Shown one piece after another: positions 1 through 60,000 of a stretch of DNA of 60,000 nt. Where the stretch lies: NCBI GenBank assembly GCA_965235115.1, contig OZ249436.1:36892001-36952000 (forward strand), in the 5' to 3' direction. The first letter of the stretch is position 1; each line of letters starts with the position of its first letter. The stretch comes from Laetmonice hystrix (lineage: Eukaryota). The translations under genes were made by a program, and so were the position numbers. The notes under the pieces are model-generated. The model saw nothing but the letters and a program-made list of their open reading frames with translations. It made no database searches and had not been told where the DNA came from.

Positions 1-978
1 GATACTTTCAGACGTGACCGTTCACTGTACATTTGACAAGTGGTTTCCTAGCTTTATATAGTGGGGAGGTCAAGCTGGACCTCCAGAGTGGTGTCCCACA
101 CAACCACATTGTTTTACTAAGATAAAAACATTTTACAGGCAACAACCAAAGCCCTGGAGGTGTAGATCCCGTCTGTAGCACTAAAAATAGGGGGACCATC
201 CATAGTTTCTTCCTGCAAGTTGATTTCATTAAAACATATTAATAAAAATGATAAAATCAGGGCACCATGGACAATGAGGCACGTGACACCGACGTTCTGC
301 ATACGACAGTCGTCACCCAACGTCAAGGTCAACATAGTTACAGTCATTTATATACAAATTAGGATCTCACCTCCAAAACCAATTGCTTACATGGCTGTAT
401 TTTAGTGTGTTCTTTACCACAAAGCAATATAAGTGAACACCGACTTAAACATCAGAAGGTTTTACAGGTAGAACATATTTCACCTTAATCAAGACACCAT
501 TTCCACCGTCCTGTCTGTCCAAATGAAAACAAGGTGTACAACCAAGCATGTCTGGCGGTGTCATACTGTCTACAGGTAAAACTGTTGACTGTAACTGACT
601 GACGTACAGAGTCGCCGGCGTGAGGTGTGACAAACAAACCTGGACAATAGAAACCACTACCTGGTATTTATAGCACAAGACTTTATTAGAGGAGTGCGTT
701 TTCTGGCATAGCTTTCACATACTCTATTTACTACACAGATCTTGCTTACTTTCATACAGTAATGCCATAAATTATGCCCAATGGTTAATTAATCACTTGA
801 TTATTGTTTGTTCATGAAGAAGTAAAAGTTTTAATATCAACTAATGCAATATGTGCCCCTGACTTCATGGATCTGTTATCCGTAAACCATCTCATTTCTG
901 CTACGCTGTCTTTTTTGGCCTTGACAAGTTTAACAAAACCGGTCAAAAAATTATGACTAAAGCGATGTCCTTAAGAAC

Positions 979-1096
979 GACAAAAGTGGGCGACGTTGTG
1001 ACAAAAGTGGTGACCTGTGACAAAAGTGGGCATTTTGTGTGACAAAAGTGGTGACCTGTGACAAAAGTGGTAAAAATGACAAAAGTGGTTGCTACA
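979..1096. repeat. Six GACAAAAGTGG motifs ending in GTTGCTACA; probable end of a TGT..ACA DNA transposon
   Basis: Motif at about 979, 1000, 1019, 1041, 1060 and 1078; matching left terminus not found in the window. Confidence 0.55.
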
Positions 1097-2331
1097 GGGC
1101 GTACATGCCGAGGGAGATTGCAACCGGTGAAATCCTCTCACGCTGGATTGTCAACAGCAAAAAATATCACCCTTGGAGGCCCACTCGTCCCTCCCCCTCC
1201 TGTCTACATAATATGAATACGACATATGGGCTACTTCTGTTGCGTGATCGATATTTGGCTTGCGGGACGATGAGGACGCCATCTTGTTTGGCTGCGTCAT
1301 AAAGTCACGTGAGGGAATTCCCCTCAGTTCAAATCCAATGGTGGTTGAATCACAGCACGTTTTTCTTTCCATTGATCGCGATTTTCGGTACTGCAAGTAA
1401 CACGCAGGTAGTGTCCCTGTTGGACATGGCAAATATTTGTACACGTCTTTGGTAACATGCAGGAAGTAGTATTAGAAAATCGTTAAAATTTTCCTACACT
1501 CCACGCTATAGTATGACTTTAATGTAACATCAATGGAATCCCCTTGGGAGTGGGGTCCTAGAAAGGGCAACCTAACACTGCCGGACCCCAGCTTTGCAGT
1601 CGACTGGCTAACCTCCCTAAGCAGATGTGTAGATAGGAAGAGACACCTGCATTTTATTATCTGCTGTTCGATCAGGTTAAATAATAATTAATAAACTTTG
1701 TTGCTGTTACGGCGATTGAACAAAATACCACTTGTCCCCTCAAAAATTTCGATCTTTCAATCAGCCTTAAAATCTCCATGCCTGTCTTTCGAGTTCCGCC
1801 TGCTGGTTGGATAATCCTTGAAATGATATAAAATGGTACAGGGAATGGTAAAATCCTCTTTGTTCATAAGCACAAATCACTCACAAGTTAGGAAACGACT
1901 GATCCCTGGGCATTGTTTTTGTGGTTGTTGATCTTCGCCAATGAATTCCGTGGCCGTGGGAAGCTATTGTAAAAAAGGAGAGAGATTGCAAATCCTTGAC
2001 CTTACAACGTACCAGCTATGATTTTCCCCGCTTCCGACGCCCCTAGCCGCATAAGACGTCCTGGCATCGAAGGAGGAGTCAATCCAGAGGCACGCTCCCT
2101 TTGGAAAGTTTTCATTTTGTTTTATTCTTTACCTCTGATTAATTGACCAATCCGAAAATTACAAAACTATTATAACTGGGCTTTGGCAAAAATACGAATT
2201 GACAAGAAATACAGTACCAGCAAAGGCATAAAAGACGAGCAAACAGGATACAGGCTGACGTGTTCATAATTTGGATGAGTAGGTGAGAAAATTACGTTAA
2301 GTATGGTTTCGCACTTATAGGCAGGACAGAC

Positions 2332-2395
2332 AAGAAGAAGACGACGACGACGACGACGACGACGACGAAGAAGAAGAAGAAGAAGAAGAAGAAGA
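2332..2395. repeat. Compound microsatellite (AAG)3(ACG)9(AAG)9
   Basis: Directly visible; explains the poly-L/poly-R ORF 2170-2403. Confidence 0.95.
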
Positions 2396-5300
2396 GAACA
2401 CAATTTTGCGCAAGATGATCCGTGTCAACCGTATAGTGACTTCAAGATGTTAGTGCTCAAGACTTGGACGTTGCACCACAAATATTGCCTTACTCCAGTG
2501 TATTTGGTGCAGTTCATGCAGCACCTCCCTGTCATTTCAAGAGTAACGAAAGATATGCAGAATCTCGGCTCCTTGCTCCTATCCGCACCCGTTATCAGAG
2601 CTCTACCGAGTCGGTGATGATCAGTCGGTCGTAGAATATTTTATATCGATCTGTCGCTTGACGTGCAAACGCACCGGAAGACAAGTAAAGGCGCTCATTG
2701 CTTATCCAATAGTACGTTTACAGTACGGAGAAATCTCACTTACCTCGGCGGCATACCTGGCGGAAATATTCTAAATTCTATTGACCACTATCGGGAGTAG
2801 TTATTGACCATGTTAACCATACTGGCTGTTCCATTGAAATTGCCTACTCCTGACAGTGGAATATTGGACTAAGAAGATTTCGCCCATGTAGGCATATGGC
2901 GCCGAGGTAACTGGGATTCTCCCGTATGGTGCGGGGACGTTTTGGTTCCGCATATCCCCTATCCCCTACGTTCTTCATCGCTATATTATATGCTACTGTA
3001 CTAGTCAGGTGTGCGAATTATGGAGAAGAAGTGGCATTTTTTCCTTTCATGAGGGCTGAGGCGCATTTGAGAGAAAACGGGGAATTTTTACGGCACAAGT
3101 CAGCCTGCTGTCAAATATAGTCCGGGCGTAGGTACTTCCCTTCCATAGCGCTATGGACTGGACCTGATCACACCCGAGCGATAATATATATCTTTCTTAC
3201 CTGACTTGTGCAGACCACCTGCGACATGATTACAAGATAAGGAGACTCGAGGGTGGATATGTGCAGGGTTCATCAATTTTTGTTGCAAAAGTTATGGAGA
3301 GATTCGACTGGGTGGGTGGGGGTGCGTATCCTGCTAGGGGCGTGTGGATGTATGAGTAGGCTGGCTATGTAGCGTGCATGGCTTCAGTATTGCTGCGTAT
3401 TTGTGACCACCTCTGTGTTTAGTTAACAGACATCTTTATGATTTACTTTGATAAAGCATATTTTAGTTATACTTCTGAAACGGGTACTACTTCAAATGAA
3501 ATGATTTTGTTATGTATTTATGGTAAAAATCGATTTCTATGCCGTTGAGAATTAATGAAGCAAAATAACGAAATGATTATTGATTCAGACAATTGTATGA
3601 ATAATTCTTCTCTATCGTGGGACAAATAGTCATGTTTTATGAAAAAAAAAAACTTTTCCCAGTGTCCATTAAAACATGCCTTCGCCGTCTGGGAATAGGA
3701 AACTGTATTAAATAAATCCCTTCGCAGTGATTGAAGACGACATGCCTTACATTGTAATGGGGAAAGTTGGAGTGTTGAGGTCCTCCTGATTGGTGACCTG
3801 CAGACACGAGCGGGACAGATGACATGCTCGGTGACCTAGGAGAGCCTCCAGGACCCAGTTCGGTGGAAGGAAACCGACGCAAACTTCCCCCGGAGACGGC
3901 GATGAAGGTCATTAGTAATGCAAGACTACATTGACAGCTCGACCACTCGAGTCGTTATTATCCTGGCCATGACATCCCTCGCTAAGAATCTGTGTTGAAA
4001 CACTCATCACTTTTTGGGTTCGTAGATAGATATTAGAAAAGTATGGACCAAATTGAACTTTTCCTGCATTCTGAGTTTACAATTGGCTGGTGTTGTGAGC
4101 CATCATACGTTGTTGCCATGATACCCTAAGATGTTGCAAAAGTAAGTGGACGCTGTTCCGAAGTTGCTGTTGGAGGCATCACCAATAAGATGCAGACAGA
4201 TTCATATTAAAAGTCATTTCTCAGAATTAAATAAATGTTTTCAGATTCAAACGTATAACTTCTATCCGGATTTTCGTCGACCTGTGTCGCCAGCGACTCC
4301 TGAAGTAAGCCTGGTGGATTGGCACGTGGACAGAACTATAGGTGATGTTGGAAGGGGTATGTCCTTCCAACATGTTTCCACAGTTCTATTTTAAAGACCT
4401 TGCTTACCTCTCCAATTTTAAAGCTCGAACAATTGCAGATGTTATCACGGAGATGCAAAGTGTTGGTTGTGCCATTTATATTCAGAACTTTAGTCTGAGA
4501 GGTAAACTGAATAGTTACTGAACGAGCTTCCTCATGTCCGTTTTCTATCATGCGTTATTTATTTAGAGGTATTTCACTACTGCTGCAAGTTCCTTTCAAT
4601 TTGTGCACTGGTATGGTCAATTCAACATCTAATTCCATGTCATTATTAGGAAGCCCCGATTAATCCTGCATCTTGATTTTAGTTAATAGGACCACTAGTG
4701 TCTCCACTTAAACCTAATCCGTATCCAATTAATTGGCACGCAAAGCTCCTTCTGGAGCATGTCAAGTAGCGCTTATACTTCGACTGTCATGTTGATCCGA
4801 GCGAATCCCAGTTGAGGAAAGTGCTTGACTTGTCCGATTACAGATAAGCCTATACAGAATACTGTAAATTTAAAGAATATTCAATTTTGTGGAAAGATGC
4901 AATCTGTCTTTGAAACTAAGACCGAAACGAAATCTACCATCTTCATTGTCTCAAGATTTTGGTTATCCGGTTCTGAGCTATAAGATCATTATTTTGTGTT
5001 AACACTTCAGAAATAGCGATGGAATGAAGACGCAGCCTCCTTCAAAACGTGTCGACCATCAGACCGCCGGCGTGCCAGCCATTTCGTCGGTGGCTGACTG
5101 CCTGAGGAGCCGAAGTCGGCAGCAATTGGTCAGTGGTTGAAGCACGCGCACACCGCCCATAATTACTGCCCTTTCAATGTAGTCTTGCTAAATGTACAGG
5201 ATCCGCAGGAATGGTGCCACTTCAAAGTTTCTTTTAGAGCTAGAATAAGCTTTCATCATGTCAACATCGTCCCGCCTCTATTTAATTGCGTTGGTGAATT

Positions 5301-6686
5301 GTTGCCGGATGGATGGAACTGTGGCAGAAACTTGAGGATCTGTAGCACAGGAAACTGAAGTCAGCGATGCGTTGACGAGTATGGAGTTTTCTATCCATTA
5401 AGCAGCCATCTAGAAAACATTAACGGCTAGCTTTACGGCCCGCTCAAGAACCTCTTCAACCCTCTCCAAGGTAGCCGTGGCGCAACTGAGAAAGCGAGAC
5501 AGTCACCGTCTTGATAGAACACTACGGCCACTTCGGTTCTGGTTGATCCATTTCAAGGCACGGCGTCTTCTGAAGTACACAGTTACTGGGCAAGGAAAAA
5601 AACTCTTCTATCTTTTCCCCAATTACGCACCACAAGGTTGAGTCATTAGTAGGCCCGTATGTCTTCCAACACGAACGTCACCAGGAAATCTTCCAGGAGA
5701 AAGACTTCCGATTATGTGAGCCTTTTCACGCATCCTCCAACCGACACCAGGATGAAAAAGTTCATTTTTGATTACCATTATATGTGTGTGTGCACGTGGG
5801 GGACGTGCCTTATCTTTTGCTTCCAGTTAAGCGATTTTGACATCGGCGATGCATCGCCGACACCTCTGCCACACCCCGGCGATCTTGGCCCAATTGTCGG
5901 CTTGGTGGAAATAAAAATCGCCGACATGTCGGCCATGACTCGGCGACGTCGCTTGGTGAAGAGACGTTCCGACAACAACATTAATTGAATTAAATAATTA
6001 AAGGCCGGCATTCGTTACCACCCGGTAACGTTGACCCCGGCTGGCCCTGCTCCATTGGTCCAGTCTAATGCGGCCCCCATAGGAAGTGTAAGGTGGGCAG
6101 ATGGGCAGCAGTGAGCGGGGCTGCACTGAGCAAACATACACACTGGCCCGGCTATATTTATAAGAGAGCCTGCACACCCCTGTGTGGCTGACACATTGGA
6201 CCTGTCCCGGTGCTCAAACTCGTCAGTTACAGATACTTTCAAAACTCAAATGACTCTTATCAATACAGTTCATGCATTATGTTTCTTGAAAATTGCAGAT
6301 AACCTGCTACACATGTTCACAATTACTTGTGACAAATATCATAACTTTTGAAGGAATATAACCAGTAGAAATTGAGACAAGAATGGGAGATGACGGTTTG
6401 TTGTTGATGGATTCAAACGTGAGTGCTGACTGCCATGTTGCTGGGAGTAACGGCTTTTATAGTCACGGGCGGTCTTTAAATGTTGTCGCACAATCGCTGG
6501 GACATCGCCCACGATTTTTCGTAAAGTACAATGGCGGGGGGGGGGGGGGGGGGGGGGTAGGGGGTGTTTGTCGCTTAAATCAACAGATGTCACATGTATT
6601 ATTAATTACGTGAATTATTATGTGAAGAAAATAAAAAATAATTTTACCGGGATGACACCGCTACTGATATCCCTGCAATATCGTTG

Positions 6687-6750
6687 GTGAGTGAGTGAAT
6701 TGGAGGTTTTACGCCCTGTCGACAGTATTTCATGCATATTCAGTGCGATA
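6687..6750 (-). mobile_element. 3' tail of a SINE-like repeat ending in (CACT)n
   Basis: GTGAGTGAGTGAATTGGAGGTTTTACGCCCTGTCGACAGTATTTCA; related copies near 35800, 36900 and 50360. Confidence 0.6.
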
Positions 6751-6945
6751 GGAACCATTTAATTCAGACAAAGGGCCTATTTTACCCCCGGGTCCCAGAG
6801 GGTACAACGCTTGTCGCTTGAGCATCGTCTGTTCAAACAATTTTCGCTAGAGCGTTGCCCATGAAAATAACATGGCCGATACATGGCCGATCTATCAGCG
6901 ATGAACGGACCTAATGTATGAAACCGTCTTCCGGCCGTCGACTTA

Positions 6946-7321
6946 GGGGCCGACCATTTAACTTTGATGGGGGGGGGGGGGGGGGAGAGGGGGGGTAGGC
7001 AGATTTGTTGAATATTTTTTTGCACATTCTCAGAACCGAAATTGTTTTTGATCCACTGACAGCTCGTTTATTTATTTTCAGTTCAAAGTTCAGTTTTCTT
7101 TCTTGACCCCGGTTTTTGTTTTTTTTTGCGCTATTTATATTTTGATGCCTTGATCAACTATAGAGTGTGCAAGCCAAGTTATCTTTTTCAGTAATTGTTG
7201 GAGCCAGAATATTATTTTCAGCCACAAAAGAAGCCAGATTATTTTTTCTCCAAGAAATTGCAGCCGCAAAATAAATTCATAAAATCTCCCCCCCCCCCAT
7301 CAAAGTTAAATGGTCGGCCCC
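6946..7321. mobile_element. MITE with TTA TSD (PIF/Harbinger, Tourist-like)
   Basis: TIR GGGGCCGACCATTTAACTTTGATG(G)n at both ends; TTA at 6943-6945 and 7322-7324. Confidence 0.9.
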
Positions 7322-9385
7322 TTAATGGAAACACGGGCTTTGAATATGACACCCCGATACGAACAACATGACGTTATATACACTTTGTTAAATACAGTTA
7401 GCATGTAACTTTAATGCTAGTAACTCAGTCTACTTAATGCCATCTATAGTCTTCCGTTTAAATGCCAACCGGGGATATAAATTTATCATGATATCATTCG
7501 TAATTGATAGTTTCCCAACAGCAGAAGTAGATATACGACAGCACAGAGTGATTCCCAATAGAACTCGTGTCTCTTTCAGACAAATAATGCCATACCACCA
7601 AGAAATTGAGACTGTAAACTTTGTGAAAATGTTGCCTCGGAATTCAATAGGACTATATTTCTATGACGTGTTTCCAATCAGAAAAATAAAATTGGATTTC
7701 ATGACGAATGTTTTTATGATTGTTTATTTCGATGATTTGATTTCCCAAGAGTATGTGTGCCTTATAGGATGCCACATTGATCTCAGTTTCGTTGCTAAGA
7801 ATCTAAGGTCAATCGAAATGAATTTGCTTTATTATGTAGATATATAATTTTGTTTTCCTGCAATGCATGTAAGGAGCACCTGCATCCACACATGCATTCA
7901 ATTCAATCGTTAAGTGCCTATAATGCAGATAGGCGCGGAATGCTTTTAAATATGACTAATACATTATTTCCATCGAGACTACAAAAGAATGTCAACGAAG
8001 TGTTTCATGCAAGTCTATATCAGTTATCCAGATCAATTCAAACAAATAGGCATCCGCCGTAAATGTTTTAATCTCACTGTCAGGCATTGATGTTTGCACG
8101 TCGCCGTGACCAATTTGGGAGCAACATAGCGATTGTATGGACATAGCTGTGAAATGAGCGAACAGGATGTACTCTGTCATGTAACGAGCAGCAGAGTGAT
8201 AAAGCATTTCTTCTTTTTATACCGGTTAGAATACACCCTCTAATAGGCTTCTTTTTTTAGAACTTCTATATTCCACCACTTTACATTATCGCGTGTGTGT
8301 GGGAGGGGGGGGGGGGGGGTAAAAACTTTTAGGTAGAATTTTGTTAGAATCCCCTCAATTTGAAATCATGTTCAATACTACATATTGATAGAGTTATGAT
8401 TTTGATCTGCGTTTCACTGACGTCTACTCTGTTTTTTATAATAACAATTAAAAAAGAAAATATGATTATTATTAGTAGTAGTATCAGTATTCAAATCAAA
8501 TAGGCGCGTCAGGGGACAAGGCAAAGCCGAGACACAAACAGACCGACACTGATAACATTTTCGTGGCAGTGGTAAAGCAAAAAAAACCTTTTAGACCAAG
8601 CCGCAAGGGTAATGTGCTAATCCATTCCAGGAGCATTATCTATATTGGATACTCTACTTAGTGTTTAGCCGACATCTTTCGCTGGGTTCCTCGCCATTTT
8701 CGTGTCGCCACACAGAGACACGAGAAGGATAAATTCCACTTACAGGTTAACACCCAAGTCCAGCTAAACATACGCAATGGGATCATCCATTGCCTATTTA
8801 TAGTGGAGGCTCTGCCATCGGGTGTCTCCAGTTGGTGGATCTCTTTAGTCCGGTGGTCCCGTTCATTTTATCCTCATTTAATGATACGTGTGAATATTCG
8901 CTGCAGCAGTAAAAACGCATCGACAGTGGCGTACATAACTGTCACTGAAAATGATGAGAATAGCAGAACAACGTCAGGTACGGGAAGGTTACCGTATGGT
9001 TTGGCATTGTGTAGCTCAGACAGAGATTTTAAGAGTCCTTTCCTAATGTAATACTTCTTTTGTAACGGTTCTTCCTTGGGAGGAAATGTCACAGGACGCA
9101 CATATTTTTCCTGTTCTGCATTAAAACTTTAGAACGTGTAATATAAAAAAGGCCTCAAGAGATCCTCACTAGTTGAAGGAAAAATTGTCTTTGTGATGCA
9201 TAAGAGACAAAACAGGGCCCTCATGTTAAGGGGCGTTCATCTAATGGACAAATGCTTCGTTCTCTAGTGTTGTTTGGGAGTAAATGCGATACAATTACTG
9301 CACAATCAAGGTCATGATCTCTGGGGTAAGAAACTGTATGTAAGCATACAGGTTAATGGGCGAGAAGCCGTTACCAACCTGATCA

Positions 9386-9859
9386 TGCCTGGTACACACT
9401 AAGGCGATTTTTCCTACGATGGTTCGTGCGATGCCATGCTGTATCGCAGGAAAAATTGTGCGATAAATCGTCGTACGACGTATACCCACAACGCACCCAC
9501 GACGGGTGATTCCACTTGCTGCGATGCGACGGCGATCATGACAAAAAACAATCGTACGATGCACGTACGGTGGCCGATTCCACAGATACGATCCATCTAC
9601 GATGCTCTTTACGTGCAGAAAATGACAAAAAGCTATACCCAAGAGCCCTCTAGCGGAAATTTATTTCAACGATATTGACACCCACACTGATTTCAGTGAT
9701 CGAGCACCGTCGCACGACGCTTGTAGGCACTGCGATAATATTCAATTGATTGAATAATGTCGTAGCACTAATGCGATTTTTTTTGCGTCGTGGCGAAAAT
9801 CGTAGGATCGTCGTACGACCCTAAATCGCAGCTCAAATCGCCTTCGTGTGTACCAGGCA
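9386..9859. mobile_element. MITE, probably Harbinger-like
   Basis: TGCCTGGTACACACTAAGGCGATTT ... AAATCGCCTTCGTGTGTACCAGGCA; flanks TCA/TAA (one mismatch). Confidence 0.85.
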
Positions 9860-11303
9860 TAAAAAGTCGCCAGTCACTAACTAAAAATAGGACCGACTGG
9901 TTCGTACAAACCATCCGGAAAAAAGCCACAAGGTGGCGATATGGTGCATAATTTGTATGTCCAGTGGGTCAACAAAGACCATGTGGGTTGAAGGGGCGGG
10001 GCACTGGGGGTTTAAAACTCCTGAAAAAGCGAAAAACGGTTTCACACGAATTGCCCTTTCATTAAGACCACTTCAAAGTTGCCGATTTGTTTCCGCATGT
10101 TTTTGTTTACTGCCAATAGGGTAATACACATTCTTTTTTCCTTCTTTTGTTTTTTGTTTTATGCTTGATTGTAGTCAATATCCCCCCCCCCCCCGCAAAA
10201 ACACGGTGTGAGCCGCGCCAAATGGATCCACTGGCAACTGTTGGATGACCAAGCGAAATGAAATTAGGCGTACGATTTCGAATCTAACGTCACGAAATAT
10301 CACATGTTTTCAATAACTATCTGTTATCAACTCCACCCTTCCCGACTGCTGTTATTGGGTTTACCAAATGTCCCTTGACCCCACCGATTGACCATCACCC
10401 CCTCCTGTAGTACACATACATAGTTCACAGTCCCGTTCGCATGTTGTAGCGCTGGCATTACTTCCGTATTATGCAGCTAAGGGACAGCTAAAATATATCC
10501 ATACACCACCAAAGCAACCAACATGCTCTTATTTTCATAAATACGATAAATACGAACAGGATAAAACATATCGGGAATATATAAGAGTTTTTGTGGGACC
10601 TATACCTATAACATTAACATGTCCGCGTAGGTCGTGCGGTCCCGGCCGTGTTGACATGCCTTATCACATATTCCATAGCGTCTGAAATAGTTGAGAAACG
10701 GGCGCGATGGCACTTTTCTCATACTCAAGGCAAAAAGAATGCAATGTGAGGCGTTTCTCGCATGTCATCATTTACGAGTACAGTATACCCTTATTAGTCC
10801 ATGAGCCAGATAGGCCAAAAATGGCCAATCGGTACCAGTTTGGGGGGCAAATTCTAATATGCATTTTTGTTAAGTATGATATCCCTAGTTAATATTTCTG
10901 CATGATAGACATTTGTAAGTAGCCTAGTAGCTTAATGTGTTATATCAAAGGGTTTTCATGGGTGGGCCAGTGCAACTCGCTATACTCCAAAACTGGGGAT
11001 ATATCGCCAATCAGCTTGGTTTGCCCAATATATTTAGGCATCAGGGCTTTTATTTCCCTTTTAAACCGTTATAGGCTAACTTGAAATGTGATAAAGTATA
11101 GTTATATAACAATTTATAGTATTTATATACATTTATGGCTTGGTAAATAATCATTTGTATACATGTAGACTGTTATATGATACAAGCAGGGTAGAACTTT
11201 CTTGAACAGAACCTGATAAGTAGGCCCTACATAACAGTGCACGGTCTTCTTCTTTTTTTTATAAGGTAGTAGGCCCTATAGTCTGTTCGCTCTAAGAAGA
11301 CCT

Positions 11304-11465
11304 CGACCTCGGCCTCATTAAAGCTCTGACCTGCCCCCCTCCTCCCGTCTATCCACAACTGGCGTATCACAAGTCATCACTGCCTGTCATTCAAGAATAT
11401 GACCAAATTCCACGTGGTTCTGTATTACCCCAAATGCAGTGATAGCTTTAATGAGGCCGAGGTCG
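11304..11465. repeat. Perfect 22-bp inverted repeat with 118-bp spacer (mini-MITE or hairpin)
   Basis: CGACCTCGGCCTCATTAAAGCT at 11304-11325 and its reverse complement at 11444-11465; no TSD seen. Confidence 0.8.
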
Positions 11466-11494
11466 TTGGAATTCGTTGGAATATTTAAATAGGA

Positions 11495-13500
11495 TAACCT
11501 TCCACTCGAAGGGTATACATTGACGTATTTGTCATATGTCTAGAAAGTTACATCGGACTCCCTTGGTATGGAGATCAGTATGCGACAAGAAGTCAGAATC
11601 AAGTATTAGTAAGTCAGAAATGTAAAGTACACCCATATTAATCCATTGTTTCCAACAAAAGGGCTTTTTGCCAATTAATAGAGAATTGTTATTCCAAATA
11701 TATTGTTTGAGAATAATGTTCCCGATTGGTGGGGGTTAAAGGGGCATATTATGAGGAAACGTGAAAAATCGGTATTTCAAAGAACTTTTCCTGTTTTCAT
11801 AAAGAGCTCCTTCATTAATATTGCCTGGTAAACAAAGACAGACTTGTCAGTTTCATTTTGTGTGAGAAGTCGAAGTTTATGAAGCTCCCTTGCCCGCTTT
11901 GGTCGTATAGAATCTACTTGTGCTGCATACGCAGCGAAAGCACGTCGGAGGACAAAATGCTGTGGTAGGAGTATTTACTTGGATCCCTAGTACACGGTCA
12001 TGTTGGATAATTGCCAGAAATCCTCCAAAACGTGTTTCATAGCATGCCCCTTTAACGTTCTTTATATCATTCCAGAAGGTTAATAACTCCCTATAAAAGG
12101 GAGGCAGAGCTTTCAAGTCACAATATCTGTATATTGAAAAAATGGACCGGTTTTGTGTTCAGGTAGGTTTAAGAGAGACCTGGCTTACCTGTTAAAATCC
12201 ACCATTTTCAAACCACCATTATCTATCGTTTGAGTGATGACACTTTTGAACTACCACCACTCCATAAAAAGTCATATAACAGTTTTTCTACTTCAACGAT
12301 AACATTTGTGGGCACGCGAAATATTTGAGCCATATAGATAATAGGAGAGATGGCAAGCGAATTAATTATAGTGATGTTTCCTTTTATTGAAAGATTTCTC
12401 TGACGCCAAACGTTAAGTAAGTTACGGAGATTAGTGATCTTAGTTTTGAAGTTTATCTTGTATGATTCAAACTCACTGCGTACAAAAGTAACACCAATGG
12501 ACTGTATATTTCCGTTGGTCCATATAATACCAAAAAGATTTGAGTTTATATTTGGTGGAGAATTTATCCATTTTGCCACTGTTTTGTTTAAATTAATTTT
12601 TAAGCCTGCGCATTAGTAAAATAGGTCTAAGATTTTAAGAGCATTCTTTAGGGACTCACAATCAAGGAGAATTAGTGTAGTATCATCAGCAACTTGAGTA
12701 ATTTTAATTTCGTCATCATTTATAAAGACACCTTTTACATCTTTATCTTTTCTTATGTGAGAAGCTAAGAGATCAGCAACTAGCAAGAATAAATAAGCTG
12801 AAATAGGACAGCCTTGACGTATCCCTCTCTGTGGATGAAAGGGGGCACCTAAACGTCCGTTATTATTGGATATTGATGTACATATATAATAATGTCGTTG
12901 GATAAAATTTTAATCTAGTTATGGAAAATAGGGCCAAAATTAAAGGCCTGAAGGGTTTTATTAATGAAGGTCCAGGAGACAGTATGGAAAGCCTTTTCAA
13001 AATCGACCGTAGTTATAATGCAGGATAATCCGCGTGCTTGTGCAATGGACAGTATATCGTCTATATGACACGGATATTTTCACCAATGAAACGACCTTTG
13101 ATATAGGCGGTCTGATCCGCGTTAATAATACACATGTATGTGGTAAAACGGCACAGAGGCGAGCAGTGAGTGTTTTAGCAAGCAATTTATAGTCAGTATT
13201 AAGGAGAGAGATAGGTCTCCAGTTAGTTATGAATAGTTTATTTTTGCGCGTTTGGGGGATTAGGGTTATGATTCCACGCTTCTGCTCAATAGAAAGATAT
13301 CCAGCAGAGTAGGCATAATTTACTAGTGAAGAACAGACAAGGTAATTGGTGTCTGTCCAGAAGAATTTGTAAAATTCAGCAGGGAGACCATCAGAGCCAG
13401 GTGTTTTATTGTTTTTCACCAGCTTCAAGTTCTCGAGGAGTTCTTTATGTAACAAGATGTCTTTACATAACGTTTCTTTGTATTAATGCCAGCGTCTTCG
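11495..13500 (-). pseudogene. Degenerate Tx1/L1-clade LINE ORF2 (RT plus C-terminal region), 5'-truncated and frameshifted
   Basis: Motifs KTPGSDGLPAEFYKFFW, NWRPISLLNTDYKLLAK, RGIRQGCPISAYLF, QVADDTT, WRQRNLSIKG, IWNNN..GVLYISDLL spread over several frames. Confidence 0.92.
11740..12051. mobile_element. TTAA-TSD MITE (Kolobok-like) inserted in the Tx1 relic
   Basis: TTAA|AGGGGCATATTATGA ... TCATAGCATGCCCCT|TTAA; interrupts LINE homology between WNDIKNV and PIGNIILKQ. Confidence 0.8.
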
Positions 13501-13627
13501 TAGGAAAGGACTAACCAGACGGAAAATTCAAATTGAATTCATGTCCTATCATCCAAAATGATACAAAAGTAAATCTCAGAGATGCAAATACAAATTTTAT
13601 CTGAATCTTACACCAAATAATATTGGA

Positions 13628-13730
13628 CAGGGGCGGATTTAGGGGGGGCCGAGGGGTACTAATCAGAAAAAAAAGGCAAAACTTTTCCAACCGCCCCCCC
13701 CCCTTTTCCAAATTCCTGGATCCGCCCCTG
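13628..13730. mobile_element. 103-bp MITE, CAGGGGCGGAT TIR, 5-bp TSD TTGGA
   Basis: TTGGA|CAGGGGCGGAT...ATCCGCCCCTG|TTGGA. Confidence 0.85.
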
Positions 13731-15420
13731 TTGGATAGGAAGTAATTCTATGCTTCATAGGAAGTAAAAGTAACCCGTTATGGCCATTCTTGATACATGG
13801 TTACGAGTGTTATAAGCTAAATCCTTTGTATGAATGGATGCATATCTTGGTAAAATGTAACACTGTAAAACAGTCATTAAGCTACTACTTTGGAATGTCT
13901 ATCATACCAAATTTATTTACCTTTGGGTAGTACTACAAGATGGTACTAGTGAGAATTTGCCCCCCAAACTGGTACCGATCGACCTATCTGGCTCATGGAC
14001 TATATGTTTTCACCAGAGTAGAATGTATATGACTGAAATGGCATATAATTAGAGTTAGCATGTCGTTAGATGGTTAGCATGAAATCCGCGGACAAGGAGT
14101 TATGGGGTGGACGCCCCTGGAGTGACGGGGTTGCTTTAATATATCCCCAAATATGAATGAATAGGGCAAAGGCCTACTACCGACAGGGCGTAAAACCTAC
14201 GATTCACTATTATCCTTAGCTGGAAATTTGTATTTATATTTTTACTGGCCATAACCAGTGAACCAGACAGAGCAGTAAGATTCGGCAGATTCAGTAGAAA
14301 TATTTTCCCTGGCCGGATTGGATCGATGCCGCATCCAGTCGCCAGGCCTGGCAACCGCGCCGAAAGTTGTAGGGCCGAAATTACTATTTTTTTCGAGCCC
14401 ATTCTATAAACCGGTTTGTGGAGGGGGTGGGGGTTGTAATAAGGTTAAAACCCCCTCGCCTTTCAATGAATGGTTCGAAAGTTGGTTCGTACGGTCTATT
14501 TGCTAAATACACTTAAAAACGTTGGCCATTCGGTCGATTAGTTAACATCTGTTGAACTACTAGCGGTGAATGTTTTAGGTGACCAATCTGGTTAAAAGCA
14601 CTCAATGGGATTCCCCAACCATGCATAAGGAAAATTAGGTTTAGTGATAATGCAACGGTAAGCCTTTTGGAAATGTTCCATCCAGGTACACATTACATGT
14701 GTCGTTGTTAAAATGGAAACAAAAATATTGAAATACCTGAACACTATTACTCTGCACCAGCCTTTTCCCATCGGTATAGAAACCATTAGACCACGGTAAC
14801 TGAGTCAAAATCAGAGTGGGTCCAGATTACAGCCTGTTCACGGGATCCAATGGCATCTTATATCAGAAAAATTCCAACTATTTCCGATTTAGCTACCTGC
14901 AGGTTTGCAAATTCATCTCAGACCATATTTCAATCATGTTTGGGATAATATGTAGCCTGTCGTATGTATGAAAACCGGTTTCGGTACATCAGGGCCATGC
15001 ATGGTTTCGGTTTTGGCAGAAGTGCTCGCGGGGTGCGACTAAACATCGAAACCAACCTTGGCATATACCGACCTCCAGATGGCAATGAAGTCGGTCAGTT
15101 TCGGTCGGGTTCGGTCGGGTTCGGTCGATTTCTGTCAGTTCCGTTGGTTTGGTTGGTTTCGTCAGTCAGATGGGTTCTCTCGGACAGGAATGTGAACAAG
15201 CTGGGGTAAAACGCGATCGCATTTTTCACCTAAATCTCTGGAAAAGTGGATGTTAGTGGGCCCCTTTAAATATCTTATAGCAATCTTACGTCCTAAACCA
15301 GGTACCAGTACCACACCAAGACTTTCAAAGCAATAACCGGCCAATATCATCACCTGGCAATCATGGCGTGAAGATACTTTCCCCTGAATGATACAGAACC
15401 CCACGAGCCAGCTTCTTTAA

Positions 15421-16416
15421 AGGGAAAAGTGAGTATCTCCTCAAAATTTGAAATCCATTACATCATCGTGAAATTTTGAGTTAGAGGACATAAAGTAATG
15501 TGGCTAAAAGGGGTCGACCATGAAGTACATACACACAAAATCATGGAAAATGACCCCCTGTCCCAGTGCCTTGCGTACGATCTTAATGGACGGCCCCTGA
15601 CTGAGGCTAAGTGGTATGGTGAGAGTTGCTCCACTTGATTATCACGGTCGCGAGATAAATGATACAAAACTTTCCCCTCGGAGAGGGTCAGAGTCTCTCG
15701 GACTACAGCACAAATCAACGGGCTCACCAAGTGGGCGGCCGGGTGCGGGGGTCGAGTCCGTGGCACAGGGGTCAGTTGTTGGCTAGGAGACCTGCCCTCT
15801 GCTGTCGCCCTCTACCGCCGCACCAGAGATGGTGCGGCCAGACTGCCACCAGAGGGCGCAGGTCTCCAGCCAAGGTCAGTTGTAGCCGATCAACAACAAC
15901 AATGGTGGACAGTTCGGGCGGTTGTAGTGAAACATGTGCCAAAAAGTGCCTCATAGCGCCAAGGAAACAAACATTAATACACATCAAAACAAACAGGGGA
16001 ATACTGTAAATATGCCTGGCGTACTTTCACGTTGATGCCTCGAAAGGGAAAAGCGGTAGAGCGATGACAACGCTGCCCCCTTACGGTATTACAATGTAGT
16101 ATATAGATTAGTAGAGGGGAAATGGTTGTAGTAACTTGTGGTTAAGTGGGTATAGTAAGTTAGCAGTTATCCTAAAACTGTATACAGTTCTATGGGCCTA
16201 TAAAACAAGGATTTATGCCCTACTTGTCAATGTCAGTGTTATGGCAGGCATGCAATCAGGTGGAGGAACGGTGGGTTCTCGCATCTAAACAAAAGCGCGC
16301 GGACACCTTATTGTTCAAACACGGTGGAAAATTCAGTCGGGAAGGGTTACAACGGTAGTTCAAATCTCTGTCAACAGGACTGAGCGGAGCGCTGCTGTGG
16401 ATACTCACTTTTCCCT
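15421..16416. mobile_element. Non-autonomous TTAA-TSD element (Kolobok-like), 996 bp
   Basis: TTAA|AGGGAAAAGTGAGTATC ... GATACTCACTTTTCCCT|TTAA, 17-bp perfect TIR. Confidence 0.85.
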
Positions 16417-16420
16417 TTAA

Positions 16421-16760
16421 AGGTGCTATTCGTCTCGCACAGAATGGCATTTCTCCTATCAAACATTGTGCACATAGTACTAAAAAAAATTCCTACCGAT
16501 ACCATTGGCCTGATAAACCTTCTATTAGTTTGTGTGCAGCATTTGAAACCTATCTCGGTGCGCACCGAGATAGAGCCATTTCCTATGGTGGGGCGTGTCA
16601 GGGTCTCCACAGGCCTTCTGAGAGAGCCCCATTTGTGCCGTTATCCATGAAAAATTTTGATTTCCTTTGGTTTGAATCTGTTTCCATGATAGGTGGGATC
16701 ACATAAACGTCAACAAAATTAAAAATAAAAAAATTGAATTTTTTTTCACGAATAGCACCT
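16421..16760. mobile_element. TTAA-TSD MITE (Kolobok-like), 340 bp
   Basis: TTAA|AGGTGCTATTCGT ... ACGAATAGCACCT|TTAA; shares TTAA 16417-16420 with the preceding element. Confidence 0.85.
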
Positions 16761-19348
16761 TTAACAGCGCAGCTCATGTGGCAAAGATTCGTTCCTTGCT
16801 TGTCGTCTAGTTTCGCCGCCGCTATGTGAATTCGGCATGTGCTTTACTTCGCCACCGGTCACACATGACATTCAACGTGCCTTCCCAGCAATTAGTTCCT
16901 GTTAGCACGTGTTGCTGCTGGGGACTGGGAGTGGGGGCGCTCCAATTCATCACGATCCCTTTCATGGAAGTATTCCCAGCGTGCCATCTGCAATGTACTC
17001 AAGCTAATAATGCATGCGAGGGAGACATGGTTAGCCGTCCCACTTCTACCAAAAGGCATTTGTCATCCCTGGTCGAAATGAGCATCGCTTGACCCAAATA
17101 TACGTGACCGGATGAAAAGAATTAAGAGAGGAGCGTTTGGTATCCATGCCACTCAGTCGGTAAATGTTTCCGAGCTTCAACCAACATACTCTTCAGGTCG
17201 CGTTTGAAGTAAGGATTTGAAATGAACTCTCCATAGTGGAGAGGAAGTCAGGATGAACACTCTTAAGTTGGTATGTTACTTCACTTCCAATTTAAGCTAG
17301 GCCCACTTAACTGCAGCCAAAAAGCCGAAGGCCCTTGAAACGGTCCTACATGGCCGAGTGGATGTACGACGAGAGAAAGGGACGTAAAATGGAAGACTTC
17401 AGAACACTTCCGGATTCATGAAGGAGTTACATTTTCCAGATATCGGCATGAAATGAGTTCGATAATTATCAGGTGTGCATGTACACGAATGCCCAGTTTG
17501 TTCTTTGTTTTCGCAATGGCGGCTGACACTAAACAGTCCTTCCATACTGACGTGAATACCACTCATCGGGAAAATATCCAACATGCATGACACTTCGCAT
17601 ACTAGTTGGTCCATTGCTTTACTCTACGGACGCCAAAGAAAGCCTAACGCCTACGTGCAATTACCATGACACCAACAGCTCGCTTTCCCACACAAGTATG
17701 TCGTAACATAACATATAGCATGTACAGTGAATACGGATCATTATAATTGCTCCCCAAGCAATGCCATATTAGTTTGATAAAATAGAGGCGTTTCATATGA
17801 TTTCTTACAGTATCACGGTATGTCAAAGTTAAGATGAATGCATTGAGAGAATGTCTTTAGAACCTACGTAATTAGCCATCCACTCTGGCGGACGAAACCT
17901 GACTTAATCAGACCCTCCATCGTAACAAGAACGACCCTGAAATAAGGTCAGTCGGATATCCGAAGCATCCTTGACATTCACGCCATAATTAGGATCCTCA
18001 GGGCCCCGTTGCATATTCAAGAACCGGCCGATAAGGATCGTTAAAATGTTCAAAAGCGTTGCATATTACAGATTTAGCAGTCACTAAAATCAGAGTGTTG
18101 CATAAAAAGAGGTCGCAAATAGTGGTCTTTATAGGTGTTGCACAAAGTAGCGCTCATTAAGGGGGTCTCTCTGTACTATCGCTGAACCGCCTAACAGTTC
18201 CTAAAATGGTTGCTAGAGCCCTCCGCTAAGGCCCACCAAAAAGGTGGAGTGGAGAAGAGTGGAAGAGTGGAGTGTGTCCCATCTACCAGGGCGCCATTGC
18301 ATATTTTCCCCCTTAAGGATCACTAAAACCTTTACGATCCTTATTTTTTGCGACTAGGTTAGCGCTCGCAATGTTAGAAGTCGCTATCTGCAACGCGCCC
18401 AATATTACCAGTCGTTACACAATTCCCATTAGTGGTCGTAAAAGTACCTGAGAGCAGCACCTCACTGCAACACGAGCTTCTTGAGGCAGTTCCCGGCACT
18501 GTTGCATATTTTTTCCCCTTAAGAATCACCAAAAACCTTTACGATCCTTATTTTTTTGCGACTACTAAGGGCCATACTGACCGTGCCGTTGCATATCAGA
18601 TACCCCATGTTGTCACAAAGGTTAGCGCTCGCAATGTTAGAAGTCGCTATCTGCAACGCGCCCAATATTAGCAGTCGTTACACAATCCCCATTAGTGGTC
18701 GTAAAAGTACCTGAGAGCAACACCTTACTGCGACACCAGCTTCTTGAGGCAGTTCCCTAATTAGTCGTCAGGGGGCGGAATGGGTACACCGGACTTGGCC
18801 TTGTATGTTGCTTCATGTCAACAATTGTCCATGTTCACCAAAGCCAGTCTTTTATGAGTCGTAAAATAACATAATAATAAAGTACTTTTAGTGTTAATTC
18901 AAAGTACTTTAATGATTTTTTGCAAAAGGCTGACATTATATTTTATTATATTTTATTATATATTTCCCCAATTGCCACACAAATGTCTAAGCCAGATGTC
19001 ACAGTTTATACAGAAGGCTTGAATTCATGTAGGAATACCCCTCATCTCCTACACAAAGTCTATATAGCCTGTATCGAAGGATAGATCGTGTTCCTGTCTG
19101 TTACGAGCAATCGCCAGTAATATTTATAGATGAGCTACAGGTCAACCGTTAATTACGGCCAGTTTGGCTCAGTCCCGTTTTTTTATTTAATGTTTTTTAA
19201 ATGTATTTATCTATTTAATGTTTGTCAAAACCCCACAATAGCGGGCACTTCTATTAAGACCACTCCGCATTGTGACCACTTTTTGTCAGTCCCAAATGGC
19301 CTTCCAACCCTTCACTCCGGCTCTAAACTATTGTTGCCAAGGTGCATG

Positions 19349-19573
19349 TGTAACAACCCCACTTTGAAATTACGCACTTAAACATTGTTCAAAGTCCGTT
19401 AAGAATTGGGTCCACGTCAACGCACTTTCAATTTTCTTTTTTAAAGTGCGTTGAAGTGGACCCGAATCTTTTACGCACTTTGAAAACAATTTTCAAAGTG
19501 CGTTGAGGTGGTTCAACATTTTTTTTGAACATATTTTTCAAAGTGCGCAATTTTTTCAGAGTGGGTTGTTATA
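19349..19573. mobile_element. Short TIR element with repeated AAAGTGCG motifs
   Basis: TGTAACAACCCCACTTTGAAA ... TTTCAGAGTGGGTTGTTATA; no clear TSD. Confidence 0.6.
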
Positions 19574-19636
19574 GATCTGTCAATCAAGTTGAGACAACAA
19601 CGGCACAATGACTGGTTATGACACTGATCACCGTAA

Positions 19637-19894
19637 AGCTGTATCCCCACTGGACGCGTGTGACGCGCGCGACGCGTGCGATGCGTGCGACGCGATCTTT
19701 TTCTATCTTCACCAGATGCGCGTGATACGTCTGCGTATAGGCTACGGGCCTGGGAACATATAGGTATTTATATTATGCGCGTCTATCACTTGCGGGTCCA
19801 GGAACTTGCGCGACCAGTGCAGATACTCCACTCATTTCCATTACTTCTAAAAAAACGCGCGCATCGCTCGCGTCGCACGCGTCCAGTGACAGCT
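19637..19894. mobile_element. Harbinger-like MITE
   Basis: TAA|AGCTGT..CACTGGACGCGTG ... CACGCGTCCAGTGACAGCT|TTA. Confidence 0.75.
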
Positions 19895-20545
19895 TTACGC
19901 GCGTTACGCCGATCCGAGATGAAGGAAGGCAAGTCTCGCTTTAACTAAAACTAGGTGTAGTTCAAGCATTTCTCTGCATTGACAACAAAGAGGACCCATA
20001 TTTATGTTATATCATAGTTTTATATTGAAGGATGGCCTATAAAGGCGCAGATGTTAAAAAAGGTGTAGGCCTAGCCTTAGGTACAATTCCTTTTAGGCCC
20101 TAAGGCTTATGCAAATTTAAACAAAAAATCAAACAAGTTTGAAATGATAAGTCGAAGTATTCACCGTCTATTATTTCACCAACTTAAATTGGTGTTAAAT
20201 TGGCGTTACGGGTATCATTGCCGCATCCATTTTCTCTTAATTTAAGCCCTGCTAGGACCCTGAAATAAGACAAACGGCAGTCTACGCTGTTATCATGATA
20301 TTTAGACGTTGTCCTGATGTTGTTGATGCAGAGTAACCCTTGCAAAAGGGACAAAAACACGCGAAGCGAGTATCGAGATCCTCCATTTATGATCAGCGTA
20401 ACGCGCGTTACGGTGATCAGTGTCTAATCAGTGACTCACACATAGGCCTATACGATCCCTGGAATAGCTTTCTTTTCACAACCATCTGCGTGGCCAGCTT
20501 TATCCTTGTTAGCTCCATGTTATCCTTTGTTATCAGTGAACAAAC

Positions 20546-20742
20546 CAAGGGCAGGTTCAGGATTTTTGTAGGGGGGGCGTGGGGTGGAGGGGGGGTGGAG
20601 GGGGGGCGTGGGGTGGAGGGGGTGGAGGGGGGGGGGGCGTGGGGTGGAGGGGGCGTGGAGTCTAAGTGGTAAACTGTGCGCTGCGCAAAGTATGGGTGCA
20701 AGCCACTTTTTTATGGGGGTTGCGCCCCTCGATCCGCCCCTG
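20546..20742. mobile_element. MITE of the CAGGGGCGGAT type with 5-bp TSD CAAAC and G-tract interior
   Basis: CAAAC|CAAGGGCAGGTTC ... GATCCGCCCCTG|CAAAC; left TIR degenerate. Confidence 0.7.
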
Positions 20743-21452
20743 CAAACGATTTTAACGGCGGTATTTTTGCTATAACCTAATTTCTTAGCTTCTCCCCCAT
20801 TCTACTATAAATTGACCATCCTTTATGAGTTAATTTAGTATCTGGACTTGCATTATACATGCTACAAAGAGTTCGACCCATAAATACAACGTATACCCCA
20901 TTATGCCACTCGTATAGGCTCCAGGTAGATGAGACACTCCACTCTTCCAGCCTTTAGCGCGCACCTTTTAGGTGGGCCTTATCGGAGGCCTCTAGCAACC
21001 ATTTTAGCAACTGTTAGGCGGTTTAGCGATCCTACAGAAAGACCTCGCTTAAGGAGCGCTACTTTGTGCAACGCCTATAAGGACCACTATTTGTGACCTC
21101 TTTTTTATGCAACACTCTGATTTTAGTGACTGCTAAATCTGTGCAACACTTTCGATCATTTTAACAATCCTTATCGGTTGTTAGTTGTTGACCGATAGGC
21201 CTATAGACAAAATGACAGACTTTCTCTCACAGGTAAATTTGACAGCTGTGATCGTAAGGTGTCACTGCTGCCTATGTACATGTGTCAAGACACACAGTAC
21301 ATTTCTCTTATATTATCTTATTATATAGCCTACCCTATTATAGGGTAGGATGATAAGCCAAATTTATGAAAAGTTTCTCCTGTAACGTGACTTTTTCGCG
21401 TCATGACGTCATTCATCTATTCTAGATAGGACCTTCGTACTTGTAGGTCTGT

Positions 21453-21710
21453 GTGTCTCAATGGCTGAGTGGGTAACACACCCGACCGGAAAGCTGGACA
21501 TCATGGGTTCGAATCCCACTAACGGTTGAAATTTTTTTCTGAATTTTTTCGTATTCTTAACGTCAAAATGCAAACGCTTTCGTTGTGAGTCTCAATAGCT
21601 AAATGTGTAGCATACCCGTCATACAGGCTGTTTATCATGGGTTCGAATCCCACTATGAAAAAGTATTTTTTATCAGATACTTTTCGTATTGTAAACGTCC
21701 AAATGCAAAT
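21453..21710 (+). repeat. Two tandem diverged tRNA-like (Pol III A/B box) units of about 133 bp
   Basis: TGGCTGAGTGG..GGTTCGAATCC and TAGCTAAATG..GGTTCGAATCC, each followed by T-runs; no good cloverleaf. Confidence 0.65.
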
Positions 21711-24146
21711 TTACATTTTTAGTAAAACTATTCAGCTATATATATATATATTTTTCAATTTGATGGTCACTCATAGGACCTAAAAGAGGGGCTCTGTGGC
21801 CCTTTCGCCAGAAATCAATCATATCTCTCGCGGTTTTTAACAGAAACTAGTTTTGCTTTTAAAGCAAGTGGGATGTTGACCCAAATTTTAGCACACAATA
21901 TTATTGAACTACAAATTATTCTGAAAACCATCCCCACAGCTGACCGCTAACCCAGGGAGAATACTCCTTCCAATGAGTTCCCATACACTGCACATGGGGT
22001 TTAGCCCAATTTGGTATAGATTTGTTGATATAGATCTAAGTTACGTGACCTAGAAGTTTCACTATTTAAAGGGCTCTGACCACACAACTGAATGCAACTA
22101 AAATATGTGGGCTGGTTCCTAATTAGTACATTTTTTACCAATATTTTACTGATGACTTTTGACCTTCGTAAGGACTGGGTCACACGTCACATCTCACATA
22201 AATGTACGATTTTGAAGTAGATCTCTTCCAATTATCCTGGTCAAATTTGACAGGTTCCACAATGCGCTCTCCATATCAATCTTCGTCGTGTAGCCTATGG
22301 GTCAACAGGCTTACAAAATGTCTGTATGTATTTTTATGTGTTATTTTACAACTCATAAAAGACCGGCTGTGACGAACATGGACAATTGTTGACATAAAGC
22401 AACATACAAGGTCCAGTCCGGTCTACCCATTCCGCCCCCTGACGACTAATTAGGGAACTGCCTCAAGAAGCTGGTGTCGCAGTGAGGTGTTGCTCTCAGG
22501 TACTTTTACGACCACTAATGGGGATTGTGTAACGACTGCTAATATTGGGCGCGTTGCAGATAGCGACTTCTAACATTGCGAGCGCTAACCCTTGTGACAA
22601 CATGGGGTATCTGATATGCAACGGCACGGTCAGTAGGGCCCTTAGTAGTCGCAAAAAATTAAGGATCGTAAAGGTTTTAGTGATCCTTAAGGGGAAAAAA
22701 TATGCAACGGGGCCCAGGTGACAGTGTATAGCCGGCAATAGTATTGTTAGGAACTAGTTACTGGCGTACGTTCTGTGAATTGCCGCGTGCCTTCCGTCTC
22801 CTGATATCATTTGTAGTATATATAATATACGCAGACGCTGGTCGGCTCTGTCAGCCTAACGTCTACATTTACAAGTATCAAAGGGGCATTGAGAAGTCGC
22901 AGTGACGTCACTTTGAGAATTTTATTTATGAAGTCAAAACTCGGAAAGTGAGAATGTATTATAGATTACAATTTATTCATGCTGTTGCTATAGGTTACAT
23001 TATCTACCTTAATCCACTACTTACCTGTCCTATTCCCGAAGTGGCAAAAACTTGTCTACGTCCGAAAAGGTACTCCATTGGTCGGGGGTAACAACCAATA
23101 ACAGAACAGCCCTATCGCGGAAGAGGAACAGGAAGTCTCCTTGACGCCTTGTCTATAATATCTAGCCAACTTGATATTTAGCTGATCTCGGGCCGTGCCA
23201 CTTAGTACCTACCAAACCCAGACATAGGTACCATATACGGCGACAGAGCCCGACCTTCAGGCACAGACGGACTAACTACTAACATTAAGTGTAACTATAT
23301 CAAGGGCGAAAACGACCGGAATCTCAAAATGTATGCCCACCTCCTCAACACTGACGTAATCTATGCCACAGAATGCGTATCACATTGACTTTGCTAATAT
23401 ATACAATGAGTAGAAGCACTAGCATCCTGATAGAGGCGAAGGAAGCATATAAAATAAGTAGAAACCATGAACGCCAACCGTATATAGACACTCTTCTATG
23501 CGTGAAAATGAGTCCAAACACACCAAGCAAACCACGCTTCATCCTGTGCGCATGCTCGTATACTCGGCCCTGCTACTTGCCTCCGCACTTCCTAGAATCC
23601 GCTTAATATTTATACGCCTGCCTAATTATACACGTCAATTGATGAGTAAATTGGCTGGGAAATACCCCGATTATATCAGGCACATTACGTGTTGTCACCA
23701 ACGCTAGCTACTGCGTATAGGCAGCTGGTATAGGTTCCTAGACCTCCACATTACCTCTCTACACTATGGCATAGCCATATTCAGCCCCACTATGGTATAT
23801 TTGCTTTAAGTTTAAAAAACTATAGCTTGGAAACTAAAACAGTGGAAAAATCAAACTAAGCTTGAAAATATAATTTTCTTATCCATGACTACGACGATAA
23901 AACAGTGAACTGAAAGCCAGACAATCAGTTCCACCGACCTTCCGGCAGTCTACCCTTCCTAGAACCCCCAAATGGAAGTGACTACAGTGGGCTTGCACAC
24001 GGGCGCTTTTGGAATTTATATATCTATACAATATCCATAAAAAATCGAGTATATCCATCAAAACGACATGTTAGATGGCAGGCCACATAATAATTATACA
24101 GGATATTCCCCCTTTAAGGCATCATTGGATGAAAGTCAGGTAATTA

Positions 24147-24398
24147 GGCCGGGACTCCATGTGTACGGAATGCGTGGTGCGTGGTGCGGAGTGCGTGCTG
24201 CGTGAAAATCGCTCACTACACATTTCCATTCAGGTGACTCCATATATCCGTGAAGCGTACTCCGTCGTGCGGGTTGCGTGAAGCGTGCACGGACCGATCG
24301 CTCGGTGTTCGATTTTTTCCGGAACACGCACCGCAAGCCGCAGTCCGCACACCTTCCCGCACAACGCATCACGCATTCCGTACACATGGAGTCCCGCC
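24147..24398. mobile_element. MITE with TIRs of about 35 bp
   Basis: GGCCGGGACTCCATGTGTACGGAATGCGTGGTGCGT ... ACGCATCACGCATTCCGTACACATGGAGTCCCGCC; TSD not preserved. Confidence 0.85.
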
Positions 24399-24428
24399 TG
24401 CTGGCAGTCGAAAGGCTGCAGTGACCTG

Positions 24429-25336
24429 TGTTACAACCGCTAATATAATAACGCCCACTATTGTAATAACTGGGGTGCTAGGGGGGTACCAGGGAAGTAC
24501 CACCAGAGTACCGGACAGGACCAGGGGAGCATTTTTGGGGTACCCTCTGAGTACCATCTGGGTACCCCCTGGGTACCCTCAGGTACCGATTTGGTCGGTA
24601 GCCCTTGAACAAAGTTTTATTACAATAGTGGTTGCGAATTCTGGCGAACGCTACCGCTATTGTAATAACTGGGGTGCTAGGGGGGTACCAGGGAAGTACC
24701 ACCAGAGTACCGGACAGGACCAGGGGAGCACTTTGGGGGTACTCCCTGAGTAGCACCGATCTGGTCGGTACCCTTTGAACAAAGTTTTATTACAATAGCG
24801 GTTGCGAATTCTGCCGAACGCAACCGCTATTGTAATAAAACTTTGTTCAAAGGGTACCGACCAGATCGGTACCTGAGGGTACCCAGGGGGTATCCAGATG
24901 GTACTCAGGGGGTACCCCCAAAGTGCTCCCCTGGTCCTGTCCGGTACTCTGGTGGTACTTCCCTGATACCCCCTAACACCCCAGTTATTACAATAGCGGT
25001 TGCGTTCGCCAGAATTCGCAACCGCTATTGTAATAAAACTTTGTTCAAGGGCTACCGACCAGATCGGTACCTGAGGGTACCCAGGGGGTACCCAGATGGT
25101 ACTTAGGGGGTACCTCCAAAATGCTCACCTTGTCCTGTCCGGTACTCCAGTAGTATTTTCCTGGTACCCCCCGGTTGGTACCCTCTGGGTACCCAGGGGG
25201 TACCCAGAGGGTACTCAGAGGGTACCCCAAAAATGCTCCCCTGGTCCTGTCCGGTACTCTGGTGGTACTTCCCTGGTACCCCCCTAGCACCCCAGTTATT
25301 ACAATAGTGGGCGTTATTACATTAGCGGTTGTAACA
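24429..25336. mobile_element. Fold-back element with TGT..ACA termini and 6-bp TSD GACCTG
   Basis: GACCTG|TGTTACAACCGCTAAT ... ATTAGCGGTTGTAACA|GACCTG; modular GGTACC-rich arms, central palindrome near 24811. Confidence 0.9.
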
Positions 25337-25568
25337 GACCTGTCAACACGCAGGTGCTGGGACACCCGCACCATCCGCCGACCCCCACCCTCCCTGTCTG
25401 TGTGCTAGGCCTACTAGTCCAGCCTCTTGTGGGACTGACCCCCCCCCCCCCCCCATCAGCCCCCCTCCCGGCCGCCTCTAGCTTAGCCCTATGCTCTAGG
25501 CCTAGCGACAAACCCGGCCTCGATTGATTCAGGATCGGCTCCCTCGCTTGCTTGCAGACAGCAGCATG

Positions 25569-25629
25569 TGCATGCGCGAATAGATATAGACCGGAACTCT
25601 AAGACACTGTGACGTCAGCGGACTTCCGG
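25569..25629. promoter_or_regulatory. Candidate housekeeping-type promoter motif cluster
   Basis: TGCATGCGC (NRF1-like) at 25569, CCGGAA at 25591, TGACGTCA at 25610, ACTTCCGG at 25622; AAG|GTGAGT donor at 25754/25755. Confidence 0.3.
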
Positions 25630-26944
25630 ACAGTGCGACACTGGCTGCGCTGCTGAAGCCAGTGATTTTCACACGGTTGTCATGTTCGACATATGACTTC
25701 TTTGAATGGGGGGGGGGGGGGGGGGTCATTTATTTCCAACCACTACTGTAAAAGGTGAGTATACATAGAGGCCTTGCAGTGGTCCAAATGTGATTTTTGA
25801 CTAGCCTTTGCCTTTAATGTAAAACAGCTGGCAAAGTTGCCGAAATATAACATTAAGACCAAACAATGAACTGGAAGGATTCCACTATGGAACATATTTC
25901 CCCCAGACCAGTGTCGTCGTAAAAGTAACAGAGCGAGGGAGTTTATATAAACATCTGCAGGTCAACAAACTACTAATTACTGGGTGTAACTCTCATTTGA
26001 ATATGGCCAACACAGTTGGATACCGTCGGGCGGAAACAAACAAACAAAACTATCCTTTACCGGCTGAAATACCCCCTAACTGAGTTTGTCTTTCTATTGA
26101 GCCGGCAAGACTCTACCTACCATACTGCTCATTTGGGACTGTTTTTTTTTCCTGTGGATGGGAAAGGTCGGTTGTTAGGAAGCCACTCCCCTTTAAGTCT
26201 TAAAGTAAAGTCTTTTGTGGAGATGGAACCTTTCATCTACCCTTAATAATTTAAATACATGCTCTCCCTCGTCGCGACTGTGGTAAATTCCTTCAGGAGA
26301 CCGATTGCTTTAAAGGCAAAGCCATATCATTTCACTTAAAAAGTTCTCAGTTTGCTGCAGATTTTGTGATTTCTTAGAAATGGAAATTCCAGGGAATGGT
26401 AACCATAAGTATAAATGATAAACGGGAATCCATATATCATATCTCTTAAAATATAGATTGAAACCATAAATATACTCTTTTGTGGTTGTGGTCGAGTATA
26501 AGCAAAATAGAGTCTGGCTGATCGACGCTATTTTTTAAAATTAATATTATTACATTTATTGACTGCAAAAGGGCGTGTCTGCTTTCCTTCCAGGGTTGGC
26601 AGCACTTCGGTCTCAATGCAGAACATATGATACGAGGGGATAAACTTGCGCAGAACACTGCACAAAGCCCATGATTGTCCAAGGAATCGGGAACCGTCAG
26701 GGGAAACACAATGCTATATTGATGTGTGGAAGCAACTTACGAATATTCTATATTAAATGAAGGCTGTCCTTCTTCTGTGAGTAACGTGCTGATCCTCGGC
26801 TGTCAACTTGTCAAGTTGTCAGCCTATGCCCTGCCATGGCTGGGAAAGTAAAGCTTACACCTTTTAGGATACACTGCGATTCTATTAATTAGGTCGGTTC
26901 GACATGTCGACTTAGCTACCGTAAACCTGCAGCAACGTGCTTAA

Positions 26945-27939
26945 AGCCCCAGTCCCATATACCCACGGATGGACACGGCAGTCCCGGAAAGTGCCGGATC
27001 CCGCCGGATCAAGATCCGGGACGATCCGTGCTCTTTTTGGGGGTTTTGAGCGGTGGCAACACGGCAGCTACACGGACGAACCCGTACAAACACGGACAAA
27101 CACGGCAGCAATCAACACGGCGCCCACACGGATGACCAAGGACCGTCCCGGACATTCACGGCAGAGCGACGGACTAACACGGACCAACACGGCAGAGACA
27201 CGGACAGCCCCGGATAAACACGGACTAACACGGCGTGTACACGAATCATCCCGGACCTACACGGCAGCGACACGGACCAACACGGTCCACCCCGGATGTT
27301 GCCATCTCCCCGGACCGTCACGGAAGAACACGACAGTTTTGAACTACCCAAAACTACGCGGCTACACGGTTCACACGCCGGATCGTGCCGGATGTGATCC
27401 GTGTTGATCCGGCACCTATATGGGACTGGGGCTAAATCCGGCGTGTGAACCGTGTAGCCGCTGTGTAGCTCCGCGGCGATCCCTGTTGGTCCTGAAACGT
27501 CCGGGAATGTCCTTGGGGCTCCGGGAGGCCAACACGGCAGTTTTGGGAAGTTCAAAACTGTCGTGTCCTTTCGTGACGGTCCGGGGAGATGGCAACATCC
27601 GGGGTCGACCGTGTTGGTCCGTGTCGCTGCCGTGTAGGTCCAGGATGGTCCGTGTACAGGCCGTGTTAGTCCGTGTTTATCCGGGGCTGTCCGTGTCTCT
27701 GCCGTGTTGGTCCGTGTTAGTCCGTCGTTCTGCCGGGACGGTCCTTGGTCATCCGTGTGGGCGCCGTGTTGATTGCTGCCGTGTTTGTCCGTGTTTGTAC
27801 GGGTTCGTCCGTGTAGCTGCCGTGTTGCCACCGCTCAAAAACCCCAAAAAGAGCACGGATGGTGCCGGATCTTGATCCGGCGGGATCCGGCACTTTCCGG
27901 GACTGCCGTGTCCATCCGTGCGTATATGGGACTGGGGCT
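26945..27939. mobile_element. Two inverted copies of a CACGG-rich Harbinger-like MITE forming a 1-kb palindrome
   Basis: TAA|AGCCCCAGTCCCATATA ... TATATGGGACTGGGGCT|TAA, plus an internal terminus ending at 27433. Confidence 0.85.
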
Positions 27940-27942
27940 TAA

Positions 27943-28842
27943 AGCCCCCGTCACACTTTCCCGGATCAAGCGACGGTTTGGAATGATCCGTAGCGCACGG
28001 CGATCCGGCAGCTTCCGTGACCTGGAAGGGCGATGGTGCGTGAAACTCCGTATCCAGAACGGGTTGATACGGGTTGACACGGCTTCAGTAGGGGTTACTA
28101 CGACATTGTTACGGGTTGAGAAGGATTGTTACGAATAGCTTCCCGGGGCTACTCCGTATAGGTACGGCTTACTATGGCTCACTACGGCTCTCTTACGGGT
28201 TGATGCGGTTCCACTACGGATTACTACGGGCTGTTACGTATCTCCGACGGGTTATTACGGATTGAACAGGTTGGGGTGCTCGCCAATATATAGGCGAGCG
28301 TCACCACATGACACACGCGTTGGCCACCTTGATTTGAAGCAGCCCGTAGCAAGCCATACCAACCCGTCACAATACGTAGGGTACCACCGTAGCACACCGT
28401 ATCAACCCGTAGTGGATACGTACCAATACTTTGTGTGATCCGTTCCTATACCTACCAATACTTACCTATACGTACCAACCCGGGAAGGATACCTAACAAC
28501 ACGTAGTGGATCCATCACCGATCACGTGATCACGGCTTACTAGGGAAACGCGAAGTGTCCACTTAGGGTTGCTACGTATCGTCTACGGGTTACTACTGGT
28601 CATCTACGGGTTGCTACGGATCCGCTACGGCGATTTTATCCGTGGTCGAAATCGAAAAAGTTTTGAACATGTTCAAAACTTTTCCACGGATCGAAAGACC
28701 GCTACGAATCGGTACGGGTTGCCACGGGTAGCTACGGAACATCCCGGATCACGCCGGATCGGACCACGGATCATGCCGGATGCGCCCGTAGCCCCGATCC
28801 GGCAAGACCCGGCGCGCGATCCGGGAAAGTGTGACGGGGGCT
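27943..28842. mobile_element. Harbinger-like MITE, 900 bp, TAA TSD
   Basis: TAA|AGCCCCCGTCACACTTTCCCGGATC ... GATCCGGGAAAGTGTGACGGGGGCT|TAA, 25-bp perfect TIR; TACGG-rich interior. Confidence 0.9.
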
Positions 28843-29291
28843 TAAGGCGTGCCCACCATTCTTGATGAATGTTTTGATCCATTCTCATGTCACACATTTC
28901 AAGGTGATTGAAAAATAAATAAATCTTTGAACCAATCTTCTTTCCATAGTCGCCCAGAACAGTGAAGGATAGTCAGTAGGTCGAATTTCTGTCTTAAAGG
29001 CACCCTTGGTCGAGCACGGATTGGCTTTTCTCCTATCTGACAGTATAGAGCGACCCTAAATATAAATGCTTACGGGTGACATCGGGCTGACAGATGTCTT
29101 TTCACTGCGTATGCGGTAAAAGAAGATTGATTTGATGCGCACCGTTTCATATTCTGATAAGCAGGCCATCTGACTCTCCCATGATTCCCCGCAACTTGTC
29201 GCGTTATGTACACCAGCATATCAAATACATAGAAAACACGCGCACGTGAGCTTTCTTCCAATCACTGCATGCATGGCCACGGTCAGAACTA

Positions 29292-29598
29292 CGGAGCCCT
29301 GTTGGGGACATGAAGTCGTTATTACGAGTTAATCGCGTTCGTTTCAGAGAAAAAAGAATTGTGGTAATTTCGAAATTACCACCTAGTGACGTCATTAACT
29401 CGTTATTACGACTTAATGACGTCACTACGTCGTTATTACGAGTTAATCGCGTTCGTTTCAGAGAAAACAATTGTGGTGATTTCGAAATTACCACTTAGTG
29501 ACGTCATTAACTCGTTATTACGACTTAATGACGTCACTAAGTCGTAATTTCGAGATCACCACAAGAAATTTTCTCTTCATGTCCCCAACAGGGCTCCG
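29292..29598. mobile_element. MITE with 24-bp TIR, probable TA TSD and an internal tandem duplication of about 113 bp
   Basis: TA|CGGAGCCCTGTTGGGGACATGAAG ... CTTCATGTCCCCAACAGGGCTCCG|CA. Confidence 0.85.
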
Positions 29599-29859
29599 CA
29601 CCGTACAGACAACTGGTCGCGGAAAAAAATCTATTCGGCAAAGTCAGCAGGACGAGATCCCCCCCCCCGACCTAGGGCGTTAATACAAGCGTAGATCCTT
29701 CGCATGATCGTGTATAATACCAGCATGCCAGCATTGGCGATCTTCATTTGGTCAATTTGTGGCCAATCGATCTGCCACTCGAGTCGAAACAACTGCAACT
29801 CCCACTTCATGAGCTCGTGTCATTAGGTCCTACAAACTAGCACAACTTTACTGTCAAAT

Positions 29860-31100
29860 CCATTATATAGGATATAAGTTACCAAGTGTATCTGATAGGC
29901 CAAAACCTCCTCTTTCCAATGGTGTGTCAATCTCCTCAATCGAGTCAGAGTTGACCGAATTATTATTGTTTTCCTTCCACAACCAGAATTCAGCCTGAGA
30001 CCAAGTTAATCGGTACGAAAATCTGTGGATAAGATGCAATTGGAACAAACGGTGAAGGCGAAATCCAGATTTTCGATACTCAATTTTATTCATCAAAATT
30101 GCTTATCTAACATTGATTTCGTCTTCCCCGTTTGTTCCAATTGCATCGCATGCACTGATTTTCGTAGGCCTACTTATTGACTTGGTCCCAGACTCCCTAC
30201 GCCCAACCAACGCATGTTTAGAATTGGAAGAATACCCCGCCCCCCGCTTCCGGAGTCATTGCCGATGTCTGTGGGCGTTGAATGTTTGTCTGGGACTCAA
30301 GAGGCCCTTTCATGTACACGTTTCCATTGCCTGGTGCCATTTAACGGTTCCGTTTTGAGAAACCGTACAATATATTCTTTTTTCCAATTCGAACGTTTCA
30401 ATTTCGCCTGATATCGAGATAATTTTCGATGAGTCTGCCTTTTCATTCTATGTGAACGCGAGCTATATCGTGTCTATAAAATATAGTGGTATCACATTTA
30501 TGTAATGATGGACCACCCTATGTGTGCTGTGCCGGATAGCTAAACAAAGACGGCACGGATGTGGCAGGTGCGACGCAAATAACACAGAGGACCGACAGGA
30601 AGAATGCCAGCCCAATGGAACACTAGTAAAGCGGAAGGAAAAGTTAGGGTATGCATGACATAGCGGCATCGGACGGTTGTCAATATATAAGTACGTGACG
30701 GTTAAACGTCAGCTGTGACCTCGAGGGTACAGAAAGAATCGGCCACTTTATTGATGATATGTCCTATCAACAGGCTTTCTGAAGTGAACCATTTTCAGAT
30801 TGAATATGGCCGCTATCCAAGCCTACCAAGTAAATGTGAGAATACCCAGGCGCCTTAAAAAACTCATTTACTTTCTGTGTGTTTAATCAATTTGTTCGAC
30901 CCCATCGCTTTATAGGGAGAAATGTCATGTTGGCGGGACAGATGAAAGCCACCTTCTGGGAGTAGTGAAGCGAAGTAAGCTCTAATTAGTCAAACAGGGA
31001 CTGAGATACAGACCAGATAACACGCGAAGTACCCTGAAGATTGCTTGGAGGAGATCCCTTAGAGCATTAGTGTCACTCAAGCGCAACCTCGAACAACCCA
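29860..31100 (-). pseudogene. Possible ancient L1/Tx1-type RT relic
   Basis: Colinear faint motifs: FRKPVDRTYH (cf. FEKAFDRV), VPLGWHSS..VLFA (cf. QGCPLSPLLF), WLWK..PLERGGFGLSD (cf. FLW..GGLGLPD). Confidence 0.35.
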
Positions 31101-33383
31101 ACCGTTCTCGTGCACGGCAGAGTTAATTGTCATCTTAGACTTCACCTTTAGTACTCCGAGTGGTTCGCTTTAATACGAGAGAAGTTGACGACACCTTGAG
31201 TCTACGGTGACGGACACATTGTCCTTGGAAAGCTGCACGGTAATCTGGAACCAACATACTTAGTCCTATATTCGAAATTGTTCCCGGAAAAGATGTATAC
31301 TGTTGCCCCTTCCAAGTGATCTGCAACTGGGTTCTCATTTTGGCTTTGACCTGTCCCATTGGTGGTGGCCAAATTCCGACATTCTACACGTTTTATGGTG
31401 GTAAGAAATACTGCAATTATGTATGAGTTCACATTTTAGATACCTGTTTATATATGCGTGCATTCTTGAATATACAGCCAATTTAACCATACATTTTCAG
31501 AATCGGCCTGCAGGCCTACTGCATGGTTACATCCCTTGAGACCATATCCCTATTCACACAGAAATATCCCTGGTTTGAATATTTCACGATAAAAGGACTC
31601 GCATCCTCAAAGGGAGGGCATATAAAAGAACGCTTGCCAGTTTGCCGCTAAAAATGTAAAGTATTACCTCCCGGTGACATATTTCTCTCTGTCTTCATCG
31701 TCAGCATCACCCCCAGAGACCCGCGAGGAACAATAGCCCATGCACCCCCACCCAGAGACCCGCGGGAAACAATAGCCCATGCAACCCCCCCCCCCACCCC
31801 CAGACTAAACAATCTCAATATATGCTCCCGGCCTGAATATGGCTGACACACGGCCAGCATGGCGCAAAACCACTAATTCACTCACCAAATCACTCTCTCC
31901 CTCTTTCTCTCTCCATATCGTTCCCTAAAATCCTGAAATGCACCTGTAAAAAGAACGATTTTCTTCACTGTGCCATCATCAAGCCAATGCCCACACGGGC
32001 TAGCCACTTAGGGCGCATTACGCCTTGTTGTGACACGGCAACATGAACTGGTCGGCCAAACCCTCCCTGTGATCTGGCGGGTATTCCACCAAATTGTGGT
32101 CCTCCATTGACCTCAGCGGGCGCAATGATTTGTAAACGGACCATCTGTCATACCCGAACGTCATAGGTGGCATGAAATGGCATCGCAGGCCATCCTAGTT
32201 TCTTTCTGAGGGGGGTTTCCTGAATATGCAATCCAATAAGGGAACAACGCCGCATATATATACAAAAAGGACTAGCGTTCCAACCTGCGACTTGTGCTAC
32301 GGGGGTCGCCATTGGAGGCCATAATGGCTTCAGGGCGACACATCCAATGGCGAGACCGAACTCTGCTCCTCTGCCGAGGAGGCATGTGGCTACAACGTCA
32401 TGAATAATAAATTGTCTCCTGACAAACGCAGGACAACAAATAGCGCCGGTTGTGGCGCGGAAAGTGGTATGGGGTGACGTAGTTTGGTGAAGAACATATT
32501 ACCTGCAGGCACTGCAGCAACAGTTACTGGAGACCCCCCCCCCCCCCCAATTGAAATGGTCTTAATTTCCCAAGAGCGCGGGAGAAAGTTCATATAATAT
32601 ATTGAGTTGAGCAGTAAACTAAGACATGCAACTAAACGGAGTCTTTGTGTGAATTTTGAACGGTATTAACATAATGAAAACACAGCGGAGGACGTTATGT
32701 CACAGGGAATGTGGGAAGCCGAAACGTCCTCTGCCCTGTCTTACTCCTTCACATGTAGAATATTCATGTTAACGTTGAGCAAGGGTATTGGATTGTCTTA
32801 CTGATACACATATGTGTGGCCTCACAGAACCACCGACCGCCAATCCACTGGCTAGGGTCACTCAGATATTCGGCTAACGGCCTTGGCTAGGTAGTAAAAC
32901 AAAGTTTTAGTGTTAACCTAGTGCCTCAAAGTTCAAGGGTACCACATAGTCCGCTATAAAATGAGCATATACCTTTCACTGCCTGTCATCCAGCTGAAAG
33001 GGCAGTTTGTCGTATGGTTCATATCACTTAGCAATACCAATTTCAGGTGCTGGAGATATGAAGATTATGCGCGTTTTCTCCATCTTTATTGGTCGTTCCA
33101 CAGCCTAGACGTGGGCAGCGAGTGGCCGCATTTTCGGAGACACCATAGGTCACTGTTGATTGAATGCGGAGTTGAACTTTGTATGACGTATATCATCTGA
33201 ATCTCTTAGGATGGAAGGTCCCTGGTTTTAGAATTGAATTAGATCTTGGCATATATCCATGACGATGTCGCTTCGGGCATTCACGAGAATACTATACAAG
33301 CAGCATAGGTGTACAGTTATGCTAGCTGCTTATACATGTACATAATATGTTTAAAAAAGGTGACGTCCCGAAATGCTGTGGTT

Positions 33384-33522
33384 GCAGTAATTTCCACCAG
33401 ACGCGCGCGCGGCATGATGTCTGCGCCCACATTACTGAAATCGGGTAAGCTATTTCTACTTTTGACGCGAGCGCACGCCCAAAACAAATCACTCGCTCTC
33501 GTCCGGTAGAAATCGCGCATAA
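33384..33522. mobile_element. Partial MITE related to 34623-34784
   Basis: Shares GCAGTAATTTCCACCAGAC..GCATGATGT and CTACTTTTGACGCGAGCGC blocks. Confidence 0.6.
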
Positions 33523-34622
33523 CACGGGTACCCGCCGCTTTAAATTTCTGTAACATTAATCAGAGTAGCGTAACGCCATACTTTAGTTGGCCAGATTTCC
33601 TTAGATTGCATGGCTACACATTCAAACATGGAATCCGAACTGTGTTCACTGTTCATCCGAAAGAGCTTATTTGGACATATCCCGAACACGATCGTCACCC
33701 ACAGGAGGAACTAACCTCCTCCGACGTAAAGTTACACAGGAATAATCAAGAGATGGCGCTGCAAACGGTTCCATCAAAGCCCGGAAGCGGTATGTCCAAG
33801 TTGCTGGTAGATTGAACCGCCCGGACCTGTGTCTATAGAAGGTTATTATACCCACCACTGGCTTGCTGTTCGTAGGAGGGCGATAAATGGGGATGGTCGG
33901 GTGGCGATGTGCTTTAGGGTCAGTAGGTCATCTGTATGGTTCCTGTGCTTCTTTTTCGCTTCATCTTCTTTCTTTTACCATAGATTCAGCCCGTCTGACG
34001 ATGCACGAAGATTATAACAAGTGGCTGACATACGTCTGCCATCCATTGTGGGTATATCTAAAGTAGTCAACATTCTCCTGTCCGCAGCCTTCAGTGGATC
34101 TGATTTCAGATATGAAACACTCTTCCTTTTTCTCCCTTCTCGTTATCCTGATAGAGCGCAATATATACAGCCATCTCTCTTGTTATGAATGTTGTAGTTT
34201 TTTTTATAGTTATAGCGTAATCTAATACCTCAGCGTCATATTTAACGTTGCTGTTGAATTTCATAAAAAGCTAACGGTATCCTTTAAAACCCGCACTTTA
34301 GAGCATCTGTGTGAACACTTGTATGCTCAGCTTTAAAAATAATGAACTCCAACACGAGAGGGGGAGGGGGCTCTAATTTCCCCTACTACTAATAGAGGGA
34401 TCAGGAATATATGCGATCCTCATAGATTTGCTTTCGTAAGCTGCGAGAAAAGGGGGCGAGGGCTGGTGGGGTGAATCGCTTTGTTTGACTGAGCATTATA
34501 AAATAACCATTTTTTAAAAAATAACTACGGAATTTCCTCCCGGTGACAGGAATGATTTTCACTTAACCCTTACACGTTTGACTGGGTTGCTCTGGCCCTG
34601 AATGTGGCTTTACAGGGTTTAA

Positions 34623-34784
34623 TGCCCGATTTCCACCGGACGCGAGCGAGCGGTTTGTTTCGGTGCGCGCGCTCGCGTCAAAAGTAGAAATAATGCATTG
34701 CAGTAATTTCCACCAGACACCCGCGCAGCATGATGTGCGCGCACCAAAAGAAATCGCTTGCTCGCGTCCGGAGAAAATTGGGCA
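34623..34784. mobile_element. Harbinger-like MITE, 162 bp, TAA TSD
   Basis: TAA|TGCCCGATTTCCACCGGACGCGAGC ... GCTCGCGTCCGGAGAAAATTGGGCA|TAA. Confidence 0.8.
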
Positions 34785-35059
34785 TAAATCCCCAATTCTT
34801 GCACTCACTCGCTCTCACACTCTGAGTGGTCGGTGGGGCAGATGATAGCAAACCATTGGAACCGTACAGAGATGGTACTTAATTCTTGAGGTGAAACACA
34901 GTCATGGCCCAAATAATATTATGCATGCATTTCAGTTTTTATTGAGCAACAGTTGCCCCTATATAGTAGTAGAGTTCGGCATATTCTTAAATGCAGCTCA
35001 CATGCTTCCAAGCGATTCCAGCGATGTAATACTGCTATGTACAGTGTAAGCCAGTATAT

Positions 35060-35200
35060 CTGTGCCCAAATTAGCAGTAATATAGAGGCGCCCAAAGGTT
35101 CCATTCTGTTTCTAATTTTGCTTTTAATCTATATAAATGATTCATCATCAGTAATGAACACAGCGGAAACATACATGTAGGCAAGGACAATCTGTCGTCG
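35060..35200 (+). pseudogene. Short CR1/L2-type RT fragment
   Basis: APKGSILFLILLLIYINDS..TYM*A resembles VPQGSILGPLLFLIYINDL..LYADD. Confidence 0.55.
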
Positions 35201-35699
35201 AACATAGTTATTCTACGTAACAGTTGAGGATAAAATGTGACTGTAGTATATCGATATTAGAGAGTTTGCATGTCAGTCTTTCTTGAAATTTGAAATAATA
35301 GATATTCCTTATAAATCTGATGATATACTGCTCTGGTCCTTAATTCCATTATTTTAGTCATCTGTGGTACTGTCGTAGCCAAGGACAAATGCATTGCTCC
35401 ACGGAAAGAGGCAAGGTAAGGGTCAGCTGAGGTACTGGGAAGCCCATGAATAGGCAATGTTTTCAGGCAGTCTACGGGTCAGTCCATCTCTGCCTGTTGA
35501 AGATAGGTCGGTCGCTGGTGAGTGGACCAACCAGCGGGAGGTGATGGGCACGACAGTTTACCAAAATGATGAGGTGTTTTCTCACGCTGCAGTAGATCAT
35601 CGAGGCGTTCATGCCCTAAAAGTCACCTTTTCATGTAGTAATGTATTGTTGTAAGCCCTATTATTCTCCAAGTGTAACCCTCAAAACATAAATATTTAG

Positions 35700-35843
35700 A
35701 AGAAAGAATCATCTCTCACTTTAACCTAATCACCCCTTGAGAGTTGGGGTAAAATAGGTCCCTTGACTGTATTAAATGGCTCTTATATCGCCCTGATTAT
35801 GACTGACATATTGTAGACAGGGCGTAAACCCTCTAATTCACTG
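35700..35843 (+). mobile_element. SINE-like 3' region
   Basis: Similar to 36809-36950 and to the tails at 6687 and 50358. Confidence 0.6.
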
Positions 35844-36808
35844 AACCAAGCCTGAATCGATTGAAGTATTGTTTCAAAGTACAGACAAAACATTGGAGCT
35901 ATTTTACCCATATAATGTATACAGTACGATGTATATAACGTATAATCTCAAGATTAGTGATTGCTTTCTTGTGATTTTGTCTACACAAATAATAGTAAGT
36001 GTGGCGTTTCAGTTTTTATTGAGCAGGAGTTGAGCCTATAGTAGTTCGGTATTATTCTAAAATGCAGCTCACAGGCTTCCAAAACACTGATTGTAGCTCC
36101 TTAACACGCCTATAAATTCAGGCGCAGGAAAATGTGCTAGAACAACCCGATAATGTAATATCGATTGCCTGAACGGAAACGGAAACATCTTATCCAAAGA
36201 GTCGGACAATGTTGTGTAAAGCACACTATACATTTTGTGCACAAATCAGTATGGTGGTTCCGAATGCAAATATTCACCTTCGACGCAATTACTTTGTCCA
36301 AACTGGCAAACTGAAAGTGGCCACCATAATACTGTGTCACAAATCCGGAGCAAGATGCAAATTTGAAAAGCCATCGCCATACTGCCTCCATTCTCCAAAT
36401 TATTTGGGACGGTCTATGTAGGTCGTCGTGGAAGGTATTTGGCACGTCACTCCATAATAAATGACCATCAGTTTGACTTCAGAAACTATCATTCCATTAG
36501 TTAATGGTAAGCTAGATATTAAATATTAGATATTAAATGAAAAGCTAAAAACGACAGTATCCGATGTATACAGAATATATGGATAAAGAAATAATATTAT
36601 CAGTAACAAAACAAAGTTTATATAGATAAAACAACGAATGACACAAGAATAAAGACAGGAATCCATGTGTACGTAGTGTGGGCGTGATGCGTAATGCATA
36701 GTGCGTATTCATCAAAATCAATGAAAACAAGTTGCAGTGATTCCATGTGTGCATAGTGCGTAATAAACGTAAGTGCATAAAATACTTCTCGAATATACTG
36801 AATACTAT

Positions 36809-36950
36809 AAGAAAGAATCATTTCTCACTTCAGCCTCATCACTCCCTGACAGTTGGGGTAAAAATTCACTGAATTAAATGATTCTTATATCGCCCTGATT
36901 ATGGCTGACTTATTGTCGACAGGGCATACAATCTCTAATTCACTCACTCA
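36809..36950 (+). mobile_element. SINE-like 3' region ending in CACTCACTCA
   Basis: Similar to 35700-35843. Confidence 0.6.
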
Positions 36951-37419
36951 CATTTCAGCGTATGAAAGAAACTGACAAAAAGAGCAGAGCGGGAGGAGAC
37001 TTCCCCGAGGTCCAAGCCTAAGTAATAGGGCCTCTGTTGTACTGTCTAGTGTGCCGGTTTCTTCTTTATCATCTCATCATCACCGGAGAGAAATAATGAA
37101 AAAAGGGACTTGTTCCCGACAGGATGTAAAAACTACCCAAGTCCACCATCACCACCACATGTTCCAATGGGAAACAAGCCCAGAACAAGGTTTGATGACT
37201 TTTGTAATTTCAACCGCGTGCCGAGCCAGGATGTTCCCTACCTGAAGAAAGGCACACGACTGCCTGTTGATTACACATTGTTGGGAGGGATGAAAAAAAG
37301 ATAGTTTGTGTGAGAAAGCACGTACCACTTCACCGGAGTTCCCTTGTGTAATTAAAGAATGTCTAGTCATACTGAAGATACGGCGTGACAGTGAAACTCA
37401 CACCGATGATGAAGTTGCA

Positions 37420-38190
37420 AATCAAGTAGCCCCCCGAGAGCGTGTTTTGACCTTAACGGTAAATGACAAATTATTTGGCAACATGAAAACACCTCCTTAA
37501 TTCAAGCATTTTGTGTTGGGGACGCAATCCCTTATGTAAATACAATCAGAATTGCCCAGTGATTGCGTTACGAATTCGATTGAAGGTTGTCCTTGAGCTA
37601 TGATGGTTCTTGGATCAAACCCCTGCCAAGCAACTAGACGAGCGTGCGTACAAATGAGAGCAGGGACATTCGAACTGAACAACACCCATCTCCAATAGAT
37701 CGGATCGGGCGTTCTTTTCTACCAACATTCGCACGACACCCGACTTCTTGCCATCGCTGCTTCGCCTTAAAATTGAACAGGAACATCGTTGGAAATCTCC
37801 TCTCTGCGTGATTCGGCTATCCTGCTCGGCATAGAATCTATCAGCAGTTCCATTTGACACCAACGTATCACGGTGGGCATATCAAGAGCAAGCCCCATTT
37901 CATCTAGGAAGGTTTTAATGTAGGTGATGTATTGGCAGGCCAAGACGTAGACAGAATGCGATGGGAATAGCATTCAATAAGGGGATTCCCTAGTGGAAAG
38001 ACTAGGTATCGTGTATCATTTGATTGATGCTTTATCATTCCTGGCCGGGAGGTCTAATCGCCAACCTCTCTTGACTGAAGCTGGCAGTAAACCATCGACA
38101 TGGAAAAAGCTGTCCTGAATGCCAGGCCAGCGTAGCAAGGTATCATCGTAATGAGGTCGCTTCGACGACTCTCTCTGAGGTAGGAATTAA
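37420..38190 (-). pseudogene. Probable degenerate Gypsy pol (RT to RNase H) relic
   Basis: Colinear YDDTLLRWPGIQDSFF, YITYIKTFLD (cf. NITDIRSFLG) and QFECPCS..SSCLAG segments in shifting frames. Confidence 0.45.
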
Positions 38191-40390
38191 ACTTTGGGGG
38201 AGGGGGAGAGGGGTGAATAGTACTGAGGTATCAATGCCGCACGCTGGAGCTTAGCGACGGTGTATTTGTGAATGGCAGGGCTAACCACATTTTGCTTTGT
38301 ACGCCTTTTCGCCATACAGGCCAACTGGCTTTTGAAAAGAAGATTTCACTTAATATGCGGTGTAAGTGGTAGTGGAGACATGAATGGCAAGGCACGTGTC
38401 TTTAAGCCGCCGGGGGAAGTCAATTGTGGCCCATTGAAACCATCCCACGTCTGGGAGTAATACAAAATTAGTGTTTGCGTAATAGGGTGAAGGGTTCAAT
38501 GTGTGAATGCTAAATCTTAACCTTCTACATAGGCCGGTTATAGACTTGTGTCTCTGTATCTAGGTCAGCGGTAAACGGCGTACATTGCCGCCAGTAATTA
38601 TTAAAGCAACATAATGACTATAAACGTGTTAAATATAAACAAAGGAGGGAAAGACGTATGACTTGTCAGTTACCACAGTCCACAGGACTCACCTACAATC
38701 GATTCAAGCGAACTTTGGCATTTGTTAACAGCATCAGAGCACTGAATGTTGTGATTGATTCCTTCACCCCAGCCTGCGTGATCCCTTCATTTTCTAGTTT
38801 TTCATAGTTGTATTTTTTTTGACACGGCAGAAAATTATAAATATTTTCAAGTCCGCCGGAAATGTATAAGCTGACCATGCACTCTGAACGTGTCCACAGG
38901 TCGCACATGTCTACGCTTGCTTGCGCCACGAGAAAATCTCCGTGTTCATCAGACGCAGCGTGATTCTGAGAATCCAGCTGTTCTGTCGCGGCGTAAGGAC
39001 GACATTATGGCCACCTTTTAACAATATCACAGGAGCATATATGTACTGCTTCTAATTTGATGATTAGTTGCTTTGGTTTTTCGTTTGTTTGGTGGGTTTT
39101 CCTTTACCTGAAAAACGGCCAGGACCATTATCTTAGCGGTTAGCTCTATCAGCGGTTAGCAAGTCCAATTGATGTTCATGCCGGAACTAATTATTGTTAA
39201 TTACCAGTAGACTAAATCGCTCCTTCACAGTTCATTAAAATAAGAATTAACATCACGACACAAAAATAATTGATGCGTTTGCTATTTGATCTGAGCTTCA
39301 ACAATAATCGTGGGTCATTAGTATTCATGGCCTCTCAATAGTGATGGCAATGATGTGCCCATATGCTGCAATAATGTGCAATCGAACCTATTATAAAGTT
39401 CTTGTCAACACGCTAAAAATACCTGTATCTTCTAAGGTACAGTCATAAGTAATCATGCAGGTGTCGCTCTGAGTGACTATCAAACGATGACTCTCAAAGG
39501 AGTGTTCTTTAAACTTGCATCGACAACATCAAAACTTCAATAATATTCCTGATAGTCATCGCTAGATTTTACATAGCATCATTCATAGATATTTGATAGC
39601 AGTACGGTAATGTAATCATTTACTATTATACACCAATTGTATATCTTTAGTCTATTGTTTCGTGTACAAGGCTCAGCTGCAGGCATTTGTTTATTTATAA
39701 TTTTGTGTTGGTAGGCCTATGTCATTTTACATGTCTTTCAGTCCTAAAATGACATATCATATGGCTATCATAACATATCATGCAGAATGTTTTCCCGTAA
39801 TCGTGTATTTACTATAAAGGGTCTGTAAAAGGAATTGAAGCCACTTAAGCGGCATACTGATAAACAAAAGAGATAATCCTATCCAGAGGACAAAAGCTAT
39901 TATTGACTTGATGACAGATATAAACGGATTATGAAGAAAATCTTAATTCTGCACTGCCCGCAAAGAGGTGATTAACATGACCAGGGTCCGATCCCAAATT
40001 CCGTTCTTTAATTATTGACAACTTTTAATTTCAAGTGTTTTAATATCCCGGGAGACACATTTCTAAGGCGTGCTTTGTTAAAAATCAAAGAATCCCGAGA
40101 CTTGGAATGGCATCTCAAATCGTCCAATCATCTCGTGGTGCCCAGTGCTGTCAACGTATTAACCCGGACTCGGCGAACATTTACCCCCTCCCCATCGCAG
40201 ACATTACCCCCATCGGATGGCAAACAGTAAATCGAGATCATGCCTTGGGTGTCACATTTTATGGTTATTTTGATTTTGATACATTCATAGTATGCTTTCA
40301 TCTATCATCAAACCCAAGTGTGAAAGCTTCAAAAAAAGTGTTCGCTATAAAGGTGCTTTGGCATGGAATAATCTTCCATAAAAGTAATAA

Positions 40391-40828
40391 AGGGAAATGT
40401 GAGTGTCCAAAGCGCCGCGTAGTGAGTCGCGTTGGTACTACTGGGGAAATGTGAGTGTTCAAAGTACCGCGTAGTGAGCTTTAACAGAAAAAATGTTTGG
40501 CTTATTTATGCAGTCAACTAGTTTGATGTGGAAATCAGTAGTAATTTTTAAACCATGAACCAAACTGTGTGCCAGAACCTGTCTACTCCATTGAATGCTA
40601 TAGTTAAGATCCGTGTTTTACCAAGGCACTGACTGTTTGGCAGGCTGTAACTTTTTTTTGTAATTCGGTGACCCCCATTTTTTTAGGAGGCCTGTATAAA
40701 AAAAATAATTCGGTGACATATGATTTTTATGGTTTCTTTGTACTCTTAAGGACAAAGGCTATCTCCCATAAAAATAATTTGAAAATTTTAGTGGTCAATC
40801 AAATTCCGTCGAACACTCACATTTCCCT
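40391..40828. mobile_element. Kolobok-like MITE
   Basis: ATAA|AGGGAAATGTGAGTGT ... ACACTCACATTTCCCT|TTAA; left end repeated near 40445; TIR resembles that of 15421-16416. Confidence 0.75.
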
Positions 40829-43800
40829 TTAAGTCTCTCGATTCCTTTAAATACGAACAAAAGAAATGACATAACTTGGTGATCCCCACCCCAAATCCTG
40901 AAAGTTTAATTACCACATCTAGAATACATTGAATTAATCTACTGGCGTGTGCATATATAACTTCTGTCCCTTGTGCTTGTCTGCTAACCATGCGATCCGT
41001 AACGGTCATATCCAGGACTATTGCAATATGTACTAAAAACTCATGTTATGTGTATGTATTTTGTTTTTTGATTGACTCATTTAAATCTGATTGTACTGTA
41101 TGTACGATGTAAACTACTCAGCAGGCTGCTGTGGAAGACAGTGTACTGCCTGGATAAATAAATTAATAATTAAAAAAAAATTATTCTCACAAGAAATAAG
41201 TTACTATAGGCTATATCAAATGGTAAAGCCCCTCCAACTGAACTCTGATCCGTGATAAAAGGACTGTGATGGATACTTTACAACGTGTTGAACAAAGATT
41301 TCAATCCTCATACCAATTCTCATTTTGATCTTTTTCAACAGCTACTTTCGTGATAATACTATTTTATACAGATAAGACACTTGCCTCCCAAAGCTTCTGG
41401 AAAGTAGACCTTAAATCCAACTTTAGTGTATAAAACAACTTTTTCCAGGATAGGGTACATATATATCCCATAGCTTTTCTAATATTTTCCAGATTCAACT
41501 CCTCTTGACCCCTCTTTTGAAAAAGTCTTTCCGTTTTGATCCCCCGTTATTAAAACTCAGAATTTGCCCCTGCAAACGATGAGATACTTCCACCAACATC
41601 AATCATGTCTCTGGCTTCAGACTATCGGTCGATTGGTGCGGCGTGTGCTCACTGTCGCTCCAAAAACCGGCCAAGATAAACTCGCACTTTGCCGAGTTTC
41701 ATTCCAAGGGGCAACGAGTCGAACTTGTAGTGAAATTATTGTTACTCGGGGGAATTATGGGTCCTTGTACGAGCTAATTACCAGCTCCCCCCGATATGAC
41801 CACACTGTACAGTGCCCACTCGCCCAATCTGCGCAGTGCCCCTCTGGCTCGTATGTAACTCATACTGGACTCGGGGTAACTCGTGATGAGGTAGGCTAGC
41901 TCTTTGTAGCAATACTACGGGCTAAGCCGACGTAATACGGATTCTGCTACGAGTTGTGCCGATTATCCAAAAGTTTTGAACATATTCCAAACTTTGTCCT
42001 CCTCCCACGAGCTGACCCGACCTACACCGAGTTGTCCTGAGTTGTCTCGAGTTAAGCCCCTCTCACACTGAACTATACGAATACGAGTTCGCCGAGTTGG
42101 TAACTCGTGAAACTCATACACAACTCTTGTTTACTCGTACTACACTCGTAGTACGAACTCAGTGACGAGTGTTTCTACGAGTTTCTGCGATATAACTCTG
42201 CACCCCACTCGACGCCTGACTCAGGAAGATGTGAGAGCTGCAGAGTAGCTGCCTTCCTCGAGTATTCATCAGGAAATGGAGCAAACCTTGTCAGAATTTC
42301 TCATCAACATCTTTAAAGATTTCTCTCACCAAAGCGAAATATTGACTCAACACTTGACGTAATCCTTACGAGTAAGACTTGGCAAAAGATTGCTCACAGT
42401 AACAGACTCATTTGTCAACATACTCTAAGATTTGCTAAAATGAATAGATAGCTCCACTGGGACAGTAGTAGAAAGAGCACTTCTTATAATAATTGTCTAA
42501 AGGCTTTTAGGCATTATACGCAGTATTGTACATTGAACGCGTTGCAAAGACTTAATGAAAATCTGGATCTGGCGTTCATGTTTAAAAGTAAAAAAAAACA
42601 CCATCTCTTCAGAAAGATCCACAACAGCTGATCAACTGGTGTTTATTTTTCAAAATGCAAACGGAGTGTTCGGACCGCCAACGTAATAAGTTTCAAGGAT
42701 GCAAGTTACTCGATACCCTGTCATTCAAATTTCGCCTGTCAACATTTGGAATCCCAGCGTAAATTCTGCGAACCACTTGGGATGTCATCCTTAAAAGCCT
42801 TTTGGCACGTTCATCAAACGCTGTTTGCGTTAGCAAATATGGTATAGATTACCTTCTATAATTAGATTATTTATAAATCTCAAAAACGGGCAGTGTCTTG
42901 TCGATAAAAGGAACCTGAGTTGGAGAAAAATGAAAGTTGTGTACATTTTCCCATTTATTGATACAAATTATACGTGATACATTGCATACAGGGAGAACCC
43001 AATGGAGTAAGAATAAAGTAAATTCCATTGTTGCTAATAGCATACAGGCTCGTATTTTATCTTCCCTCGTTCAATTTGTACAGAGTTCACATTTAGAGAG
43101 GTAAAAGAAATGTTTCACACGTAGCAGAGAACCCCATAATAAATGCAGCAGAGATGATTAATTGGTTACTGGTACAAAAATTGACATTTTTACAGCTGCA
43201 GAAATGATTTAAACGCATTGTAATAATCCAGGACATTTCTGGCTTTGGCAGCAGGAGCCCATAAATATAACCACTTGACGTATCGAATTTCAAAAGCAAG
43301 AACTGAATTGATTTGCTTCTTATCGATCTAATTTACCACAGTTTACAGTGTTACAGGTTACTCTCAGATATGCAGGAAGAACGTGCTCCCTTGAAATGAA
43401 AAACGAGAAGAAAAGAAAATGCAAAGCTCGTTTGCACATGTATTCCATCGGAAGATGGGGTATGGTATTGTGCAAAATCGCACGGGACATCTAAGGTTGC
43501 ACCTTGAGCGTGATTCCGTTCAAGCAAAAATACGCTGATTAAACAATGATCAAGCCACAAGCACGGCGTAGATCAGGGACCTCCTTTGTCCAACATCACT
43601 GGATGAACAATAGGCCTACACGCTCTCATGAGGCTGCAATAACAGGTATGGGGTTGTACACAGGTAGTCACCATCTCATCACTGGAACTGAATGCAGTAA
43701 TAATTTTCTTAATTTAAATCAAGACAATTATTCACTTGAAGTGGCAATATAAGTAATTAAGCATAATACTTACTTATACATAAGTTGGAATTCCTGGTCC

Positions 43801-44723
43801 CGAAATGCATGTGCTACTATAAAACTCATACTACAGTAGCTTACCGGTCGCACAAGAAATTCCCAATATTATACTTTGAGCAACCGCATTCCACGCGGAA
43901 AGGCTAGGAAGCGATTTCTATCCGATAAGAAAAATAACATTTAATCTTGCAATCAATACGAGCAATATCAATAGCTTTACATGTGCGGAGCAGTGCTACA
44001 GCGAACAAAGCAATCGCTTTAATACATGTTAATGGAATGCGATGATTTTAATAATGAACGGCTATACCCGTGGGAAGAAACATGGAAGGTATCACGATTT
44101 ATGATGTGTACAAGAGAACTGAAACTGTTTGATGAATCCTAGGGGAATTGTCACCATAATTTCATATTTTTCCCCCTGTATTAAATCGTGAATAACTTAT
44201 AGGAAATCCTTTGAAAACGATCGCATATATACATGAAGCAGGGCTTTCGGATGAGTGTTCTTCAATGCACATGCCATGTCTTGAGAGCAGAGATCTACAG
44301 ATCCCTTGTGACACTATAAAGATTAAAGATATTGCTGCAACGCGCCTTGCTCCACTCCCATATCTGTTGTGCATGTACATTTACATTGTAGGCCTAAATA
44401 GCGAAAAAATTATTTGTATATTAATATGCTGACATCATTAACATTGCACACCAATGTTAACAAAAGTCAGTTCTAGAAACACATGGCCCAGAGCTCAGGC
44501 CCTAACTTTATTGTATATTATTGGCCGGTGCGGTGGCCCAGGCGATAGTATAGGTTCTGTCTCATACCTCATTCACTATGCCCAGTGGGGAGGATTCTTC
44601 GTCCCATTCACAAACTAAAACTAGTAGATCTACACATCGTAAAAGTCGAGTTCCAGTGCAAACAGCCCTCGTCTCCTAAAAAAGACCTTGGCCAAGTTTC
44701 AAGCAGAACGGTAATGGTCCTAG

Positions 44724-45566
44724 TTTTTTAGCCCCCAACCGAAAGGGGTGGAGGTTTCTGATTCGCCATCTGTCCATCCGTACGCCCGTAGACAGGGATT
44801 TCTTAAAAATGTATTGGTCAAATTGTATTAAACTGTACAGGCTAATCAGAGATGGTCTGAGGGTGCAAGTCAAATAGATTTTTTATAATTTTATTCAAAA
44901 TGGCCGCTCAAGAACCATCTTGGATGTAAACACATTTCAAGCAGTAACTCAGACAAAACGATCCTGATTTCTTTCAAATTTGGTGCAATGAAGAAAAATA
45001 TGAGTGACAATGTATATGTCAATGGATGCTTAGTTCAGAGCGAATATGGCGACATAGCGGCCATAATTGTTTTTGACCCCCAAAATATGTGTTTGGCTCA
45101 TATCTCGAAAATGGTGAAAGATAGTGCAATAGTTACTATTAGGCTACTGACAGATAGAAAGTAATATGTTAAGTTTCTTTTGGCGCCATTTTTCATGGCC
45201 TTGCGTGACCCTAAAAGGTCAGTGAAGGGCCTCCATATTTTTATTATTTTGTGTTCAGATTAAATATATAAGTGTTCAAGATAACCATATCTTTCTATAA
45301 ACGAAGGTCGGAAGTCATATTAGGTTTCTTTTGCCACTATTTTTCTTTGCATTGAGTGACCTTGTGAGGTCAGTCAAGGTCAGGGACATTTTTGACGATT
45401 CATATAAAAAACACTTCAAGATGACCACTTACTACAAATGGTGGATGAAGACATTTATGAGTTTCTTTGTGATTTTTCATTGTTTTGGTAACCTTTGTTT
45501 TCGAAGTGGCAGAAAATCAACAACACTCGCTCTTGCGACAATTCTGATACACCTTCAGGCCTATTA
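44724..45566 (+). mobile_element. Possible Helentron-associated (HINE/DINE-1-like) non-autonomous element
   Basis: Starts in a T-run (TTTTTTAGCCCCC), short GTCC-like repeat CTGTCCATCCGTACGCCCGT, interior TGACC..GGTCA and AAAATGGCCGC motifs; boundaries approximate. Confidence 0.45.
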
Positions 45567-45803
45567 ATAGCTACAATAGTTTTCTGCAATGCAGATGGTC
45601 TTGTAACCAATGCCGTATTATTTGTCTGCCCTCGGTGAAATCCGGCACTTTAATAAATGTCAACTCTTTCTGTATTAGAAATAATGTTCTCCGTTGCGCG
45701 TTTGGTGGGTGGGCGCCTCCTACAGCTAAAACCTCGCCACAGGACCAGGAAGTATGTACATGTAGGCCTATTGTGCGGAATATAGGGACGTAGTCTCCAG
45801 CCT

Positions 45804-46073
45804 CTTCTGATGGCCATGGGTGCTAACATAATAATATCTTCTGATGGCCATGGGTGCTAACATAATAATATCTTCTGATGGCCATGGGTGCTAACATAAT
45901 AATATCTTCTGATGGCCATGGGTGCTAACATAATAATATCTTCTGATGGCCATGGGTGCTAACATAATAATATCTGATGGCCATGGGTGCTAACATAATA
46001 ATATCTTCTGATGGCCATGGGTGCTAACATAATAATATCTGATGGCCATGGGTGCTAACATAATAATATCTTC
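45804..46073. repeat. Minisatellite, 34-bp unit, 8 copies (two are 31 bp)
   Basis: CTTCTGATGGCCATGGGTGCTAACATAATAATAT. Confidence 0.95.
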
Positions 46074-46567
46074 AATCGTAATCCGCCTGCCTTGATTCCG
46101 AATCCATTCCCAGGTCGGCCCGTCTGACTCCTCGTTGTTTCTAGAAGAACATTTACTCGCACTCCTTATAATGGCTTCCATCAGAGTCACTTATGACATT
46201 TTGTTTTCTCTGGCCGTACTTTTCCGTGGATAATTGGATAAACGCTACATACCAATTACATCCTAAAAGTTTACGATTGGATTATCGCCATTGGATCTCT
46301 CCGTCTTCTAAGGCATGCAGTTAAAGGTTCTGAAGATTATGTCTTCGGATACTTCGTCAGCTTATCAGTGAGTTCATTTTACGTATTTCGATCTTCTTTC
46401 ATGATTGTGGTATTTGCAACTATTTCCAGTTAGGAATCTCAGTTAGAATTGCATTTTTATAGTTTAGACTTTGCGGTCCGACTTTGGGGTACGCACAGCA
46501 TCGTGGCAATATGTTGATAGGAAGATATAAGTTGTTTGAAAGAGTGTGTGTTTTTAATAGTGCGCAA

Positions 46568-46830
46568 GGATATGAAGTGTGTGATCTGGGCAGGTGTTTG
46601 GATATTAAGTGTTTTGATCTGGGCAGGTGTTTGGATATTAAGTGTTTTGATATAGGCAGGTGTTTGGATATTAAGTGTTTTGATCTGGGCAGGTGTTGGG
46701 ATATTAAGTATTTTGATATAGGCAGGTGTTTGGATATTAAGTGTTTTGATCTGGGCAGGTGTTGGGATATTAAGTATTTTGATATAGGCAGGTGTTTGGA
46801 TATTAAGTGTTTTGATCTGGGCAGGTGTTT
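46568..46830. repeat. Minisatellite, 33-bp unit, about 8 copies
   Basis: TGATCTGGGCAGGTGTTTGGATATTAAGTGTTT with an alternating TGATATAGGC variant. Confidence 0.95.
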
Positions 46831-47300
46831 AGACAACTCTTTGGATCTGATTACGCCTTTCAGTGATATTACATCCATTTAACAGCCGTATAAGCTATAC
46901 CTAGGATATGCCTGTAACAGCAAGAAAACCTACACTGGAGGCTCTATCCTACACAGCAACCACCAAGTATGCCATGGAAGATTCTATCAGGGCAGGCTGT
47001 CGGTCAATGCAGTGATGTCATGTGACACAACGCTTCCATGTTATCTACTCGGGCGATCTCATCGTGTTTCACATGAGGCGGTTCTCATCACCTCGATGTG
47101 TGACCCGCCTTGCCCTTGTCACTTTCATGGACAATATTTGTGTCGTGAACTCATAATGCCACCCCACCTTCACCCGCTCTCTGATGGTCAACCCAAGAAT
47201 AAAAATACGCGAGGCCCTACCTGTGCACAGACTGCGCAGTAAATGTAGGGAGCGTTTCGGAGATGCTTCGCCTCGACACAAAAAATGTAGGCCTACATCT

Positions 47301-47508
47301 CAGGGGCGGATCCATGATTTTGCAACGTGCAACGGGGGGGGGGGGGAGAGCTACATCCATGATTTTGAAACTCGATGTAGGCTATGTATAAAAAAAACCT
47401 CTTAGGTGCCCTGTAGGCCACTGCAAAACGATAACCTTGCAGTCAGCTGGGGCGGGGGGGGGGGCTTAAGCCTTAAAGCCCCCCCCCCCCCCGCTGGATC
47501 CGCCACTG
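47301..47508. mobile_element. MITE, CAGGGGCGGATCCA TIR, 5-bp TSD CATCT
   Basis: CATCT|CAGGGGCGGATCCA ... TGGATCCGCCACTG|CATCT. Confidence 0.88.
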
Positions 47509-50357
47509 CATCTCGACATGATGTGCAAAACTGTATCGAAGTGGCCCCTGTAAGCCGAAGCATTTCTTTACGGTAGACGCTTGTCACATGCATTGGAGTA
47601 GAAGACTGTATGTTGACAACATTGACATGTTTCAGTAAAGGCCTACATTGAACAGGACTGGAAAGAAACCCAACTAGGTCAATGTCGCTCGCAGTACGTT
47701 CCGCCATTTTGAAAATAGAAGGAAATACGCCGCATATGAAATGTAAAAAGCAGGTTTTGAAAAACTCTTCTATGCACAAAATTCGGCGATATATCACGTC
47801 TTGTACGGCATTTCGGGTAAGGGTTATTTGGGCGAATTATCCTTAAGAGCATTCGGAGTTGTTATTGATCATTATTGCACCTATAAAGACATGCCGATGG
47901 GTATGAGGTCCGATACACCTCAGACATTTCTAAAGAAGACCAGTGTTTCGTTTTCTTTGTAGAATGTCATCTACCACGCGAGCGTCGGATATGTCAATCA
48001 AAATCGTCCGCACGCATCAAAAAACCGGAAGTGCGTTGGGTACGAGATTGAGGCAGCCTTCCGCCATTGCCAGCTGAATGACCGCTGCCAATGAATTCAT
48101 TCGATAAATCGTCTTCCATGGTGCTTTGTCCTTCATTGGTATGAACTCCATCTGTAACGTGGTTGGCCTTCAGAGGAAAGAGGGGGGGGGGGGGGGTTCT
48201 TGGTGCTTCGGTTACAAAATACTGAGCAGATTTTTCTCTGGCTCAGATCATCCTCGTGTCAAGCAAGTGGCAAATTACAAACGTTGTTTTGTTATAGCGT
48301 GTGGAATCATCCACGGACGTTTTACTGGCTGCGCCAATATTGTCAAACCACTGTGCAGCACGTAGATGAACAACGGTTAATCGTAATTAGAAGATATTCA
48401 CCTGCTCAACATGGATGCCATCGCAGACTGGCGTAACGTCAAAGGAATCAAACGTTGAATTAAGAAATGATATATCATTAAAGTTGTTTAGTAATAGCAT
48501 AAGGGATGTTACACACTTGATTGACTACGCTCCAGCTTTGATGTTGGTTTGATGATTGATTTATTGTCTCGTAACTAAAAGATAAATAACCATTACGGTA
48601 CAATACTGTGACAAGTAGATTTAGCTCTATACCATAATACATAGACTTTACCATATACTGCGGCGTGTACAATATCAGAGCTTATAATTAAAGCCCCACG
48701 CGGACTGATGGCTTCGCACGAGTTGGCAGCTGAATGCAAGCGTGAACTTATCTACCCAGTACTTCCAATATAACAGGGACGTAACCAGACTCCAGACCTA
48801 TGGCGCCGGGAGAAAGTAAAATTCAAATTAGTAATCTGAAAAAGTACCCTACCACATCGGAGATCTCGTTCCTGTTCTATCTGCATGTATAATTCAAGCT
48901 GACGTATAATGGCAATCATTGTTCCCATCTGAATATTGTGCTATTATTTTCTTTCTTGTATACAGTTCATCGATACACGATATCGTACGGCTGCACATAC
49001 CTTCAATCGGCGATTCTAGCTTGTGTTGCTGCATGACTTCAGGATCTAATATATTCGGGCAGACCTAGGCAGTAAGATAAACTTCCACTTTTCATAACCA
49101 TAATCTCATTGTTGTAATTACACATTTATTTAGGTCTTAATAATTTTAGATTCTCTTTGTAGACATTAAATGTGCTCGGCCAACTGTTAATGAGATATAG
49201 TTGCCCAATGAGGTTGGGCTCCCAGCAGTGAAAGGACTATTTTATAACATTACCATATTGCTATAACGTTGACATATAAAACCAACCCCTGAAAAAATAT
49301 CCTAAGGATATGGATAAACTATGGATAATTCGATAGATTATAATTATTACTGTGGTTGGGATTAAGTCTTCATGAGAGCCACAATAATCTTAGTTAATGA
49401 CTGTCTCCACTAGGATAGTGACAATTGCAGAGACACTAGCAACACTAAAACCATCTGTAGAGGGAACACCTTAGGGAAATTTCCACAAAATGGAGGTGTA
49501 CCTTAATGAACGGGTTGACATAATAATCACAATTATTGCAAATACTTGGGGGTTAACTAATTTTGATAATGTTAACTTGAATACTTGAAAGGAATACAGA
49601 AAGTGTCCGGTTGTTTCTTTAAATGGGGGCCAAACAATATAGTAAAGATTGGTTGGGGCTTGAGAATCCGTGGAGGTATGTAAAAAGGGTTACTGCATAG
49701 ACTCTATGTAGTGCATAATGATATCGTAGTAGTTGGCCTGCTGTTCATGTATCTGACATGTGTTACGACCGGATGTAGAACACATATTTATATTCGTTTT
49801 CTCCTTCATAATCCTCGAATTACTTGGATTTGATTACATTTATATGATTTTCTAGGGGCCTGCAGGAAGCTGGCGTAAGCTCATTGCACCTGCTTCGTCA
49901 ATGAACTGCTGACGTATAGATGCCCAAAGCTCATTTTTCATGTTTCTGTGGCGGATCTTCTTTTTTTGGACATTTTTATCAGATTCACCGCTCGTTTCTA
50001 GCAACCGGATGATTGTTCAGATCAACTTCCTAGCCGATAAAATAACAACAGACTTGGTTTTATCTATAGTGAGACTGAACAAGTTATGCTGTAAAGCAGG
50101 ACACAGAGGCTATTTCGGAAACATTATCCAAGCGGCTAGCCAGTCTTATTGGGCGGCCAAACAAATCAACAAACGGGGAAAGAAACATAGCCGCAAGATT
50201 ACTGCATCCATTCGCATATCAACGCCCATGCCCACTCGGCCACCGCCACTTCTATAAAAAGGAAGCTTTGGTGGTCGAGCAGGACAATGGACTGTCCCCC
50301 TACACACATCTTCCGAGATGAGACGGAATCCATGCTTTCCTAGATCGAGCTACATAT

Positions 50358-50419
50358 GAGTGAGAGTGAGTGAGTCAATAATTTATTGGAGGTTTTACGC
50401 CCTGTTGACAGTATTTCAG
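50358..50419 (-). mobile_element. SINE-like 3' tail
   Basis: GAGTGAGTGAGT..ATTGGAGGTTTTACGCCCTGTTGACAGTATTTCAG, nearly identical to the copy at 6687. Confidence 0.6.
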
Positions 50420-52541
50420 AACCTTTTAATCCCCATCTTCAAAACAATGGCAGGGGTGCTTGTATGCCCAGTCTCACAGACACGACTGAACATACCAAAG
50501 TCCAAGGGCCGATGAGAAAAATAGTACTGGAAGGATGAAAATCCATCTGTGCCATGCAGATGATTTTGTAATCCAACACTCGACCACTTCCCAACACTTC
50601 CCTCGCCCCATTTATCGCCTTTTACGAACAGCCAGGGGTTGAGCTGAGGATAATTTTTATCCCTAGTTCCCCAAAGGGGTGGCGATTCCGTGGCCGAGAT
50701 TATAAGTTGGATGATAATTTTTGTTTCGTGTATACAACCGCTTGCCTACAGCAAAAGGAACGAGAAGATCAATATTCTTATGTATCTGAAAAGGAACATT
50801 AGTCTGATGTTCGGAAATAGAAAGAACGAGTGTTACATTTGTCTGAGGAGGCAACTGAGATATCTTATCGGGCTTGCCTCTTTGCGAAAAGGTCTGCATG
50901 CGAAAAGACCTCAAATATCATTAGTTTGTGCGCATGTGTGTGAGATATTGTTGGATTGAACCTTCATTGGATATTGCGCTACCAAACATAAATTAGTCAC
51001 TAATAAATGAGAAACATGGCATGTTATTTGTGTTGCTTCACTTTTGAAACATCCTATAGTATTACTGTTATAGCACGACGCGTAACAATATGAGACATGG
51101 CACTGACGTAAAAAAAAGGAAATATTTCTGCTGCATCGTCATTAACATAAACAGTCTCATTTAGGCGTATTTCCCGAAGAAAGGACATGGAGTTGAACAA
51201 AAATCTATGCATTACTTAAATTGCAAGATTTCTTCGGTCAATCCAAAACTGAACTTCGAAATTAATGAATAATTTTTAAAGGGTTTCTTGCTATGTGCTG
51301 TCGTTTCAGATTGATCATTTCCAACGATTCGGCATCCAAAGTGGTTTTTTTTCGCGAGCAGGCGGCGCCTTGCATTCATGGCCCAAATTAATCATTTTTT
51401 TCAGAATCATAAATAAACTAATATAGTGATAGCTATAAGTCACTCTATATGGCATCTTTCATGAACGACTCGAGATTTATGTTTCCGATTGCCGAACATA
51501 ATAGAAACCAATGTGTGAAAAATCCAATATGCTGGTCACTGATAAGGTTTGCAGCACTCCTGTAATACATTAAATGTTCTGCTTTCCCCATGGATATCAG
51601 AGGCGCCATCTATTTTCTGGATATTGACAACCACTAATGGGCAATCATTCAAACAATAAATAAATAACAATAAAATGGGATTCATGTATGTAGTTTCCCA
51701 TCATTCATATTACCCTTAGATTACGGCTTTCTTAATCAAACTCTAGCTGGATTAGATAGTTTCAATATTCAAAGGATAGGAAGAGAGAGTGTAGGCTTAA
51801 AATGGTCTAAAGTTACCCTAACCTGAACGCGATATGTGGAATGAGGAAACATGTATTGAGTATTTGAAATAATACCACATCTACAATTCTATACTGCAAT
51901 AGTATATTTCGTCTCGTATGGCGTCATGCAGCGATCAGCCATAATTAGGTCATGTATATTGGATGCAGCTGGTATTAATTATTGGTCATTAATAAGTGGA
52001 GGCGGCTTTAAAATAAATGTTTATTGTATATGGTTGGGTAAAATAATAAAATACAAAAACCATGTCCAGGTGGACCGGGGTAAGAGGGCCATGATGGCAT
52101 TACAATGATAAAAGGGGATGGTATATTGGCCCATGATGGGTGTTAAAAGAAATCGTTGATGAGGCAGGAGTGGGCGGGTGGGAAAACGTCCGGGTCCCTC
52201 CGCAGTCAGTTCAGAATTGAAGTATTGGTGCCCGGATATCGGGCAGGTGACGTATGTGGGAGTGAGAGAGGAACGAGAGGGATTTAGGAACCGGGGCCCG
52301 ACTCCTGCCATAATGACCGGTAATCAAATAGTCATTTTATTACTCGCCTCATTAATAAGTGGAGGCGGCTTTAAAATAAATGTTTATTGTATATGGTTGG
52401 GTAAAATAATAAAATACAAAAACCATGTCCAGGTGGACCGGGGTAAGAGGGCCATGATGGCATTACAATGATAAAAGGGGATGGTATATTGGCCCATGAT
52501 GGGTGTTAAAAGAAATCGTTGATGAGGCCAAAACTTATTTA

Positions 52542-52984
52542 TTACATGGTCTTGATGGCCTTATGGGCGGAGGTGAGCTGGAAGTTGGCGGGGGTGAGGT
52601 AGGTGCAGACAGCACTCGACGCCCAAGTGCCATGGGCCATTATGTCTGGGAGGGCGGCTCCCCCAGTGTGGTGTGCATACGACGCTCTTCCCCGTCGAAG
52701 ACGTCTGAAGAGAGGGCGTCTGGAGCCGCCCCCCACGGCGCGGAGGAGGACGGCCCACTGTCGGGCGATGTGGTTGACTGGGATAGGGTTCCCATCCTGG
52801 AGACGGAGTAATGGGAGGCAGACCGAGGCCGGGGGGTCAGCCTTTATGAGATCCTCATAGGCGTAGCGTGGGCACAGCACCGATGTAGCCGTGTCCGGGA
52901 GCAGGATCACCTGTGGTTGTGAGGACTTCTGCATGTCTTAGTCCATTTGAGCAGGGGCAGCCCCGCCCGGGTCACCATGACGTC
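52542..52984 (-). pseudogene. C-terminal half of tyrosine recombinase, frameshifted
   Basis: LKWTKT / frameshift / MQ..VLCP..FRRLRRG (HxLRRG with His lost)..IMAHGTWASSAVCTYL (catalytic H/W and Y region). Confidence 0.85.
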
Positions 52985-54608
52985 ATTCTGCGTCGGCTGC
53001 GATGACCTTGCTGACCTTCACGTCTGGAATGATGTGCTTGCCATTGTAGTCCACTAGATATCTGCTGAACCACGAAAGGTCTGCCTGTGTGCTGGCATCT
53101 GCTTCTATAGGGCCGTCATGTGTTCGTCGTAGAGCTGCGAGCAGTCTGCCCATGAACGTACGGACCGGCCTGACCACCTTGGCCAGATGGTTGACTAGGC
53201 CAGCAACCGATTGCAGGTCATTCCGGGACAAAGTTTTTTGTTTTGATTTTTGGGCCAAAGAGTCTTTAATTTGGTTAAGCTTTTGTTGCGGTATTGAGAG
53301 AATATTGGCATCAAGGTCAATGTTAATGTCGAGCCATGTGATGTTACGAGCCGGTGGCTGAGCTTTGTTGGGGGCTGGCGTTAATCCCAGTGTTATGAGA
53401 AATTCGCAGATCTCAGTGTATTGTGCATTGGCCATTCTCCCACCTACTGAGATACATAAGCTGTCATCGAGGTAGATGCGAGCGGTGATGCCACGGATGG
53501 CCAGGGCTCTAACAATGAATTGTGATGCCGTTTGCATTACATAGCTAGACATTCTGGTCCCAAACGGGAGTGACCTGTCAAAATAGTATCCCTTGTTCGT
53601 GTGGATCACTAGGAGTGGCCAGTCTAGTGGACAAACGTTAAAGTGTCTGTACGCGCGTCGGAGATCCGTCACTGACAGGTATGCGCGTTGTCTGCCGATG
53701 GCAGTGATGATCTTGATGGCGTCATCTATGGTAGGGAGCGTATGCTCAACTGCTTGGCCGTTGAACCGATGTGATGTGATGTCCTTGTTGATGCCACCAT
53801 CAGCAAAGGAGAGGTCGACTTTTGTGCGGCGTTTTCCTTGTTCTGACTTCTCTTTCGTCATTAGTGGGCTTACAACACACCAGGGGGTGAACGGTGGCGT
53901 CGAATAGGAACCACCAATTGCCTGGTGGCCGACGTCCGTGTCCATGTAGTCGTGTACTTGTTTTGTGTACCGGTTAGCTGACGGATAGTTGTCCGGTTTG
54001 TAGTTGTACTTCGGAGAGCCATGAAATTGTAGGGAAAATCCATGTTTTATTCCGTTGATGACCATGAGGTCGTCTGGATGTCCCGTGCAGTTTTCCTCCC
54101 ATTTCTTTATGTTGAGGCATGTTGGTAATTCCAATTGAGCGCCAGCATAGTTGCGACATCCCCGAGCCTTGACTAGGTCATATATGTATGCCAGGTCGTG
54201 AGGTAAGTCTTTCGCGGGGAAGGGCCATTTGGAGAAGTCCGGGACTGCAGGGTGATCGTATGGGTCACCGTCAGCTGTAGGACTGTATGACGCATCTACC
54301 TCCCAAGGCCGATTGTCTTCGTGCTCTACTGGTGAGAGAGCCATGTATGGGTATCCGATGCGTTGCATGAACGCTGGGAGATTGTGATGTTCGATGTTGC
54401 TTTGCTTATGTGTAATGTTTGACCTCAGGGGGTCATGACGCGGGGTCATCGGGTGGCTGTCGTCTAACCGGTAGACTGCCAGGTGGGCGCTCACTTGTGT
54501 TGTGAGGTCCGTTTGTTGTGATTGGCTTGAGCCATTTTGTGCTGGCGCACTGTAGTTGACCTCATTGTAGCTGAGGCCCGCCTTGAGTCGGTTGTCGCCC
54601 GTTCTCAT
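52983..54608 (-). CDS. pol: Reverse transcriptase of the DIRS-order element, truncated at the start of RNase H
   Basis: 541-aa ORF: SPLMTKEK..VDLSF, DLRRAYRH..DWPLL, LPFGTRMS, IYLDD, SVAGLVNHLAKVV; ends VIAADAE. Confidence 0.92.
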   Translation of the reverse strand: MRTGDNRLKAGLSYNEVNYSAPAQNGSSQSQQTDLTTQVSAHLAVYRLDDSHPMTPRHDPLRSNITHKQSNIEHHNLPAFMQRIGYPYMALSPVEHEDNRPWEVDASYSPTADGDPYDHPAVPDFSKWPFPAKDLPHDLAYIYDLVKARGCRNYAGAQLELPTCLNIKKWEENCTGHPDDLMVINGIKHGFSLQFHGSPKYNYKPDNYPSANRYTKQVHDYMDTDVGHQAIGGSYSTPPFTPWCVVSPLMTKEKSEQGKRRTKVDLSFADGGINKDITSHRFNGQAVEHTLPTIDDAIKIITAIGRQRAYLSVTDLRRAYRHFNVCPLDWPLLVIHTNKGYYFDRSLPFGTRMSSYVMQTASQFIVRALAIRGITARIYLDDSLCISVGGRMANAQYTEICEFLITLGLTPAPNKAQPPARNITWLDINIDLDANILSIPQQKLNQIKDSLAQKSKQKTLSRNDLQSVAGLVNHLAKVVRPVRTFMGRLLAALRRTHDGPIEADASTQADLSWFSRYLVDYNGKHIIPDVKVSKVIAADAE

Positions 54609-54904
54609 TGATTGAGTGTTATTTTCGTGACTGTTTTCCCCGTATACTTGTTAGCCACAACGGTCTCCATAGCAGGTATGCTGGTTGGCGTCGGGGACCG
54701 CTGATGGGTGTGCTTTTGTTGACGGCAGATCAACCCCTGCGGCACACGCATCAGAACTGTTTGTGATCTCGGCGTCGGACCCGTTAACACTTGTATTTAT
54801 TAATTCGGGTGTATCGTCACCGTCATCCGTTGCAATTATCTGGAGGGTGTTTGACTTCGCCCCTACCCTTGGTAAGTATTCATTGGAGGGTAAGGGGTCA
54901 CTGC

Positions 54905-56218
54905 CTAGTTTTTTGGAGTCGATCGATTATTGTTGCCTGGGGCCTGGGCGTCTGACTTCTGCTGATGTAGTTCTTTTGATCGGGGCATCCGGTTGCTCAG
55001 CCACGTGTTGTTGATGTTTCCCCTTGCAATGGTGTTGATCTGGTGACCGTCAGTTATGTCGTCCACCTTATGAAGGAGTCGTTTCTTCTTGTTGCACAGT
55101 TTTGCTGGGTGCGAGTTTTCAGCCTTCAGCCCATACCAACATACGGCACATACATGTTTCATGGCCATGCCAGCCACCCGGTGCTCGTCCTCATGCCCAC
55201 AGCTTTCATCATTGTATTGAGGACATGGGGTCAATAATTGGGACGGCGCACAACCTTTGAGCCACGATGTGCGCATTCTCTCAGATGCAAATAGGTTGTG
55301 GTCAAACCACGTAGCTTCTCCTGACTTTACATAGTCAAAGCAATTGGAGGTCCATTCCTGCACACTCTGCCACACCAGCTGATCTGCGTCCTCTGCCACC
55401 TGGCCAAGATGATAGAGCATGGCCTGGGGTTCACTGCCATCGGGAACTACGTCAGTCAACATTCTGGCAAAGCCACAGACATATTGTTCAAATGACATTA
55501 CTTTGTTGCTGGCCTTGACCCTTTTTCGCATATCTGGGGGTAGACAGTCATATGGGCGTGAGATGCGAGCTCTGAATGACTTCCTACCTTTATGGTGTTC
55601 AGCTGGCCCGTACGCATTAGCCAGTGCTTCGTCCGCAGCGGCTCGTGCGTGCACATTGTTGGTAAGTCGGCGTGGCGATATTGTGGCGTCAGTTTCCTCG
55701 GACGTATATTCGAAAGAGTCTGTCCATGAGGGTGATTCAGACGGCCTTGTGCGGCGGCGGCGGGACGTAAGTTTCTTCTTTGTGTGCTGGGTGCGTCGTT
55801 GTATGCCGGTCCTCGGTGGGTGCGACGGGGGCCTGCTGTGGAGGCGGTCCGTGCTGTGGTCGTCGCTGTCCCTTCTACCATGTTGCCCCTGACTGGCGGG
55901 GCGGGACTGCTGCCCGGCCCGGTCGTGGTCGTCTCGGCTGACTCGACTTGTGGTTGCAAGATTTTCCATAATTTCTCCGAGGGTTTTTTCCATGCGGTGC
56001 ATGCGTTCGTCCATTTCCGCCTGTCGTTGCTGCGCTGCGGTTAGCTTCTTTGGGCGTTGAGCTGGTGTAGAAGGCACGTCGGAGTCGTTTGTCTGGTTCT
56101 GGGGCTCGTCATTTAGCTGGTCCTCTGGATCAGGTGACTCGGCTAATTGCACCGGCGGGTGGTGTGGCGTCGCTCTCGCCCTCGCTGCCCGGCGTTTTCG
56201 GGTTGACTTTGATGCCAT
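54905..56218 (-). CDS. gag: Gag-like ORF1 of the DIRS-order element
   Basis: 437 aa; low-complexity basic N-terminus, predicted coiled coil, Cys/His cluster CPQYN..C..H..HVCAVC..HPAKLC; lies between A1 and RT. Confidence 0.85.
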   Translation of the reverse strand: MASKSTRKRRAARARATPHHPPVQLAESPDPEDQLNDEPQNQTNDSDVPSTPAQRPKKLTAAQQRQAEMDERMHRMEKTLGEIMENLATTSRVSRDDHDRAGQQSRPASQGQHGRRDSDDHSTDRLHSRPPSHPPRTGIQRRTQHTKKKLTSRRRRTRPSESPSWTDSFEYTSEETDATISPRRLTNNVHARAAADEALANAYGPAEHHKGRKSFRARISRPYDCLPPDMRKRVKASNKVMSFEQYVCGFARMLTDVVPDGSEPQAMLYHLGQVAEDADQLVWQSVQEWTSNCFDYVKSGEATWFDHNLFASERMRTSWLKGCAPSQLLTPCPQYNDESCGHEDEHRVAGMAMKHVCAVCWYGLKAENSHPAKLCNKKKRLLHKVDDITDGHQINTIARGNINNTWLSNRMPRSKELHQQKSDAQAPGNNNRSTPKN

Positions 56219-56958
56219 GTCTTAGTCAATTATGTGGGTGACTGTAAATCTTCACGCTTTGTAAATGTCCATTTGAGTGTATCGCGTGAGCGTATGAGTA
56301 TGCAGTAGGCCTATGCGTGCTAAAATGCGAGTTAATAATCCTTATGGAGTCGGGAGTCCGTAAAAGAAAACGTCCGGGTCCCTCCGCAGTCAGTTCAGAA
56401 TTGAAGTATTGGTGCCCGGATATCGGGCAGGTGACGTATGTGGGCGTGAGAGAGGAACGAGAGGGATTTAGGAACCGGGGCCCGACTCCTGCCATAATGA
56501 CCGGTAATCAAATAGTCATTTTATTACTCGCCTAATTAATTATTGGTTCCAGCTAAAAAAAAATTCTAACAGTGTAATTATACCTCCGTATATCTTTCTT
56601 TCACGGGAAAGTTGGATTCTGAGTGTTTGTTGCAAGATGACTTTACATTTAGGAAGAACTTAATGTCTGGCAAACTTGTTGCTTCAAATTGAAGGAGAGT
56701 GCGCGGTAAGGCCTGCCGTCTCCCTTTGGGGTCAACTCCATGGGGAAAGGGGTAAGAATGATCGTCAGCTCCGTAACGGGGACATCAAAGGTATGTCCAG
56801 CCGTGTATGTCTGACTGGGAATAGACCCTTTGTTATCTTTCGAAAAGAGGATGGTTTGCCTCCCGGCGGAAGGTTTCTTTCTCAATTCATCATCATACAC
56901 TGCTCCAACGGACTCAGTCAACGTCCTTAAAACCACGCTCCCCCCACTTAGTTCCGCA

Positions 56959-57153
56959 CAAAGCTCCTTTTTTAGGGGAGTGGCGGTGGCCGAGTGGGCA
57001 TGGGTGTCGACACCTTATGCTATGCGAATGGGTGCAGTAATCTTGGCGCCGGGGTTCGATTCCTGTAGAGGACTATACAACTTTTCTCTTTAGGGACATT
57101 GTCAAAGTAATTGGGTTACCCCTGATGCCCGTGCATTTCAAAAGAAAAATACA
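56959..57153 (+). repeat. 195-bp unit with tRNA-like head, copy 1
   Basis: A box TGGCCGAGTGG 56987-56997, B box GGTTCGATTCC 57053-57063, TTTT shortly downstream. Confidence 0.75.
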
Positions 57154-57290
57154 GTCTACGCCAGTGCCAGGATTACCTTAACAGTCAATGTTCGGTAGAA
57201 ATCATGTGTAGCTCTAACTAGGAAAATATGGATTCCGTCTCATTTCGGAAGATGTGTGTAGGGGGAGGGTCCATTGTCCTGCTCGACCAC

Positions 57291-57485
57291 CAAAGCTCCT
57301 TTTTTAGGGGAGTGGCGGTGGCCGAGTGGGCATGGGTATCGACACCTTATGCTATGCGAATGGGTGCAGTAATCTTGGGGCCGCGGTTCGATTCCTGTAG
57401 AGGACTATACAACTTTTCTCTTTAGGGACATTGTCAAAGTAATTGGGTTACCCCTGATGCCCGTGCATTTCAAAAGAAAAATACA
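57291..57485 (+). repeat. 195-bp unit with tRNA-like head, copy 2
   Basis: Near-identical direct repeat of 56959-57153 (about 3 substitutions). Confidence 0.8.
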
Positions 57486-58019
57486 CCTGTCCGATGTTGG
57501 AGCAGGTTGGAACTGCCGTATTATGAATAGTAACTACGTATACACCTGTCCGATGTTGGAGCAGGTTGGAACTGCCGTATATAATAAATAGTAACTACAC
57601 CTGTCCGATGTTGGAGCAGGTTAGAACTGCCGTATATAATGAATAGTAACTACACCTGTCCGATGTTGGAGCAGGTTAGAACTGCCGTATATAATGAATA
57701 GTAACTACACCTGTCCGATGTTGGAGCAGGTTAGAACTGCCGTATATAATTAATAGTAACTACACCTGTCCGATGTTGGAGCAGGTTAGAACTGCCGTAT
57801 ATAATGAATAGTAACTACACCTGTCCGATGTTGGAGCAGGTTAGAACTGCCGTATATAATGAATAGTAACTACACCTGTCCGATGTTGGAGCAGGTTGGA
57901 ACTGCCGTATATATAAATAGTAACTACACCTGTCCGATGTTGGAGCAGGTTGGAACTGCCGTATATATGAATAGTAACCACACCTGTCCGATGTTGGAGC
58001 AGGTTGGAACTGCCGTATG
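57482..58019. repeat. Minisatellite, 55-bp unit, about 10 copies, with an internal hairpin
   Basis: TACACCTGTCCGATGTTGGAGCAGGTTAGAACTGCCGTATATAATGAATAGTAAC. Confidence 0.95.
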
Positions 58020-60000
58020 TACATGTAGTAAAGTGCAGCAGATAGCTAGTCCTCCCGATGATACAGAACTTACCACTGTCCTGCGAGAGTGTGGCTTTAA
58101 CATTTAAAGGGATGCGACTTCTTTGTAACACGTGTTCATGATACAAAGGACGACTCAATTATTGTTTAATCAACAGCAGGTGTTCATTAGGATTTCATTG
58201 TAGGTATATGACGACGAATGTGGGAGTTATTGAAGAAGTGGGTTCATTTCCTCAGATATACCTTCAGATCATTAAAGAATACAGCATTATCGACTTTTCT
58301 CAGCGTATGGATTAAATTCCTTCTGAAACCTTTCCACTCGTACCCATCTGATTGACTATAACACCTTCTCATTAATTTTTCACTCGGAAGCACACAAGAA
58401 TGACTAATCCATCACCCATCCAACATATTTCCCATTGGAGATTTCTGCAAGTACAACGTTAAAGAGACTAAACTTCCTCATTCGGATTGAAAAGAGAATA
58501 ATGATGGGAAACGTGTTCAATAATTTCCATGTACTTCAAACTAACGGGCTCTGCATTTTTTACATTACTATACATTACCAGAGTAACACCCTTCAAAATG
58601 GCCAGAATAACATCTCAGATGTATGCGTGGTTACAAACCCGCTAACGACAGACAAATAGTTGGAGGATCACTTTTGTAACACGAACAATTGAAGCCGTTT
58701 AATCATGGCTGTTAACAATCTAAACAATGATTCTTCCTGTCTTTTAGAAAATCACTATAGAATCAATAATTTGTTGTTGTGCCAGTGTTAAACAACACTT
58801 GAAGAACAACAATAACAGGCAGGTTTCTTTACGATGCCATACTATTATTTTAACGGTCTTTTCATTGATCACATCGATAAAATCGGGCCTGTGACATTGA
58901 ACTTCGGGTTTGTCATGGGTTTTCCTGATTGTAGATCTGACATGCCCCCCTTTTAGTCAGCTCCCTAATAGAACCCCCTCCCTTTAAAAAATATATATCC
59001 CTCCCTGTATATACTGCAATGCATCATGTTTTTGCCTGAATTACAGCCAGTATATAAACAGAATGGCGGCTGACGAATGGACGGGAGACTCACCAGAGTG
59101 ATGGTCCTGAAAGACCTCCTGAAAGGCATCACGCAATCAAATATCAAGAATCGGATTGCGGATCAGGGTCTTGTCTACGATAGCGACTGCAGATATATCA
59201 TGATGGCGAAACAGTGGAGCCTTGCAGCACGCCAAAAGAACATTTATATAACTGAAATGCATCAAAAATAAATTCGCATTGAGCCCTCTTTCAGGCTTCG
59301 CGAACCATCTCTTCATCATCCAGCATCACAATCCTCGCCACTGTGAATGCACTCCGAAAGTTATAAGTTATAACCGGCACGCGTGATAAAATAATCTCGT
59401 TTGATTAGGATTACGATACATTCTAAGTATAGCCAACGACGGCTTTGCAACGGATAAGTTCCTTTTGGAACCCACTTTATGGATATGGGATCCGCCCGGT
59501 TCTCAAGAGTGTAGTTAATAGATTTGTGTACTGCTCCCCTACCACTTTACACCGGGTGGGAGACAGCCACTGAAGTGGCCACTTAGTGATAAGACTTTAC
59601 GCCGTCACAATTTTACATGGCTATACGACGTCGGCCATTTACCCACCTCAGGAGAATACGGCACGGCGAAACAGCGCGTAAAAGTAATTGTGAGGTATAC
59701 CACCAACGCCAAGAGATCCCTGATTATACAAAAAACTGATATGATCAACACGTCATACATCAATCTTCCCACAGATCCCGCAACAAATTCAACAATGTTA
59801 GGGTTGAGATAACTGTTGGAATTTTGATGGAACATACTGTAATAACAGAGAGTTTCAAGTACGAGTTTTCGTCTCAATGAACTACGATCTGACAGTCTCC
59901 CCCTATCAAAGCTGATTATGGCATCACTAAAATTAAACCACATATCTACACAGCACCCGCGACATAATAAATAGCCTGCCTCTATAAGCGGTCAGCATTG

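Follow-up and report, generated by a model that had tools for sequence, protein, structure and literature searches.

A non-autonomous Ngaro-type retrotransposon of Laetmonice hystrix and the 13-bp direct repeat at its ends

Structure of the element

The window, a stretch of 60,000 nucleotides from Laetmonice hystrix contig OZ249436.1, contains on its minus strand a tyrosine recombinase (YR) retrotransposon of 4547 bp (51987..56533), arranged in the order A1-gag-RT-(RNase H/YR deletion)-B1-A2-B2. Repeat A1, at the 5′ end (56366..56533), pairs with A2 (52182..52349), from which it differs at 1 position in 168 nt, and repeat B1 (52350..52528) is the same as B2, at the 3′ end (51987..52165), over 180 nt if a shared T before B1 is counted; the two pairs thus differ at only 1 of 348 nt in all, and we conclude that the insertion is young. 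No second copy of the element, and none of the palindromic site described below, occurs in the window, in which ARAGORN and Rfam searches also found nothing.

Three coding regions lie on the same strand within the element. The RT ORF (52983..54650, 555 amino acids) is clear, matching Pfam RVT_1 with an E-value of 3.8e-8, while RNase H and YR are present as remnants and gag is assigned by position and weak similarity. The gag-like ORF (54905..56221, 438 amino acids from stop to stop) has a C-terminal part rich in Cys and His, and weak tblastn matches to it were obtained from the first ORFs of 2 of 11 relatives (E-values of 4e-4 and 6e-3). A C-terminal fragment of the recombinase (52542..52937) was recognized with a profile made from the YR ORFs of 10 relatives, with which three sequences were searched; it corresponds to positions 209-314 of the 335-position profile (E-value of 5e-8), its HxxR motif is not intact and it gave no match in Pfam.

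The internal pair of repeats stands downstream of YR, giving the split direct arrangement A1...B1A2B2 described for Ngaro elements (PMC8547959, PMC4157794), and no long inverted termini were found in the element, unlike DIRS1, which has inverted termini, an ICR and a methyltransferase domain (PMC3266345, PMC7192593). A hydrolase ORF after YR, which is an optional feature of Ngaro elements found in many animal families, is absent, there being no room for it between the YR stop at 52542 and the edge of B1 at 52528. On these structural tests, made on sequence, the element is classed as Ngaro-type, and the initial annotation was right to call it a YR retrotransposon.

The family and its relatives

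The initial annotation overlooked the loss of most of RNase H and of about 200 of the 335 YR profile positions. The RT ORF ends at the first RNase H motif, whereas the full-length pol proteins of relatives end approximately 150 amino acids past that motif, in the region that is deleted in the window copy. As judged from this loss, the family is predicted to be non-autonomous and to need a partner acting in trans.

Three public runs (X1, X2 and X3) cover the stretch, all belonging to one sample record and available as contigs only; a further 51 loose ends and 472 pieces lie beyond the contigs listed, and the assembler removes branches. The depth of the element body relative to the flank, which is not a true copy number, is approximately 9-11 times in X1 and 13-15 times in X3, and the family thus has roughly 9-15 copies. 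Two contigs of high depth (52500-53827 in X1 and 52499-53434 in X2) pass the deletion point without a joint, showing that the loss of RNase H and YR is common to the main family. Contigs of low depth (about 76-96) carry many differences near the YR remnant, for example 22 differences and 4 gaps in 185 nt; they may come from a related family, at about 86-88% identity, that would be a putative supplier of the missing enzymes.

More distant relatives were sought with the RT. There were 94 among 4161 candidates, none of the 94 being named; the best full-length match was 51-52% identical and one partial match was 74% identical. Scans with an RT profile gave 35 loci in metagenome contigs and six in genome contigs, at 24-36% identity, and no relatives in viral contigs, and an exact search of metagenome contigs with 33 nt of the B end gave no matches. 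When the 41 loci of relatives were compared with themselves, and five of them inspected, none had both ends and both flanks, the loci being too short or collapsed. No methyltransferase was found by Pfam (E ≤ 0.05) in the pol proteins of seven of seven relatives, this being a domain that Pfam may miss. Such a domain after RNase H would distinguish PAT-like elements, which combine it with split repeats, from Ngaro; in the window copy the region concerned is deleted.

The flanking repeat and the empty allele

The 13-mer ATTAATTATTGGT occurs, read on the plus strand, exactly at 51974..51986 and 56535..56547, and nowhere else in the window on either strand, although three further places match it with two mismatches. 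When 300,000 pairs of points were drawn at random, only 2 shared a 13-mer, so the repeat is not a matter of chance. The internal B1/A2 junction reads CGCCT|CATTAATAAGTGG and does not contain the 13-mer, as the initial annotation had noted, and the 13-mer is also missing from the flank of another copy (see below); it is thus not element sequence. The left 13-mer adjoins B2 at 51987, but a single A (56534) stands between the end of A1 (56533) and the right 13-mer, and the two therefore do not both touch the ends of the element. The flanks are better described as two units of 14 bp (51973..51986 and 56534..56547), different only in the first base.

The initial annotation proposed a 13-bp target duplication within a symmetric site, with outer arms AGCTGG (51967..51972) and CCAGCT (56549..56554) in the host DNA on the plus strand. 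These arms exist, but we find them unremarkable, as 154 of the 1489 background points (10%) lie between perfect 6-bp arms with a spacer of 8-25 nt, and no special status can be given to them. The empty site itself was reconstructed there as the two arms around a single 13-mer, and no such allele was found among the contigs listed for the three runs. Instead, the empty allele observed in two of the three runs (X1 and X3, contigs listed) joins 51973 to 56538 through seven letters, TAAAACC, and contains the 10-mer 56538-56547 once, the leading ATT of the 13-mer being missing. In X1 the joint has a depth of 38.8; in X3 it lies in a single contig of 1471 nt, with 774 nt of left-flank and 331 nt of right-flank sequence, showing that this is the same locus. 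Neither 13-mer is complete in the sampled empty allele, which disposes of the suggestion that both were already present there, although an unsampled allele might carry them. With the element excised at fixed ends, the window has 17 bases where the empty allele has seven, and the 17 repeat the adjacent flank; the left 13-mer thus stands in the place of seven other letters.

The empty allele contains a short hairpin. The last four of the inserted letters, followed by 56538-56540, form one strand of a stem of 7 bp, with 56542-56548 as the complementary strand and a loop of 1 nt, and comparable stems overlap 14 of 1489 background points (approximately 1%). Contigs in X1 and X2 have GTTACAACC before 56538, which is one letter off the empty allele, and these probably come from other loci; they and the depth at 56555 (104-170) make it probable that the site is part of a low-copy repeat. 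The same contigs suggest that the seven-letter form is ancestral.

Between the empty haplotype in X3 and the window there are 22 substitutions in 1105 nt (2%) and three gaps, and a second deletion-with-insertion lies at a distance of 30 nt. In X1, by comparison, the contigs next to the empty allele show 2 differences from the window in 1079 nt (99.8% identical), and may be a collapsed mix of two alleles. Approximately 32 depth units at 51918-51967 in X1 are unaccounted for by the contigs listed, and in X2 the left flank is without cover, which, as the records are filtered, proves nothing.

These records bear on the possibility that the second 13-mer was created by an error in the consensus or the assembly where the junction is heterozygous, or by a change after insertion such as conversion between the ends. 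None of the contigs listed spans the filled left junction, and the depth in X2 and X3 is not raised just to the left of it. However, contigs drop branches and many pieces lie beyond those listed, the unexplained depth in X1 could be the filled allele, and the repeats of the window are otherwise clean; we regard such an artefact or later change as very improbable.

Resemblance of the target to the internal junction

The internal B1/A2 junction (52345..52367, assigned to neither strand) has inverted arms of 6 bp (CGCCTC/GAGGCG) around an 11-nt spacer, and therefore the dyad symmetry expected of the donor junction in att-type site-specific integration. It folds better than shuffled sequences, with z-scores of −2.35 on the plus strand and −3.07 on the minus strand, and is presumed to be the recombination site. 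The right flank matches the B side of this junction at 10 of 13 positions (background 2.2e-4), both 14-bp units do so equally (10/13), and the letters that are certainly derived from the target, those of the empty allele, match it at seven of nine (background 2.0e-3 per site, uncorrected for the choice of register). The resemblance between the target core and the junction of the element, which had been remarked on from the filled allele, is thus real. A corresponding homology of the left flank to the A end was rejected, as only 2 of 13 positions agree.

The likeness is not new in kind, because the published model of YR integration expects it. DIRS1-like elements also carry an internal copy of their end-to-end junction (PMC3266345, PMC7192593), and are described as integrating through a 3-bp match between junction and target without target duplication, AAT/ATT being the commonest junction trinucleotide (PMC3266345); the match here, in contrast to one of 3 bp, runs from 7/9 to 10/13 bases, at one site only. 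In PMC7192593 the specificity of the recombinase is described as untested, and the choice and opening of targets by YR retrotransposons as largely so.

Ends of the element and other copies

The two ends of the inserted element correspond to a single bond of the junction, with B2 starting at 51987 and A1 matching A2 up to 56533. One contig of 179 nt in X2 begins exactly at 51987 and covers B2 alone (51987-52165), while a contig in X3 follows the A end up to 56535 and then continues as CAATACTTTC, a flank unrelated to that of the window; record 3 of X1 passes the internal junction unbroken. Taken together, the X2 and X3 contigs show that the 13-mer does not travel with the element and, as judged from one contig start and one loose end, suggest that its ends are fixed, with the opening point at CGCCT|CATTAAT. 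The right flank of the other copy in X3 lacks CATT past the A end (the base of the contig at 56534 is not given), and the two right flanks that could be compared are unlike each other beyond AA and a richness in AT. A second copy with both of its flanks was not present among the contigs listed for the three runs.

These observations weigh on the idea that staggered cuts and target duplications of 10-14 bp are the rule for the family, whose targets might be palindromic, att-like sites within a host repeat that is dispersed. The exactness of the repeat, far beyond chance, the hairpin in the empty site, of a kind found at approximately 1% of background points, and the probable location of the site in a low-copy repeat would all suit such a rule. 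It would, however, require a separate change of seven bases to three on the haplotype of the window, as well as a stray base; the one other right flank among the contigs listed is unlike the target in the window, and the outer arms do not exceed what chance would give. A YR exchanges strands without any fill-in synthesis. The absence of target duplication stated in PMC13465315 and, for DIRS1-like elements, in PMC3266345 also argues against the rule, which we consider improbable. We give similarly little credence to a fuller form of the same idea, that there is an Ngaro lineage whose recombinase recognizes an att-like sequence, about 13 bp long and similar to its symmetric junction, homes to a palindromic dispersed host repeat and routinely leaves duplications of 10-14 bp, the lineage being spread by copies that retain gag and RT but lack RNase H and YR. 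The 13-bp target duplication that was first proposed is real as a repeat, but finds no support as a mechanism of the family, given the form of the empty allele, the chance level of the arms and the unrelated flank of the other copy.

Origin of the flanking repeat

The account that we favour, tentatively and with somewhat less than even confidence, is that repair at a palindrome made a tandem repeat of 14-bp units, and that this repeat was afterwards split by a YR insertion of the usual kind, in which no target sequence is duplicated; the likelihoods expressed here for each reading are judgements rather than computed values. The host site is a short palindrome, as seen in the stem and loop of the sampled empty allele. 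On the haplotype of the window, end joining would then have exchanged seven bases for 17 copied from the right flank, leaving two 14-bp units that differ in the first base alone. End joining is known to produce templated insertions in which neighbouring sequence is repeated (PMC2943611), and the replacement of seven bases by 17 has this pattern. Either unit matches the symmetric internal junction at 10 of 13 positions, in the same register. The element would have been copied through RNA and rejoined at its junction; a recombinase provided by a putative partner would then have opened it at CGCCT|CATTAAT, and it would have entered the host DNA where the second unit begins, so that one unit would lie on each side and the whole would resemble a 13-bp duplication with a stray A.

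This two-step reading accounts for the A at 56534, through the 14-bp period and the equal match of both units to the junction. The actual empty allele, which departs from the initial reconstruction, the correspondence of both element ends to a single bond of the junction, the X2 contig that begins at 51987 and the unrelated right flank behind 56535 in X3 also speak for it. There was time for a change in the host before the insertion, as the empty haplotype in X3 has diverged by 2% whereas the A and B pairs of the element show a single difference in 348 nt. Against it, no tandem pre-insertion allele was found among the contigs listed for any of the three runs. In addition, the 2 differences in 1079 nt of the X1 flanks, if they represent one real haplotype, leave little time for a prior repair, and the case for a single event gains accordingly.

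Such a single, untidy insertion is, in our judgement, somewhat less likely. A YR, or a break at the palindrome, would have made the right junction at a single-copy site, and the left end would have been repaired by templating: it would have been trimmed by seven bases, and repair of the polymerase-theta type would have used the newly formed right junction as the template for 13 bases, annealing through one shared T. The repeat would then be a templated insertion made during integration and specific to the window copy. This requires no allele other than the empty one observed, and is consistent with the near identity of the X1 flanks to the window and with the seven-of-nine match that the target-only letters already show to the junction. 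The right junction would lie one base away from a crossover at a shared AAT, AAT/ATT being the commonest junction trinucleotide of DIRS1-like elements (PMC3266345), and the cDNA of DIRS-1 is reported to be mostly linear (PMC7192593). However, an extra change at the right end would be needed, either one substitution or a 4-nt slip; the exactness of both ends to one bond suits recombination better than end joining; and the other copy has no CATT past its A end.

Of the non-YR routes suggested in the initial annotation, break repair fits the data, and mending of the host site is a more probable form of it than the action of a borrowed endonuclease. The feature is real and its cause is most likely ordinary, a new non-autonomous member of the Ngaro type lying beside a one-off local duplication. 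The main lesson of the site at present is that a duplication rebuilt from a single filled allele can mislead. A regular long duplication, if true, would contradict the accepted model of YR integration, and the family is well suited to testing how targets are chosen: with approximately ten near-identical young copies and an empty allele that is still segregating, an alignment of flanks would measure target preference directly.

Comparison with other elements

Flanking direct repeats also occur at Cryptons and Starships, which are likewise YR elements, and which were formerly read as carrying target duplications, a reading now replaced by homology between donor and target (PMC13465315; bioRxiv 10.1101/2022.05.23.493040). 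Those are DNA transposons, however, with repeats of 4-6 bp of which one copy is derived from the element, whereas here the junction lacks the 13-mer. For Ngaro and PAT elements, no long target duplication was found in the titles and the openings of abstracts listed by literature searches, and no account of duplications flanking Ngaro elements was found in passages of the papers cited here. Templated end joining, seen in Drosophila at induced breaks (PMC2943611), likewise couples a deletion to an insertion in which the sequence beside it is repeated; here the process is deduced from one junction.

The deletion in the window element differs from those of Ngaro types 1-4 of Cafeteria, the deletion variants of which are without ORF1 (PMC8547959), whereas the element described here is without most of RNase H and YR. 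The hydrolase ORF that this element lacks is reported for Ngaro-like families of Xenopus (PMC9210276), and was present in all three ORFs tested from distant relatives that are 24-29% identical in RT.

Structure of the element family

The deletion that removes most of the RNase H and YR regions is not peculiar to the copy in the window, but is common to the high-depth contigs (window 52500-53827), which represent the main family of roughly ten copies. Contigs of low depth, approximately 86-88% alike to the element near 52661-52845, may represent its autonomous partner. Comparison of the window copy with the high-depth contigs gave 7 differences within 100 nt (54569-54667 and 56212-56307), a rate far exceeding that found elsewhere and, beyond 56307, a different 5' segment is present in two of the public sequencing runs, X1 and X3. 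Taken together, this clustering and the alternative 5' segment suggest that the family contains mosaic subfamilies.

Relatives of the RT

Distant relatives of the element's RT are encoded on six contigs (L036-L041) from bacterial metagenome-assembled genomes, some of which also carry YR and hydrolase ORFs; these contigs are most likely host DNA binned into the bacterial assemblies. The relative at L038:85-7211 has a tandem or rearranged layout, in which one repeat of 455 nt occurs three times and another, of 1040 nt, twice.

Surroundings of the insertion site

In the empty haplotype, the 42 bases at 56578-56619 are replaced by nine other letters, a second deletion-with-insertion lying 30 nt from the insertion site. 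Across 56538-56577, the depth of 104-170 and the contigs in which GTTACAACC precedes 56538 suggest that the palindromic site, which an A run follows, is where a low-copy dispersed repeat ends.

Other repeats in the window

A three-copy repeat (56959-57153, 57291-57485 and, inverted, 50173-50359) contains A-box- and B-box-like motifs and is probably a tRNA-derived SINE; neither ARAGORN nor Rfam made a call on the three copies. Just upstream of the copy at 56959-57153, at 56768-56950, depth is 3700-5100. A tandem array of a 55-bp unit (9.7 copies, 96% matches) occupies 57482-58018. Three foldback or MITE-like elements were also found: one at 26939-27945 with arms of approximately 415 nt (94-98%) made of 10-bp units, one at 24429-25336 consisting of a palindromic array of an 11-bp unit, and one at 29292-29598 with perfect terminal arms of 24 bp.
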